Of a DNA stretch of 64,000 nt, positions 1 to 64,000 are shown piece by piece; position 1 is the stretch's first letter; every line of letters starts with the position of its first letter. Made by a program: the position numbers and the translations under genes. The notes beneath the pieces were generated by a model that did no database searches, had not been told where the DNA came from, and saw nothing but the letters and a program-made list of their open reading frames with translations. The DNA lies in contig CAWDPO010000017.1 in NCBI GenBank assembly GCA_963804165.1, positions 160,001 through 224,000 on the forward strand, read 5' to 3'. The stretch is from an uncultured delta proteobacterium. GTDB taxonomy: Bacteria; Desulfobacterota; Binatia; UBA9968.

Positions 1-625
1 TGATCCAGCGCCCGCCTGCAAGGTGGATGGCGCGTATTTTTTCGTGAGGCATGCGCTCGATAAAGTCATACGGATCGAAGCCGAAGTTGACTGAATTCGC
101 ATAGAGGTTGTGCAGGTCGAGAAGCAGATCGCAGTTTGCCGCAGCGAGAATGTCGCGGATCCAATCCGGTTCGCTCAGCGTACTCCCCGGCGGGTCGATG
201 AGCGTGGCGATATTTTCGACGAGCGGAAGCAAGCCGACAATTGTCCTGGCGGCGGCCAAGTTTCGCGCCGCTCCATCGATGGTCGCGGCTGTTCTTGGCG
301 CGGCGGCGAGATGGCCGATCTCAAATCCACCGCCTCTGACAAAAGCTAGATGTTCCGACCAAAATTCCGGCTGTATTTCGTCGACGAGCCGAGCCGTCTG
401 CTCTAACCGTTTCGCTTCCACTGCGATGGATGATGCCAGTCCAAGGGTGACGCCGTGCAACGCAACCGGTACTTGGGCCGCCAGAGTTTTTAGCGCGCGA
501 CGTTTCGATTTTCCAGCATCGAAATAATCGTCGGCGATCACTTCGACGACGTCGATGCGGTCGAGATGAGCCAATATTCCGGCGGCGAGGTCAGGCCGCC
601 AGCCGAGTCCGAAGCGATCGTTCAT
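1..625 (-). CDS. DUF692 family multinuclear non-heme iron oxidative enzyme (MNIO), 3'-partial at window edge; absent from ORF track
   Basis: Manual translation from the ATG at 625: MNDRFGLGWRPDLAAGILAHLDRIDVVEVIADDY...ALHGVTLGL...FWSEHLAF...LVENIA...LLLDLHNLYAN...IHLAGG. These are the typical DUF692 metal-ligand motifs. Confidence 0.9.
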   Translation of the reverse strand, partial: MNDRFGLGWRPDLAAGILAHLDRIDVVEVIADDYFDAGKSKRRALKTLAAQVPVALHGVTLGLASSIAVEAKRLEQTARLVDEIQPEFWSEHLAFVRGGGFEIGHLAAAPRTAATIDGAARNLAAARTIVGLLPLVENIATLIDPPGSTLSEPDWIRDILAAANCDLLLDLHNLYANSVNFGFDPYDFIERMPHEKIRAIHLAGGRWI

Positions 626-628
626 GGT

Positions 629-1496
629 TTAACTCCCACCACATCCACCGCATCCGCCACCGCCACCGCAAGACGAGCCGCCGCTCGATCCGCAAGCGGA
701 ACCGCAGCCGCTGGTGTCCGAATTTTCTGGGTTGGAATTGTTTGGCGTAGGGAAACGCGGCAGACGGCAGGGCGCCGAGACCAAAAACGGCCATCAACAA
801 CGCGGCATCGGCAGTTTCGCCGCCGGGGCGAAGCATCGCCGCGCGGCCTTTCAGGGACGAGAATAGGTTTCGTAAGTCCGCCAAGAGCGCGTCGCCACGA
901 CGCGTACGGAGTGGGTTGTGCACGCGGATTGCGATGAATACAAAAAACACTGCGAGTAAGACCAGAAAAAAGATATTAGTGCGGCCCCGTTGGAGCGCGA
1001 TGAGTATTTTGAGCGCGGCGACGCCGGTTAAGAGAATTACCGCGGCGCAGAGACGCCACAGGCGAGTCCGTAGAATGGACTCATCCGGTATCAACCTTAA
1101 CCGTTGGAGCGCGTCACCATATTCCTGGCAGGTTGATAGAATTCCTGGGCTCGTAAAAGCGGAAGATGCCTTGGCGCGAAACCTGAAGTGCTGGAGCAAT
1201 GCTTTTTCAACGGGGCGTCGCACGATGTTCACGGCGTTGTCGTTGACGACGACAAGCTGATCGTCGTTCGCTTGCAGCAACCCGCGATCGATCAGCGATA
1301 CGGTCACTACGCGGATGACCTCCTTTTCACCGCCGCGAAGATACGCGAGCAAATAGGGATCCGAGTAGTCGATTCGCGGCGCGTCGTCGGCCTCGGAAGT
1401 GTGGCGTGCGAACCAAAGTAGCGCGATCGTGAGCGCGCCCAAGATCGCGTAGAAAATCAAAAACTCAGGTCCAGATAAATCGAAAGGATTCGCCAT
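629..1496 (-). CDS. TIGR04222-domain membrane protein with Gly/Ser/Cys-rich C-terminal tail (one indel near 723-726)
   Basis: N-terminus MANPFDLSGPEFLIFY, then DPYLLAYLRGG and IALQRGRTNIFFL. Removing one base in the homopolymer at 723-726 gives the tail NSDTSGCGSACGSSGGSSCGGGGGCGGCGGS*, whose stop (629-631) lies 3 bp before the DUF692 ATG. Confidence 0.85.
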
Positions 1497-1500
1497 ACCG

Positions 1501-2250
1501 CTAAGTTAATTTGCTAAGACCCGCTCTCATTTGCTGAGCGACCTCGATCAACTTCAGAAGGCTTGTTCCCGCGAGGCCGGGTGGCAAGACACGTTGTTCC
1601 CGCGCTTCGGAGATGTGCTGCAGCGTTTCGGTCCATGATGAATTTCCCAACGTTTGCACGAACTTTTCGAGAGCGGCCTTTGGCGAGCTGAGGGTCTGAC
1701 CTTCGAGTTCAAGCAAGGTCGCGGCACAGGAGCGAAGCGGACCGGCAGCGTCAGCGATGGCGCGAGCGAGTTGCTCTTCGCGCAGGCCGCGCATCACATA
1801 GGCTTCTCGAAGACGAAGAATGAGATTCAACAACACTTGATCGAGGCGGGTAATTAGGATCTTACGGGGAATGGTTACGCCGACGAAGGGATCCGGTCCA
1901 AACAAGACTTTGCGCCGGCGCAGAATATCGGAGAATTTTTCGGCGAAGGCCGTGATTGAAGACGGCAATTCCGCTTCGAGAATAAACATCGGGCTCAGGC
2001 GAATCGCCGCCTGGGCAACACGGAGCGGATTGCGCAGCTCACCGGCGCGGGCTTGATCAAAGGTGGTGAGAACGAGCAGGAGGTTGACGTCCGAGGTTGC
2101 GCGAAGCCGGCCCTCGGCGGCACTGCCGAATAGGATGATGGAACGTAAGTCGGCTGCGAAGGCCGCTTGCGTGGCGCCGACGAATTCAGTGAGCACACGT
2201 GTGACCTGCGGGGGAAGATCAGGCAACGGAATGGGTTGAGTGGTAGCCAT
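1501..2250 (-). CDS. Nucleotidyltransferase-domain protein (pol beta-like)
   Basis: ILFGSAAEG..TSDVNLLLV motif. Likely start MATTQ at 2250; ends 4 bp before the TIGR04222 gene. Confidence 0.75.
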   Translation of the reverse strand: MATTQPIPLPDLPPQVTRVLTEFVGATQAAFAADLRSIILFGSAAEGRLRATSDVNLLLVLTTFDQARAGELRNPLRVAQAAIRLSPMFILEAELPSSITAFAEKFSDILRRRKVLFGPDPFVGVTIPRKILITRLDQVLLNLILRLREAYVMRGLREEQLARAIADAAGPLRSCAATLLELEGQTLSSPKAALEKFVQTLGNSSWTETLQHISEAREQRVLPPGLAGTSLLKLIEVAQQMRAGLSKLT

Positions 2251-2306
2251 GACGAATCTCCGTTGGATGCCTTTCAAGCGAACGTATTAGACATGTTGCG
2301 CGTGTG

Positions 2307-2567
2307 TCACACTCTCGTAGCGTTGACGCCGCCCGGTTTCTTAAACCGGCGCGAGTGTGGCCCCCAGTCGCAGCCACAGGATTTGCAGGACCACTTCATC
2401 ATGCCTTCCCATTCTTCGCGATCGGCGGCGACGGCGCGACCTTCTTTGATGGCGCGTTGGAGTGCTGGCGTGATGGGGCCGTGCAACACCGGAATGGTTT
2501 TAGCGTTGCCGCATTCGGGGCATCGCGGGCTTTTTTGAATCTTGGCGTTGGAGCGTTTTCGTTTCAC
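2307..2567 (-). CDS. Small zinc-ribbon-like hypothetical protein
   Basis: CPECG...WSCKSCG pattern, 86 aa, co-oriented with neighbours. Confidence 0.55.
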   Translation of the reverse strand: MKRKRSNAKIQKSPRCPECGNAKTIPVLHGPITPALQRAIKEGRAVAADREEWEGMMKWSCKSCGCDWGPHSRRFKKPGGVNATRV

Positions 2568-2595
2568 GGATTTGCTCGGAGTGTCGTGACACGAT

Positions 2596-3606
2596 TCAAA
2601 GTGACCGGCGCAGCTGACTTGCTACTTCAACGAGCAGTTTCGCCTTGACATCGGCGAGCTCGCGGCTGATTGTCATCAGTCCGCAGTCCGGCGCGAGCCA
2701 GAGATTTTCCGGGTCGACGTATTTGAGTGCCGAGCGCACTCGCTCAACGACGCTTGCGACGGCGGGTACCGGCGTATCGCTGGGATCGACGCAACCGAAC
2801 ATCACGATGCGTCCTTTGGCAGCGGCTAAAACTGCCGGGTCGTATCCGCTACGGGCAAACTCGACGCCGAAGCCGCCGATTCTGGTTTTCATCAACTCTT
2901 CGAGCAGTTCGGGATATTCGTATTCGTGCTGCTGCCCGGCGCCGCCGGGATAGCCGTAGCAGAGATGAACGATAGTGGGGACCTGGATGCCTTCGAGGCA
3001 ACGGTCCAGGGCTTTAGCACCGTATGCGAAAACTTTCTCGTGGTAACGGGTCATGGCGGGCTCGTCGAGCTCCAGCACGTCACATCCAGCTGCTTGTAAG
3101 TCGAGCAGCTCTTCATTGAGCGCCGCCGCTACGTCCATCGCCATGGCGGCTTCGTCTTTGTAAAACTGGTCCAGCGTACTGTCGACTACCGTCATCGGTC
3201 CGGGGACGTCCATCTTGATCGGCTTGTTCGTTTGCGCTCTAGCGAAGCGCAGATCCTCAATGATCGCTGGGGTGCGGCGCTTGATTTTGCCAATGACACG
3301 CGGCACCGGGCGCGGCTGCTCACGCCGGCGATAGATTGTTTTCACCGCTTCATGCTCGAGGTCGATGCCCTCGAAGGCGGCGAGAATATGATTGATAAAA
3401 CCCGTGCGCCGCTGCTCACCGTCGGAAAGGAGGTCGAGGCCGATACGTTCTTGCCTGTGAATGCTCAGCGCCGTGGCGTCGTCCTGAGCTTCCTTGAGCG
3501 CAGCGCCTTCGAGACGAAACACGGCGCGACTGCGCTCATTTTGCGCCAGCCAATTAGGTCGGGGAAAGCTACCGATGGTCGTGGCGGCGATCGGTGGAAG
3601 TTGCAT
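2596..3606 (-). CDS. Cobalamin-independent methionine synthase II family (MetE catalytic-domain-only) protein
   Basis: TTIGSFPRP, SDGEQRR, LDEP, HLCYG and LAPDCGL motifs. Confidence 0.9.
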   Translation of the reverse strand: MQLPPIAATTIGSFPRPNWLAQNERSRAVFRLEGAALKEAQDDATALSIHRQERIGLDLLSDGEQRRTGFINHILAAFEGIDLEHEAVKTIYRRREQPRPVPRVIGKIKRRTPAIIEDLRFARAQTNKPIKMDVPGPMTVVDSTLDQFYKDEAAMAMDVAAALNEELLDLQAAGCDVLELDEPAMTRYHEKVFAYGAKALDRCLEGIQVPTIVHLCYGYPGGAGQQHEYEYPELLEELMKTRIGGFGVEFARSGYDPAVLAAAKGRIVMFGCVDPSDTPVPAVASVVERVRSALKYVDPENLWLAPDCGLMTISRELADVKAKLLVEVASQLRRSL

Positions 3607-3797
3607 GGAGCACCTCTGGTCTAGACTTGTTCTTGGCTATACATGCGAGGCCAATGAAACACAAGATTGGCGTGATGGAATCGTGGGGTCACCGTAACTA
3701 AAGGAATCGAAATATCTCGCGCAAAAGCCGACCTTAAGCCGACGAAACGCTAAGGCCAAAAAAACAAATTCTCCTAGGCGTTCAGAGTTTGCTGTTG

Positions 3798-3897
3798 TGT
3801 CATGCTGATGAACGAAGTGAAGCATCTGTTTTTCTATTCGCGCAATTCTTTCAGTCAGCAAAGCAGATTCTTCGTCGCTGCGCTCCTCAGAATGACA
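3798..3897. repeat. REP-like palindromic element (TGTCATGCTG...GAAGCATCTG...CAGATTCTTCG...CAGAATGACA)
   Basis: Imperfect inverted repeat. The same family is present at 60342-60415 plus 61730-61740, where the IS110 interrupts it. Confidence 0.75.
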
Positions 3898-4032
3898 CAT
3901 GAAAGTAAAGTCGGGGCTGAGTCATAAGAACTGCGCGAAGGGGACCAAACCCCGAAATTTTACAAGGCGTGAAAACTTTGATGCAATACAGAAATGGCAG
4001 AGTTCGAAGAATGTTTTTAATCCAACAAATCT

Positions 4033-4752
4033 TTACTCCGCACCCTCCACTGGCTCCCAATGGCCCACGAGCGCGGTGAAGTAGGGCGGCACTTGCGTGT
4101 CAAAACTGAGCGGCTCACCGCTGAAGGGATGGGCGAAGGAAATCGACTTGGCATGAAGTGCCAGGCGGTTGCGGATTTTTCGTTCCGGTCCGTACCTTGG
4201 GTCGCCGACCACCGGGTGTCCGATGGCCGCGAGATGCACGCGAATCTGGTGCTTGCGACCGGTTAAGAGATCGATTTCCAGTAAACTAAAGTCTTTGGTC
4301 TGCCTGAGCACTTTGTAAGTCGTGTGAGCCAGCTTGCCCTTGCGTGCATCGCTGGTCGTGTAGACGCCGTGCGCTTGGTTCTCCGCCAGATACGTCGTGA
4401 TGGTTTCGGCGGCCTTCTCACACCGGCCGTGAACGACGGCGAGATATTTTTTCTTGGTGTTTTGCCACTGGCTCTGCAGTCGAAACTTAGCCGCTTCGTT
4501 CTTGGCGAAAATGAGTATCCCAGAAGTCTCCCGATCGAGCCGGTGCACGATAAAAATACGGTTCCTGGACTTGGCAACACCCCTGCGCACATAATCCGTG
4601 AGAATGAAGTAAGCGGTGCGCGATTTCTCTCGATCCGTGCTGATGGTCAACAGGCCCGGTGGTTTGTCCACCACGATCAAATCTCGGTCTTCATGAAGGA
4701 TCGCGAGTCCTCCCGGCAGGAGTTTACCACTCGGCCCGGTGTGTTTACGCAT
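4033..4752 (-). CDS. RluA family RNA pseudouridine synthase
   Basis: VVDKPPGL, HRLDRETSG, TGRKHQIRVH, PVVGD..YG and LALHA motifs. Confidence 0.92.
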   Translation of the reverse strand: MRKHTGPSGKLLPGGLAILHEDRDLIVVDKPPGLLTISTDREKSRTAYFILTDYVRRGVAKSRNRIFIVHRLDRETSGILIFAKNEAAKFRLQSQWQNTKKKYLAVVHGRCEKAAETITTYLAENQAHGVYTTSDARKGKLAHTTYKVLRQTKDFSLLEIDLLTGRKHQIRVHLAAIGHPVVGDPRYGPERKIRNRLALHAKSISFAHPFSGEPLSFDTQVPPYFTALVGHWEPVEGAE

Positions 4753-5094
4753 TGTCGGTGCTCGGTCTGTCCTATTAACTGAGCCACGTTAGGAGGCGAT
4801 AAACGCCGGTCGCCTATTTCCCAAGACGGCTCCAACAGTCAAATCCGAAACGGTTGAAATATCCGCCGGCTACCCGAGCTTATCAACAATCTTCTAGGCG
4901 CCAAACAGCGCCCTGGTTCGGCGGCCTATCTTCTTATCGGTGTGTATCCTGTTTCTGAATAACTAGGATCTCGAAATTTGCGCGGACTGCGTGAATTTTT
5001 GCAAAGGCGACAGACGCTTATAACCCGACGTATTCTCAGGTCTGCCAAGAAACTTGTTCTGACGCTCCAACACGCTGGACCACCACGCCGCCCC

Positions 5095-5119
5095 AGGGCG
5101 TATCGCGATACGCCCCTAC
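5095..5119 (-). repeat. GTAG-type REP palindrome
   Basis: Minus strand reads GTAGGGGCGTATCGCGATACGCCCT: GTAG followed by a perfect GC-rich palindrome. Confidence 0.6.
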
Positions 5120-5144
5120 ATCCCGACTCCCTCAGGGAATCAAT

Positions 5145-5266
5145 TTTTGCGTTCTTTGCGCCCGCTTCGACCCTGTTCAGGGGTGCTTTGCGGTCAATTT
5201 TCAGATTCCGAATCTTCTTCCTTAAATGATTTGAACGGCTTGAACGGATGGAACGACTGGAACAGG
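5145..5266 (+). repeat. Dispersed intergenic repeat, copy 1 (ends in four 9-bp units T(T/G)GAACNNN)
   Basis: Similar direct copy at 6557-6676; the two copies flank the MFS gene. Confidence 0.7.
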
Positions 5267-5274
5267 TTTTCTTC

Positions 5275-6474
5275 TCATCGGTCTCTTTTCCCCAACAAGC
5301 GATAGAAAAGCGTGGTCGTTACGATCAATGAAACGGCGGCGGTGAGCGCGAGGCCGAGGGACGCGCCGAAAAGGGTCGCCGCAGCGCCCAGGACGATGGA
5401 ACCGATGGAGCGCATTCCTTGATCGAGATTGAACACGCTCATCACGCGGCCCATGAGATTGCGCGGCGCTTCAATCTGAATGATCACCCGGCTGATGGTG
5501 CGGAAACTTACCTGACCTGCGCCCACGAGGGCCAGGAGTAGGACCGAAAGCAAAAAGTTCGGCGATGCGCAAAAAAGCATAAGAAAAATCGGCGTCGCCG
5601 TGGTCATGACCCATAGCAGCATGGCGCGGTTCCAGCGTTCGCCGACAGATGCAAGAAAACTCAACGATGCGATTCCACCCAAACCCGGTGCCGCCATTAG
5701 CATGCCCAATCCCTCGGGACCGACCTGCAGCACTTCCTTGGCAAAAACCGGGAGAAAACTTTGGTAGGTGACAATAAAAACGGCAAAGGTGTAGGCCGCG
5801 ACGATGCTGCTCAAAATCACCGGCGCGTGCCAAACGTAGTGAAAGCCTTCTTTGAACTCGCGCAAAAAATTTTCGTCGCGCTTGATCGACGGTTCCTTAT
5901 TCGTGCGCAGGAACAGCATACCGACGCCCGCGACTATCAGGGTTACTGCAAATGTCGCGTAGCAGCCGCCAATGCCGATCCAAACAATCATTACGCCACC
6001 GAGAGACGGTCCCGCTATCCGAGCGATATTGAAGCCGACGGTGTAGAGCGAGACGGCGTTCATGAGATCTTCGCGCGGAACTAACTCGGCAAGGATTGAT
6101 TGAGCAGCTGACGGATTGATCGCGCGGATCGAACCGGAGAGGATTTCGAGCACAAGCAGGTGCCAGAACGCGAGCGTGCCGAAGGCATAGATCGGCAGAA
6201 AAATTGCTATCGGGATGGCGGAGGCAAAATTTACCAGGATCAACAAAAGCTTGCGATCATAGCGGTCCACCAAGACACCGCTGAGGGCGCCAAGAATCAA
6301 ACGAGGCAACGCGCTGCACAGCCCCAAGATCCCCAACGCCATCGCCGAGCCGGTGATTTCATACGTGATCCAGAAGAGCGCGACTTCCTGAACGAAGTGG
6401 CCGAGGGAACCGAGCAAATCCGTGCACCAGAATAACGCGTAGTCACGGTAGCGTAGCGAGTGAAAAATGCGAAT
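5275..6474 (-). CDS. MFS transporter (MFS_3/EntS-like)
   Basis: About 12 hydrophobic segments and GVLVDRYDRK motif A. The frame extends upstream of the track start to (M)RIFHSLRYRDYALFW, with ATT at 6474 behind AAGGAG. Confidence 0.88.
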   Translation of the reverse strand: MRIFHSLRYRDYALFWCTDLLGSLGHFVQEVALFWITYEITGSAMALGILGLCSALPRLILGALSGVLVDRYDRKLLLILVNFASAIPIAIFLPIYAFGTLAFWHLLVLEILSGSIRAINPSAAQSILAELVPREDLMNAVSLYTVGFNIARIAGPSLGGVMIVWIGIGGCYATFAVTLIVAGVGMLFLRTNKEPSIKRDENFLREFKEGFHYVWHAPVILSSIVAAYTFAVFIVTYQSFLPVFAKEVLQVGPEGLGMLMAAPGLGGIASLSFLASVGERWNRAMLLWVMTTATPIFLMLFCASPNFLLSVLLLALVGAGQVSFRTISRVIIQIEAPRNLMGRVMSVFNLDQGMRSIGSIVLGAAATLFGASLGLALTAAVSLIVTTTLFYRLLGKRDR

Positions 6475-6556
6475 GGCGTGGAGCTCCTTGTGGTCCGATG
6501 TTTTTCACCACGAAGGGCATGAAGATCACGAAGGTAAGAGACATAAGTTCCAAACC

Positions 6557-6676
6557 TTTGCATTCTTTGCGCCCTTTGACCTTACTCAGGACATGCATTG
6601 CGGTTAGGTTTCCGATTCCCAATCTTCTTTCCTAAACGATTTGAACGGCTTGAACGATTGGAACGACTGGAACAAG
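6557..6676 (+). repeat. Dispersed intergenic repeat, copy 2
   Basis: TTCTTTGCGCCC...AATCTTCTT...GATTTGAACGGCTTGAACGATTGGAACGACTGGAACA, shared with 5145-5266. Confidence 0.7.
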
Positions 6677-6815
6677 CTTTTTTGGTAGAACAGCTCTGTT
6701 TATAGCTTTTCTAAGGGACATAGGAAAGGAATCCGTGGCCGTTGCCTTTGGTTGACAGCGAACAAGATTCAGAATAGTTCGTTGTCATCAATTTCACTGA
6801 AGGAGAAAATGTTTT

Positions 6816-7806
6816 GTGGCTTACGATGACCGCAGTGTGAAACCGATGAGCGCCAGCTTGATGCGGGCGCGGATCGCGACCAAAATTTTAGCCGGACTAT
6901 ACGAAGAGGCGCCGACGATCTTGACCAGCGCGATTCGTTTGATGGTCGAATTGCCCGGCGGCAAGAAGGGTTCCGGAGCGCCCTATCCGTTTACCATCGG
7001 TGTGAGCCCAGCGTGGTGTAGCGGCTTGAACGGCGCGAAGCTGGTGGCGAGCGGCAAACTCGATCTGGTCTGGCTCAATCCCTCGATCATTCCTTCCATG
7101 GCCGTGCGCGGTGTCGGACCGTTTCAGAAAAAGAGTCCCCTGCGGGCGCTCGCGGTCTTTCCTTCATGGGATCGCTTGGTGATCGCCGTATCACCGAAAC
7201 TCGGTGTGCGAACGATGGAAGAGCTGATTGCCAAAAGACCTAAAATGCGGGTGTCGATCGCGGTCAACGACTGCGTCGATTTTGCGATCAAGTTTTTGCT
7301 CAAAGCGCACGGTATTTCACAACGAGACTTCATCAAGTGGGGCGGCAAGGTCGACGAAGTCGTGCGTCCGAGCAATCCGCACCGGCGCGAAGGAATTATT
7401 TTCGGCAAGCTCGACATGGTGATCGACGAAGGAATGGACTCCTGGGGCGACGTGGCGGTGGAGCACGGCATGATTTTCTTGTCCTACTCGGAACCGGTGC
7501 TGAAAAAATTAGAGAAGTATGGTTTTCAGCGCGCGCGCCTCGATCATGGCCGGATCGCCGGCATCAACGATCCAACGACGGTGGTGGATTTCAGCGGCTG
7601 GCCCATCGTCGTGCATAAGAAATTTCCTAACGAGCTGGCGTATCACATCGCCGCCGTGATGGACAAAATTCGCGAAGAGATTCCCTACGACGCCGCGGAA
7701 ACGCCGTCGATGAATCAGCTGTGCTCGAACACCGAAGCCGGGCCACTGGATTTTCCGCTGCACTCCGGGCGCGGAGAAGTATTATCGGGAGAAGGGATAT
7801 CTGTGA
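6816..7806 (+). CDS. TAXI/NMT1-like solute-binding-fold protein lacking an obvious signal peptide (one indel near 7767)
   Basis: LRALAVFP and PNELAYHIA motifs. Removing one G near 7767 gives the C-terminus PLHSGAEKYYREKGYL*, typical of TAXI. Confidence 0.75.
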
Positions 7807-7848
7807 GGGGACTGGCTACTTCTGTTCGTTAAGAAGTTGCCTGTCCCC
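7807..7848. repeat. REP hairpin upstream of RAYT
   Basis: GGGGACTGGCTACTTC...GAAGTTGCCTGTCCCC inverted repeat. Confidence 0.8.
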
Positions 7849-7868
7849 GTTCTTTTAAAGGAGCGACC

Positions 7869-8441
7869 GTGCCAAGGATGCCGCGCAGTTTGCAGTCAGG
7901 CCTTATTTACCACGTAATCAACCGCGGTAACGGTCAAGCGAGAGTTTTTCACAAACCCCAAGATTATGAGGTGTTTCTTGATCTCCTCGCCGCTGCGAAG
8001 CGACGGAAGCCTGTCAAACTATTTGCCTTTTGTTTAATGCCAAACCATTTCCATCTTGTCGTCGAACCAGAAACTTCACTGGACCTGAGTCACTTCATGC
8101 AATGGCTCATGACGTGTCATGTACGACGTTACCATAGATATTACGAAAGTAGCGGTCATGTCTGGCAGGGCCGCTTCAAGAGTTTCCCAATACAGCGTGA
8201 TGATCATCTAGTGACTGTGTTGCGCTACGTCCGACAAAATCCGGTGCGTGCGGGTCTAGTCTCGATCGAATCGGCGTGGTCTTGGTCAAGCGCGATCCGC
8301 AGCGATCTACTTGATCCATCTCCGGTGGAGGATTGCCGTTACGAAGAAGCTTTGTCGACTGGCCAGTTGCGCGAGCTTCGGGAGCGTCTGAATCGGCAAC
8401 ATCCGTTTGGATCGGACGAATGGCGGCGGACGATCACGTGA
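7869..8441 (+). mobile_element. REP-associated tyrosine transposase (RAYT, Y1 HUH family)
   Basis: YHVINRGN, FCLMPNHFHL (HUH), GHVWQGRFKS, YVRQNPVRAGL and WSWSS motifs; flanked by REP hairpins. Confidence 0.9.
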
Positions 8442-8473
8442 AGAGCATCGGAGAAGGGGGACAGCATCGGATA

Positions 8474-8520
8474 AGGGGACAGGCAACTTTTTCAAAAGAC
8501 GAAAAAGTAGCCAGTCCCCT
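8474..8520. repeat. REP hairpin downstream of RAYT
   Basis: AGGGGACAGGCAACTTTTTC...GAAAAAGTAGCCAGTCCCCT. Confidence 0.8.
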
Positions 8521-8529
8521 TAATCACGA

Positions 8530-10803
8530 TCACGCTTTTTTCTGCATCGCCGCGAGTACGCGTTTCGGCGTGAACGGTCCTTCCCGCAGTCTTAGGCCAA
8601 CGGCATCGAAAATCGCGTTGGCGATGGCCGCGGCGGGAGGAATGGTCGCGCCTTCGCCTGCGCCGAGCGGCGGTACTTCCGGTCGGTTGATCAGCACGAC
8701 TTCGAGTTCCGGCAGGTCGGGGAAGCGCAGGATCGGGTAAGTCGCCCAGTCGAGGCTAGTGACGGCGCCGTTGGAATCAAAAGTCACTTCTTCGAAGAGC
8801 GCGCGACTGACGCCCTGAATCACGTTTCCTTCGACCTGGTTTTTAACGCCGTCGGGGTTAATCATGAGACCGCAGTCATGGGAACAGACGATGCGCTTCA
8901 CGGCGACTTGGCCGGTCGTTTTGTTCACCTCTACTTCTGCGACGGTCGCCACGAAAGTGTTGGCGCGCTGCGTGAGGGCGATGCCGCGTCCTTTTGCGAT
9001 GTTGCCGCTTGCCGTAGGCGCCGGCGACGGCCGTTTTTGCCACCCGGCTTTATCGGCAGCGGCTTGGAGACATTCGATTGCGCGTTTGTTTCCGGTTAGA
9101 TTTTTGAGCCTGAAGTCGAGCGGATCGGCTCTCAAGTCCGCGGCGATTTCGTCGATGAGCGATTCACTGGCGAAACAACGGGCGATGTCGCCGGGCGCGC
9201 GCAGATTGCTGGTGCGCAAGGGAATCGGCTCCGGGAAATGCCAGTTGACCAGCTCGGCGACAATCTTCTGATTGGGCACCACGTAAATTTCACCGCTGCT
9301 CTGCGTGCCGTTGTTGCCGCCCGGATTGGTCGGCCGTATTCCGACTTGCAGCGATGCGAGCAGAGGCGTCGAACCAGAAGCGGTCCACGGCTGACCATAA
9401 TCGACAAAGTCCCACGCCGAGAGTCCCCCATCGGCATCAACCGCAGCTTTGGCTTCATCGAGCTGCGCTGGTCCTTTCGGTTCCCAACCATGTTCATCAC
9501 GACGCGACCACTGCACGCGCACTGGGGCTCCGACCGCGCGGGAAAGCAGCGCCGCGTCTTCGGCGCCGTCATCAGTGCTCATGCGGCCATAGGAACCCGA
9601 CGCTTCGTGATAGATGATGCGTACGTTCTGCTCCGGGATCTGCAGCAAAGTGGCCACGGTGCTGCGCGTCCGGAACGGTCCTTGCGGTCCGGACCAGACC
9701 GTCGCCTTGTCGCCTTTGACGTCGGCGATAGCGCAAGAGGGTCCGATCATGCCGTGCATTTGAAATGGCCAACGGAAGGTTGCTTGATAAGTTTTTTTCG
9801 CCTGGCTCAATGCGGTGGCTGTATTGCCTTTATCGACGGGCTTGGTCGTGCGCGCCGGTTTGGTGGTTTTCAAATAGTTGTAAAGCTCTTCAGGATTAGC
9901 CGGCACCTTACTGGTGGGTTTGGACCAAGTCACCTTCAGAGCCTGAGCAGCTTTGATCGCGGCCCACTCTGTTTTGGCGACGACGCCGACGAATTTCCCC
10001 TCGCGCGCGATCATGACGACTCCGGGAATGCCTTTAATCGAATCCTGATCGATGCTCACGGGTTCGGTGTTGATCACGGGCGGGCGCACGACCCGGCCGT
10101 GCAGCATGCCCGGGATCCGCACATCATGAATGTAGTCATGCTCACCGGTCACCTTGGCCGGCAGCTCGACTCGTTTGACCGATTGGCCGACGATTTTATA
10201 TTGCTTGGGATCTTTGGCCTTAACTTCCGGCGCAACTTTCATGTCCCAGCCGGTGCCGCTGGCGCTGATCTTCGTGTTGAACTTTTTGCCGCCGATCAAC
10301 TGGCCGTAGGAAACTTTTTTAGTAGCGTCACCGGCGACGGTGACGACTCCATCGATGACGGTCAATTTATCCACCGGCGCATCGAGGCGGGCGGCGGCAA
10401 GCTTGAGCAGCTCTTGGCGCGCCGCGGCGGCCGCTTGTCTGATCTGCGGCCCGGCGCGCTCGATGGTACGACTGCCGACAGTGGAGCCTTGCTCAATCGA
10501 TGACGAGGTATCGCCTTGAACCATCTTGATATTGGCGAATGGGACGTCCAGTTCTTCGGCGACGATTTGAGCCAAAGCTGTGATCGTGCCCGTGCCCAGC
10601 TCGACTTTGCTCGTGTAGAAAGTGACGAGACCGTCGGGCGTGATCGCCAGCCACGAGTCGAGAGAAGTTGGGTCGATGTCGCCGGAAGGTAGTTTGGCGA
10701 ACTGCGCGAACACTTTGCCGGCGGGCGGAAGGATGTTGAAGCTGACAATCAGGGCGCCGGTGGTTTTGAGAAATTGTCTGCGATTAAGTTCCAGGGTCTT
10801 CAT
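8530..10803 (-). CDS. Xanthine dehydrogenase family Mo-cofactor subunit (IorB-like), Tat signal
   Basis: NRRQFLK Tat motif; KVELGTG, GSYGR, LRAPG, HDCGLMINPDGVKNQVEG and GAGE motifs. Confidence 0.92.
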   Translation of the reverse strand: MKTLELNRRQFLKTTGALIVSFNILPPAGKVFAQFAKLPSGDIDPTSLDSWLAITPDGLVTFYTSKVELGTGTITALAQIVAEELDVPFANIKMVQGDTSSSIEQGSTVGSRTIERAGPQIRQAAAAARQELLKLAAARLDAPVDKLTVIDGVVTVAGDATKKVSYGQLIGGKKFNTKISASGTGWDMKVAPEVKAKDPKQYKIVGQSVKRVELPAKVTGEHDYIHDVRIPGMLHGRVVRPPVINTEPVSIDQDSIKGIPGVVMIAREGKFVGVVAKTEWAAIKAAQALKVTWSKPTSKVPANPEELYNYLKTTKPARTTKPVDKGNTATALSQAKKTYQATFRWPFQMHGMIGPSCAIADVKGDKATVWSGPQGPFRTRSTVATLLQIPEQNVRIIYHEASGSYGRMSTDDGAEDAALLSRAVGAPVRVQWSRRDEHGWEPKGPAQLDEAKAAVDADGGLSAWDFVDYGQPWTASGSTPLLASLQVGIRPTNPGGNNGTQSSGEIYVVPNQKIVAELVNWHFPEPIPLRTSNLRAPGDIARCFASESLIDEIAADLRADPLDFRLKNLTGNKRAIECLQAAADKAGWQKRPSPAPTASGNIAKGRGIALTQRANTFVATVAEVEVNKTTGQVAVKRIVCSHDCGLMINPDGVKNQVEGNVIQGVSRALFEEVTFDSNGAVTSLDWATYPILRFPDLPELEVVLINRPEVPPLGAGEGATIPPAAAIANAIFDAVGLRLREGPFTPKRVLAAMQKKA

Positions 10804-11241
10804 CGCTGAGCTCCTTTCCTTACACCAGCTGTCCCGACGCCCGTTTGACCGCTCTCAGGATGCGAAGATGGGTGCCGCAGCGGCACAGGTTCCCCGCCAG
10901 CGCTTCTTTGATCTGGCTGTCGGTGGGCTTGGGGTTTTTGTCGAGCAACGCTTTTGTGCTCATGATCATGCCGTTGATGCAGTAACCGCACTGCACCGCC
11001 TGTTCGTCGACGAAGGCCTGCTGGATTTTGTGCATTTTCTTCGTGGAGCCCAAGCCTTCGAGAGTCGTGACGGATTTATTCTGCGCGGCGCTGACGGGAG
11101 TGACACAGGAGCGGATGGCGTTGCCCTCCATGACGACGGTGCAGGCGCCGCATTGAGCGAGACCGCAGCCGAACTTGGGACCGTTCAATTGCAGATCGTT
11201 ACGCAGGGCGTAGAGGAGGGGCATGTCGGGCTCTGCGTCGA
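10736..11241 (+). repeat. 506-bp near-identical direct repeat, copy 1 (copy 2 at 22491-22996)
   Basis: Covers most of the 2Fe-2S gene and the first codons of the Mo subunit; only about 5 clustered differences seen by eye. Confidence 0.9.
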
Positions 11242-11284
11242 CGACTTGTGGCTTACCGTTCACTCGCAAGGATATTTTTGCCAT
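10820..11284 (-). CDS. (2Fe-2S)-binding small subunit (IorA/CoxS-like)
   Basis: GCGLAQCGAC, QCGYC and NLCRCG motifs. Confidence 0.95.
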   Translation of the reverse strand: MAKISLRVNGKPQVVDAEPDMPLLYALRNDLQLNGPKFGCGLAQCGACTVVMEGNAIRSCVTPVSAAQNKSVTTLEGLGSTKKMHKIQQAFVDEQAVQCGYCINGMIMSTKALLDKNPKPTDSQIKEALAGNLCRCGTHLRILRAVKRASGQLV

Positions 11285-11516
11285 AAGCGCACTCCTTTCG
11301 ATTTTCGTCTAAGGGTCGCAACAGTTTGCAGTAATCAGTTATCAGTGCCTCCGTTTGGAAAACGACGACTCTATAACATACTTGATGCCAGACAGCCATG
11401 GCGGAAATGGCGTCGCCACGAGCACGAACACGCTCACGATTTATGCCGCGACGCCATGAACAACCCTAGCGAAAGCTAACAACACGTCCCAACTATGTAC
11501 GTTCACGCCCCTTCGC

Positions 11517-12488
11517 CTATTTTCCGCTATTGAGCTGGCGCACGAAGCGATCATCGAAGAATTGCGCCGGCACAGCCTTCTTGGCTTCTGGAATGGTTTC
11601 CGACAGAAAATCCAGAATGCCTTGAACTCCCGGCTCGGAGATCATCAGCTCGCGCTTGAATCGCGCTTTGCGGTAAAACTCGTAGGTACGATCGATGATA
11701 TCGGGGTCGGTCTCTTTGGTATATTTGGCGATGACTTTCATGGTGAAGGGTTTGTCGCTGTAGTAGCGGTCGATGCCGGCGCGTACCGCGCGCAGCAGTG
11801 GCACCAAGCGGCCGGCCAATTCATCCATGCGGCCGCGCCTGATGACCACGCCGACATTTTGATAGGGCTGATCCAATGTAGTGGCCATGGAATGAAATCC
11901 GGCTCGATCGAGCTGGAAGCTCACCGGCGGAGCCGCTGAACCAGCGGCAACCTGGCTGGTTAGCAGTGCGGCGGCGATCTGCGCGCTCCCGCCCAGGATG
12001 CGCAGCTGAACATCTTTAGGAGTGAGTCCCAGTTTGCGCAACGCCACCAATGTGCCATACGCCACCGGACTCCCGGGTCGCTCTGTGCCGACAATTTTTC
12101 CTTTGAGTTGTTCGGCGCTCTTGATCTCTGGCCGTGCGTACAAATCCCATATCATCGTATTGAGCATTCCTGCGATGAAAACGACATCGAAGCCGCGCAG
12201 CGACGCGTTGATCAACGGGACCGCGGAGATTTGGACGGCATCGACCTCGTTGGCGATCAGCGCCGGCAGGGCGAGAGTCGAGGACATGGAAATCATCTCG
12301 ACGTCCAATCCCTCTTTAGCTAAACCGCCGGTCTCCTTGGCCATCCACATCGACGCCATCGTCCCCGATGTGAACAGGTACGCGATGCGCAGCGGCCGCA
12401 CCGCTGCCGAATAAGATTCGGAAGCTAGCGCGAATCCGAGCAGCAGGAAAATCGTCGAAACGATTTGCCCGCGTCGATTGATCCGCAT
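11517..12488 (-). CDS. ABC-type substrate-binding protein, NMT1/THI5/TauA family
   Basis: Signal peptide; WMAKETG..KEGLDVE, RPEIKSAEQLKGK and FFDDRFV motifs. Confidence 0.88.
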   Translation of the reverse strand: MRINRRGQIVSTIFLLLGFALASESYSAAVRPLRIAYLFTSGTMASMWMAKETGGLAKEGLDVEMISMSSTLALPALIANEVDAVQISAVPLINASLRGFDVVFIAGMLNTMIWDLYARPEIKSAEQLKGKIVGTERPGSPVAYGTLVALRKLGLTPKDVQLRILGGSAQIAAALLTSQVAAGSAAPPVSFQLDRAGFHSMATTLDQPYQNVGVVIRRGRMDELAGRLVPLLRAVRAGIDRYYSDKPFTMKVIAKYTKETDPDIIDRTYEFYRKARFKRELMISEPGVQGILDFLSETIPEAKKAVPAQFFDDRFVRQLNSGK

Positions 12489-12750
12489 GCGCGCGGTCTA
12501 ACATGGCGAGATGCAAGATTGCAACTTAGACGGCGGATCCTTTGTCGGTGTCTACAATTGCTGCGAAGGATGCCCCAGCCCTGACTTCATGCGTGACTGC
12601 GTTGATGGAGAATTCAATTTAGTCGTGATCGTCTGGCCAGAATTCAACGCTAGAGTACTCTTTTTACCATGATTGACAATTGTCTTGCGCGACACCCGCA
12701 TCACGTCCTACTTGTTATGGTAAGCCCAGTAGTCTTAGAATGATTTAGCA

Positions 12751-14511
12751 ATGAATACTGCCACCGCCCGCAATGAAGAATCCCGTCCGTCTGAGCTGAA
12801 GATGGATTCCAATCCAACCGGTCGTCATCCGTTGTGGTGGGCGTACGTGCTAGCGGTTGTCAGTACGTCGGCGACCATGATCTTACTTCTCAGTCTCGAT
12901 GCCTGGACGCCCAACCGGCCAACGCTGATCCTTTTTGTGATTCCGATCATACTTAGTGCGTATGTTGGCGGTGCCGGGCCGGGACTGCTCTCAACTGTTC
13001 TTGCCGCCGTGAGCACATACTTCTTTTCGAGACCGGCGGACGTCCTGTCTTATTTAATTTCATTTGATTTCGTCCAGTGGTTGACCTTGATCATTGCGGG
13101 CATACTCATCAGTTTACTCAACGAGGCCCTGCATCGATCCCGTCTTCGCGCCGAACTGAGCGAGAAGTTACGTCTTGCAGAGAATACCGCACGACTAGCC
13201 GTTACCGAGCAGCACCTGACCCTCGCACTCAATAGTGTCAACAAAAGATCGCAGCATCTCGCCGTGCTCAATACGATTGGAGCTGCAGTCAGCCAATCTC
13301 TCGATTTAAGCGTTATCGTTAAACAGGCCGTCGATAAGATCGCGGAGACGCTTGCTTTTGATGCGGTCTGGATTTATGAACTCGATCCCCGGACGAGAAT
13401 GTTGCGCATGATTGCCTATCATGGACTGAATGACGAGATGGCCAAAAGTATGGCAGAGCGCAGCATGGAAAGAGGTATCAGCGCACCCGTGCTAAAAACG
13501 GGCACGCGACTAGTCTTTGAGGACTTACAAAATGATGCTCGTTATCAGGGACTGAGTCGGGCAGGTACGGTTGCTTCGCTTGGTTTCAAAGCGGCTGCAG
13601 CGTTTCCGATTCGGACCAAGGACAAAATCATTGGGACGCTGCATGTGAGTAATCTTACAAAGCGTCAGTTCGCCTCGGAGGAACTACAGCTGCTCGAGTC
13701 CATCGCGCAGCAAGTCGGTGTCGCTTCGGAAAACGCTAGATTATTCGAAGAGCTCCGGGAGGCCAAAGAACGTGCGGAGTCATCCGATCGCGCCAAATCC
13801 GATTTCCTCGCTAATATGTCGCACGAGCTGCGTACCCCTTTAAATGCAATCATCGGCTTCTCTGAAATCCTCGTGGATGAGAAAGCTGGTCCTGTGAATC
13901 CGAACCAAAAGGAATTTCTAAGCGATATTTTGCAAAGCGGCCAGCACTTGCTCACGATTATTAACGACGTGCTTGATTTGGCCAAAGTTGCAAGCGGAAA
14001 ATTGGAAATGAAGGCTCAAAGTTTTTCGCTCAGGGAAGCAATTGCCGAGACATGCGGGATTGTTAAACCGATGGCGGATGACAGAAATGTTACCATAAAC
14101 GTTGATACGCCCGTCGAGAACGATATCGTCACCGTAGATCCGCTCAGGTTCAAGCAGGTTCTCTATAACCTGTTGTCGAACGCAATTAAGTATAACTACG
14201 ATAATGGCGACGTCAAAGTTGTGGTCTCCGTCGACGAACAAAAAGAGATCCGGTTACAAGTAAAGGACACAGGTATAGGTATTAAAGAAGAGGATTTGCC
14301 GCTCATCTTTGACGATTTTATCCAACTCAATATAACCACCGCGAAAGTTCAACAAGGAACGGGGCTGGGTCTCGCGCTAACTAAAAAAATCCTCGAATTA
14401 CAAAAGGGCTCAATTACTGCCGAGAGCGAAATTGGCCACGGAAGCACGTTTACCGTCGTTCTTCCACTTGCTTCAGAGCCCACCCAACAAGGCCGTGAAC
14501 ATGGCGGTTGA
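12751..14511 (+). CDS. Membrane sensor histidine kinase (DUF4118-like TM region, GAF, HisKA, HATPase)
   Basis: KSDFLANMSHELRTPLNAIIGF H-box, NLLSNAIKY, DTGIGI and GTGLGL. No response regulator is adjacent. Confidence 0.92.
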   Translation: MNTATARNEESRPSELKMDSNPTGRHPLWWAYVLAVVSTSATMILLLSLDAWTPNRPTLILFVIPIILSAYVGGAGPGLLSTVLAAVSTYFFSRPADVLSYLISFDFVQWLTLIIAGILISLLNEALHRSRLRAELSEKLRLAENTARLAVTEQHLTLALNSVNKRSQHLAVLNTIGAAVSQSLDLSVIVKQAVDKIAETLAFDAVWIYELDPRTRMLRMIAYHGLNDEMAKSMAERSMERGISAPVLKTGTRLVFEDLQNDARYQGLSRAGTVASLGFKAAAAFPIRTKDKIIGTLHVSNLTKRQFASEELQLLESIAQQVGVASENARLFEELREAKERAESSDRAKSDFLANMSHELRTPLNAIIGFSEILVDEKAGPVNPNQKEFLSDILQSGQHLLTIINDVLDLAKVASGKLEMKAQSFSLREAIAETCGIVKPMADDRNVTINVDTPVENDIVTVDPLRFKQVLYNLLSNAIKYNYDNGDVKVVVSVDEQKEIRLQVKDTGIGIKEEDLPLIFDDFIQLNITTAKVQQGTGLGLALTKKILELQKGSITAESEIGHGSTFTVVLPLASEPTQQGREHGG

Positions 14512-14698
14512 CACGGCAATATCGAACTCAAAACACCCTTAGAATACAGAATATGACGCCTGCCTAGTCAGTGTCAGTCCTGTCACGGGATTGACAACTG
14601 GAGAGTCAGTTGTCACGCCAAATAGTAGAGAATTCCACTTCTTACCCGGTGGACTGTTTGTTGCTTAAGCAGGGTTAGTATCCGACAGGAGAAACGAT

Positions 14699-14938
14699 AT
14701 GCGGACATTGCCTGACACTGAACTCCAAGCGACGCTTTTGAGGGAGATCATCGAAGTGAATGAAAAGAAGCAGAAGCTCGAAGAGAGTCTCAGGACAGCG
14801 GATGTGCAGAGCAAGTTGCTCATAGATAGCGCCGCGCGGAAGGATATCGAGGCGTATAAGAACCGTCATGGGGTTGCAGAGGTTGCCTACTTCGCAATGA
14901 TGGCCTCGGATAATGTACGCAAACAAATTCGAAAGTGA
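14699..14938 (+). CDS. Hypothetical protein
   Basis: 79-aa ORF preceded by AGGAG. Confidence 0.5.
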   Translation: MRTLPDTELQATLLREIIEVNEKKQKLEESLRTADVQSKLLIDSAARKDIEAYKNRHGVAEVAYFAMMASDNVRKQIRK

Positions 14939-14948
14939 GGGCGAGACA

Positions 14949-15095
14949 ATGGAAGCCGAAAGGGACGATGGGTGTAGCTGCCCACGGTGTCACGACCACA
15001 TTCCCGAGCAGTTCTACTGCCGCAACTGCGGCTACGTGCCGAACTGGCGGCAGAGGGCGTACGAGGAGGCCGAGGCATGCAGGGAAGCAGCCTAG
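14949..15095 (+). CDS. Small Cys-rich (zinc-ribbon) hypothetical protein
   Basis: CPRCHD...YCRNCGY, with GAGG upstream. Confidence 0.5.
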   Translation: MEAERDDGCSCPRCHDHIPEQFYCRNCGYVPNWRQRAYEEAEACREAA

Positions 15096-15480
15096 GCTTG
15101 AGCTAAATAACGGGTTTACGCGGGTGTCAGAATGTCGACAGAGTAGTCAAAGAGCAGCCTGTCGCATGAATTCCAGTCCCCTCAGAAGAGTCTTCAACGT
15201 CAAAAATCGCCCAATTTCCTTTATCGACCTCCACCATAACTCAGTCGCATTCTTGCCGCCAAAAGTCACGATGTTCGGTAGTGTCCTAATTTGAAATTCA
15301 AATTCTACGACTTGCTGAGTACCTGCAGTTTTTTAAGGTGTTAGACAAATCAGTTCAATCCTCAGGGATAACGTCTTCGGTGAGAGGCACGATTCATCGC
15401 GTCCTTCTCCACCCGATGGTTCGGCAACATTGACGATGTTCAGACAGAGCGCGTGCGGGATGAAAGAGACTCAATTCCCC

Positions 15481-16420
15481 TTAATCCCAATCTCCTTCTG
15501 CGCCTCTCTGAGAATCGAGATCCGCAACTTCGCTTAATGCAACCTCGCGGTTTACCCACGCTAACTCTTTAATCTCCTCGATTATCAGTCGAAAGCCGTT
15601 TTCTGACAGGCTTCCACTGTCATTGGTGGCTTTCGATAAAAACTCGTATGTTCCTGTGGCTATTTCTCTATCGATCCTCTGCCACTCCATCAGAAACTGA
15701 ATCGTTCCGTCGCGATTTGTCCTGATATAGTGGCTGGCCTTGATGCCGCCTCTGATAACTCGCTTGACTTCGTCGGGTTTTCCTCTGATTTTCATTGTCG
15801 TGGTGATCAGACCACCCTCGGGATAGGTGAATATCTCATAGGCTCGCGCGAGGACATTCAATCAATCCCAACTTTCTTGCCTGAAGATCGAGGGGGACCG
15901 GGACTACCGTTGCGTCGATAACCCTGCTGGAGACGGGCAAGACGGCCTTCGGTAAGACGTCCGAAGCGAACTTTACGTCTTTCTGCGGCTCCAGACCAAA
16001 ATGCTTGACGATCAATCGCGCATGGCGATCAGGACCACCCCCAGGAGTCCCGATCACAATTGTTTTTCCCTTAAGCTCTCTAACGGTTTTGAGATCACCA
16101 CGGGCCACGAGCGTCTGCGAGCTGCCTTGTATATAGGAGGCAACGACTTTAAGTGGTAGACCTTGGATCGCTCCCCGTATAGCACTGATGCCTGTAATAT
16201 AATCGGCTTCTCCGCTAGTCAGCGCCGCCACTGCGACAGTGCTGGACATCCGAACGATCTCGGCTTCGAATCCCTCCTCTTTCAAGAATCCTTTCTTCTG
16301 CGCTAGAGGGAAAGGGGTAGAACTGGCTCCTGGAGCAAAACCCATCCTGATCTTATCTGCCGCATGAGCCGAGGCCTGAAAAACACAAATCGCGAGAAAA
16401 ACTGCAAAAAACATAGGCAT
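15481..16420 (-). pseudogene. NMT1/THI5-family SBP, multiply frameshifted
   Basis: Two overlapping ORFs (15836-16420 and 15481-15861) each carry part of an SBP; the C-terminus is also degraded. Confidence 0.75.
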
Positions 16421-16553
16421 TGGATACCCCTATCCGACTGTCTGCCTCCTGTTAAATGACCCGCTTTAGGAGATGACAAACGCCGGTCCGCCTATCTCAT
16501 ATAGCGGCTCCAATTTTCAAACCGAAATCGTTCGCAATATCCTTCGTTTGCCA

Positions 16554-17270
16554 TCAAGATGGGGGTGCTGATGGATGCTGCGTTTTTTCTCTTTGCATGA
16601 CATTATATGCAAAATACAACTGCCTATCAGCGCGCAATACTTTCACCGTTAGCTTGTCCCCAGGATGTTTTGTGCTCATGATCCTGAAGATAGAGAACGG
16701 CTCCGTTATCTCACTACCATCGAGTTCGATCAGTATATCGCCATTTCGCACGCCCGCATCCGCCGCTGTTCCCCTAACGCCGACGATCCGCAACGGCCTT
16801 GCCGTCCAATCTACTGCGATCCCCGCGACAGTATCCGAGAGCTTTACAAATCCTTTGCGCTCAGCGTCTCGCACGCAACTCTCTCTGTTTTCGGGGGAAC
16901 ACGAAAGCGTACTGCCTTCGCTATTTATGAGTGAGACGGTCTCGGGCGAATCGCGGTTCGATTGAGAAAATAGAAGAATTGCAACGGCCAAAATAATAAG
17001 ACCTACTGCAGCCGCTAATATCAGTCCAGCGATCAGCTTGGGTTTTCGTTTAAGTTCAGTTGGATTAGCCCGCTGCTCGACAACCTCGCTTCTTTGCTTG
17101 ATGGCGCGAAAATCTTTACGTTCATTCTCTGCTTTGACCTCACTGTCCTCGCCGAGCGTGTCATTCTTCATAACAGACATTTGCTGTTTCGAAGGCGCAC
17201 CACAATGCGGACAAGCAGCAGCGCTTGTGCTGACTTTGTCTCCACATTCATAACATGCTATCAGCGCCAT
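16554..17270 (-). CDS. Zinc ribbon - TM - PDZ domain protein
   Basis: MALIACYECG..A.ACPHCG, one TM helix, and the PDZ motif AADAGVRNGDILIELDG. Confidence 0.75.
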   Translation of the reverse strand: MALIACYECGDKVSTSAAACPHCGAPSKQQMSVMKNDTLGEDSEVKAENERKDFRAIKQRSEVVEQRANPTELKRKPKLIAGLILAAAVGLIILAVAILLFSQSNRDSPETVSLINSEGSTLSCSPENRESCVRDAERKGFVKLSDTVAGIAVDWTARPLRIVGVRGTAADAGVRNGDILIELDGSEITEPFSIFRIMSTKHPGDKLTVKVLRADRQLYFAYNVMQREKTQHPSAPPS

Positions 17271-17296
17271 AGTTGATGTCGGTTTTTCCAGGAAAA

Positions 17297-17377
17297 CGGG
17301 GTCAGAGTGAGCTGCCCCCACTTTGTGCACATATTTAAGAGGCAAAAATTACATAATTAATTAAGTGTCTGACACCG
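17297..17377. repeat. GGGGTCAGA-type REP-like inverted repeat
   Basis: CGGGGTCAGAG ... TCTGACACCG around an AT-rich spacer. Confidence 0.45.
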
Positions 17378-17548
17378 ATCCCGTTGCTAGATTACTTCAG
17401 AGCGCTGTTCAGAACATTCGCCAGGCGGACTCCGGCTTTCCTTAGGTTTTCGCGCGTTGCGGGTAATGCTCGATTATCCTATGTGGCGTCGAGCCGCGCG
17501 ACGTTGTCGCCGTGGTGTCCTAGAACACATGTCTGCGTTGACCGGCGG

Positions 17549-18178
17549 TTAACTGTAAACCACACTTTGCATCGACGTAAAATCATGGTGTTCCAAGAGA
17601 TGGACGATGGCCCGCACGATTTTCTCTCCTCCCAAAACGGACGGCTCTATCGGTGATATCTCTGAATAGTCCGTAGGCTCAGTGCAGCGTAGGCGCAGGT
17701 CGATAACCGGCAGATTCGCCAGAAACGCTTCACGTAGAATGATCTCGTTGAACATAGACAGCGCCGTCAAGGCGCTGCGCTGTAAGCCAGGGACCGAATC
17801 GTACACCGTACAGACGGCCACCGGCCTTTTTAGGCTTAATACGTGCGTTAGCATGCGGCGATAGTCGAGCTGGAATTCCTGCCGAATATTGGCAAATGTT
17901 TCCAATACGCCTGCTACCGAGTGGGCCGTTTCTTGAAGAATATTGATGTGGCTCAGCGCGTCATTGCCGCCGCAGCTTATCATCAAGTGAGTCGCATCCT
18001 TGGGCAGTTGGGGTGTTTGTCTGATTACATCAGTAGTAGCGTCGCCATCCACGGCGAGCAGAGTGGCATGCCAGTTTTCGGATAGCGCGCCTCGAAGTTG
18101 TTCGATAACGGGCGCCCCGCCGGGAACATAGGTGGCGTTATCGAAAATCGAATCGCCGAGCAAAACCACGTGATTCAT
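17549..18178 (-). CDS. SGNH/GDSL hydrolase
   Basis: LLGDSIFDN and GGNDAL motifs. Confidence 0.88.
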   Translation of the reverse strand: MNHVVLLGDSIFDNATYVPGGAPVIEQLRGALSENWHATLLAVDGDATTDVIRQTPQLPKDATHLMISCGGNDALSHINILQETAHSVAGVLETFANIRQEFQLDYRRMLTHVLSLKRPVAVCTVYDSVPGLQRSALTALSMFNEIILREAFLANLPVIDLRLRCTEPTDYSEISPIEPSVLGGEKIVRAIVHLLEHHDFTSMQSVVYS

Positions 18179-18380
18179 AGACGACCTATTCTCAGTCTTG
18201 GTGGACGGGAATGCCTCGAGTTTGCAATATATCTTTCCCGTCTGTCAAACCTCACTCCAAAATCAAATCTCGCACTTAGACGAAACCGGGGATAATACGT
18301 GCATGAAATCGGCGATTGTCACTTCACTTGAGGAGCGTTGTTTAATACAGAGCTGCAACCGATCTTGTTCGGCGGCATCT

Positions 18381-18770
18381 TTATCGCTTGGAGAACAACG
18401 ACGGCAAGCTTCCAACCAGCGCTCCTGCGGATGAACAAACGATCCCGACGACCGCTGCAATGATTAACTCTAGAGGCCATAGATTATGCGAAGTCGGATC
18501 GTTTGCCGTCTCAATAGCGACCCGCGCCAAAACCGCGGCGGGCACCGCTGCACCCACAACAAAGACAACGGCCACGAAGCGCGCTTTACTAAACGCGCGC
18601 GCGGCAGCGGCTAGAACGCCAACGCCGAGCAAACCCGCACCATACAATGTGTCCGGCAGCGAAACCTTCGCATAGGCGACCTGCCAATAGGGAAAACCGA
18701 CGACAAAGAAGCCGACCACGAAGGCGGCGGCCAGCCAATAATTGGCGGTAGTCTTAGCAATCTTGTTCAT
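18381..18770 (-). CDS. Hypothetical 4-TM membrane protein (DPTSHNLWP motif)
   Basis: Four hydrophobic segments. Confidence 0.7.
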   Translation of the reverse strand: MNKIAKTTANYWLAAAFVVGFFVVGFPYWQVAYAKVSLPDTLYGAGLLGVGVLAAAARAFSKARFVAVVFVVGAAVPAAVLARVAIETANDPTSHNLWPLELIIAAVVGIVCSSAGALVGSLPSLFSKR

Positions 18771-18825
18771 CCAATTTCCAAACCACCCGACGCCAACTAT
18801 TGATCGTGGTGATTAGCATGACGAC

Positions 18826-18868
18826 GGCGACAAGCAACTTTTTGAAAGTCGAAAAGCAGCCAGTCCCC
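18826..18868. repeat. Degenerate copy of the RAYT-associated REP hairpin
   Basis: GGCGACAAGCAACTTTTTG...GAAAAGCAGCCAGTCCCC, similar to 8474-8520. Confidence 0.7.
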
Positions 18869-18871
18869 AAG

Positions 18872-19005
18872 TTACGCTTTTTCAGTCCCGCTACCACGCG
18901 CTGTTGGTCGGTGGCCCGGCGCGCGACCGCTGGCGCGGGCTTCTCGACGAGATGCCACGACAAGACGGCAAAAAGCAGCGACGGCGGGACGAATAGGATC
19001 ATCAA
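18872..19005 (-). pseudogene. Acyltransferase-3 (OafA-like) C-terminal fragment
   Basis: SLLFAVLSWHLVEKP motif only. Confidence 0.5.
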
Positions 19006-19084
19006 GCCGCTTCATTCCCGCCGGCATCTGGAACGACCAGTTTGACGGTACCCTATTTGAATCCAATGTGCCCACGGCAACCTC

Positions 19085-19520
19085 TTACTCGGAATTTCGA
19101 CGGGACGCACGCAACAGTTGTCGAAACGCCTCAACCGATAGGCTGGCTGGCGGCCGACGCTCGCGAGCGAATGGGTTCGCCAAGTCTTGGAGCCGCGCGT
19201 TGAGGGGTGTCGGGACGCCGTGCAAACGGCCCAGCAAGACAATCTCGCCGTTGAGGAAATCGGTTTCAATCGAGCCCGTGGCGCGGGCCAGACTCTGCCA
19301 GGACGAATCTCCGAGCGTACGAACTCCGTTCAATACGCCGCGAGCACGATTCCACACGTCCGACTCCGAAGCGTACGCAATCCCGGCTGCTCGATAGCAG
19401 GACTCGGCTTCCATGCGGAGCTCCACCAAAAGATCACTGTAGTTTCCGTCAGGGCCGCATAGCGCCCGAAGGACATTCTTCAGGTTCACGAGGAGCTTCC
19501 CGTACTGCCACAGAAAACGG
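19085..19520 (-). pseudogene. Ketopantoate reductase (ApbA/PanE) C-terminal fragment
   Basis: YGKLLVNL, SSWQSLAR, ETDFLNGEIV and GVPTPLN; no Rossmann N-terminus. Confidence 0.7.
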
Positions 19521-19747
19521 TGCAGACGACTTTTCTCTGAAAGTGCGAGGGAAAAATGGCCACTCCCAGAATCATTGTCTGCACTTTTTCCGTCCCGCCG
19601 GAACACGCCACAGCGTGAACGGCGCGTACTCGGCCATTGGAGCGGCGACACGCCCTGCGCAATGATTTTTAGAGCCCGCTCCGCTTGTTCGCATAACGCA
19701 AGGCGAGGCTGCGGATGATCATGGCCGGGAGCCAAATTATCACTATT

Positions 19748-20200
19748 TCAGAGACAGCGATTCGAAGTCCACGACGGGAGAGAAAAGCCCTCGATCTCCA
19801 TTGGCGAGACGTAGAGCGGGCGCCACGGCAGAAAGAAGCGATCGTCCGAGAAGGGCCAAAGAAACGCGACGCCAAGGCCGCCGTTGGTCATGGCATCCAA
19901 TACGCCGTGCGAGATCGCGCTCAGCGCGACGAGAAAGAAAACAATGTGCGACGCCGCTGCTAAACGCGCCGCGAAAGGTATCGCGCCGAGGCCGAGAAGA
20001 ACACCAAAGGCGATGGAGTGCGTAAACCCCCTATGTCCGAAGGGGTGACCGTAAGGGACGCCCAGCCAATGGCCAATGGCGTCGATATCGGGAAGCATGG
20101 AAGCGGCGGCTGCGGCAACGAGGAGGCGACGAGAAACCCTTGCAGAGCCCAAAACCGCTGCGGCGGCCCATGGCACGGCCGGATGGGAGAAGAGTGAAGC
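19748..20200 (-). pseudogene. YbcI-like inner-membrane metal-dependent hydrolase, degenerate at both ends
   Basis: SMLPDID, GHRGFTHS, SHGVLDAMTNGGLG and RFFLPWRP motifs. Confidence 0.75.
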
Positions 20201-20242
20201 CAATGCAGATCGTTCCGGGAGGACGTGAATTTGAAAGGAAAA

Positions 20243-20284
20243 GGGGACTGGCAACTTTTCACAGGCGAGAAGTTGCCAGTCCCC
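20243..20284. repeat. RAYT-associated REP hairpin copy
   Basis: GGGGACTGGCAACTT...AAGTTGCCAGTCCCC, perfect 15-bp stem. Confidence 0.8.
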
Positions 20285-20293
20285 GAATTAGGT

Positions 20294-22558
20294 CTATGTT
20301 TTTTTCATTCCCGCCAACACGCGCTCGGGTGTGAACGGTGCTTCGCGCAGGCGCACGCCGACGGCGTCGAAGATCGCGTTGGCGATGGCCCCGGCGATCG
20401 GTGCGCTGGACGGCTCGCCGCCGCCGAGGGCGGGCATCTCGGGGCGGTTGATCAAGACGATCTCGATTTCGGGAACGTCGGGAAATCTCAGGATCGGGTA
20501 GCTTTTCCAGTCGAGAGTCTTGATGCCGGACGAGTCGAACTTGACCTCTTCCATGAGTGCGCGGCTGACGCCCTGAATGATATTTCCCTCGATTTGGTTT
20601 TTCAGCCCGTCGGGATTGATGATTAGTCCGCAGTCATGCGAGAGCACGAAGCGTTTCACCGCCACGTTACCGGTCGACTTGTCCACCTCTACTTCGGCGA
20701 CGGCGCCGCAGATCGTCTCGGCGCGGTTGGAGATGGCCACGCCTCTGCCGGTTGCTTTTGCTGCGGACGACGTTGCCGCGGGCGAAGGCCTCTCTTGCCA
20801 TCGGGCCTGCTTGACCACTGCGGTCAAAGCCTCTGCGCCGCGCTTATTGGCGCCGAGGTAGCGCATGCGGAACTGCACCGGGTCGACGCGCAAGTCCGCC
20901 GCGATCTCGTCCATGAACGACTCGCTGGCAAAACAGCGAGCGATGTCACCGGGAGCGCGCAAGTAACCCGTGCGCAGCGGCGTTTCGTCGGCTTGCACCC
21001 ACGGAATCAGGGGCGCCGCGCACTTTTGATTTTGGAACGCGTACATCTCGCCACCGCCTCGAGTGCCGTTGGAATTGCCATCGCCCGTGGGTTTCATGCC
21101 GATCTGCCGTGAGGCGAGCAGGCGCAAGCCCCCGCCCGAAGCGGCGGTGAGAGGAAAGCCGCGATCGGCAAAATCCCATGCGATGATCGTCCCCTGGGCG
21201 TCGACGCCGGCGCGGACCAAATCGAGCTGCGCGGGACCTTTGGGCTCCCAGGCATGTTCGTCATCGCGCATCCATTGGACACGGACCGGTTTGCCGACCG
21301 CGCGCGACAGCAGCGCGGCGTCTTCGGCGACGTCATCCGCGCCCATGCGACCGTAGCTGCCGGACGCTTCGCGCCAGAGCACGCGAACGTTTTTCTCGGG
21401 AAAACCGAGCATCTCAGCGACGGCCTTGCGCGTTTCGAACGAACCTTGGGTGCCGGTATAAATCGTCGCTTGCTCCTTACCGACGTCCGCGACGGCGCAC
21501 GACGGCCCCATCATGCCATGCAACTGAAACGGCCATCGATATGTAGCTTCGTAGGTTTTGCTCGCTTGCGCGAGTGCCGCTTCTGGATTGCCCTTGTTGA
21601 CGGTGACCTGGTCGCGCAGGCTCTTGGTGCTTTTTAGATAAGTAAAAACTTCATCCGAGCCGGCAGGCATTTTGGTAGCCGGCTCCGACCAAGTTACCTT
21701 CAGCGCTTTCGCAGCTTTGATGGCCGCCCATTCCGTTGCACAGACAACGCCGACGAAGCTTCCCTCCTGTACAACCTTAACGAAGCCATGGATCGTTTTG
21801 GCGTTGCTGTCGTCGATGCTCGCGGGCTGCGATGTGATCGTCGGCGGACGAACGACGCGTCCATGCAACATTCCGGACACGCGCACGTCGTGGGCGTAAA
21901 CAAACTCGCCCGTGAGCTTGGGCGGCAGCTCGACCCGTTTCTGCGACGTTCCGACGATCTTATAGTCTTTGACATCTTTAGCGCGCGCTTCCGGCGCGAC
22001 TTTCATGTTCCAGCCCCGACCCTCGGCGGTAATTTTTACGTTGAACTGTTTGCCGCCGATGAGCTGAGAATAGGAGACTTTTTTCGCCGCGTTGCCGGCA
22101 ACGCTCACGACGCCGTCCTTCACGGTCAGTTTTTCGACCGGCACGCCAAGCCGCGCGGAAGCGAGCTTCAAGAGCTCTTGCCGGGCCGCCGCCGCGGCTT
22201 GCCTCAACTGTGGGCCGCCTCTTTCAATGGTTCTGCTGCCAGCAGTTATGCCTTGATCGATGGCTTTCGCCGTATCCAAACTGATCATGTGGATTTTGTT
22301 GAACGGCACGTCCAATTCTTCCGCGACGATTTGGGCGAGCGCGGTTTCGACGCCGGTGCCGAGATCGACTTTGCCGGAGTAAACGGTAACGGTGCCGTCC
22401 GGCGCGATGGTGAGCCACGAATCGAGCGAGGTAGGGTCAGGCTCGCCCCCGCCGCGTGTCGATTGTGCCGAGAGCGGCGAGGGAAAGAAATTGAAGCTGA
22501 CAATCAGGGCGCCGGTGGTTTTGAGAAATTGTCTGCGATTAAGTTCCAGGGTCTTCAT
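20294..22558 (-). CDS. Xanthine dehydrogenase family Mo-cofactor subunit (IorB-like), paralog 2, Tat signal
   Basis: Same motifs as 8530-10803 but clearly diverged after the first 23 residues. Confidence 0.92.
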   Translation of the reverse strand: MKTLELNRRQFLKTTGALIVSFNFFPSPLSAQSTRGGGEPDPTSLDSWLTIAPDGTVTVYSGKVDLGTGVETALAQIVAEELDVPFNKIHMISLDTAKAIDQGITAGSRTIERGGPQLRQAAAAARQELLKLASARLGVPVEKLTVKDGVVSVAGNAAKKVSYSQLIGGKQFNVKITAEGRGWNMKVAPEARAKDVKDYKIVGTSQKRVELPPKLTGEFVYAHDVRVSGMLHGRVVRPPTITSQPASIDDSNAKTIHGFVKVVQEGSFVGVVCATEWAAIKAAKALKVTWSEPATKMPAGSDEVFTYLKSTKSLRDQVTVNKGNPEAALAQASKTYEATYRWPFQLHGMMGPSCAVADVGKEQATIYTGTQGSFETRKAVAEMLGFPEKNVRVLWREASGSYGRMGADDVAEDAALLSRAVGKPVRVQWMRDDEHAWEPKGPAQLDLVRAGVDAQGTIIAWDFADRGFPLTAASGGGLRLLASRQIGMKPTGDGNSNGTRGGGEMYAFQNQKCAAPLIPWVQADETPLRTGYLRAPGDIARCFASESFMDEIAADLRVDPVQFRMRYLGANKRGAEALTAVVKQARWQERPSPAATSSAAKATGRGVAISNRAETICGAVAEVEVDKSTGNVAVKRFVLSHDCGLIINPDGLKNQIEGNIIQGVSRALMEEVKFDSSGIKTLDWKSYPILRFPDVPEIEIVLINRPEMPALGGGEPSSAPIAGAIANAIFDAVGVRLREAPFTPERVLAGMKKT

Positions 22559-22996
22559 CGCTGAGCTCCTTTCCTTACACCAGCTGTCCCGACGCCCGTT
22601 TGACCGCTCTCAGGATGCGAAGATGGGTGCCGCAGCGGCACAGGTTCCCCGCCAGCGCTTCTTTGATCTGGCTGTCGGTGGGCTTGGGAGTTTTATCCAG
22701 CAGCGCTTTTGTGCTCATGATCATGCCGTTGATGCAGTAACCGCACTGCACCGCCTGTTCGTCGACGAAGGCCTGCTGGATTTTGTGCATTTTCTTCGTG
22801 GAGCCCAAGCCTTCGAGAGTCGTGACGGATTTATTCTGCGCGGCGCTGACGGGAGTGACACAGGAGCGGATGGCGTTGCCCTCCATGACGACGGTGCAGG
22901 CGCCGCATTGAGCGAGACCGCAGCCGAACTTGGGACCGTTCAATTGCAGATCGTTACGCAGGGCGTAGAGGAGGGGCATGTCGGGCTCTGCGTCGA
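22491..22996 (+). repeat. 506-bp near-identical direct repeat, copy 2
   Basis: Matches 10736-11241. Confidence 0.9.
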
Positions 22997-23039
22997 TGAC
23001 GTGTGATTTGCCGTTTACTCGGAGGGAAGTTTTCGCCAT
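22575..23039 (-). CDS. (2Fe-2S)-binding small subunit, paralog 2
   Basis: Same Cys motifs; ATG at 23039 behind AAGGAG. Confidence 0.95.
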   Translation of the reverse strand: MAKTSLRVNGKSHVIDAEPDMPLLYALRNDLQLNGPKFGCGLAQCGACTVVMEGNAIRSCVTPVSAAQNKSVTTLEGLGSTKKMHKIQQAFVDEQAVQCGYCINGMIMSTKALLDKTPKPTDSQIKEALAGNLCRCGTHLRILRAVKRASGQLV

Positions 23040-23203
23040 GGGCGGGCTCCTTTCGTTAGAAGGGCAATTTGGCGTCGGCGGACTGACAGCGGTGACTACG
23101 GACACTTTAGGAAAAGCCTTAGCCGAATGTCAAGGTTTCCTTCGACGACACTGCCGTAAAGAATCGGCTTTAAATGAAATATGTTCTCTTGTAGAGACGC
23201 CAG

Positions 23204-24697
23204 TTAGGTCCGTAGCCCACAAAGCGCTGCTATAGGCTTTCCATCCGTATCGGGCAGTGGTGTGTTCAACAATACCGCAATTGTCGGCGCGATATCCATG
23301 AGGGATGCTGGGAATGATTGCTTGTCCGCAGTAACCAAGGGGCCACAACCAAAGTAAATCCCGTCCGCGACATGGTTGCCGGTCCTATACTGCCGAGTCC
23401 TTGGACGGAGCTCTCCAATCTTTGGAGATGCTACCCCAGTGATCGGAGTATCGCGTCGCCACACGACGAAAAGATCAGGCAGGCAGTTTCTGTGCTCGCC
23501 ATCGAACAGGGGATCAGTTCGTAAAACTTGGTCGACGATTGCGCTACCGGTATCCGGGTTAATTAGGTCAAGCAGATCCCGGCTCAAGGTTGTGCAGAAT
23601 TCTTCCAGTTCTTTCCCTGGTCGAATGCGTCCAGCGGGTTCCCGGCCTTTCAGATTGACGCGAATGGCCCCACTGATTTCATTATGCTCCAATTGGAAAG
23701 CGTGACGGTGAGCATGAGAGTACCGCTCGTGCTTGCCAATTAGCCGTGCTCGAATCGTGTAAGTTGAGCGCTTGCCTTTCCAGTATAAGGACTGCCAGGA
23801 CGACATCGGACTCTCCAGACGGAGGAGGATCTCGTCCAAAAACGGCTCGCCTGTATAATTCGGTCCCATCCCGAGATCGGAGAAGACAATCACGCTAGTT
23901 TCCGGCCCGACGAGCGTCAACAGTTCACCAATAGCAGTGTCAAGCGCCTGATAAACTCTCTTGAGCGGGTTGCCGAGTTCACTCGCGAGTGTCGGATTAT
24001 GCTTAGGATGCTTTTCATCCAGTAGATGCCAGAGTTGATGACCGGCGCAATGGCTTTCCTTAAACACGGTTAAGAAAAGATCCCAGTTTCCATGACAGAG
24101 AAATTCGGCGGTGACCGCCAGTTTCCGTTCTATGCCGTCCAGCGTTCGTTGCAAGAACAACTCATACTCGTTCTCTGAAAAGGCATCCATCCGGCACAGC
24201 CGTTCAGCTGACTCCATGCGGTCAGTTCCGTCATCGCCAAAACGAGCGAGGATAGTCGCCGCGAGATCCGGCGGCCAACTACATGTCTCGTGATCGCGAC
24301 CATGAACGAGCCAGTCAGCCAACTGGACTGCGTTCAAATTCTTCGACAACGGGCACTTAGGCACGTCGATGACACCCACTCTCCGGCCGGCGCGACTCAA
24401 CACGTTCCAAAAAGGCTCGTGTTTTAAATTTTCATCACGAAAGTGTGGCGTAATATAGGAGCCGCTCTGAAGGTAGTTCGAGAAATATCGACCATGCCGC
24501 GCAGGGGATACTGCAGTGTAGAAAGATGCCCATGCCGCATCATCGCCCATCGCAGGCGGACTCGCGAGCTTGCCCTCCACGCCTTTCTTCCTGAGCGACT
24601 GCAACACGGGCAGCTCACCGGAGTCACACCACTTCAACAGCAGGTTTGGGTCCGCAGAATCCAACCCAATAACAAGGATTTTCGCCGGAGAAACCAT
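23204..24697 (-). CDS. Alkaline phosphatase superfamily / type I phosphodiesterase-like protein
   Basis: VIGLDSAD, AWASFYT..P.RHG, VFSDLGM, GNH..DG and LMDIAPT motifs. Confidence 0.85.
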   Translation of the reverse strand: MVSPAKILVIGLDSADPNLLLKWCDSGELPVLQSLRKKGVEGKLASPPAMGDDAAWASFYTAVSPARHGRYFSNYLQSGSYITPHFRDENLKHEPFWNVLSRAGRRVGVIDVPKCPLSKNLNAVQLADWLVHGRDHETCSWPPDLAATILARFGDDGTDRMESAERLCRMDAFSENEYELFLQRTLDGIERKLAVTAEFLCHGNWDLFLTVFKESHCAGHQLWHLLDEKHPKHNPTLASELGNPLKRVYQALDTAIGELLTLVGPETSVIVFSDLGMGPNYTGEPFLDEILLRLESPMSSWQSLYWKGKRSTYTIRARLIGKHERYSHAHRHAFQLEHNEISGAIRVNLKGREPAGRIRPGKELEEFCTTLSRDLLDLINPDTGSAIVDQVLRTDPLFDGEHRNCLPDLFVVWRRDTPITGVASPKIGELRPRTRQYRTGNHVADGIYFGCGPLVTADKQSFPASLMDIAPTIAVLLNTPLPDTDGKPIAALCGLRT

Positions 24698-24949
24698 GAA
24701 ACATCGACCGCTACTTATCGCCCGATATTTCTATCAAGGCTTCAGACAGGTCTAACCGTTTTGCATGGCGTGGGGCAGGATCGGAAAGCAAAGGCCGCCG
24801 TTGTCTCACCGTGCCCCTCTCGAACGCACCAGTGAAACTTAACAATCTGACCAGGGTATGAAAATTCTCTAAGCGGTTCAGAGTGCCGGATTTCTACAGG
24901 GACTTTAGATGCCTGTCAATGGTCTGAAAAAGCTGGGCTCTCGTCAGAG

Positions 24950-25100
24950 TCTTCGCAATCGTGCCGAGACGAGAATTGTGCCGGCGACGATGCGTGGGGC
25001 GATCTTTTCTAGGTCGCGGAAAAACAATTTGCCGCCGAGAACCACTCATAGAGGCAGAGTTACGGTCAACGGCGTGACGAGGATGACCGGCGCTGCGCCG
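24950..25100 (-). pseudogene. DMT/EamA transporter C-terminal remnant
   Basis: Manual translation APVILVTPLTVTLPL*VVLGGKLFFRDLEKIAPRIVAGTILV, with an internal stop; resembles the C-terminus of 32221-33081. Confidence 0.55.
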
Positions 25101-25121
25101 TGTGATTCTACGTAGCCCGCA

Positions 25122-26396
25122 TCAACGCGCGGGGGCAACCTGCTCGTTTCGTTCCTTGACGAAGGTGAGCAGCACCATCCCTGCCAGATAGGTCGAAGCG
25201 GCGAGCAAGAAAGCCGGCGTGAATCCGTGATTTTGCATCACGTAGCCGACGACCAACGTCCAGATCGGTCCGGAGATGCAGCCGACGAAATAATAAATTG
25301 AAAACGCCGCGTCGGTGAGATCGTCGCGGGCGTTGTCGCTGATCATGGCCTGGGTCAGCGAGCCGCGGGCTTCCACGACGCTGCCGTAAAGAATCAGGTT
25401 TAAATAAAACAGCGGGCCAAGCGAGGTTTGATAGGCGAGCCAAACGGTCATCACTGCCGACAACAACAGCGTGACCTGCGTGACGACGGCGCGCCTTCCC
25501 AATCGATCGGAAATCCAAGCTATGGCGAGCGGACCGACCAAGCCGGCGCCTTGCAACACGGTTAGAAACAACCCCCCCACGGAAGCCGTGACGTCGAAGC
25601 GCTCCATGAAAAAAGGCACAAGATAGGTGAGATTGATGCCGGTGCCGCGTCCGGCGGCGCCGACCATCAGCACGAGAGAGGTGAAGAGAATATTGCGGTT
25701 CTTGAGACAGACTCGGTACGCGTCGATATTGGCTTTGAAATTGGCCTTGCCGGTTTTGCCTTCGTCGGCCGCGGAAGTGTGTTCGCGCACCATAAAGAGC
25801 GCCAGTCCCATGACCAGACTCACCAGACCGAAAACGATGAAAGCAGTTCTCCAGTTCATGTAAAGCAAGGCGATCGACGCCAAGCCCGGGCCGATGAACG
25901 AGCCAAAGCTGCCGGCTGAATGATGAAAGGTGAGTGCCCAACCGCGCGCCTTGGGATAGAAGCGCGACAAAATGCTTGCGCCGAGCGGATGCTGCGGGCT
26001 CGACCCGGCATCGATGGCAACGCGCGCGACCAGTAGCTGCGGATAACTGCCGACAAAATATTGCGCCATCGCGGAAAGGCCGACGATCACGTTACCCGTG
26101 CCGAGGATGACCGTACGCTTGAAGAAACCGGTGAACAGCCCGTAGACGACCTGCAGCCCTTGGCCGACGAAATTCGAGATCGCCGAAAGCGCGCCGAGCT
26201 GGAGCAGGCCGAAACCGAGCTCTCCCATCATGACGGGAAAGATGACCGAGGTGATACTGTACTGCAGGTGATTGAGTGTATGACACGTGCTGACCAAGCT
26301 GAGCGCGAGGCGTTTTTGTCGAAGCGTGGCTTCGAGCGTCGGAGTGTCGGATGATGCAGCGGTTACACCGGTGACGGTGCTGGTTTGCTCGCTCAT
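25122..26396 (-). CDS. MFS transporter (FsR-like)
   Basis: About 12 TM segments; CHTLNH, SSPQHP and WISDRLGRR motifs. Confidence 0.9.
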   Translation of the reverse strand: MSEQTSTVTGVTAASSDTPTLEATLRQKRLALSLVSTCHTLNHLQYSITSVIFPVMMGELGFGLLQLGALSAISNFVGQGLQVVYGLFTGFFKRTVILGTGNVIVGLSAMAQYFVGSYPQLLVARVAIDAGSSPQHPLGASILSRFYPKARGWALTFHHSAGSFGSFIGPGLASIALLYMNWRTAFIVFGLVSLVMGLALFMVREHTSAADEGKTGKANFKANIDAYRVCLKNRNILFTSLVLMVGAAGRGTGINLTYLVPFFMERFDVTASVGGLFLTVLQGAGLVGPLAIAWISDRLGRRAVVTQVTLLLSAVMTVWLAYQTSLGPLFYLNLILYGSVVEARGSLTQAMISDNARDDLTDAAFSIYYFVGCISGPIWTLVVGYVMQNHGFTPAFLLAASTYLAGMVLLTFVKERNEQVAPAR

Positions 26397-26536
26397 GGCA
26401 ATTTACTTCCTCGTTGAAGTATTGAACTGATGAAGCACTGGGGTCTGGTGTATAGGCTGGCGGCGGCGTCTGTCAACAACAGGACTGAGTAACGAGGAAT
26501 GAAAACTGGGTACAACTGCTGACTAAGGGGGCAAGG

Positions 26537-28075
26537 TCACGAGTCAGTCGTTTGTGGGTGGTGCGCAGGCGCGTCCTTCGACATTAAGAGACTGACGGCC
26601 ACCCCGGCGACCATGAACACGAACCCGACTAGAAACGCGTACCAGATCGCGTCGCCCAGGATCGCAATCGTTTTCGGCAACAACTCAGGCGGGATTTGCA
26701 TGCGTGTCGCTGGTTCGAGAAGATTCTGTGGATGAGCGAGTTTGTTGAGCAGCGCGGCCGAAAGACCACTGCCGGAAAGTTGATTGAGGCCGCGCTGCAT
26801 CTGGTGCAGCAATACCGTTCCCATCAAGCTTACGGCGAAGGCGCCGCCAAAGGTTCTGAACAGCATCGCCGTGGACGTCGCCGCGCCGATCTGTTGATGC
26901 GCTACCGAATTTTGCACGGCCACGAGTGTCGTGAGATTGGCCATGCCCATGCCCGTGCCGATCAAGGTTCCGCCGATGGCGACCCATAAGACGCTGAGAT
27001 CGGACTTGAAAGCGACGAAAAAACTATAACCGATCGCCAATAGCGTCATACCCGCGGTAGCCACCGCGCGATAACCGAGGCGATTGAGGGCTTGCCCGGC
27101 GATCAAGCTGCCGGCTGTCCATGCCACGCTGACGAACAGCAGCACCATACCAGCGCGCGAGGCGGTGAGTCCGCTGACTCCTTGGAGATAGAGCGGCAAA
27201 TAGCTGACGGCACCGAACACCCCCATGGCCGCCAACGTGGTGACGGCGGCGGAGCTGTTGAAAAGGCTCACGTGAAATAGATCCAGCGGTATGATCGGCT
27301 CCGCGGCTCTGCGCTCGATGAAATAAAAAATAATTAGAAAGACGGCTGCGAGGCCAATGATTCCGATGAGCTCGGCGTCGAGAGGTTGTCTGGAACGCGC
27401 GCTGTGAGACAGCGCGTAAAATAACAAGAGCAGCGCAGCCAGCAGCGTCAGCATTCCGGCAAAATCGAGCTTGTGCACGCGTTGCTCGCGAGGAGCCTCT
27501 TTTAGCCCGGCGACGATTAAAGCGATGGCGACCGCGGTGATCGGCAGGTTCACGAAGAACGCCCAGCGCCAACTCCAGTTCTCGACGATGACGCCGCCGG
27601 CGAGCGGTCCAAGGATCGACGCGACGCCCCAGATACCGCTGATGACGCCCTGCACTTTGGCGCGCTCCTCAGGCGGGTAGAGTATGCCCACCACGATGAA
27701 TGACAGCGCGTAGATCGCGCCGCCGCCCAGCCCTTGCACGGCGCGAAACAGCACCAGCGCTTCCATGCTTTGCGCCGCGCCGCAAAGGGTCGAGCCGAGA
27801 ACGAAAATAGCGATGCCGATCAGCATCAAGCGGCGCCGGCTGTAGAGATCGGATAATTTTCCAAACAACGGGGTGCTGAGCGCGGACGTGAGCATGTAGA
27901 TCGAAAACACCCAACTATAGAGCTCGAGTCCGCCGAGCTTGGCGACAATCGTGGGCATCGCCGTGCTGACGATCGTCGCATCGATGGCGAAAAGAAAGAT
28001 CACCAGCATCACGCCGAAGGCGGCGAGATTTCTTTTGCCCGTTGTCGAGGGCGCAGAAACTAAAGGTGAGTTCAC
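26537..28075 (-). CDS. MFS drug:H+ antiporter, DHA2 (EmrB/QacA-like, 14 TM)
   Basis: AIDATIVSTAMPTI, GKLSDLYSRR, RAVQGLGGG, WRWAFFVNLP and EPIIPLDLF; probable GTG start at 28075. Confidence 0.9.
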   Translation of the reverse strand: MNSPLVSAPSTTGKRNLAAFGVMLVIFLFAIDATIVSTAMPTIVAKLGGLELYSWVFSIYMLTSALSTPLFGKLSDLYSRRRLMLIGIAIFVLGSTLCGAAQSMEALVLFRAVQGLGGGAIYALSFIVVGILYPPEERAKVQGVISGIWGVASILGPLAGGVIVENWSWRWAFFVNLPITAVAIALIVAGLKEAPREQRVHKLDFAGMLTLLAALLLLFYALSHSARSRQPLDAELIGIIGLAAVFLIIFYFIERRAAEPIIPLDLFHVSLFNSSAAVTTLAAMGVFGAVSYLPLYLQGVSGLTASRAGMVLLFVSVAWTAGSLIAGQALNRLGYRAVATAGMTLLAIGYSFFVAFKSDLSVLWVAIGGTLIGTGMGMANLTTLVAVQNSVAHQQIGAATSTAMLFRTFGGAFAVSLMGTVLLHQMQRGLNQLSGSGLSAALLNKLAHPQNLLEPATRMQIPPELLPKTIAILGDAIWYAFLVGFVFMVAGVAVSLLMSKDAPAHHPQTTDS

Positions 28076-28230
28076 GTCGAGGCTGATTTCGCTAATTGAT
28101 TTTTGTAGCTCTATCAGGTGGACTAGTTCCGCTCGAGAGTCAAGCAAGCGCCGATGATAGCGCATTTCGCCGGCGCATTGACAGGCGTTTATTATCAGCG
28201 GTAATACCGAGACACGCGAGGAGGAAATAC

Positions 28231-29238
28231 ATGTTAGCGAAGATTGTCACAATCGGCGTCGCGTTCGGCCTGGCTTTCACGCTTTCGACGCCATTTGCTT
28301 TCGCGCAAGTTTCGCCGGAAATCATCGAAGCCGCCAAGAAAGAAGGCGAGGTGATGTTCTACGGCGCGATCACGATCAACTCGTCGAAGGCGATCGGCGA
28401 TGCGTTCGAGAAGAAATACGGCATCAAATTGCACCACTGGCGCGGCGACGCCACCGAGTTGATCAACCGTACGCTCGCCGAAGCGAGGGCGGGGAAACCG
28501 GCTTTCGACGTCACGCTCGGGAATGAAGTCGTGATGACGGCTCTCGACGAGAAAAAATTGTTCGCCGTCTTCGATCCTCCCGCGGCGAAGAGCTATCCCA
28601 AGCAATTTCGCGATCCGGATAACCGCATGACGCCGTGGCGCGTGCTGCCCTACGGCATCAATTATAATTACCAGATCGTTAAGGCCGAGGACGCGCCGAA
28701 GAATTGGGAGGAACTGCTCGCGCCGAAGTGGAAAGGCAAATTCGCCATGGCCAATCCCGGGATTCACGTGACTACGCTCCAATTTGTCTTGAACCTGGAA
28801 AAGCTCCTTGGGCCGAAGTGGCTCAAAGTCGTTGAAGGTTGGGCCAAGCAAGAGCCGCGCCTCGGCCGCAGCCTGGCCGACTCGATTCAGCCGTTAACCG
28901 CGGGCGAGGTGCCGGTGGCGATCGGCTATATCAAGGACAAGTTTCAGTACGCGGGACCCATCGAGTACGTCCGCATGAACAAGTATCTCGCGTCGCTCAG
29001 TTTCGCCGCCATCAACCGCCAGGCCCCGCACCCGAATGCCGCGCGACTATTCACCGACTTTTTTCTCGGCCCCGAGTCGCAGAAAATCTTCGGCAACTTC
29101 GGCGAGTATGTGTTTCATCCTGAAGTTGATCATAAATTCAAAAAAGACGTGAAGGACGATCAGATCGTAGTCATGAGATTGCCTGGTAACGAAGAATTGG
29201 AGACTTGGAGTAAGAAGTTCAGGGATATGTTTAGGTAA
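28231..29238 (+). CDS. Extracellular solute-binding protein (Fe3+/thiamine/polyamine-type)
   Basis: Signal peptide; EAAKKEGEV, PKNWEELLAPKWKGK and APHPNAARLFTDF motifs; GAGGAGG RBS. Confidence 0.88.
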   Translation: MLAKIVTIGVAFGLAFTLSTPFAFAQVSPEIIEAAKKEGEVMFYGAITINSSKAIGDAFEKKYGIKLHHWRGDATELINRTLAEARAGKPAFDVTLGNEVVMTALDEKKLFAVFDPPAAKSYPKQFRDPDNRMTPWRVLPYGINYNYQIVKAEDAPKNWEELLAPKWKGKFAMANPGIHVTTLQFVLNLEKLLGPKWLKVVEGWAKQEPRLGRSLADSIQPLTAGEVPVAIGYIKDKFQYAGPIEYVRMNKYLASLSFAAINRQAPHPNAARLFTDFFLGPESQKIFGNFGEYVFHPEVDHKFKKDVKDDQIVVMRLPGNEELETWSKKFRDMFR

Positions 29239-29563
29239 CGGACGAGTAATCGATCGCTGTTTCCCTGCTGGGATCTATCGGAGTAGGCCACGTGCTAACA
29301 TATGAAAATGGATTTTGGTTTTCACGGTCATCGGGATAAACGTAGCGATTTGTATAATCGATTTGCGGTTGGCCGCGGCCGCGAGACGTTTAACCGAAAC
29401 CAAGCACGATTACAATGAAGTCGGACGCTCAGCCTAAATCGCAACAAAGTGTTGCAAGGTAATTTCTTGACCAGTCTTCAAACCTTGTTTATGATTACCG
29501 CCTACGTTCGATGTTTATAGGAGGACTTAGTCAAACTCATCCTATTCTGGGGCCTGGCCTTGT

Positions 29564-31258
29564 ATGCAAGTTCCGAATCCATGCTTTGCATTCGGAAAGT
29601 GTTTTGTCGCCCCGCTCTGGGCTTCATCTGTCGATATGTCTCTAGCGCTTCGATTCCTTCCCAATAGCGACTGTGATGGTCCAAATACGACCGATCGGGC
29701 AGTGCATTGGATCTTACGTATCGGTACGGCCTTGTGCTTTATTGGCCATGGCGCTTTTGGATTTATCGGCAAAGAATCGTGGATAGAATTTTTTGCCCTT
29801 GTTGGGATCGGACGCGAGTGGGGCTATCGGTTTATGCCTATAGTCGGCTCGGTAGATATCTTAACGGGTGTTTTGATTCTCCTTCGGCCTAGAAAGATTT
29901 TGCTCTGGTACATGGTCATATGGGCCTTATGGACGGCGGCACTTCGGCCACTGTCGGGGTCAGGCGTGAGTGAATTTTTGGAGCGCGCCGGAAATTATGG
30001 GATGCCGTTGGCTCTGTTGCTTATTAGCCCGGGAGGCTTGAAGAGCGGACCTTGGATTTCCGGTTTTGGCCCAATTCGCCTTCGTTCCTCCGAGATCTGG
30101 TCACTTGCTACGTTGCTCCAAGTCATGGCGGGATTACTTCTAATCGGCCACGGCTCGTATATTATTTTTGATCAAAAGCAGGAATTGACACATCATTGGT
30201 ATTCCATGGGCGTTTTTTCGTCGTTGAGCGATGCGGGCCGTTTCGCTTGGACAGCTGGAAATTTCGAAATCCTGCTCGGTGCCGTAATTCTCATCAATCC
30301 TGTTCGCACGCTGGTTCTCATTGCGCTTTTCTGGAAAGTACTTACCGAGCTGCTCTATCCGATTTCCGGTGATTATTGGTTTGAGTTCATTGAGCGCTTC
30401 GGAAGTTATTCCGCGCCACTCGCTCTCCTTCTGGTCGTGCGTTTAATGCCATCGAAGCGACTAGAAAATTTCTGGCCGATCTATTTGCTCAGAAAAATTC
30501 CGGTTGCCCTGAATACAAAAACCGAAAGGTCCTTTCTTTACGGTGCTATCATCGTACTGCTAATGACGTTTTCGGCCGGCCGAGAATTAACCTCAGGATC
30601 GACTAGACACGATGCGTCGCCAGGAATTGTGAATCCGGCTGCGGCATCGCTGATCGCCGGGGATGCGCTTGTGGCGCGCCTCCAAGCAGGAGGCTTAACG
30701 CTCTATTTTCGCCATTTTCAAACGACCCTCAACGACGCCGTTGACGATCTTCGTCAGTACGAGCACGGAAAGCTCCAGTTGGAGGACTTCAAGGATTGCA
30801 ATTGGCAACGACCTCTGGCCGCGTTCGGGGTTCAGCGCGCCGCGGCGGTGGGAGAAGCGATTCGGAGACTTAAGATTCCCATCGGAAAAGTGATTGCGAG
30901 TCCCTACTGTCGATGTGTTGACAGCGCCAACCTAGTAACGAATAAGCGACCGGTACTGGAGTTGGGCATCGTATACCGCCGAAAGGAACACACCCGCGAG
31001 CGAATGGAGACATCGGTTCATAAGCTCTTGATGGAAACGGCAGAAGGAAGTAGGAATAATTTTATCGTTGCTCATCGACCTGCTATGGATGGCATAGGAC
31101 TGATTGAGGAAGGCGAAGCGTTCGTTTTTGAGAGAACTGCGGAAGGCAGATATAGACTGATTGCCAAAATTAAGTCCCATGAGTGGGTCGAAGCCCTGGT
31201 TGACCCGAGGCTTTTGGGGCGTGAAGGTGAACAGGGCTACTATCCCCCGCATTTGTAA
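29564..31258 (+). CDS. Fusion of a duplicated DoxX-like membrane domain and a histidine phosphatase domain
   Basis: Internal repeat (FIGHG...EFLERAGNYGMPLAL / LIGHG...EFIERFGSYSAPLAL), followed by YFRH, QRPL, IASPYCRCVDSA and IVAH. Start position uncertain. Confidence 0.7.
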   Translation: MQVPNPCFAFGKCFVAPLWASSVDMSLALRFLPNSDCDGPNTTDRAVHWILRIGTALCFIGHGAFGFIGKESWIEFFALVGIGREWGYRFMPIVGSVDILTGVLILLRPRKILLWYMVIWALWTAALRPLSGSGVSEFLERAGNYGMPLALLLISPGGLKSGPWISGFGPIRLRSSEIWSLATLLQVMAGLLLIGHGSYIIFDQKQELTHHWYSMGVFSSLSDAGRFAWTAGNFEILLGAVILINPVRTLVLIALFWKVLTELLYPISGDYWFEFIERFGSYSAPLALLLVVRLMPSKRLENFWPIYLLRKIPVALNTKTERSFLYGAIIVLLMTFSAGRELTSGSTRHDASPGIVNPAAASLIAGDALVARLQAGGLTLYFRHFQTTLNDAVDDLRQYEHGKLQLEDFKDCNWQRPLAAFGVQRAAAVGEAIRRLKIPIGKVIASPYCRCVDSANLVTNKRPVLELGIVYRRKEHTRERMETSVHKLLMETAEGSRNNFIVAHRPAMDGIGLIEEGEAFVFERTAEGRYRLIAKIKSHEWVEALVDPRLLGREGEQGYYPPHL

Positions 31259-31370
31259 ACCCCAACATTAGGTCGGAATCCTCGCGCCATATTCCCGCTG
31301 AGTTATTCCGATGTTTTCTTGGTGCTCCAACAATTTTCCCATCTCCCTACCGGTTAGGATGGAGCTCTCT

Positions 31371-32162
31371 ATGCAACAGCTTGCAAAAATTGCCTTCCCC
31401 GAGGTCGCGCGACTCGGACAATCGGGGAAAGCTCTAGTGATTTTACCAGTGGGCGTAGTCGAAGAGCACGGCGCCCATTTGCCGCTTGGGTTAGATTCGT
31501 TCGCGGCGGAAATATACGCGGCGTCCGCCGCGCCGCATCTCGAGCAGAACGGTTACGAGGTTGTTGTCGCGCCGACGATCAGTTATGGCGTCGCGCGGGC
31601 GGCGATCGACTTTCCTGGGACGCTGTCACTGGAGCCGGAAACGTTACGGTCGATGATCGTCGATATCGGTACCTCACTGGCGCGGCACGGGCTGAAGAGA
31701 CTGGTTGTCTTGAACGGCCACCGCGACATGCATCACATGAAGGCCTTGGATGAAGCGCGGTCGATGCTGGAGAACGCGAAGGCTGCGCAAGTTCTTTGCG
31801 TCGGATTCGCCAGCGATCCGGAAATGACCGCGGCGTGCTATCGCGAAGGAGTTAGGAAGTTCTACAAGAGCCCACGCCCCGATCGGGAAGGTCACGGCGG
31901 CGAGTCGGAAACGTCGGTGGCGCTCTATAGTTTTCCTGAATTAGTAAAGCAAGACATCCTGAGAACCCTAGAGCCAAATTTCGACTACGACGTCGACGCT
32001 TTCCGAAACGAGAGCAGAGATTACGGCAGTATCAGCGGCGGCCGCGGTTATTTCGGTTGGCCGCAGGCGGCGACTGCGGAAACAGGCAAGCAGCTTGTCG
32101 CTATCCGTGGGCAGAATATCGCAAATGTGATTCTGAAGGCGTGGGGCACGCCGGGATCGTGA
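31371..32162 (+). CDS. Creatininase / creatinine amidohydrolase family protein
   Basis: PVGVVEEHGAHLPLGLD, FPGTLSL, NGH and HGGESETS motifs. Confidence 0.92.
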   Translation: MQQLAKIAFPEVARLGQSGKALVILPVGVVEEHGAHLPLGLDSFAAEIYAASAAPHLEQNGYEVVVAPTISYGVARAAIDFPGTLSLEPETLRSMIVDIGTSLARHGLKRLVVLNGHRDMHHMKALDEARSMLENAKAAQVLCVGFASDPEMTAACYREGVRKFYKSPRPDREGHGGESETSVALYSFPELVKQDILRTLEPNFDYDVDAFRNESRDYGSISGGRGYFGWPQAATAETGKQLVAIRGQNIANVILKAWGTPGS

Positions 32163-32220
32163 AACGTGTTCAGGGCTCGTGCTCGGAATCCAACATGTTC
32201 ACGGGACACGAGCACGAATC

Positions 32221-33081
32221 TTATTTTACCAACGCGATGGCGATCACACCAGCGACGACAGACAACGTTCCGATCACGCTTGCCAGAGTAAATTGTTCCA
32301 CACGACGCAGAAAAATCGCGCCGAGCAGCGCCGTCCAAATCGGCGAGATCGCCGTAATAGGGGAGACAGTCACGACTGAACCCACCGAAAAGGCGTGGAG
32401 CATGAACAACACCGCCATCGTTTGCCGAGACCACTGAAGAGAAACGGCCAGAGCGCTCGCCGATCCCAGACGAGTTTTTCCGTATTGGCCGGGGTATGAT
32501 AGTAGGCGGCAAACGAAAGCAGCGAAATCGGTCCCACCAGGGCGGCAAAAAAGAGCGGCTCATTGGACTGCAGGAGCGCATAGCGCCGTAGCGGATGAAC
32601 CACCGCAGAGATCGCTGCCGTGATCAGTGGATAAATGAAATAGAGCCAGCGAAAATCTTTGAATTGTTCGTCCAGCTTCCAAGAGCTGAGCACGATACCG
32701 GCCATAATCAGCGCAAATCCTATGGCGCCGAGAAAGGTTATTCGCTCGCCGAGGAAAATCATACCGATCAGCACGCTCAAAACCGGATAGGAATTGCGCA
32801 GTGATCGCGCGCGAGGTGCCGATCTTCTCCATACCTTTGTATTGAAAGAACCGCATGGCTGGCTGCACGATGCCGGTCAGCAAGATTGCGCCGGCACCCA
32901 ACCAGGCAACGGTTGGAATACCGCCAGTCATAAACACCGCGAGCCAGAGCACAATGGTATGGATGATTAGCGACACGAACGTTGCCGTCAAAGGCGTGGA
33001 GTATCGCATGCCATGCCTCACCGTGACGTTGGAGACGCCAAAAGAGAGGGCGGTGAGCCAGGCGAAGAACTGCGGAGACAT
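32221..33081 (-). CDS. DMT/EamA family transporter (two apparent indels)
   Basis: Three overlapping hydrophobic ORFs join into one 10-TM EamA protein. Confidence 0.8.
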
Positions 33082-33258
33082 GTTTGAAAAGGATGAGGGA
33101 TAAAGGCGGAAGAATGAAGTCGGACTTGCTAATGATTCCTTAGGGTGTATCTGTTAGTGCGGTTAACTTACACGAGATTCGACTTCGGTGAAACTAAGAT
33201 TGCAAAGTGACGGGTGCGGGGAGTAAAAGCGGCAAGACCCAACCAAAAGGAGGATGCC

Positions 33259-33630
33259 ATGGCTTTCAGAATCAACCATCTTCATCTCAAGACGCCGGAT
33301 CCGAAAAAGACCGCCGACTTTTACGTCGAGTACACCGGAGCGAAAGTCGTCAAAGAAAACACCAGACCCGATGGCAGCAAAAACTTTCGCTTGGACCTGC
33401 ACGGCGTGGAGCTCAACGTCACGCAGTTTCTCGAAGAACAGAAATTGGGCCAGTTCTACGGTCTCGAACATGTCGCCATCGACACCAACAACTTCGACGG
33501 CGAAGTCAATAAGATCAAATCCGCCGGCTTGAAAATCCTCGAAGAGCGCGTGCTGCCCGACGGTCGGCGGGTTTGTTTCTTCGAAGGGCCGGAAGGGGTG
33601 CGCCTGGAGTTTCTGGAGTGGAAGCAATAG
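33259..33630 (+). CDS. VOC/glyoxalase family protein
   Basis: INHLHL, GLEHVAI and FFEGPEGVRLE motifs; AGGAGG RBS. Confidence 0.9.
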   Translation: MAFRINHLHLKTPDPKKTADFYVEYTGAKVVKENTRPDGSKNFRLDLHGVELNVTQFLEEQKLGQFYGLEHVAIDTNNFDGEVNKIKSAGLKILEERVLPDGRRVCFFEGPEGVRLEFLEWKQ

Positions 33631-33642
33631 GCCACGAAGGCG

Positions 33643-33719
33643 TTGGAGTATTGGAGTGATGGAGTACTGGGTTTTTCTCCAATCCCATTATTTCAACATT
33701 CCACTACTCATCACTCCAA
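33643..33719. repeat. Intergenic imperfect palindrome of 8-bp units (TGGAGTAT/TGGAGTGA ... TCACTCCA)
   Basis: Lies between convergent genes; a half copy is present at 51412-51433. Confidence 0.6.
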
Positions 33720-33729
33720 GCTTAGGGTT

Positions 33730-34708
33730 TTATTTCTCGCGGAGCGCTTTCTCCAGCGGTCCGTTATCTCGGAACGGCTCGGGCCAGCCGATGTAATCCT
33801 TGAATTCCGGGCGGGCTTTGACGAGATCGTGGATTACATTCTCGATGCCTTTATCCGGGACGATAAGGCGCGGGCTTGAACAAGCGGGCATAAGCCTCGA
33901 CGGTTTTCTTGGTGATCGCTGCGTCTTTCTCGCGCATCCATTTGGTGAATGATTTTTCGGCGAAGCGAAGATCTTTTTTGATTAAGTGAATTCCCGCCAC
34001 GTAAGCGCGCAAGAATTCGTGCGTAGTTTTGGGTTCGGCTTTGATAAACGCCCGGCTGCTGGTGACGCACGATGAGGGGTAGATGAGATCGGTGGTGCTG
34101 AGATCGACGAGTACCGGCCAGCCGCGCTGTAAAAATGGAATTGCGTAGCGTGTGGTGAGGGCGGCGGCAGCGATGGCGCCGCGGTCGAGCGCCACGACCA
34201 TCTCCGGCCCTGCGCCGAGTTGGAGAATCGTCATATCTTTTTCCGGGTTCAAGCCGACGTGCTTGAGCGCGGCGCGCAAATAAAAGTGTGTCGTCGAGCC
34301 GTAGCGCGTAACGGCGCTGGCCTGGCCTTTTAAATCTTGCGCCGATTTTATTTCCGGCCGCGTGATTAAATAAACGGGGTCGGCGTCGACGGGACACGCC
34401 AATAAAACTACGTCGCCGCCCGCCGCCCGGGCAGCCACGACGGACTCGGCGCCAGCACCGGAAAACGGCAAATCACCCGTGATGATGGCCAACGTAATTA
34501 GAGAGCCGCCGCGGACTTGAACCACCTCGACGTTAAGTCCGGCTTTCTCGAAGAACCCGGCGTCTTTGGCGACCCAGATGGGCAGATGGGACGGTGAAGC
34601 GGTGGTGCCATAGAGAATCCGTTTGAGTTCTGCGGCATATCCGTGATGGTGAGTTGAACAGAGCGATGCCAGGGAAAGAAAAAACAGAGTTCGGCAAATC
34701 GGGCTCAT
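33730..34708 (-). CDS. NMT1/THI5-family SBP (indel near C-terminus)
   Basis: Paralog of the two upstream SBPs; the alternative frame continues to ...RDNGPLEKALREK* at 33730. Confidence 0.85.
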
Positions 34709-35673
34709 AATTTCGGCAAGGCTCGCTCCAACGGAGCATGATCACGGAACAGCTCCGGGTGGCCGATAAGCTCTTTCGGCACCGGACGCTGGTTCGCTAG
34801 ATCTTTGAGGATGTTTTCAATTCCTTTGTCCGGCACATACGGTGCTGCCTTGAACAAACGGACGAAGGCTTCCACGGATCTGGTCAAGTTCGCCGATTCT
34901 TTTTCCTTCAGCCATTTAATCAAAGTTCGTTCAGCGAGCTTTGCATCCTTCTTGATCATCTGAATCGCGCTCACATACGTGTTCAGGAAAGCAGTGACGG
35001 TTTTAGGCTCGGCTTTGACAAATGCGCGGCTGCTGGTCACGCAAGATGACGGATAGACTAGATCGGTTTTGCTCAAATCGACGAGCACCGGCCAGTTGCG
35101 CTGCATGAACGGTAAGACATCGCGTATCGTCAATGCGGCCGCGGCGATTCTGCCACTCTCCAGCGCACTGACGATCTCCGGGCTGCCGCCGAGCTGGAGG
35201 AGAGTCATCTCTTTGTCGGAGTCCACGCCGACCATTCTCGCAGCGTTGCGGAGATAAAAATGGATCGACGAGTTGAGGCGCGTGATTCCGGCCGCTTTCC
35301 CTTTGAGATCGGACGGAGATTTTATCTCGGGGCGCGCGATGAGAGACACCGGCTCCAGATCCGTGGGGCACGCAAGCAACACAATGTCGCCCCCCTCGAC
35401 ACGGGCGGCGACCACCGAGCCGGCGCCGACGCCGGAAAGAACCGTTTGGCTGCTCATAATCGCCATGGTGCTGACCGCGCCGCCGCGAATCTGTACCGGT
35501 TCGACGTTCAGGCCGTTCTTGGCGAAAAGCCCCGTGTCTTTGCCGACCCAGACCGGTAAATGCGCGATGGAAGTCGAGGTGCCGTAGAGGATGCGTTTTA
35601 ACTCCTGCGCGTAAGCTGACGGCTGGCTGAGCAGCAGCGCGACGGCTATAAAAAAGACTCGAGCGACTTTCAT
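34705..35673 (-). CDS. NMT1/THI5-family SBP
   Basis: Signal peptide and HLPVWVGKDTGLFAKNGL; 4-bp overlaps with both neighbours. Confidence 0.9.
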   Translation of the reverse strand: MKVARVFFIAVALLLSQPSAYAQELKRILYGTSTSIAHLPVWVGKDTGLFAKNGLNVEPVQIRGGAVSTMAIMSSQTVLSGVGAGSVVAARVEGGDIVLLACPTDLEPVSLIARPEIKSPSDLKGKAAGITRLNSSIHFYLRNAARMVGVDSDKEMTLLQLGGSPEIVSALESGRIAAAALTIRDVLPFMQRNWPVLVDLSKTDLVYPSSCVTSSRAFVKAEPKTVTAFLNTYVSAIQMIKKDAKLAERTLIKWLKEKESANLTRSVEAFVRLFKAAPYVPDKGIENILKDLANQRPVPKELIGHPELFRDHAPLERALPKL

Positions 35674-36644
35674 GATTTCGATAGCACCCTGTCAAGCGGA
35701 CCGTTGTCGCGAAACAGCTCTGGACGGCCGATGAATTCTTTCGTCACGGGCCGTCGACTGGCCAGGTCTTTTATTACGGTTTCGATACCCTTGTCCGGCA
35801 CATAAGGCGGTGACTTAAACAACTTCGCATAAGACTCGACGGTCTTCTTAATCAAATGCGGATCTTTTTCTCTTAGCCACTTGGCGAAGGTTCTCTCTGC
35901 GAAGTTTTGATCTTTCTTAATCAATTGGATTGCCGCGACATAGGCGCGCAGAAAATCGTCGACTACTTTCGGCTCGGCCTTCACAAAGGCGCGGCTGCTG
36001 GCGACACAAGACGAAGGATAAATTAATTCGGTAGTGCTCAAGTCGACGAACATCGGCCAACCTCGTTGTAACAGCGGGATGGCATAGCGGTTGGTCAGCG
36101 CGGCCATGGAAATGCGGTTGCTCTCCATCGCTGATACGGCCTCCGTGCCGGTGCCGAGTTGCAAAATCGTGACGTCCTTTTCGGGATCGAGACCTACGTG
36201 GCGCAACGCCGCGCGCAAATAGAAATGGGTTGTTGAACCCAAACGGGTCACCGCCGTCGCTTTGCCCTTTAGCTCAGCGACAGATTTAATTTCCGGCCGC
36301 GCGATCAAATAGACAGGATCCGAATCGACGGGACAAGCGAGAAGGACAATGTCGCCGCCTTCCACGCGCGCGGCTACGGCGGATTCGGCTCCCGCGCCGG
36401 AAAATTGCAGCTGCCCGCTCATGATGCCCATCGTGATCAGTGCACCGCCGCGGATATGCACCGGCTCGACGTTCAAACTGTTCTTGGCAAAAAGTCCTGC
36501 GTCCTTGGCGACCCAGATCGGTAGATGCGCCGTCGATGTAGTCGTTCCGTAGTGAATACGGCGAAGCTCCTGCGCCGGCGCGGACGAAGATAAGCCGAAT
36601 AAGACATAGACACTGAGCAAACAGAGGAATGACTTCTGGCGCAT
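35670..36644 (-). CDS. NMT1/THI5-family SBP
   Basis: Signal peptide and HLPIWVAKDAGLFAKN. Confidence 0.9.
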   Translation of the reverse strand: MRQKSFLCLLSVYVLFGLSSSAPAQELRRIHYGTTTSTAHLPIWVAKDAGLFAKNSLNVEPVHIRGGALITMGIMSGQLQFSGAGAESAVAARVEGGDIVLLACPVDSDPVYLIARPEIKSVAELKGKATAVTRLGSTTHFYLRAALRHVGLDPEKDVTILQLGTGTEAVSAMESNRISMAALTNRYAIPLLQRGWPMFVDLSTTELIYPSSCVASSRAFVKAEPKVVDDFLRAYVAAIQLIKKDQNFAERTFAKWLREKDPHLIKKTVESYAKLFKSPPYVPDKGIETVIKDLASRRPVTKEFIGRPELFRDNGPLDRVLSKS

Positions 36645-36659
36645 CTTATCGGTCCCCGG

Positions 36660-37130
36660 TCATTTGCTGAAGTATGCAGCTTCGGCCTTTTCCTGGTCGT
36701 AGGGAACGAACTGGTTTGTGCCCGGGCCGCGTATCTCCGGTTTCTCGCCTTCGTCGAACAGCGCCGCGGCGCTATCTCCGGCGCGTCCGCCGATCAGTCC
36801 GGGAGCATGCGCTTCCGCGACAGTGGCATCTTTGTCCGAACGGTTGAAGGCCCAATGCACCGTATTGGCGGGGATACGATGGAAGTCGCCTTGCTTACAG
36901 AGGTAACCTTTGTCTTTAACGAAAAACCAAATCTCGCCTTCCAATACGTAGTTGATCTGTTCGGACTCATGCTGGTGCGGCTTGGTGTGATAACCCGGCC
37001 TTCTGGTCGCGATCATCAGGCTGCACTCGTTACCGTAGCCTTTGCGGACAGTCATGGCACCGGTTCCGGCCTCTCCGGTCTGAACTCGGTTGTATTCTGG
37101 AACTTCGTTGCTCTTGACGTGTAGCGACAT
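36660..37130 (-). CDS. Cupin domain protein
   Basis: PHQHESEQINYVLEG and GDFHRIPANTVH motifs; ATG at 37130 behind GGAGG. Confidence 0.88.
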   Translation of the reverse strand: MSLHVKSNEVPEYNRVQTGEAGTGAMTVRKGYGNECSLMIATRRPGYHTKPHQHESEQINYVLEGEIWFFVKDKGYLCKQGDFHRIPANTVHWAFNRSDKDATVAEAHAPGLIGGRAGDSAAALFDEGEKPEIRGPGTNQFVPYDQEKAEAAYFSK

Positions 37131-37284
37131 AAAAATCCTCCCTTTGAATTGGATCGTAATGTAGCTAATTGCTACGCTATATCCCGCCCATTGGTCAAGC
37201 TGGATTGTCGAGTTGAAAGCTCGATCGGTTGACTCCGTTGACAGCAAGCGGTCATGGAAGTAAAGGAATGGTCGAGGTTAATGA

Positions 37285-38262
37285 ATGAAGGCACTCCCGG
37301 CGTTCCTATTTCTTCTTTCATTAGTGTCTTTCGCGGCTCCGGTTTCCGCACAGAAACTGATGCTTGCTCATGTAGCGGTGAATCCAAGCCAAGGCATGCT
37401 GCATCTGGCAAAGGACTCCGGAATTCTCGCCAAGTACGGTTTTACGGCAGACGTGCTCTTGATCCCCGGCACGCCGCGGACGATCCAGGCGTTGATTGCC
37501 GGCGATCTCGATTACGTCGCGGCCGGCGCGCCGGCATCGCTCCGAGCGCGGGCTCAAGGCGCCGATGTGACGATCCTCTCGACTCTCGCCAACTCCTCGG
37601 CCCAGCGCGTCTTCATCCGGCCCGATTCTAAATTGAACAGTTTCATGGACCTCAAAGGCAAGCTCATCGGCGTCACTCAATACGGCTCCGGAGGCGATAC
37701 CTTTCTGCGCGGAGCCTTGCGTAAGCACGGCATCAAGGAATCCGAAGTCACCATCCTGCAGATGGGCGGCACGCCGGGAGTGGCGCAGGGCTTGGAGTCT
37801 GGGCGCATCGAAGTCGGTGTGCTGGGCGATTCGGGCTTGTTGTTGGTTTTTCGCGGCCGGGCAAAACCCTTGAAAGGCGCCAGCGCGCGCGAAATGGGTT
37901 TCCGCGGCACCGACGCGCCGCTCACGACCACTGACCGTAAGATCAAAGGCGACCGTGCAGCCGTCGTGCGCTTCATGCAGGCGTATATCGAGACCGTGCA
38001 CTTTTTTCAGACCAACAAACCTGCCACCGCTCGCCTCCTCTCAAAGTACATGCGTGGCGTCAGCGAAGAGCACATTTCACTGTGGTGCGATGATTTGCGC
38101 TCGTTGATCCGGCAAGTGCCCTACCCCGACGAAGAGGCGCTGCGCACCGAGTTGGAGATGATGAACATCCCGGGCGGACAGATTCCGCCCGGTTATATCA
38201 ACAACAGCATTCTCGACGAGATAAAAAAAAGCGGGTTCATAGACAAATTGTATAAACAATAA
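37285..38262 (+). CDS. NMT1/THI5-family SBP
   Basis: Signal peptide; DLKGKLIGVTQYGS and INNSILDEIKKSGFIDKLY. Confidence 0.9.
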   Translation: MKALPAFLFLLSLVSFAAPVSAQKLMLAHVAVNPSQGMLHLAKDSGILAKYGFTADVLLIPGTPRTIQALIAGDLDYVAAGAPASLRARAQGADVTILSTLANSSAQRVFIRPDSKLNSFMDLKGKLIGVTQYGSGGDTFLRGALRKHGIKESEVTILQMGGTPGVAQGLESGRIEVGVLGDSGLLLVFRGRAKPLKGASAREMGFRGTDAPLTTTDRKIKGDRAAVVRFMQAYIETVHFFQTNKPATARLLSKYMRGVSEEHISLWCDDLRSLIRQVPYPDEEALRTELEMMNIPGGQIPPGYINNSILDEIKKSGFIDKLYKQ

Positions 38263-38596
38263 AAGTCGCCTCCGGTATGGCGGCGCGTCGGGTTCTCCCT
38301 CTCCCCACAGTCCGTTTTCACGTTCGGCCTCAACGACTTAACCCCCGGTTTGCAATCCTTCCCTCGAAGGTGGTGTAAACGAAAATAAAACTTGCGCTGC
38401 CGCCGCGAGGCGCGCCTTTGTCAACGAAATGTAAATGTTCACCCGAGGTCGATTCAAGCGCTTTCTCGTTTGAGTTCAATTCGCGGGCCTCGGTCATTCG
38501 ACGCTACTTCGCTCAACTTTGACAAAGTCTCATTGAAGTCGGTCGCGCTTCGCCGCTGTGCCGTGAGCATGCGCTTAATACCGGCAATATCCTCTT

Positions 38597-38952
38597 TCAA
38601 TGCTCATCGTTCAGTGCTCCCCTCCACATCCTCGGGCTTCCTCGTGAACATTTGGAACAACTCCGCAGGAACCAAGCCCGCCTCGACCGACGCCCGGCAC
38701 GTGTCCGCAACGTCCTGGTAGCTCTCCGCCTTGGGCGTCTCCTGCGGCGGCTGCGCGTAGTATCCGGCCTGTTTGGCACGGGCAGCCTGCTGAGCAGCAA
38801 TGCCAAAGCATTCTTGTCGCCATTCAAGGCCCGCGACCACAATGTTTGTGCGAGTAACGCGACCGGTGGACGCCGCTGTCGGTCGCGCGGGGGTTGCTGC
38901 GCTCCGCGAGCTTTAACAGTTCCGACTCTAACGACGTCTTGCGCTTACTCAT
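38597..38952 (-). pseudogene. Phage-like hypothetical protein, frameshifted
   Basis: ATG at 38952 overlaps the stop of the RHH gene. MSKRKTSLESELLKLAE is followed in another frame by LWSRALNGDKNALALLLSRLP. Confidence 0.35.
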
Positions 38953-39127
38953 TCGCAGCCTCCGCCGCTGGGATTTTGTCGAGCAAGCGCTTCAATCGGA
39001 GTCGCAAGCTGAGGCGCGTCACCTCGGACAGGTTTACGCCGATGCGCTCCGACGCCTCGTTGAGTTTCCGCTTGTGTGCTTCGGTGATCTTGACTTGCAA
39101 CAGGTGGTCGAATCTCGTCACGCGCAT
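38945..39127 (-). CDS. Ribbon-helix-helix-like small DNA-binding protein
   Basis: LLQVKITEAHKRKLNEASERIGVNLSEVTR fits a strand-helix-G-helix pattern; GGAG RBS. Confidence 0.55.
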   Translation of the reverse strand: MRVTRFDHLLQVKITEAHKRKLNEASERIGVNLSEVTRLSLRLRLKRLLDKIPAAEAANE

Positions 39128-39146
39128 AGTCTCCGTGCCCCGAAAT

Positions 39147-39201
39147 AAAAAAAGGCCAAGAGGAGAATCCGCCGATTCACGGCGGCCCTGCCCTTGGCCT
39201 T
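39147..39201 (-). terminator. Terminator/attenuator-like hairpin upstream of the RHH gene
   Basis: Minus strand AAGGCCAAG...(CCGCCG TGAAT CGGCGG)...CTTGGCCTT, running into a T tract. Confidence 0.5.
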
Positions 39202-39539
39202 GTGAAAAACAAACTACCCTTTACTTGCTCTTACACTAACGCCGCATAGGGTGCGAAATCAAGAAATTTTCACACCGAAGTCCCCATGTCTGAAAATTTC
39301 TCAGAGTTGGCCCGTCGGTAAAAAAACGGCACCTGAGTACAACCCCCATAGCCGGAGCTGCTCAGCGGCTCCGCGGTTTAGTCCAACACGTTTTATCCCC
39401 TTAGCGATACTCCAGCGCCATCAAGCAACTTGATTGCCGCCAACCTTTACGGATAAAACGCTATACGTTAGGCATCAAGAGCGTGCACTCAATGGATACC
39501 GCCGTGTATCGTGATGGTGCTCACCAAGAGCTGCGCAGC

Positions 39540-40288
39540 ATGCGCGTTGTGTCGTGGAATATTCGCCATGGCGGCGGGCGGCGGCAAGATGCCATCTATC
39601 ATGCCCTCGTCGGCCACACACCGGACATCATCATCCTCACCGAGTATCGCCCGAGTGCCACCGTGTCTCTGCTTGGGCGCCTCGCTGCAGCAGGCTGGCC
39701 GCACGCGTTAACTTCCGATCCGGCGCCGCGCTGCAATGGCATAGCCATTCTGTCGCGAGAGCTACTCGATTGAACGTTGCCCGCCCGGGCCCCTGCCACT
39801 GCAGGGTTGGGTGGAAGTCGAAGTTCCAGCGTACGGCTTGGCCATTGGCGCCGTCTATGTCCCGGTCCGGGGACGAGACCTCTCGAAGAAGACCGCTTAC
39901 TGGTGCGGCATACTGCAGGCAGCCGCGGTGAGACGAGACGAGGCGTTCCTCTTCGTGGGCGATTGGAATACGGGTGCATCAATCGGAGACGCGGAGCCAG
40001 AGGGCCGTGGATTCAGCTGCTCCAAGCACTTCGCTGCCATGCCGAAGCATGGGTTCGTTGAGGCGTGGCGCCTACTTCACCCGAATCAGCGGTCATTCTC
40101 TTGGTACAGTCGACGCAATGGTAAAGACCTGCATGGCTTTCGTATCGACCATGCTTTCGTTGGAGCAGCTTCGTGAACGACTGGTCTCGTGCGCAGACGA
40201 CATCGAGCGGTTCGCCGCCACCTCGGACCACGCGGCGCTCCTGGTCGATCTTCGACTTCCCTTGACGCATGTCGTCTTACACGCCTAA
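39540..40288 (+). pseudogene. Endonuclease/exonuclease/phosphatase (ExoIII-like) gene, interrupted
   Basis: VVSWNI, PDIIILTE, NGIAILSR, GDWN, FSWY, RIDHAF and SDH motifs distributed over three ORF pieces. Confidence 0.8.
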
Positions 40289-40379
40289 CAACATGTTGCA
40301 GCGGACACCCACCACGGTCATTCTCGAACAGCAACCACCTGCATTGATTGGTGGGTGTCGCTGAACATGGGCGTTATGC
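40283..40379 (+). other. Integron attC site (97 bp)
   Basis: GCCTAAC ... CATGTT(G)CAGCG(G)ACACCCACCA pairs with TGGTGGGTGTCGCTGAACATG ... GTTATGC, leaving two extrahelical bases. Confidence 0.85.
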
Positions 40380-40657
40380 GTAAAGGTATGAAGTCGGCAG
40401 CGATTGCTGCAGTAGCGCTACTGGGACTCGCATGGGTGGCCCTTGTCGTAACCGATACACGGATTCTAGTGGAGGAGAAGCTGATCCGGCCAGGCCAGAG
40501 GTATGTGGTCGAGGGCTATGGTGATCTGGCGCAAAACAGCCAAGCCTCTTTGGTCTGCCGGTACTTCAACGGGCGCCGCGTGCTCTCGACGGTGTTCTGG
40601 CACGCACCGAACAACTTCATGGGTCGCGATAGCTGCCCGGTCATTTCACGTGGTTAG
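40376..40657 (+). CDS. Hypothetical membrane-anchored/secreted protein (probable second cassette gene)
   Basis: Starts within the attC R' site; N-terminal hydrophobic helix and two Cys. Confidence 0.65.
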   Translation: MRKGMKSAAIAAVALLGLAWVALVVTDTRILVEEKLIRPGQRYVVEGYGDLAQNSQASLVCRYFNGRRVLSTVFWHAPNNFMGRDSCPVISRG

Positions 40658-40745
40658 TAACGACTCAGGGGGAACGCATGGCTCGAACTGAGTGATTTGG
40701 TCGCGCCCCTTGGTCTTCGCCATTTAGCTTATATTCCCGCCTCCG

Positions 40746-40973
40746 TCAGCTCTTTTTCCACCTGATAAAACTCCTCCCGTGGTATGCCGTACGCGTCGAG
40801 TATTCGATGCACCCGTCCAACAGGCTGTCCTCGTCGGCGACTTTGCCCGCCTTGTTTTGGATAATGAGGCAGAGCGCGCCGCGCAGGACCTTCGAGCGCG
40901 GGTCATTCAGCCGCTTTGGGTAGTGCTCGGTCCACAGCGGGCCGATCTCGTGGTCGGGTATGTGGTCGTCCAT
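40746..40973 (-). CDS. Hypothetical protein
   Basis: MDDHIPDHEIGPLW... portion of the 153-aa ORF. Confidence 0.35.
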   Translation of the reverse strand: MDDHIPDHEIGPLWTEHYPKRLNDPRSKVLRGALCLIIQNKAGKVADEDSLLDGCIEYSTRTAYHGRSFIRWKKS

Positions 40974-41287
40974 GGGGTGGAAAAATCTCAGTCCGTCACG
41001 ACCAGGCAGATGGGCGAGCCCTCTAAAAGGGATTGACCCAGTAACTCGGCGAATTAGCAAGGAACAAACGATCAGGACACCGCAAAATATAGTGAAGAAA
41101 AGAGACGGATAGGCGAGACCGCCGAGCCTGTGACACAAATTTGCAAAGTCTTTTTTCACCGCTTTGCCCCGTTCACGAGAATTGCCATTGGCCGCTAGCT
41201 CATCCAAAGTTCCTCAACGAAACCTATCAAGTTGAGGAAACGGAAAGTTAATCGGTCCCGCAGGCAATGATCAGCGCCAGTGGCGGA

Positions 41288-41942
41288 TCATGTTCTATCT
41301 GGCATTTGCTCAACATAAGACTTGGATAAATGCTCGATCTCGATCCAGTTGGCCGTTAGTTTAATCAATGTAACAAGATCGCCAACATCATGGTCCGTCC
41401 ACCGGCGTAGATAGTGAGTCTCGTCATTTCCTAGCCAGAGACAGCGCTTCGCAACAGCTTGAATCCGCGCATCCTGAATATACTCGCTTACGACCACGCC
41501 TGAGAATTTTTTCTCGATGTCTTTTTCTTTGTCCGGCGTGAGCGACTTCGCATAGTCTTTAATAAGGAACTCAAACGCTTTTCGGTAACCTGGTCCGGCG
41601 ATCCGCCGACAATCCAAGCTGACGTGCCTCTTCAGCTTCATCGAAGACGGCGACGAATGTCGGCGATATCTTTGCCACAGATTCTGGGAATTGCGACGGG
41701 AGAGGTTTGATAGGCTTGACCGAAAGCAAAGAGCCCTGTCCCGTTCGTCCGTAGTATCCAATAAAGAAACTCCGGCAACCCTGATACGCGCATCGATATA
41801 CGACTTGGACACCATTGCGCTGATCGACTTCGTCCGAACGGATAATTTCTAATTGGCTATGACGATGGCAAATTGGACAAGGATCGGGTACGTCGATACT
41901 ATACCCGTGATTCCCGACAGTAATTGATCCTCGAACTGGCAT
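41288..41942 (-). CDS. DUF4145 (HEPN-like) protein with N-terminal Cys cluster (one indel)
   Basis: CPICH..YRC..C; ISPTFVAVFDEA joined across frames to GPGYRKAFEFLIKDY and LGNDETHY. Confidence 0.75.
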
Positions 41943-42235
41943 AAAATGGGGACATGAGTAGAGTGGTACAAACCCGACATTATCAAGTAGCGGCGGAAAA
42001 TGGAAAGAGAATCACGCCAGCCCAGGTAGTAGGACTCCATCGCAGGACGGTTAAGGTACCGATCCGGGCACCGCAATCTCGCCACTTCTATGCCCCGAGA
42101 GAATGTGCATGGTGAACACTATCTTGGTCCATGCGCCCTTGCTCTGCCACAGAGGGCGGCGCGTTTCAAATAGAAAAATGCCCGGCCGAAATGCAGTTCA
42201 GTTTTGAACTGGATGAACCTGGGCTCATGCTAAGT

Positions 42236-43015
42236 TTATTGACTTTTTTCAGACAGCGGTTTCGCGGAATTTTGTTGGCAAGCGCCTGGCTTCTCCAGGT
42301 GAAAACCCGTGACTCTTAATGTCACCACCGAAATGGGCTCGCCCACATCATATGTCCCAGCTGCCTTGCTCGCTTCTATGTCAAGCCGGACCATTCTCTC
42401 GGCGAAACCGGATGGCTCTGCCGTCGCGGAAGTGCGCCACATCGGATTCTGTTTGACAATGCTATTGCGGCCCACCAAAAGCATATCGATTTGGGTTTTG
42501 CCTCGCGCTGGCAATGGGTTGATTGGTTGTGCATGTCCTTTGTCATCGAGCGTTGCGTTTGCAAACACTACCAGGGCTTCGTCTTTATCATCAAATCCCG
42601 CAAAGAAATAAGAAATTATGGCAAGGCCTTTGAGCCACCGGTCATACTCGCTTGGCGTCTCTTTTTTCGAGACTTCGACTAATCGCGGCATGACAGATTC
42701 AATCACTGCCTTGATGCTCTCCGCTGCTTGCCGAAGGAGCTTCGACCCCGTCCAGCTCCTCGGCTGCAAGTGAAAACAACCGATAGCCGATGGTTGGGGC
42801 AGCGTAGCGGCCAGCGGCACCAAAGCACATGCGATTGACGCAACGAATCTTACAAAACGGAAATTTGACAGGTTCTCCCGTTGTAGTGGTGTCTGATCCG
42901 ACGCCATCTGCCGCTAAGTGATCCACGTGTCTCCTATGATTGAAACGATGGACGTGCCAAATGTCTGGGAAAAGGAAAGAGTAAAAGAAAACCAATCCAG
43001 ACTGCCAATTGCCAT
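42236..43015 (-). pseudogene. Putative exported Ntn-hydrolase / proteasome-beta-like protein, frameshifted
   Basis: Joined frames give a hydrophobic leader, GTSIVSIIGDTWIT(L)AADG, CKIRCV..CFGAAG, FFAGFD and DVGEPISVVTL. Confidence 0.5.
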
Positions 43016-43281
43016 CTAATCCTACTACGCGGTGACAAAGTTTTTAGACATTGAGCGGCTTTACGCATCCGGTCGGTATCTCTCAAATCCACCGCCGCAC
43101 CGCGTTCATCGACGCGTTGAGCAGGTCGCCATCTCGCGTCCTCGTTCTCGGCGTCCAGCGCCATCTTGAACTGCGCGACGGGCCACTTCTCCGCAACGTA
43201 GGGCTCGATGAACTCCAGCGCCGCGAAGACCTGCGGCGTCCGCATGTCCTGTTCCCGGCAGCGAACAAAGGCATCGGCCAA
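42934..43281 (-). CDS. Hypothetical protein (3' part probably frameshifted)
   Basis: High-GC3 ORF co-oriented with its neighbours. Confidence 0.35.
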   Translation of the reverse strand: MADAFVRCREQDMRTPQVFAALEFIEPYVAEKWPVAQFKMALDAENEDARWRPAQRVDERGAAVDLRDTDRMRKAAQCLKTLSPRSRIRWQLAVWIGFLLLFPFPRHLARPSFQS

Positions 43282-43321
43282 TGTCGAGATGGCGGAGCTC
43301 GACGTCCACGGCGGTTTTATC

Positions 43322-43519
43322 TCAGCGCAAGTAGACCCTCATGACGGGGCGGCCGCCCTCGAACGCTGCCTCGTCCATGTACTCGCACACGACCTCCCTG
43401 GACAGTGTGACCACGCGCCCGTCGGCCCGCCGGAAGATCACCAGCCACATGTCGCCGCCGCCCTCCCACGGCTCGCCGTCCAAGGCCTCGGCTACTGTTT
43501 TCGCTCGGTCTTCGTCCAT
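43322..43519 (-). CDS. Hypothetical protein
   Basis: 65-aa ORF behind AAGGAG. Confidence 0.6.
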   Translation of the reverse strand: MDEDRAKTVAEALDGEPWEGGGDMWLVIFRRADGRVVTLSREVVCEYMDEAAFEGGRPVMRVYLR

Positions 43520-43579
43520 GGTTGGCTCCTTTCTCCGCTCACTCCGTCACGACCAAGCACGCGGGAGCGCCTGGAATCG

Positions 43580-43900
43580 CCGTAGCCGAGCAAGCTTCTC
43601 ACCCGTTCGCGGTCTATTTCGAGCTCCGCTTGAACCACGCCCAGAATTCCTTCTCCCCATCGGTGATCAGTTTGTCGGCATAGTCGTCCCACGTCTTGGG
43701 TTCCGCTGTCCGGGTTTGGGTTCGTAGAACTGATCCAGGTCTCGCAGGTTTCGGTCTCCGGTCGAATAGCAGACAACTTCTTTCCCTTTCCACCGCATCA
43801 CCCAAGCCCCGTGGGGTGGTCGATCTTTCCGCTCATACTCCATCGTTCCGCCATGGTCTTCCATGACCTCGCAAAGTTGCCAGTAAGCCCAACATGCCAT
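43580..43900 (-). pseudogene. Hypothetical protein, frameshifted
   Basis: ORFs 43667-43900 and 43614-43805 appear to be two parts of one gene. Confidence 0.35.
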
Positions 43901-43999
43901 TATATCGCCCTCCTCGAAGTCGCCGGTCTGGCGCTCATGCGTATTTATCAGTCGCCACCCTGGATAGCGCGCTCTTCGTGCGATGCAGGTAGGCCGTTA

Positions 44000-44305
44000 C
44001 CACGTTCCCGCCGAGGATACCGGAAACTCAACCACATGCTCGCGGGTGGAAATTGTTCCTCATCCTAATGTTCGCCCCGCCAGAAACTCGAATGAGCCCC
44101 TGCGAACCAAACGCATGCGCGAAAGTATTTCTCGGTTTCTTCTGGAAAAGCCCCGTGGTTCCACGCACCCGTGTAGCCGTGGGGATGACTGACTTCTCAG
44201 CTCCGCTGTATCAACGTCACTACCGACTGTCTGCTTTATATCCGCGTGGATGTCCCGATAAAGTTGGTCATCGACTTGGACTGTGAAGAATACCCGCGAC
44301 ACCAT
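44000..44305 (-). pseudogene. Hypothetical protein, frameshifted
   Basis: MVSRVFFTVQVDDQLYRDIHADIKQTVGSD, continuing in alternative frames. Confidence 0.35.
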
Positions 44306-45440
44306 ATGGTCGTCGTCGCTCCCGTATTCCTGCGCTCTTGAACAAGTTTGTGAAACATCACTTTAACCGTGGGCATCAGCAGTTCCTCCGACCCGCAACA
44401 AAATATATCCCGATGCTCGACTATTGTTTCACCACCACCCGAGCTGCGCCGACGTTATCAAGCCCGTGGAAAAAGGAAAGGAAAAAAGCGACGGCCCGGT
44501 CGATGCGCAGTTCGAAATGCAACTGGCTGAAACTTTTGGGGAACCTCGCGTCGCCGGCGCACTGACGGAGTTTCGCGGATTGGCCCTGGGAAATTCTTGC
44601 TCAAGACGCTTTCGGCGTTCGCGCCCCGGTGATAGCCTCCGTCCCGAAAGGGGTAGCGCAATGGGAGAGAAAGGCGAAAAGACGCAAAAAGAGGCGGCGC
44701 GACTCGCGCCTCTACCTGAAAAAGAACCTCGACGTGTTTATAAAAAAAGCTGGAGGCAGTACGCCGAATTATGGAGCGCGTCGACGAATCCGAGATGTCG
44801 CCTGAAATGGCATCCTACGCGATAAGGATAATGGCGACGGTAAAAAAAGTGGAACGTGAGATGGCCGAGATATTCAAGAAAGACAAAGCGAACCGGAAAA
44901 AGCTGCGGACCGTGAAATGATAACGCGCCCTGTTACACGTGTAACAACCGGGGGTCGCGCAGCTTGCCACTACGCACGAACGCGGCCTGCTCCCGCCTGA
45001 TTCAGCTCCTCCACCACCGCTTGACAAGCGGCCATCGTCTACAGGATGATTCGCCCCATGGGCAAGAGAATCCTAGCGGCTGTCCTAATCGTCGGCTGCA
45101 TAGGACTCACGGATTCTTTTGGCGGACGACCCGGGCTCTCTTAAGTAATGCCGCCTACTCCGCCTCAAATCCGCCGAGGGCAGCCCACAACATTCCGCTG
45201 TCGCAGCACGGCCGAATCCAACGATTGTGTTTCTCGCCGACGAGTCGGTCCCGTGCTCCGTGTTCCTGGTCAGCACCTTCCACCGCCAGTTTCGGCTTTC
45301 CTGGCTGAACCATACATTTCTGATTGAGCAAGTCTCCCTTTCTGGCACCCGTGTCTCTGCCGGACGGCGCTTCGCAAACGCCGCGCCGGTGACCGCTGTT
45401 TTCCCTAAAACAGGCAACGGCCCGATGAAAGGGTGGCGGT

Positions 45441-45724
45441 ATGCAACTACGAATCTGTCCAAGCATTTTGAATTGGCCTCCGCAGTGGAGTCGCATATAC
45501 GGCGACGGCGAGTATCCGAAAGACGACACGAGCGTATTGGAGGAAGTGTATCCTTCAAACGTGATGAGCAATCAGTGCTATCTAATCGTTCGGCACCGCA
45601 AGAGTCGTTACCTGGGGACCCTGCTGTTTGACGACGAGTCTTCCTGCAAGAAGCTACTTGCCCTCTTGAGCAGGCATTGCGGGACTCTATTGAGAGAATT
45701 GGCGAGCTAGATGTCGATGTGTGA
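45441..45724 (+). CDS. Hypothetical protein (WPPxW...YxGxLLFDD), indel near end
   Basis: ORF 45441-45710; the alternative frame ends IERIGELDVDV*. Confidence 0.5.
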
Positions 45725-46194
45725 CCGTTGCGAATGACCTTGAGCACGTCCGCCAGCTTACAACGGACACCCCTTCGAGCCGCGTTTCCTACTTACTTTG
45801 AAACTACCTCAATGAGGCGCGTGCGATGGCCCACCGGACAATAATAGAAGCCGTCGGAATTCCGGAGCAGTTCAAGGCCGCATGGCTTTTGATTCACGAA
45901 CACAGAGCAGGTCCTCACTCGGGGAACGCATGGAGGTCCGTGCATTCCGTACACACGAATCCCTCTAGCGGATTCTCCGATTCGATGTAGTTATTTGCAG
46001 GCCACGTCGTGCAATTGAAATGGGAGTGCCACACGGCACCACTCATTGGTTTTCGGTAGGTAGGCAAAAGGGTGCCTAGATTGATTGTATGGCTTCAGAT
46101 TTCCGGCACAAGGGGGTTTTGATAATAAAAGCGAACCCCTGTCGCAGCGCATGAGCTTTTAGAACCCTGAGCTGCGTTTCTTTGAAAATATCTT

Positions 46195-46410
46195 TTAGTT
46201 TTTTGGAAGCAGGACGGCGGGGATGAAGACATCACCTCGGAGTTGCGTCTGTGAATACCTGCGCTTGCGCTGCAGCGAGATACAATTCGCGCAAACCTCG
46301 ACATGGGGTGGCAGTCCCCGTGAGACGACGAGGTCGAAACCTCTCGGCCACTGAAGGCACTGGTCGGAGTAGTGCCATACCTGCGAGTCTATGTCTCGGC
46401 GGTATTCCAT
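46195..46410 (-). CDS. Small Cys/His protein (WH...C..WP...C..C)
   Basis: MEYRRDIDSQVWHYSDQCLQWP...EVCANC. Confidence 0.45.
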   Translation of the reverse strand: MEYRRDIDSQVWHYSDQCLQWPRGFDLVVSRGLPPHVEVCANCISLQRKRRYSQTQLRGDVFIPAVLLPKN

Positions 46411-46517
46411 GACGGCCCAAAGCTGTTTTGTGTGTGATACTAGACTAGGCGCAGGTTCGGCCAAGGTTCAAGGGGGTTGTCAGATTTTTGACAAATGCCC
46501 CGATGACCTTTGGTCGC

Positions 46518-46725
46518 TTATGTCGCTTTGGTCGCAGCCGCGTCGGCTGCGCGATGCCGCCGGATGACCTTGAGCACCGCGTCGTCCGGCAGGTTTGCGA
46601 GCAGTTTTCCCGCCTGCCGGAGTATCCACGCCTCCATTCTGCACCTATCACGGCAGAACCGGTGCGGCTCCATGCGCACGATGCCGGTTTGCTGAAACGG
46701 CGCACCACAGAGAGGTGACTCGCAT
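46518..46725 (-). pseudogene. Zinc-finger-like small ORF lacking a clean start
   Basis: Manual translation CESPLCGAPF...RFCRDRCRMEAWILRQAGKLL. Confidence 0.35.
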
Positions 46726-46812
46726 GTGTCCGTGGAATACCTTCACCTGTGTTTAATACAAAGCTTAAACGCTTCTATTTTTGATCTTCTGTCACAGTGT
46801 GGAGTAGACTAG

Positions 46813-48820
46813 CCCTACTTCGCGGATTCGATGCTAGGTAAAATAATATCGCTCGTGTAAGTGGTTGGATTAAGAAAAATGTGGTGAGCCGAAGCAGGCG
46901 AAACGGCTTGTAGTGCAGACCTACCCTCTGTCCAAGCTCAGCAGGATGTGGATAATCCAAGGGCATCATGTTCCTGCGCTGCTCAGCCCGCAAGAAAGAC
47001 GGCAAAGAACACCGCTACTTTAGCATTGTCGAGAACAAGCGCGTGGCCGATGGGCGCGTGGTGCAACGCCACGTGTTGTATCTGGGCGAGATCAATTCTT
47101 CACAAGAGTTGGCGTGGCGTAAATCGATTGAAGTGTTCGAAGACGGCCAGGAGCGACCGAGCACGCTGGCGTTGTTTCCCACAGATCGCTGTGAAGCGGT
47201 GATCGCTGATGAGTCGGTGGTGCGGGTGCGGTTGTCGGAGTTGGAGCTTGCGCCGGCCACGCCAGTGGGGCGCGTGCTGGCTGGTGGTCAAGCTGTGGCA
47301 GGAGTTGGAGCTGGATCGATTCTGGAGCGAGCGTCTTTCTCCCAGCCGCAAAGGGACGCGCTGGGATCAAGTGCTGTTAGTGCTGGTGGCCTACCGTCTG
47401 ATCGCACCGGGGCAGCGAGTGGCGGCTTCACCGCCAGTGGTTTGGAGGCTGTGCACTCGGTGATTTGCTCGGAGCGGACTTCAGCCTGGCGGAGTCCCAC
47501 AAGCTCTATGCCTGCCATGATCTTTTGCTGGAACACAAACAGGCGTTGTTCGATCATCTGGTAGGGCGCTGGCGCGATCTGTTCAACGCCAGCTTCGAGG
47601 TGCTGCTCTATGATTTGACCAGCACCTATTTTGAGAGCGATCCGCCGCAAGATGAGAACGACAAGCGGCGCTTTGGCCACAGCCGCGACAAGCGCAGCGA
47701 CTGTGTGCAGGTGGTGATCGCGCTGATCGTGACACCGCAGGGTTTTCCGCTGGCCTACGAAGTGCTGGCGGGTAACACTTCGGACAAAACGACGCTGAGG
47801 GAGTTTTTGCAAAAGATCGAAACCCAATACGGCAAGGCCGAGCGCATCTGGCTAATGGATCGGGGCATCCCGACCGAAGCAGTGCTCCACGAGATGCGCC
47901 ACAGTGGTCCGCCGGTCAAGTATTTGGTAGGTACGCCCAGGGGACGTTTAACCCGGTTAGAGAAGCAACTTGTGGATAAGCCCTGGCGCAGCGCGCGACC
48001 CGGAGTCAAAGTGAAACTGTTAGCGCAACAAGGCGAGCTGTACGTACTGGCCGAGAGTCAGATCGGATCGCCAAGGAGCGCTCGATGCGCCGGCGCCGAC
48101 TGAAGTGGCTGTGGGCAAGGCTCAAGCAACTGAGCGCCATGACGCTCACGCGTGAAGAACTCCTCATGAAGCTCGGCGCGGCAAAACAGGCAGCCCCCAG
48201 TGCTTGGCGCTAAATCAAAATAGAGGTGGCCAAACCAGGCGCCTCTTTCACCTATCGCTTGCACAGGGAAAAACTGCGTCGAGCGCGGCGACGCGAAGGG
48301 CGCTACTTGCTGCGCACCAATCTGACCGAGAGCGATCCGGCCAAGCTGTGGAGCTTGTACCTGCAACTGGTGGCGGTGGAAGAGGCGTTCAAGAACCTCA
48401 AGGGCGATCTGGCGATCCGGCCGATCTTTCATCAAAACGAAAAGCGTGTCGAAGCGCACATCTTCGTATCGTTTCTGGCCTATTGTCTGCACGTGACGCT
48501 GGGACAACGGTTAGGTTCGCTCGCGCCAGGACTGACGACACGCAGTGTGCTGGAGCAGTTCGCCGCTATGCAAATGATCGACGTGCATCTGCCTACCACC
48601 GACGGTCGCCAGGTCATTCTTACGCGCACCAGCCAACCCCAGCCCGAACTAAGATTGCTGTTGGACAAACTCAAGCTACAACTACCGGCACAACCGTCGC
48701 CCAAGATCAGCGCTGCTCAAGCCACCTCAGCCACTGCTCTGTAGTGCAGACCTTTGGGAGTCACTGATTGATTTATCAACTACTTATAACCTTTGAACCC
48801 CGCGAATCCGCGAAGTCGGG
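46813..48820 (+). mobile_element. IS1634 family insertion sequence
   Basis: 18-bp terminal inverted repeats matching at 17/18 (46813-46830 / 48803-48820), flanked on both sides by CTAG. Confidence 0.9.
46968..48744 (+). pseudogene. IS1634 DDE transposase, several apparent frameshifts
   Basis: LYDLTSTYFE, FGHSRDKR, MDRGI, YLLRTN, VEEAFKNLKGDLAIRPIFHQ and AHIFVSFLAY motifs. Confidence 0.9.
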
Positions 48821-49309
48821 CTAGCCTTCGTCCGCCTCGTCGCTCTCAACAGCGTGCACGGAGTCATCCTCGTCCGGCTCGTTGAACAACTCCTCCAATG
48901 TCTTCGGCGTAGACTCCTTGCGCTGCAACCCGAGCGCGGACAGGTTGCGCGCAAGGTTGCTCAGGATAGGCGTCCGGTACGAGTACAGCTGTGATAACGC
49001 TTTAGGGTTGTGCTTGACGGCTGGAACTCTCTTGATGACGCGGACGATTCTCGTATCTACCTCGTCCAACATGTACAGGTCGCGCCCGACTAGCTCGACC
49101 ATGATCTTTTCAGCAGTGCTCGCGTTCTTCGCACCGCCCAAGTCTTCGAGCAACCCCGCCTGCGCAGCGACCGCGTTCTGCCCCGCGTGGCTGCGCATGT
49201 CGATGAACGACCGACCCCTGCGCGTGCGCCGTTTGATTCGATTACGCAACGTCACGATGCCGTGCGTCTCGTGGTTCTTGTTACGTTTGGGTGCGCCCCT
49301 GTCGGCCAT
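48821..49309 (-). CDS. Phage-like hypothetical protein (possible terminase small subunit-like)
   Basis: GAPKRNKNHETHG N-terminus; ID.RS, DLGG and L.R.L..LGL.R patterns; acidic tail. Confidence 0.55.
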   Translation of the reverse strand: MADRGAPKRNKNHETHGIVTLRNRIKRRTRRGRSFIDMRSHAGQNAVAAQAGLLEDLGGAKNASTAEKIMVELVGRDLYMLDEVDTRIVRVIKRVPAVKHNPKALSQLYSYRTPILSNLARNLSALGLQRKESTPKTLEELFNEPDEDDSVHAVESDEADEG

Positions 49310-49710
49310 ATACGTGTTACCTGGATGCGCTAGACGGTGCCGCTCATAGTGCGAAATGACGTTGACAGTTCATTGACAGCGGTGAAAAACATTTTCTAAC
49401 TCAACGGCTTAGAACGGTCCATTTTATTTGTAATAAACCTCAAGCCGCCTTTTGTCGGGGACCTGTCCCCCCGGTGGCGGTGTATTTTTGCCCAACTCGA
49501 AATGTCCCCGGCGCGGCAGATCGCCTGTTGTGCGCCGCCTCCCGTCGCTCGTTCTCAGGTGTAAATCTTTTGTAAATGTTCTGGCGAAAAAGGACCGCAA
49601 ATATCAGCAAACCGTGGGGAGTGGGCGGACGAATTGCATTGACGATTCTTGTTGGGGTATGTGTAGTTTTCCTGCGTTGCGCATATAAACAATAAAAGGA
49701 GGACGGGGTT

Positions 49711-50076
49711 ATGGCAAAGATCAGACATATTGCGATCAAGGTGGAAGATCAGGAGAAGACCGCCGAGTTTTACAAGAAAACTTTCGGCATGACCGAAGCG
49801 TGGCGCGGGCCGGTGCGCGATGATGGCAATCGCGCGATCTATCTCACGGACGGCTACATCAACATGGCGGTTTTGCCGGCACGCGGCGGTCGAGAAGGAG
49901 TCGATCATTTTGGTTTTCAGGTGGAGAACATGGAAGAAACTCTCAGCAGCGCGCAAGCCTCCGGTGCCAAAAGCGAAGCGGATAAGAAGCCGCGCGATGG
50001 CCGCTTTGCGGAAATGGGTGTCCACGACCCCGCAGGCCAACTGGTCGATGTCACCGTGCATGGATGGAAGTCGTAG
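49711..50076 (+). CDS. VOC/glyoxalase family protein
   Basis: IRHIAI, YLTDGYINMA, GVDHFGFQV and DPAG motifs; AGGAGG RBS. Confidence 0.9.
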   Translation: MAKIRHIAIKVEDQEKTAEFYKKTFGMTEAWRGPVRDDGNRAIYLTDGYINMAVLPARGGREGVDHFGFQVENMEETLSSAQASGAKSEADKKPRDGRFAEMGVHDPAGQLVDVTVHGWKS

Positions 50077-50137
50077 AGAATCGTCTTAGAAGTTCGTTTA
50101 AAAAGTCCGAACGATGGCAGCAGCTGAGGTGAACTCA

Positions 50138-50230
50138 AATCCCCCCTTGGTCCCCCTTTTTCAAAGGGGGAATTTTCTCCGTGCGATTTTCACCCCTCTT
50201 TTGCTAATTAAGAGGGGAAGGGGAGATTTT
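50138..50230. repeat. REP-like double hairpin (CCCCCTTTTT...AAAGGGGG type)
   Basis: AAATCCCCCCTT ... AAGGGGGAGATTT ends enclosing two internal hairpins. Confidence 0.6.
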
Positions 50231-50409
50231 CGGACAGAATACAGCGTACTTCTGAGACAGGACACTAGAGAATTGCAAGAAGTATTTCTCGGCTCCTGGT
50301 CCCCCAGCTTGGCTATGAAAAGGATGATGGTTGGGTTAGAGATTAGCGGCGTCACGCGAAGGTTTGCTGTGAGATACGGTGAGAACATAGTCCGATTTTA
50401 CAGGGAGAT

Positions 50410-51411
50410 ATGAAAGGCATCATCGTCATTATCGCTGCGGCGCTCCACTTCTCGCTCGGATCAGTCGTTTCAGCGCAGGGTGCTGAGCCAGTCAAAGTTC
50501 TAATCGCGCACGGCGCCATCAGCAGTAACGTGGAGCCGTTGTGGATCGCCAAGGAGCAGGGGATCTTTCGTAAATACGGCATCGACGCTGAGCTGGTTTT
50601 CATCATTGCCGGCCGGGCGATGCAGGCGATGTTGGCGGGGCAAGTGCCGGTGGGCCTGGTCGGCGCAACCCATGTCGTAAACTCGAACACCGGCGGCGGC
50701 GACTTCACGATGATTCTCGGGCTGCAGAACTCGCTCGATTATCTTTTCATCGCGCGGCCGAACATCAAGAGCGCCGAAGATCTCAAAGGTAAAAAGATCG
50801 CGATCGGGACTCCGTCCGGCTCCGCGTCGCTTGCGACCTACGTAGCGCTCGACTATCTCGGATTGAATCCGCGACGCGATAACATTGTCCTGCTCGGTAT
50901 CGGCGGGGTTCCGGAACGGCTCAGCGCTTTACGCGCCGGTAGCGTCGAGGCGACCAGCCTTTCACCGGAATTCGGCCAAGTGGTGGTCAGCGAGGGCTAT
51001 CGCGTATTGCTGAACACCTCGAAAGAGAACGTGCCGTTTCAGTCGTCCGGTATGGTCGTTTCTCGCAACATGATGAAGTCGAATCCCCTGCTGGTCGAAA
51101 ATATCGCCAAGGCGACGATCGAAGGTGTTGCATTTGTGCACAAACCTTCGAACAAGGAGATCGTTCTCAAAAGCTTGGCGCGCAATCTTCGGCTAAGCAA
51201 GCAAGAGCAGGTGGAAAAGGCATATCAAATCATGGTCGCGGAGCTCCCGAAAAAGCCGTGTCCGACGATGGATGGCGTAACTTCCGTCATTAAACTCATG
51301 GCGCAACATGGCCTCAATGCAAGAGCATCGCAGATCAAAGCGGAAGACATCGCGGACTTGGGATTATGCAGAAAATTGGATGAGAGCGGATTTTTTAGAA
51401 GTCTGTATTAG
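50410..51411 (+). CDS. NMT1/THI5-family SBP
   Basis: Signal peptide; PLWIAKEQGIFRKYG and EDLKGKKIAIG. Confidence 0.9.
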   Translation: MKGIIVIIAAALHFSLGSVVSAQGAEPVKVLIAHGAISSNVEPLWIAKEQGIFRKYGIDAELVFIIAGRAMQAMLAGQVPVGLVGATHVVNSNTGGGDFTMILGLQNSLDYLFIARPNIKSAEDLKGKKIAIGTPSGSASLATYVALDYLGLNPRRDNIVLLGIGGVPERLSALRAGSVEATSLSPEFGQVVVSEGYRVLLNTSKENVPFQSSGMVVSRNMMKSNPLLVENIAKATIEGVAFVHKPSNKEIVLKSLARNLRLSKQEQVEKAYQIMVAELPKKPCPTMDGVTSVIKLMAQHGLNARASQIKAEDIADLGLCRKLDESGFFRSLY

Positions 51412-51442
51412 ATGATGGAGTGATGGAGTACTGAAAGGCTGG

Positions 51443-52278
51443 GTGAATGAAGTGAAATCACCTTTGGATGGACAGACGGCGCTAATGCCGGATGAGTTTA
51501 TCGCGGCGATCTGGCTGGAGCGGCGGCGCTACGTGCGCGAAGGCCGGATCAAGCAGCCGCACCCCTGGCGGGTTGCGTTGAGCCAAGGACAAGTGTCACG
51601 CCAGGCCCTCATCGAATATGTGAAGAACCGGTATTACTTCCTCGCTAACATCAATAGGAAAGACGCGCAGGTGATCGCCAATTGTCCGATTTCAGACGCG
51701 CGCCGCATGCTGTTGAGGAAATACATCGACGAAGAAGGGCAGGACGTCGCCGGCGGACCGCTGGGACCGCACTATGACATGTGGCTCAAGGTTTCGGATG
51801 CACTCGGTGTTCCGCGTGAGGTAATGCAGAGCTTCGCAGACGTTTTGCCAGTTTACCGCTACACGGTGGATGCCGTTTTTAATTTCGCCAAATCGCAAAC
51901 ATGGATTGAAGGGGTCGCCGCGACCTACGCCACCGAAGGGCGAATGTGGAAACGCTATACGCCTAAAGCAAGAACATAAAGAAGACGGACTGTTGAATGA
52001 AGGCGAGGCGCTGAAGCGTCATTATGGGCTATCCGAATGACGCGCTGCTGTTTTATCATGTGCACAGCGATGCCAACGACGAGCACGGCGATATCAACGA
52101 AGCGATTCTGAAGGCGCATTGCACGACCGCCGAGCTTCAGGAAAAGGCGTTGGCTGCCGCGCGTTTTCGCTGGGAGAATCAGGAAACGCGCAGCGATATT
52201 ATTTGCCGTTACTTTGTGCTTGGAGAGAAGTCAGCGAAATTGCAGGAAGGAAATTCGAGTAACCCCGACTCTAACTGA
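51443..52278 (+). CDS. PqqC/CADD/TenA-like heme-oxygenase-fold protein (indel near 51960)
   Basis: HPW, NRYYF..INRKDA..IANCP, DEEG..H..MWL, WIEGVAATYATE, then FYHVHSDANDEHG in the next frame. Confidence 0.8.
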
Positions 52279-52307
52279 ATTCTGCGGAAGGGCGACCTCT
52301 GCCAATT

Positions 52308-53339
52308 ATGACTGATCATCGAAATAATATGCTCGTTTTGCTGTTCGGCTTTTTCGCGATGATCGTTCCGTTCCATGGGGCGCGAGCCCAGCAGTTGGAG
52401 ACGCTCAATGTCTCCTACGCATCGGTCACCGGCAGTCGGTTACCGTTGTGGGTCGCCAAGGAAGCCGGGCTGTTCGAAAAGTACGGCCTCAACGTGAATT
52501 TGGTGGTCATCGCGGCCGGGGCGGCGGCGATGGGCGCATTGGCGGGCGGCGACGTGCAGATTCTCGGTGCGCCGGGAGCGACGACAATGGTTTCGGCGGC
52601 GCGAGGCCTTCCGGTGACCATCATCGGCACGTTCGGTCCCGGCTCTTGGAAGTTGGCAACCCATCCCGCGATCACCACTGTGCAGGACCTCAGAGGCAAA
52701 ACGGTCGGCATCAGCCGTCTTGGAACCAGCATCGAGTTTCCACCAGAAGGGCGTTGCTCAAGCTGGGACTTACGCCCGGCAAGGATGTCAACATTCTCGC
52801 CACCGGTTTGGCGTGAATCGAACAAGCGCATCTTGATCATGTTGCAGGGCAAGATCGACGCGACGTTGATCAGCGCAGACAATCTCGTCGAAGCGGAAAC
52901 CAAAGGTTTGAAAGTCAATGTTCTCGCGGACCTGAACGAGATGGGGATCTTTACGAGTGCAAGCGATCTGTCGGCGCGGCGCGATTTTCTCAAGAACCAG
53001 CGCCAGCGCGCGCGAGCTTTCATGATGGCCTACTCGGAAGCGATTTGGGTTGGCAAGACCAACAAAAACGTGGCCCTGGGGAGTTTTCGCAGATATTTGA
53101 AAGAGCAGGATCCGCGCCGCCTTGAAGCGCTTTATAAAAGTTATGCCGTTGACGGCCCGCCGTTGAAGCCCTATCCGATGGAGGAAGCGATCCAAAATGA
53201 GCTCGAAAATCTAACCCCGACGGTACCGGAGCTGCGCGGCAAACGCGCTGCAGATTTCGTCGATAAGAGCATTCTCACCGAGATGGAGCGCGAGGGATTC
53301 TTTACTCAACTCACGACCAAATACGGCAAACTGCAATAA
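52308..53339 (+). CDS. NMT1/THI5-family SBP (compensating indels at about 52740-52815)
   Basis: SBP motifs; the alternative frame restores RRALLKLGLTPGKDVNILATG. Confidence 0.85.
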   Translation: MTDHRNNMLVLLFGFFAMIVPFHGARAQQLETLNVSYASVTGSRLPLWVAKEAGLFEKYGLNVNLVVIAAGAAAMGALAGGDVQILGAPGATTMVSAARGLPVTIIGTFGPGSWKLATHPAITTVQDLRGKTVGISRLGTSIEFPPEGRCSSWDLRPARMSTFSPPVWRESNKRILIMLQGKIDATLISADNLVEAETKGLKVNVLADLNEMGIFTSASDLSARRDFLKNQRQRARAFMMAYSEAIWVGKTNKNVALGSFRRYLKEQDPRRLEALYKSYAVDGPPLKPYPMEEAIQNELENLTPTVPELRGKRAADFVDKSILTEMEREGFFTQLTTKYGKLQ

Positions 53340-53360
53340 CACGTTTCTCGACGTGGTGGG

Positions 53361-54637
53361 TCACGGCGCGCGCGGTGTCATGAGTTGTATCGCCACAGCT
53401 GCGGGATCGCTATGCAGATCGCCCAGAATCATGATGAAGCAGAGCGCGCTGCCGACGAGTAAGCGCGTTCGGCGCGCCCATATACTGTGCGGCTGATTCC
53501 CGCGAGCAAGCGCGCCCAGACCGTTGGTCGTCTGCGCGAAGACGGTGATCAGGCTCGCTGCCCGGCCGAGCATGCCGTCCGGCGCCAGGAGCTGAACCAC
53601 CGTGCGCCGGATTGCGACGCTGATAGAGTCGGCAAATCCCAAAATCAGAACCGCCACGACCGCCATCCAGAACCATTGTGAGATTCCCAATAACGCCAGA
53701 CCGCCGGCGAAGAAAAGCGCCGCCACGATGACGAGCACGCCTTTGCGTTGGACATCGCCGGCCATAAGCAGCGCGGTCGTGCCGAGTAGAGACCCCGCGG
53801 ATGGCGCCGCATAGAGCAGACCGAGCCCGGATGCTCCAGTCTTGAACACATCCGCGGCAAAGATCGGCAGAATCGGCCGGTAGAAACCGACGAGAACGAC
53901 GGCGAAGTCGAGAAGGAAAAGAGAAAGAATTATGCGCTGAATCCAAATGAACTCGATGCCTTCGACGATGCTTTTCAAGTTGACGCGCCGGCGCACGCCT
54001 TCGATTTTTCCCGACGCGCGCACGGACACGATGGCGATGGCCGCGGGCACGAAGAGCAGCGTGCTGGCGAAATAGGCCATGGCCAGACCGCCGTGGTCGA
54101 TCAAGAAGTCCGCCGATGGCGGGCCCGACGAGAAAACTCGTCTGCAGGATCATGGTGTTGACGACCATGGCATTCATCAGCAATCTCTGCGGCACCAGAC
54201 GCGGAATCAGCGCGGCGCGCGCCGGCCAATTGAATACTTCGACAAATGCGCCGAGAAGTCCGAGGGCATAGATATGCCAAACTTGCGTGACGCCCGTCAG
54301 CGCGAGAATGCCCAGACAACAGGTTCGGAATAATCTGCAGCGAGATCGTCGCCACGAGCAGCTTTTTCCGATCGAACGCATCGGCCACTGCGCCGGCGAA
54401 AAGACCGAAAATGATAAACGGCAAGGTTTCGAGAAAACCCGTGAGGCCGAGCTTAAACGCCGAGCCGGAAATGTCATAGACCTGATAGAGCGTGGAGACA
54501 TTGCGGATCTGCCCGGCAAGGGAGCTCAGCACGCTGGCGATCCACAGCAGTCGATAGTCGCGAATCAGCAGCGACGACCAGGGGCGAATGGGCAGTTCCT
54601 GATGCGGGCCGGAATTTATATCAGCGGAGTTAGCCAA
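53361..54637 (-). CDS. MFS transporter (MFS_3/EntS-like), several apparent indels
   Basis: RDYRLLW, GAVADAFDRKK and PARAALIP in three overlapping ORFs. Confidence 0.8.
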
Positions 54638-54671
54638 CGAGATGAAAGCGGACGGACCGAGATTGTTCGGA

Positions 54672-55055
54672 CTAGTTATAGCGTGTGAGAAGAGAAAATG
54701 CGATAGGGTGGGCGTCGAGGCGGTAATTCTTCGAAGAGATCATCCGCCTCGCGCCGACTACGGAGTTAGCGGGAAGCTGCTTGGGGCTGTCTTCGAGCAC
54801 GCCGCGCTCGTCGGCTTGCGCGAGCACCGCTTCGATGGTTTGGACGAGTTTGCGCGCGGCTTCGATGCTCAATTCGACGGCCACCCGCGCTCCCGGACCG
54901 GCGGCTTCGTTGACGAAGTCGATATTGAGCGCGTGTTCAAGGGGCATGTCATATGGATGATCGTACGACACGTTGGCTTCGCGCACCTCAAACCAATCCT
55001 GTCCGCTCTTTCCCCGCCCTGCGATCTTTGCTTGATGAGCAATCATCGTGCACAT
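54672..55055 (-). CDS. DUF6295-like protein
   Basis: MCT..., YDHP...EHALNIDF and RVAVELS motifs; AAGGAG RBS. Confidence 0.7.
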   Translation of the reverse strand: MCTMIAHQAKIAGRGKSGQDWFEVREANVSYDHPYDMPLEHALNIDFVNEAAGPGARVAVELSIEAARKLVQTIEAVLAQADERGVLEDSPKQLPANSVVGARRMISSKNYRLDAHPIAFSLLTRYN

Positions 55056-55076
55056 GGTTGAGCTCCTTTGAGTCTT

Positions 55077-55834
55077 TTACTTGAGAGTTTTCTCGCAGAA
55101 AGGCGAGCACCTTTTTCCAGCCGTCGACCGCCTGTTCTTGACGATACGCCGGACGATCGTAATAGAAAAAACCGTGGCCTGCGCCGTCGTAGCGGTGGAA
55201 CTCGTAGTTCTTGCCGTGTTTCTTGAGCTCCGCTTCGTGCAGGTTGACTTGTTCCGGCGACGGCGATTTGTCGTCGTTGCCGAATATGCCGATCATCGGG
55301 CAAGGAAGATCTTTCGTATAGTCGATGGGCGCCACCGGCTGCTTGGGCGTAAGCTCTTCCTTCGACTTGAACTACACGACCGCCCCAGCACTCGACCAAC
55401 GCGTCGAAGTTCTTATTCTTGCACGCGGCGAGAAAACCGTGACGGCCGCCGGAGCAAGTGCCGAACACACCGACTTTCCCGCTCACATAGGGCAGCGAAC
55501 GCAGCAGCTTGTTGGCGCCGTCCAGATCGCCGAGCACCTGTTCATCGGGGATGCCGCCGCCGGCACGCACTTTGGCGCCGACGTCTTCCGGCGTGCCGTG
55601 GCCGTCGCGGAAATAGAGATTGGGCGAAATCGCGACATAGCCATGATGGGCGAATCTGCGGGCGCATTCACGATACCATTCGTCCCAGCCCGGGGCGTGG
55701 TGAATGACGACCATTCCCGGAAACGGACCTGAGCCGAGCGGCCGGGCGACATAGGCGTTGATCGTATCGCCTTTGTGTCCTTGCATGGCGATGGTTTCAG
55801 CGATCATGCCTTCGTATTGGTTGGTTTGATACAT
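55077..55834 (-). CDS. Dienelactone hydrolase family protein (indels)
   Basis: GTCSGG nucleophile motif, FGNDD and YDGAGHGFF; ATG at 55834. Confidence 0.88.
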
Positions 55835-56166
55835 TTTCCTTTCCTCCTTCGCATTGTTCTGGAATGGATTAGCCCTCTTAATACAAAACCTACCGCGGGC
55901 GCAACTGCTTTGCCGGCTGTCGCGCGCTAATAAAAAGGGGGGTTGCGCGGGGCTGGGGAAGTGGGGTAGGCTTTTTCTACTCATCAGTATGGGGCCTTCT
56001 GATAGTGATGAAGAATAACAGTTGAAGGTCTAGGGCGTCTTACCTTGCGATTCGTTGCCACGCGGATAATCCGACCAGAGCGTGTCTCGCTTTTTCCATG
56101 TTCTGCTTCCAGCGGTGATCAGGTTCTCAGGGAAAAGACCATAACGATTCTCATGAAGGAGAGAAG

Positions 56167-56499
56167 ATGAGCAGTAAAATTTACGTGGGTGGATTGCCGT
56201 ATGCGACCACCGATGCGCAACTTCAGGAAATCTTTTCGGCGCACGGGGCGGTAGAGTCAGCGCGAGTGATTACCGACAAGTTCACGGGCCGTTCTCGCGG
56301 CTTTGGCTTTGTCGAAATGGTCAACGCCGATGAGGCGCAGAAAGCGATCCAGGCACTGAACGGCACGGATCTGGACGGGCGTAATCTCACGGTGAACGAA
56401 GCGCGGCCGCAAGAAAGGCGGACCGGCGGTTTCGGCGATCGCGGCGGTGAACGCCGTGGCGGTGGCGGTGGTGGTGGCGGCGGGCGTAATCGCTGGTAG
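56167..56499 (+). CDS. RRM RNA-binding protein with Gly-rich tail
   Basis: IYVGGL (RNP2), RGFGFVEM (RNP1) and LTVNEARP. Confidence 0.95.
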   Translation: MSSKIYVGGLPYATTDAQLQEIFSAHGAVESARVITDKFTGRSRGFGFVEMVNADEAQKAIQALNGTDLDGRNLTVNEARPQERRTGGFGDRGGERRGGGGGGGGGRNRW

Positions 56500-56530
56500 T
56501 TTTTGAATTAATCTACAGTTAATCTAAAGA

Positions 56531-56562
56531 AAGGGGCGCTAGGTCGGGGCGCCCCTTTTTTT
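56531..56562 (+). terminator. Rho-independent terminator
   Basis: AAGGGGCGC-loop-GCGCCCCTT followed by a T run. Confidence 0.85.
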
Positions 56563-56612
56563 ATCGGGCGCGAAGAATCGCGTTCACGCATTCCAGTCTT
56601 AAGCTTCGTCGA

Positions 56613-57183
56613 ATGGCTGAAGTAATGCCTCCATGACTTGCCCTTGTTGGATGTGAAGGGCAATCCGCGTCAAGACTCACCGAGCATTTTGAGAAGTACG
56701 TTGCTGCTGATTTTTCTGCGGCACCTCGCTTGACTGCCATGCCAAGCTCATCTCGGCGAGGTGAATACATTCAAGCCCGAATTCGATCGCCGTGGCGTTA
56801 CCGTCGTCGCGGTTTCTTTCGCCGAGCCGGCGAAGCTCGCTCATTATCAAGAACAGCACCGATGGCCGTTCAAACTGCTCGCCGATCCTGAGCGCAATGC
56901 TTATGAGGCGTTCAATTTAAAACGGCTGTCGTGGTTTCGAGTCTTTTCGCCGGCAACCGTTGAGCGCTGTATTTCAAATTACTGCGACGAGGGATGACGC
57001 GAGAGGCTTATGGCGGCGAAGACATCTATCAATCCGGCGGCGATTTTCTACTCGATCGCGAAGGAAATATTCTGTTCGCCCATCGCAGTCAGGATCCGGC
57101 GCGATCGTCCGGCGCCGGGAAGGTTGCTGCAGGAAATAGATCGCGTCATGTCCATGCGGAGCGAATTGCCAATCGCCCGATAG
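56613..57183 (+). CDS. AhpC/TSA-like (peroxiredoxin-like) selenoprotein, UxxC motif; several indels
   Basis: In frame: LLIFLRHLA-TGA(56731)-LPCQAHL..., then LLADPERNAYEAF and YQSGGDFLLDREG. Confidence 0.75.
56748..56764 (+). promoter_or_regulatory. Putative bacterial SECIS hairpin
   Basis: TCATCTC-GGC-GAGGTGA stem-loop with a G-led loop about 21 nt after the UGA. Confidence 0.55.
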
Positions 57184-57185
57184 AA

Positions 57186-58782
57186 TCACGGGACTCGATC
57201 TGGCATTTCAATAAACGCTCGGCAAGGGGTTTCGTTTATTTCGTTTTCAAATAAGCCGTTTTTCAGTTGCACTTTTTCATCCGGCGGCGCTGTCCAGACG
57301 AGATCGGCGCGATAAGCGTAAATGTCCATGGCATTCCACAGCGGCACGGCCGGAGCGTCGTCCAAAATTATTTTGTGCGCCTCCCAAAGTAGTTTTTCGC
57401 GCTTTTTGACGTCGAAGGTGAGTTGCTGCGCTTCGAGGATCTCGTCGAGCTTCGGATTGCTGTAGCCCAAGGTTCGCCGGGTCATGCCGGTTCTAAAATA
57501 CTGCTGGAACAGCGTGTCGGCATCGGTGAGGCTGCCCCGGCCGGTCAGGTAAATGGGATATTTGCCGTTCTTGTAGTCGGTGTTGAAGATGCTCCACTCG
57601 GGCGTTTTAAGATTCGCCTTGATGCCGACCTTGGAAAGCTGCTCGACGATAACCTGGGCGACTTCGCGATCTTTTGGGTATCGGCCGGTCGGGCTGTAGT
57701 AATCGATCTCGAATCCATTCGGAAATCCCGCTTCGGTCAGCAGCTGTTTCGCTTTCTCCGGATCATAGGGAAAAGCTTTTGCGCTCGGCTCATAGCCGAA
57801 ACACTTGCGGACTCAAAAGGCCGCTCAACGGATAGGCATTGCCTTCGAGAATGTGCTTGATGATTCTATCGCGGTCGATGGCGTGGGTGATGGCGCGGCG
57901 AACTTTTACATTTTCCAGCGGTTTATAGGCCGGGCTCAGCACGAGGAAAATCGGGCGCAGGCCCTGCACCTGCTGGATGCGTAGTCGTGGATTGGATTTC
58001 AGCCGCGCAACTTCGTGGGGCGGAATGTTGCTGATAATGTCGGCTTGCCCGGCCTCGAGCGCTGCGATGCGCGCGGCGTCCTCCTGAATCGCTTTGTAAA
58101 TGACTTCGTCGATCTTCGGCGCCTGGCCCCAATAACTTTCATTGCGACGGATGACGAACTGGCCGCTGCGTTCCCAACTGGTAAACTTGAAAGGGCCAGT
58201 GCCGATCGGGCGATTGTCGGCTTCGCCCATCTTTTCCGCCGTCGACTGTTTCATGATTACGCGACTGTTGATGTCTTCCAGAGCGTTCGCATCAGCTTTC
58301 TTAAGCGTCAGGAGGACCGTGTGATCGTCGGGCGCGTTCATTTCGCCGATGTTTTGCAGATTGGGCGCCTGAAGACTCTGTTTGTCGGTGAGAATGCGCT
58401 TGAACGAAGCGACCACGTCTCTGCTCGTGAACGGCGTGCCGTCATGAAAACGCACGTCTTTGCGCAGTTTGAACTCAAGCTTTGTGCCTTTCATCTGCCA
58501 GGATTCCGCCAGCACGCCGCGGTAGCCGCGTTTTTCGTAGTCGGCGTCGATCAGCGATTCCATGACCGACCCCCAGGCCGCTTGTAGCGGCGAGGTGTTG
58601 ACCGCATAGGGATTCAAAGAATAAACGCCGACACCATGAGCGATGGTGACGCGGGATCGGGATGAGGACTGCGCCTTGGCCGATCGCGCGAGCGTAAAAG
58701 GAGCGAGAGCAAATAGGGCGCCTGTCGCAGCGGATCTTTTGAGAAACTCCCGCCGACTCGGTTGGCTATGCTTCTTGTTCAC
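57186..58782 (-). CDS. ABC peptide/nickel (family 5) substrate-binding protein, Tat signal; indels
   Basis: SRREFLK, LAESW, LRKDVRFHDGTPFT, PIGTGPF and VRRAITHAIDR; C-terminus lies in other frames. Confidence 0.85.
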
Positions 58783-58957
58783 TGGAACCTCCTCCAAACT
58801 GAAGTGAGCGCCGGACTTTACCCGCGGAGTAAAAAGGGGAATTCAACTGCAAGGCATATAACGCGGCACAGCATGCGCTGTCAATTGATCTTGACAGCGA
58901 GTCTCCCACGGAACTAGATAGTCATGGAGTCGAAACTGGATTTTTGCAGGAGGATGG

Positions 58958-60281
58958 ATGGCGAAGATCATCGACGGTCTGGTTGAATATATGATGGCCT
59001 CCCGGTCGGCGAAACTGCCGCCGGAAGTGGTTCAAAAAGGCAAGAGTCATCTGCTCGATTCGCTCGCCGCTGTGGTTTCGGGTTCGACGTTGAAGCCCGG
59101 CAAGCTCGGATTGCAACACGCGCGCGCGCAAGGAGGCAAGGTAGAATGCAGCGTGCTCGGAACAAATCTAAAGACCACGCCGATCTTCGCGGCATTCGCC
59201 AACGGCATGTCCGGTCATGCCGATGAAACCGATGATTCGAACAGTCAACTCCATCCGGGTTGCGCGATCGTGCCGGCGGCGTTGGCCACGGCCGAGTCGC
59301 GGGATCGCGGCGGTGATGAACTTCTTCGCGCCGTGGTTCTCGGCTACGACATCGGTTTCCGTTTTCACCAGGCGTTTGCGCCGCGATCGACCAGCTTCGG
59401 CGCGACGTTTGGTTGCGCCGCAGCCGCTGGCACACTGGCGGAACTGGACGATCTGCAGCTGCGCTATCTCATTTCCTACGCCGCGCAACAGGCTTCGGGG
59501 TCGCGGGCGTGGGTGGGCGACGACGATCACATCGAAAAAGCCTTCGACTACGCGGCCATGCCAGCGCGCAATGGCGTAACCGCCGCGCTCTTGATCCGAT
59601 CCGGCTTCACGGGCAATCGCGACGTGCTCGAAGGCGATCAAGGTATTGTCAAGACGTACGCGCCGTGCGATCCGGCCATAGATACTGAGCGAGCTTGGTC
59701 AAAGATTCACGATTACCAGTTGCTTGATCAAGAAATATCCCGTGGGTTCGCCGATGATGGAAACGGTCGACGCCACGCTGGCTCTGCTTTCCAAGCAAGC
59801 CATTCAGCCCGAGCAAATCGAAAAAGTGATCGTGCGCATACCCGAGAGCGGCGCACGCACAGTGAACAACCGTCATATGCCCGACGTCAACGTTCAGTAC
59901 ATGGTCGCGGCGATCCTGCTTGAAGGCAAGCTCACGTTCGAAACCGCGCACGACTACGAACGCTTTCAAAATCCGCGGGTATTGGCGTTGAAGGAGAAAG
60001 TGGAGTTGATCGGTGATAAGGAGATGGAAGGCACCGGCCATCGGTTTCAAGGGCTTGTCGAAGTTACCTTGAAAGACGGCCGAACCTTGCGCGAGCACGT
60101 AATCGATTGCCGCGGTCGACCGGAGAACCCGATGAGCCCCGAGGAAGTTGAAAAGAAAGCGGCATGGTTGATGGAACCGATCTTGGGTAAAAAGAATGTC
60201 GATCAGATCATTGATTCAATCCGGCAAATTGAATTTGTGACTAACGTCCGTGATTTGACGAAACTCATGACGATGGCGTGA
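58958..60281 (+). CDS. MmgE/PrpD family protein (indel near 59680-59720)
   Basis: NGMSGHADETDD, HPGCAIVPAAL, KKYPVG and GRPENPMS motifs. Confidence 0.88.
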
Positions 60282-60308
60282 CCCATCCACCAATTCCTTC
60301 CCCCATGG

Positions 60309-60415
60309 GAGACTGTGTCGCAATGCTACAAATCATCTGGATGTCATGCTGAGCGCGAGCGAAGCATCTGTTTTTCCGACACCTTACGAAAAGCAGATTC
60401 TTCGCCTGCGGCTCA
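60309..60415. repeat. Left part of a REP/MITE-like element interrupted by the IS110
   Basis: Rejoining with 61733-61755 restores TGTCATGCTGAG...CTCAGAATGACA and an outer IR GAGACTGTGTCGCAATG / CATTGCAAAACAGTCTC (15/17). Confidence 0.75.
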
Positions 60416-60630
60416 TCTATGAAAGCTTTGTCAAGGTATCTGTTAGTCACATATTGTTTTTTCTTCTCATGGTTTCGAATACACCAGTACTTATCGTCCG
60501 TGGCAAAGCGTACCCGATGTTATCGGACTCATCTATTCGCCGTCTAAAGCGGCAGAGAAAAATGCCACAGGGCTGTCGCAATCAGAATTCGGGTCTCAGT
60601 GGACCCATGAGCCGCGCGCGCTTAGCCCTG
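60416..60630 (-). ncRNA. Predicted bridge/seek RNA of the IS1111-type element
   Basis: Two stem-loops carrying guide matches to the target (GCGGCTCA, ATTCTGA) and the donor junction (ATAGATGA). Confidence 0.75.
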
Positions 60631-61662
60631 CGTGGACGACATCGGTTCGCGATAGCTTTCTCCTTTTTTCAACATCCAGAAACTCGCCTCCGCCAAGTGT
60701 CGGGCCACGGCCACAATCGCTTTGCCGTGCCCCCGTCTGGCTTTGACATTTTCATACAGCCGGGCAACGTGTCGGTACTGGCAGCGCTCGCGGTTGAGCA
60801 CCGCGCTATTGGCCGCTTCGGTAAAGGCCCACTTCAGATAAAGATTCACATCCTTTCTCACCCGCCCGTAGCGCACCTTGCCGCCACTGGAGTTCTCCCG
60901 GGGTACCAGCCCCGCGTAACTCGCCAGCTGCTCGGCTCGGCCAAAGCGCTCGATCGTACCGATCTCAGTCCAGATCACCACCGCCAACATCTCACCCACT
61001 CCTGGCTCGCTCTGCAAATAAGTCGTCTCGGCACAGGGAGCAAAGGCTTGGCGCATTTGGCCTTCAATGGTCTTGAGATTGGCCTGCACATGGTCGAGCT
61101 CGTCGAGCATCAATCGCAGCGCTTGTTGGGTGTGCGGTGGCAGCTTGGAGCAAAGCTCTTCGATGATCTGTCGGCCCCGCTTGCCAAAGGCGTCGCTGAC
61201 GCCGTCGACCTTGAGCCCGTACTTCTCCAGAGTGGCGTGAATACGGTTCTTGAACTGGGTTCTCTGCTTGCTGAGCACCATGCGGGTGCGCGGCAGCTCG
61301 CGGGCATCACGAACCGCAGACGGCGCAATCCACACCGTCGGCAGGGTTCCGACTCTCTGCAAACGATTCATTCCCTTCGCATCGAGCTTGTCGCTCTTGT
61401 TCACGCTGCCGATCATCAGCTTGGCCAGTCGTGCGTTGACCAGTTGCGGCGATCCTTTCCCCGCCTCGATCTCATCGACTACCCAGTACCAGTTGCCCAC
61501 GGTCTCAACCGCCACCGGGGTTCCCGGACTCCACTTGTTGGTGAAGTTCTTAATCGTTCCTCGACTATGCGCCAGTTTACACTCAAAGAGCTTCTGGCCT
61601 TGGTCATTTTCTACCCGCGCCCAGGTGTAATGCTTATGAACATCCAATGCGACGTATTCCAT
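60622..61662 (-). CDS. IS110 DEDD recombinase/transposase
   Basis: ALDVHK, AVETVG, KSDKLDA, PGVG, YAGLVP..SSGG and AVARHL motifs. Confidence 0.95.
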   Translation of the reverse strand: MEYVALDVHKHYTWARVENDQGQKLFECKLAHSRGTIKNFTNKWSPGTPVAVETVGNWYWVVDEIEAGKGSPQLVNARLAKLMIGSVNKSDKLDAKGMNRLQRVGTLPTVWIAPSAVRDARELPRTRMVLSKQRTQFKNRIHATLEKYGLKVDGVSDAFGKRGRQIIEELCSKLPPHTQQALRLMLDELDHVQANLKTIEGQMRQAFAPCAETTYLQSEPGVGEMLAVVIWTEIGTIERFGRAEQLASYAGLVPRENSSGGKVRYGRVRKDVNLYLKWAFTEAANSAVLNRERCQYRHVARLYENVKARRGHGKAIVAVARHLAEASFWMLKKGESYREPMSSTQG

Positions 61663-61851
61663 TTGCGATTTCCTCCTCCAGCCGTCAGTCTATCTACCGA
61701 CGCTGCGGATTTCATCGCTTTCATATTAATCAGAATGACATTGCAAAACAGTCTCTAGACGAGGAAGGCAACGGTGGGGATGCAAGAAAAAATATTGAGG
61801 CTTTATTTAATGAGGATTTCGATGTCGATAAATAGATCAAGGAGGCCAGGC

Positions 61852-62157
61852 ATGAACATTAGATGTTTAAGTTTAAGTGTCGTTATTCTGGTTCTTTCGA
61901 GCTGTCACCTTGCGGAAGACTTTGCCGCAGACGATCATCGCCCCCGAGAGCGCGGGCGTAGTGCGTGCGTGGACCAGGCGCACGAGCAAGGTTATCGCAA
62001 AGTGGAGGTCCAATCCGTGCAATCCGTTGGCCCGGATCGCGGCCCGGGCATTTGGGAAGTTGCCATGCGTGGTATGGCCTCAACGGGGCGGGAGGTTAAA
62101 CTATCTTGCCAATACGATGCGCGGAGTCGTCGAGCGGCTGTGGGCCGTGTTGACTAG
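61852..62157 (+). CDS. Hypothetical lipoprotein
   Basis: LSSC lipobox, paired Cys and AGGAGG RBS. Confidence 0.7.
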   Translation: MNIRCLSLSVVILVLSSCHLAEDFAADDHRPRERGRSACVDQAHEQGYRKVEVQSVQSVGPDRGPGIWEVAMRGMASTGREVKLSCQYDARSRRAAVGRVD

Positions 62158-62213
62158 CAAGCTTCAAGCAGACAATTTGTTTCTGTAAGAGATGATTAGC
62201 ATACGAGGAATAC

Positions 62214-62393
62214 GTGGCCAAACCAAGAATCACAATCGCGCTTTCGCACTATGACCGGCACGTGCCGTTCTTCGATGGGACGGTGCAGCCGGAAGGCATC
62301 GATCTCAACGTTTTGATCGTCGGTCAATCCGACCGGCCCGTCGAATCGGTGACGAGCGCTCGAGAGCTAACCAAGTTATTGGTAGTAGCCTGA
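62214..62393 (+). pseudogene. Chimeric mini-ORF: N-terminus of the 62720 gene fused to an MmgE/PrpD-like C-terminus
   Basis: MAKPRITIALSHYDRHVPFFDGTVQPEGIDLNVLIVGQSDR-PVESVTSARELTKLLVVA*. Confidence 0.7.
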
Positions 62394-62470
62394 CGCAAAT
62401 TGATTGTTGCAGAAATCTCAGAGTACGGGTATGTGCTCAATAATTAAAAATCAGCAGGAGGTGTGTAGGT

Positions 62471-62647
62471 ATGTCAAAATTAAACTTGCTAGTTGCCGTC
62501 GCGCTTTTGGGATTGACTCTTTCAGCGTGCGAAAAAGAGGGTCCCGCAGAGAAAACCGGTAAAGAAATCGACAAAACTGTAAAAGACGTGGGTCAATCGA
62601 TGGAGAAAGCGGCGGATTCCGTCAAGGAAGCGACCAAGTCGAAGTAA
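62471..62647 (+). CDS. Small lipoprotein (58 aa), absent from ORF track
   Basis: MSKLNLLVAVALLGLTLSACEKEGPAEKTGKEID...; AGGAGG RBS. Confidence 0.8.
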   Translation: MSKLNLLVAVALLGLTLSACEKEGPAEKTGKEIDKTVKDVGQSMEKAADSVKEATKSK

Positions 62648-62719
62648 GACCATCTTAAAACTCCCGCCCTCAGGTCGATTTTAAAGGTTTGCCGGCAAAC
62701 CAAACCATCCGAGGAACAC

Positions 62720-63688
62720 TTGGCAAAACCAAAACTGACTATTGCAATTTCACACTACGACCGGCACGTGCCGTTCTTCGATGGAACCGTGCAGCCGGAA
62801 GGCATCGATCTCAACGTTTTAATCGTCGGTCAATCCGACCGGCAACGCGACGGGGAAGAACGCCACGAGCGCATGCTGCAAAAAGGGGAGTTTGACGTGG
62901 CCGAGCTTTCGCTGTCGTCATATTTGATGGCCAAGAGCCGCGGCATGCCCTTCACGGCCATCCCGGTGTTTCCCCGCCGGCTGTTCAGCCATTCGCAAAT
63001 GTGGATCAACGTCGACGCCGGCATTAACGAGCCGAAAGACTTGATCGGCAAGAAGGTCGGTCTGCACAGTTTTCAAAATACGTTGGCAACGCTTGCCAAG
63101 GGCGATTTACAAAGTGAGTTCGACGTGCCGTGGCGGAAGATTCATTGGCTGCTGAACAAAAAAGACAACATCGAATTCGAACCGGAAAAGGGCGTGAAAA
63201 TCGAGCAGCTAGCTGGGAGCGCCAATGCAGGCAATATGTTGGAGAAGGGCGAGATCAGCGCGATGATGACGCCGAATCCACCGAAACCGTATCTACGAGG
63301 TTCGAAAAAAATCCGCCGACTATTCGCCGATCCGAAAGCGGAAGACCTGCGCTATTACAAGAAAAACGGATTCTTCCCGATCATGCACGTCGTCGCGTTC
63401 AAAGACGACGTGCTGAAGAAATGTCCCGAAGCCGCGCAAAGCCTGTTCAACGCTTTCACCGAAGCGAAAAGAATCTGCCGCGAGTTCTACGCCGATCCGA
63501 ACTGGTCGTGGCTCGCCTGGGGCCGACAGGCTTTCGAGGAAGAAGAACGACTTTTAGGTTCCGATCCTTGGCCGTACGGCGTGGAAAAGAATCGCGCGAA
63601 CCTGGAGCGCTTCGTTGGTTACTCGCTCGATCAGGGATTGATGACGAAGAAAATGGCGGTGGGGGAGTTGTTTTTGGGGCTGAATTGA
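62720..63688 (+). CDS. 4,5-dihydroxyphthalate decarboxylase-like SBP-fold protein
   Basis: YDR..P..DG.V, FDVAELSLSSY, AIPVFP.R.F.H, FFPIMH and DPWPYG..NR..LE motifs; no signal peptide. Confidence 0.82.
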   Translation: MAKPKLTIAISHYDRHVPFFDGTVQPEGIDLNVLIVGQSDRQRDGEERHERMLQKGEFDVAELSLSSYLMAKSRGMPFTAIPVFPRRLFSHSQMWINVDAGINEPKDLIGKKVGLHSFQNTLATLAKGDLQSEFDVPWRKIHWLLNKKDNIEFEPEKGVKIEQLAGSANAGNMLEKGEISAMMTPNPPKPYLRGSKKIRRLFADPKAEDLRYYKKNGFFPIMHVVAFKDDVLKKCPEAAQSLFNAFTEAKRICREFYADPNWSWLAWGRQAFEEEERLLGSDPWPYGVEKNRANLERFVGYSLDQGLMTKKMAVGELFLGLN

Positions 63689-63756
63689 CGAGAGCGTTAC
63701 GGTTTGCGCTAAGTTGGCGGCTCGTTCGAACCGCCCACTTCGGTGAATTCTCGGCT

Positions 63757-64000
63757 TTACAGATAACTTGTGATGGCTGGCGCCGAATCCCAATTGTCGT
63801 GCTTGCCGTCGACGTAAATGATCGGCGCGGTCGCAAGTTCTTCCGGTGTGACATCTTCCAGGCATCCCAAGTTAACTCCATAAACTCGATTGACGTCCGG
63901 TGCGTTGCCAATGCCGAAAGAGCGCACGCCGCAGTGCTTGCAGAAATAATGCTCGTTGCGCTTCGTGTTGAACAAATATTTGGTTAGCTCCGACTCACCG
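63757..64000 (-). CDS. GFA (CENP-V) family protein, 5'-partial
   Basis: HYFCKHCGV, YGVNLGCL and YVDG..DNW motifs. Confidence 0.85.
   Translation of the reverse strand, partial: GESELTKYLFNTKRNEHYFCKHCGVRSFGIGNAPDVNRVYGVNLGCLEDVTPEELATAPIIYVDGKHDNWDSAPAITSYL

Follow-up and report, generated by a model that had tools for sequence, protein, structure and literature searches.

A candidate RNA-guided insertion sequence of the IS1111 group whose predicted guides match the REP-like palindrome that it interrupts

Within the 64,000-nt stretch of DNA analysed here (the window, in which all positions are counted), an insertion sequence read on the minus strand carries a recombinase gene and interrupts one palindrome of a two-REP unit (Table 1). 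The inserted DNA amounts to 1317 bp when one core is counted, with non-coding regions of 68 nt upstream versus 206 nt downstream of the gene. The subterminal inverted repeats TATGAAAGC and GCTTTCATA are 9 bp long, within the 7-17 bp criterion for IS1111 elements, and extend to as much as 14 bp in distant relatives. On the minus strand, the left flank reads GTCATTC-TG (61739-61731) and the right flank TG-AGCCGC (60415-60408), and the target corresponds to the T-type allele of a REP-like palindrome, GTCATNCTGAG...GAAGNATC, which has many intergenic copies. Re-extraction of the coordinates returned the sequence features listed in a preliminary description of this DNA, each in its place, and the related repeat copy that it had located at 3798-3897 proved to be a related two-REP unit.

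The 346-aa recombinase matches PF01548 (E 4.9e-13) and PF02371 (E 2e-21) and, over its full length, NCBIfam model NF033542 ('IS110 family RNA-guided transposase'; 234.9 bits, cut-off 140). Its size falls inside both the IS110-family range of ~315-455 aa and the IS1111 range of 330-350 aa, and residues D7, E53, D91 and D94 are invariant across 6 aligned relatives. Residues 251-260, GLVPRENSSG, correspond to the motif GL-P----S(T)G, which is described together with a long downstream non-coding region as a criterion of the IS1111 group (PMC11187229); a downstream non-coding region, or right-end bridge RNA, is also given for IS1111 elements in PMC11208160. The C-terminal domain aligns with the IS621 transposase (PDB 8wt6; phmmer, E 5.8e-12) and is the sole domain detectable in that comparison. 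Amino acid identity to IS4321-family transposases is 22.6% across 97% of the protein, and no plasmid-borne relative shares more than 32.8%; behaviour is therefore extrapolated over a large distance. Judged by these features, the element most likely belongs to the IS1111 group of the IS110 family and looks active.

Table 1 Positions of the element, its gene, the predicted RNA modules and the interrupted REP unit within the window
Feature	Position	Strand	Basis or remark
Whole insertion sequence, both TG core copies included	60414..61732	-	Boundaries from 10 genome copies and two empty sites on contig C25
TG core, left copy (CA on the plus strand)	61731..61732	-	
TG core, right copy	60414..60415	-	
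Left subterminal inverted repeat TATGAAAGC	61717..61725	-	5 nt inward of the core
Right subterminal inverted repeat GCTTTCATA	60418..60426	-	2 nt inward of the core
Left half of interrupted REP (GTCATTC adjoining the core) and outer arm of the two-REP unit	61733..61755	-	
Right half of interrupted REP (AGCCGCAGGCGAAGAATC), intact G-type REP and other outer arm	60309..60413	-	
Intact G-type REP	60342-60371	+	Unoccupied site of the kind used by family B
Recombinase gene, 346 aa; DEDD/RuvC-like N-terminal and Transposase_20 C-terminal domains	60622..61662	-	ORF, Pfam, NCBIfam
Recombinase stop codon TAA	60624-60622	-	
Predicted target-binding module; P1 and P2 jointly close an internal loop	60566..60632	-	RNAalifold, 79 relatives
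Outer stem P1, CGCAGGGCT with AGCCCTGTG	60632-60624 with 60574-60566	-	Covers the last codons and the stop
Stem P2	60620-60617 with 60580-60577	-	99.7% paired
Target loop 5' strand GCGGCTCA (GCGGCT-CA)	60608..60615	-	Complements TG and right target half, gene-sense strand
Inner hairpin P3 of target loop, GGGTC cactga GACCC	60591..60606	-	
Target loop 3' strand ATTC-TG, then AT	60581..60588	-	Same sense as left target half and core
Donor loop 5' strand GCATTTTTCTC	60555..60565	-	Matches the element's left end poorly
Inner hairpin P5 of donor loop, GCCG c tttaga CGGC	60539..60553	-	99.7% of cells paired
Donor loop 3' strand ATAGA-TG, then AG	60528..60536	-	Same sense as the element's right end and core
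Local hairpin CCGAT aac ATCGG, 3' of donor guide	60514..60526	-	Competes with the GTCCG/CGGAC stem
TTGACA in right end	60429..60434	-	Read from sequence; putative part of a junction promoter
TAATAT in left end	61728-61723	-	17 bp from TTGACA in a circle

A search of the genome returned 12 matches, comprising five full copies at ~100% identity, one at 97%, four at 82% (family B, the sister of the window's family A) and two pieces of a broken copy. The insertion point lies at the same REP position in 10/10 copies, and each occupies a REP allele that fits its guide, the sites of other genomic copies being a check that the preliminary description had suggested: the family-A copies sit at GTCATTC-TG(-AGC) sites (6/6) and the family-B copies at GTCATGC-TG (4/4), a T-to-G difference mirrored in the predicted guide, which reads ATTCTG in family A and ATGCTG in family B. 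On contig C25 two sites are empty with a single TG each, and comparison of empty with occupied sites (C25, C20) reveals no difference other than the element and one extra TG (TGA), hence no other target duplication. Target specificity on the right side is loose; contiguous agreement with the 8-nt guide extends to 8, 8, 7, 6 and 5 bases in family-A copies, and in all four family-B copies the contiguous match to their own 5' guide is limited to 3-5 bases despite the four sites reading ATGCTGAGCGAA.

The RNA predicted to begin at the gene end was aligned across 79 relatives, in which 14 of 23 pairs predicted by RNAalifold show compensatory changes and none of 500 shuffles attained the observed value on all five measures. 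Compensatory changes occur in 8/8 pairs of the outer stem P1 and in 4/6 pairs of hairpin P3, two pairs of the latter being compensatory between families A and B. The preliminary description had singled out the overlap of the target loop with the stop codon; the stem is present as described, but it is common to the whole clade, its columns being present and 95.6% paired in the 79 aligned relatives, and is not special to this element. Within the loop, the 5' strand matches the target over 6 nt plus the core, and the 3' strand carries ATTCTG plus A (60588-60582, minus strand), the AT after ATTC-TG being the two bases with which the element's left end starts, a handshake position. On the two sides, the positions hinted to be programmable number 6+2 and 4+2, respectively. 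When the 206-nt downstream region of this single element was shuffled 20,000 times by mononucleotides, a core-containing word of at least 7 on one target strand arose in 1053 shuffles, a word of at least 8 on the other in 372, and both together in 21.

The two strands of the donor loop differ in their agreement with the element's ends. The 3' strand, with ATAGATGA at 60536-60529 (minus strand), equals the element's own right end over 7 nt in 86 of 89 relatives, across four sequence variants, and the AG after ATAGA-TG is identical to the two bases with which the target's right half begins, again a handshake position. The 5' strand agrees with the left end at 2 of 11 positions in register and has TC in place of the expected core complement CA; TC rather than CA stands at this end in 45/47 rows of the window's clade, and CA in 32/35 rows of the distant clade. 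When this strand was compared, by eye and by table, with both strands of each end of the element, only one tendency emerged: the distal 5-nt AT-rich stretch seems, by eye, to follow the left-end variant, with many exceptions.

For this second loop, the preliminary description had recognised the ATAGATG match to the donor and the poor match of the other guide, both of which hold, but the loop is laid out otherwise, round the GCCG/CGGC hairpin P5, which has a compensatory change in one pair, with ATAGATG as its 3' strand. The GTCCG/CGGAC stem that the description had set beside ATAGATG (GTCCG, 60528-60524; CGGAC, 60500-60496, minus strand) is paired in 75.5% of cells, and the competing CCGAT/ATCGG hairpin in 72.4% of cells of an alignment with a register shift; either may form. 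Neither the RNAalifold prediction nor the pairing counts over the 79 relatives provided a stem that closes the donor loop; GTGGCA/TGCCAC, tried in this role, pairs in family A and is lost in family B.

Relatives were drawn from 21 genomic and 80 metagenomic loci, giving 100 parsed rows; L020 and L026, whose genes contain stops, were left out of the protein alignment and contributed their DNA. The hosts of the clade are soil MAGs of Binatia, Nitrospirota and Chloroflexota. Over 65 distinct insertion events, the 5' target guide matches its cognate right flank at 4.80 of 7 positions, compared with 2.44 for non-cognate flanks, and the 3' target guide matches its cognate left flank at 4.28 of 6 positions, compared with 2.09; neither value was attained in 10,000 permutations. 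The sampled guide pairs include 28 with left targets other than GTCATNC. Covariation of guide and target among homologs, which the preliminary description had put forward as a check, is thus seen for both guides, and its central reading of an intact IS1111-type element with readable guides that match the REP it occupies is borne out by the genome copies, the two empty sites and this covariation. In public DNA runs, available as contigs only, contigs break at the ends of the insertion sequence, which is the usual outcome for a repeat. Two odd joints were seen in public contigs, each in one low-depth contig, and were given no weight.

Several searches addressed the RNA and its expression. An Rfam scan of 60200-61900 (E up to 10) returned only a chance match to mir-498 (24.4 bits, gathering score 85), which means that no curated model matched rather than that an RNA is absent. 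RNA run X15, available as contigs, held only three pieces, 90-95% alike and from relatives, and is silent on expression either way. Folding of the single sequence was uninformative (z = -1.28), its minimum-energy fold pairing both guides with each other. A promoter scan of the integrated copy found no sigma-70-like promoter on the minus (gene) strand, and terminator-like sites numbered 3 against 1.6 expected, within chance. ISEc11 has been reported to circularise with a promoter at its joined ends (PMC11187229), and TTGACA and TAATAT, spaced as TTGACA-17-TAATAT in a circle of the window's element, may form such a promoter.

Based on these features, we consider it highly probable that the locus encodes a DEDD/serine recombinase and, right after and partly overlapping the gene end, a bridge (seek) RNA whose guides specify the REP site. 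The element would be excised as a circle in which the right and left ends are joined at the TG core, bringing TTGACA and TAATAT together as a promoter. We infer from the sequence that the RNA would then be produced, bound by the protein and direct recombination. On folding into two internal loops, its target loop would pair through the 5' strand GCGGCT-CA with one strand of TG-AGCCGC and through the 3' strand ATTC-TG with the other strand of GTCATTC-TG, with these guides overlapping at the TG core, where strand exchange would take place. The 3' strand of the donor loop, ATAGA-TG, would likewise read the element's right end. In each 3' strand the core is followed by one or two bases that match the other partner (AT the donor, AG the target) and would serve as handshake guides as in IS621.

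The same matches could arise if the recombinase read the REP hairpin by protein-DNA or structure recognition and the loops merely held remnants of the target carried along with the element. REPs are structured and are described as targets of many unrelated insertion sequences (Tobes and Pareja 2006), the right-side match is imperfect in 7/9 genome copies with a parsed right flank, and neither the Rfam scan nor RNA run X15 yielded an RNA from the element. Nevertheless, we regard recognition of this kind as extremely improbable: the single-base difference between the sites of families A and B is mirrored in the loop, and near-same proteins (L020, at 92% amino acid identity, and likewise L051 and L063) are found at unrelated sites that are not REPs, and both of their loop strands carry the fitting changes. 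Moreover, the matches always fall in one and the same pair of strands of a loop whose structure covaries, and the match observed was attained in 0/10,000 permutations. It is unlikely, too, that the copies are immobile relics and the pattern a product of past activity only. Five full-length, ~100% identical copies retain an intact ORF and intact loops, the assembly contains the two sites in both filled and unfilled form with flanks ~98% identical, and soil metagenome contigs from at least three studies contain near-identical copies with different flanks. These observations stand against damage in copies C30 (97%, hairpin P3 mutated), C22 (truncated by an internal deletion), B_C20 (1 nt inserted at two places close to the gene's 3' end) and B_C17 (a 1-nt insertion within the donor guide), and against the lack of a promoter-like site before the gene in the integrated state, both of which would suit relics.

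For the core, the preliminary description had proposed an apparent 3-nt TCA, which reads TGA on the gene strand; in this version donor and target would exchange all three bases. TGA is common to donor and target in all 10 genome copies and both empty sites, which in the window copy creates a three-base ambiguity at both junctions, and both 3' loop strands have TG followed by A. Among the relatives, however, the third base departs from the behaviour of a core: A follows TG in the donor of every relative with a parsed left end, yet the target has another base in 21/67 events and the elements inserted nonetheless. The target-loop strand retains A whatever the base of the target, whereas in the 3' strand of the donor loop the core is followed by a base that tracks the target and not the donor, being the one with which the right target half opens in 57/67 events (0/10,000 permutations) and in 17/21 classes outside the common AG type. 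This is the behaviour published for IS621, in which handshake guides match the non-cognate partner (Hiraizumi 2024, PMC11208158). The target-loop handshake AT equals the donor start but is invariant and therefore uninformative. A 3-nt core is very unlikely on this evidence, and the crossover core is best read as the dinucleotide TG with the third base as a handshake position.

Much of this arrangement has precedents. ISPa11, ISEc11, ISKpn4 and ISPst6 are described with a long downstream non-coding region and subterminal inverted repeats like those seen here (Siddiquee et al. 2024, PMC11187229). The seekRNAs of IS1111 elements are placed by the same source in the downstream non-coding region, with the complement of the top strand 5' of that of the bottom strand and overlapping target matches, and the guide order and overlap in the target given for the ISPa11 group (Pseudomonas aeruginosa ISPa11 and others) are those of the window's element, as is natural reprogramming between relatives. 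REP targeting, which the preliminary description had presented as notable, is real in the window's element, as in ISPa11, but is not new, targeting of REPs by guide-RNA IS1111/IS110 elements having been published for ISPa11 (PMC11187229). Compared by description, ISPa11 differs in using another REP family and another core than the TG seen here, and in the window's genome, unlike in the descriptions of the ISPa11 group, one base of the guide sorts two sister families onto two alleles of one REP.

IS621, as described in Durrant 2024 (PMC11208160) and Hiraizumi 2024 (PMC11208158), has two internal loops, each with a pair of guides that read opposite strands and share a dinucleotide core, a plan that the window's element probably follows as well. 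Common to both are handshake positions 3' of the core that match the non-cognate partner, a donor guide whose pairing is poor or discontiguous, and the pair of DEDD and serine domains. Viewed along the RNA, the 5' strand is in both cases of the same sense as one flank and the core, and the 3' strand complements the core and the other flank and then continues into the handshake. In contrast to IS621, the RNA of the window's element would lie 3' of the gene in the right end rather than 5' in the left end, so that the order is reversed relative to the gene strand; furthermore, the core is TG versus CT and the inverted repeats measure 9 bp versus 2-3 bp. The IS110 elements ISPpu9 and ISPpu10 of Pseudomonas putida are described as likewise targeting REPs or conserved intergenic repeats with an associated small or bridge RNA, and differ in host phylum and sequence. 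IS4321-family elements have the same domain pair, size class and site-specific insertion into a short repeated sequence, with a different target.

The RNA-guided mechanism of IS110/IS1111 elements has been known since 2024, and the window's element is a very clean example of this established mechanism, which the findings here leave unchanged. Two sister elements in one genome, with a one-base difference in both site and guide and with empty sites preserved, constitute a natural experiment, and ~100 uncultured relatives extend the covariation of guide, donor and handshake to a clade at most 33% identical in amino acid sequence to tested elements. For the mining of bridge recombinases, the locus offers a compact 346-aa candidate whose guide code can be read and whose core is TG, one donor-loop strand being flagged as behaving differently. 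Half-guided donor recognition, a handshake logic in IS1111 elements and a REP-allele escape route are further readings that are possible, though we hold them to be doubtful. In the half-guided reading, one donor-loop strand of the soil clade has lost its complementarity to the core, 45 of the 47 rows having TC where CA would be the complement, and the left end would then be recognised mainly via the long subterminal repeat or by protein rather than by RNA. The covariation between donor loop and target would mean that the handshake logic of IS621 also governs IS1111 elements. Finally, single guide bases could sort sister insertion sequence lineages among the T, G and C alleles of one REP family, making the REP stem alleles an axis of escape and re-capture between repeat and insertion sequence.

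The recombinase of this element contains both IS110-family recombinase domains (PF01548, E 4.9e-13; PF02371, E 2e-21) and is covered over its full length by the NCBI model NF033542 'IS110 family RNA-guided transposase' (234.9 bits, cut-off 140). It retains the residues D7, E53, D91 and D94 and carries the motif GLVPRENSSG, which has the GL-P----SG form given for IS1111 transposases by Siddiquee et al. (PMC11187229). When compared with the solved IS621 transposase (8wt6), the C-terminal domain alone is recognisable (E 5.8e-12); IS4321-family proteins are 22.6% identical to the recombinase, and the best amino acid identity among plasmid-borne relatives is 32.8%. All defining architectural features of the IS1111 group that we tested are present, and the assignment to this group is based on architecture.

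Right behind the stop codon, the target loop reported in the preliminary description is present as described there. The element has GTCATTC-TG as its left flank and TG-AGCCGC as its right flank. The 5′ strand of this loop is therefore complementary over 8 nt to the core and the right half, and the 3′ strand reads in the sense of the left half and the core over 6 nt (7 including the next A). A word of at least 7 nt together with one of at least 8 nt, both containing the core, was found in 21 of 20,000 shuffles of the non-coding region. The 5′ guide has an effective length of ~6+2, and the 3′ guide one of ~4+2.

Features of the element and of its predicted downstream RNA
Feature	Position	Strand	Remarks
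Whole element	61732-60414	minus	compact; starts and ends with TG
Leader, 68 nt		minus	between left TG and ORF; holds 9-bp subterminal repeat and ribosome site GGAGGAGG
Left subterminal repeat TATGAAAGC, 9 bp	61725-61717	minus	within leader
Recombinase ORF, 346 aa	61662-60622	minus	
Downstream non-coding DNA, 206 nt		minus	after ORF; closes with inverted repeat, 2 bases, TG
Target-loop outer stem, CGCAGGGCT with AGCCCTGTG		minus	5′ arm is last codons plus T of TAA
Target-loop second short stem, CGCG with TGCG		minus	
Target-loop 5′ strand GCGGCTCA, then T		minus	between second stem and inner hairpin
Target-loop inner hairpin GGGTC/GACCC, then GA		minus	
Target-loop 3′ strand ATTCTG, then AT		minus	after GA behind inner hairpin
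Donor-loop 5′ strand GCATTTTTCTC	60565-60555	minus	5′ of GCCG/CGGC hairpin
Donor-loop 3′ strand ATAGATG	60536-60530	minus	just 3′ of GCCG/CGGC hairpin
Right subterminal repeat GCTTTCATA	60426-60418	minus	inverted copy of left repeat

The copies within one genome are the decisive control for this reading of the guides. Across the entire assembly (80.9% complete, 5.0% contamination) there were 12 matches, comprising five full copies at ~100%, one at 97%, four at 82% (sister family B, as distinct from the near-identical family A) and two broken-copy pieces. The earlier suggestion that other genomic copies should share the target is borne out, with 6/6 family-A copies in GTCATTC-TG and 4/4 family-B copies in GTCATGC-TG. 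In the element alignment, the sole change in the 3′ guide between the families is T to G (ATTCTG vs ATGCTG), the same as in the site; the 5′ guide likewise differs, as do two compensatory pairs of the inner hairpin. Against this reading, the right side shows loose specificity: the 5′ guide agrees with family-A sites over 8, 8, 7, 6 and 5 contiguous bases, and the four family-B sites match their own over only 3-5, with four better sites in the genome. Contig C25 begins with 6.9 kb (C25:1-6926) that correspond at 98% identity to the end of contig C20 (C20:82150-89976; loci L005 and L011) but lack both elements, and that hold empty-site alleles for one family-A and one family-B element with a single TG(A) at each. 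The insert is therefore 1317 bp long, and the core is the sole duplication. These ~98% identical stretches could represent strain heterogeneity in the assembly or a recent duplication.

The target represents a single allele of a REP-like palindrome (GTCATNCTGAG...GAAGNATC), in which the variable left-arm base is compensated by its partner on the right. The genome contains 30 T-type (GTCATTC) and 16 G-type (GTCATGC) REP sites followed by GAGC, and many further sites, C-type (GTCATCC) included, carry other loops. Within the window, the T-type REP that the element interrupts faces an intact G-type REP (60342-60371) in head-to-head orientation. Directly behind the element's right end, the right half of this T-type REP folds into a hairpin with TTTTCG after it (60393-60409, minus strand); a scan for terminator-like sites in the region, this one included, gave 3 against 1.6 expected, which is not above chance. 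A related two-REP unit occupies 3798-3897, and its G-type REP (~3800-3830) reads GCTG-ATG-AACGAAGTG, the three extra bases being found at one site in the genome versus 14 reading CTGAACGAAGTG. They fall at the exact family-B insertion point, and the family-B copy B_C41 occupies the same loop variant; they could be the footprint of an imprecise excision, or chance (n=1). Upstream of the element, a gene seems split into an ORF of 321 aa and a second of 185 aa that lies in another frame (58958-60281); the second stops at 60281, just ahead of the REP unit.

A further counterpoint is that several copies are damaged. The 97% copy (C30:69030-70340) has a mutated target-loop inner hairpin, and a truncated copy with an internal deletion (C22:28900-29686) adjoins a mutated REP (GTCATTT). 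Two family-B copies carry insertions, namely two of 1 nt close to the gene 3′ end (C20:85275-86589) and one of 1 nt within the donor guide (C17:395919-397232).

Relatives were drawn from species genomes (21 loci; MAG labels Binatia, Nitrospirota, Chloroflexota, Planctomycetota and others) and from metagenomes (the best 80 of 550 matches). Loops and ends were parsed by script in 100 rows, with the anchor motif absent in 3, and 75 rows with both flanks available yielded 65 distinct events. Across these events, the 7 core-adjacent bases of the 5′ guide matched the right flank at a mean of 4.80 positions (non-cognate pairs, 2.44) and the 6 bases of the 3′ strand matched the left flank at 4.28 (2.09), values reached in 0/10000 permutations for either guide. 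Both guides thus track their flanks, the guide/target covariation among homologs that had been proposed as a check. Left targets of non-REP type account for 28 guide pairs, including loci L020, L051 and L063, which encode a protein near the window's (L020 best segment 92%) at an unrelated site with both guides altered to fit; a metagenome relative with 88% amino acid identity (L034) has the guide ATCCTG and is located in a C-type REP. On this comparison of sequences, the predicted guide code is confirmed by the relatives. In L030 and L046, the target loop runs on into the 5′ part of a recombinase gene, in reverse complement, and a left end, an arrangement that reads as either two copies in head-to-head orientation or an inversion inside a single element. 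The REP head TGTCAT(T/C/G)CTGAG and a GAAG(A/G/C)ATC tail flank many metagenome loci as well as L015, L016, L018, L025 and L026, all from Nitrospirota MAGs. The presence of the same head beside relatives in differently labelled phyla indicates that soil bacteria widely carry this REP family, or one resembling it, along with the IS clade.

RNAalifold, given 79 aligned and non-redundant downstream sequences, predicted both stems closing the target loop, the hairpin inside it and the second hairpin GCCG/CGGC, with compensatory changes at 14 of 23 pairs. Paired cells amounted to 93.3% against 81.1% in shuffles; for each of five measures, 0/500 shuffles attained the value of the real alignment, and pairing falls to 34.6-42.9% when partners are slid. 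The outer stem has compensatory changes in 8/8 pairs and its columns are present across the alignment (95.6% paired), so that the overlap with the stop codon, previously considered notable for this element, is a trait of the clade. As the 5′ arm coincides in the window copy with the end of the coding sequence, we infer that the gene transcript is either cleaved to release the RNA or gives way to an RNA begun inside it. An Rfam scan and a public RNA run yielded no RNA evidence.

The donor-loop strand ATAGATG lies behind its own hairpin as ATTCTG does in the target loop, and equals the element's last five bases plus the core. Among the relatives, this guide agrees over 7 nt with the right end of the same element in 86/89 rows, in four variants (ATAGATG, AGATATG, AGAGATG and ATACATG). 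The match to the donor junction had been recognised before, beside a GTCCG/CGGAC stem; given that ATAGATG lies 3′ of GCCG/CGGC, its predicted partner is GCATTTTTCTC, 5′ of that hairpin, and not a strand beyond the GTCCG/CGGAC stem. This candidate stem is paired in 75.5% of cells, and a candidate local hairpin CCGAT/ATCGG in 72.4%, the alignment being shifted in register there. The 5′ strand is a poor fit to the left end, with TC at its end in 45/47 rows of the window's clade instead of the expected core complement CA. In a more distant clade it ends in CA in 32/35 rows and up to six bases fit. Such a weak strand has precedent, since one donor guide of IS621 reportedly pairs discontiguously (PMC11208160).

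The donor left end has A after TG in every relative with a parsed left end, and the target-loop strand always reads TG-A. The target right half begins with G, C or T in 21/67 events, where donor and target share TG alone, indicating that the core is these two bases and not the 3-nt TCA first put forward; the junctions look like 3-nt repeats because the occupied REP has A after TG. The donor-loop base after the core equals the first base of the target right half in 57/67 events (0/10000 permutations) and, outside the common AG type, in 17/21 classes. The post-core bases of both loops correspond to the handshake guides of Hiraizumi et al. (PMC11208158), core-adjacent positions that pair with the non-cognate DNA once strands have been exchanged. 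Behind the core, the target loop has AT, with which the left end of the element starts, and the donor loop has AG, with which the right half of the target starts. Read from the RNA, the guide order is that of IS621 (5′ strand, sense of one flank plus core; 3′ strand, complementary to the core and the opposite flank, then handshake), whereas read from the gene it is reversed relative to IS110 elements, as stated for IS1111 by Siddiquee et al. (PMC11187229).

Most likely, the element acts through a circle, RNA pairing and strand exchange at TG. By analogy with its family, excision would give a circle joining the right and left ends at a single TG, which would set TTGACA (60434-60429) 17 bp from TAATAT (61728-61723). 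A promoter scan found no sigma-70-like site on the gene strand of the integrated copy, and a junction promoter is published for ISEc11 (PMC11187229). The recombinase and its RNA would pair the circle junction via the donor loop and a T-type REP via the target loop, with strands exchanged at TG.

The targeting of REP sequences, singled out as notable in the preliminary description, has been published for ISPa11 (PMC11187229). Seek or bridge RNAs downstream of the gene (PMC11187229, PMC11208160), overlapping guides on the two strands and natural reprogramming (both PMC11187229) are also in print. Given these precedents and the IS1111 features found, the element is a new, sequence-distant representative of a known group, and its value lies in an unusually clean set of natural covariation.
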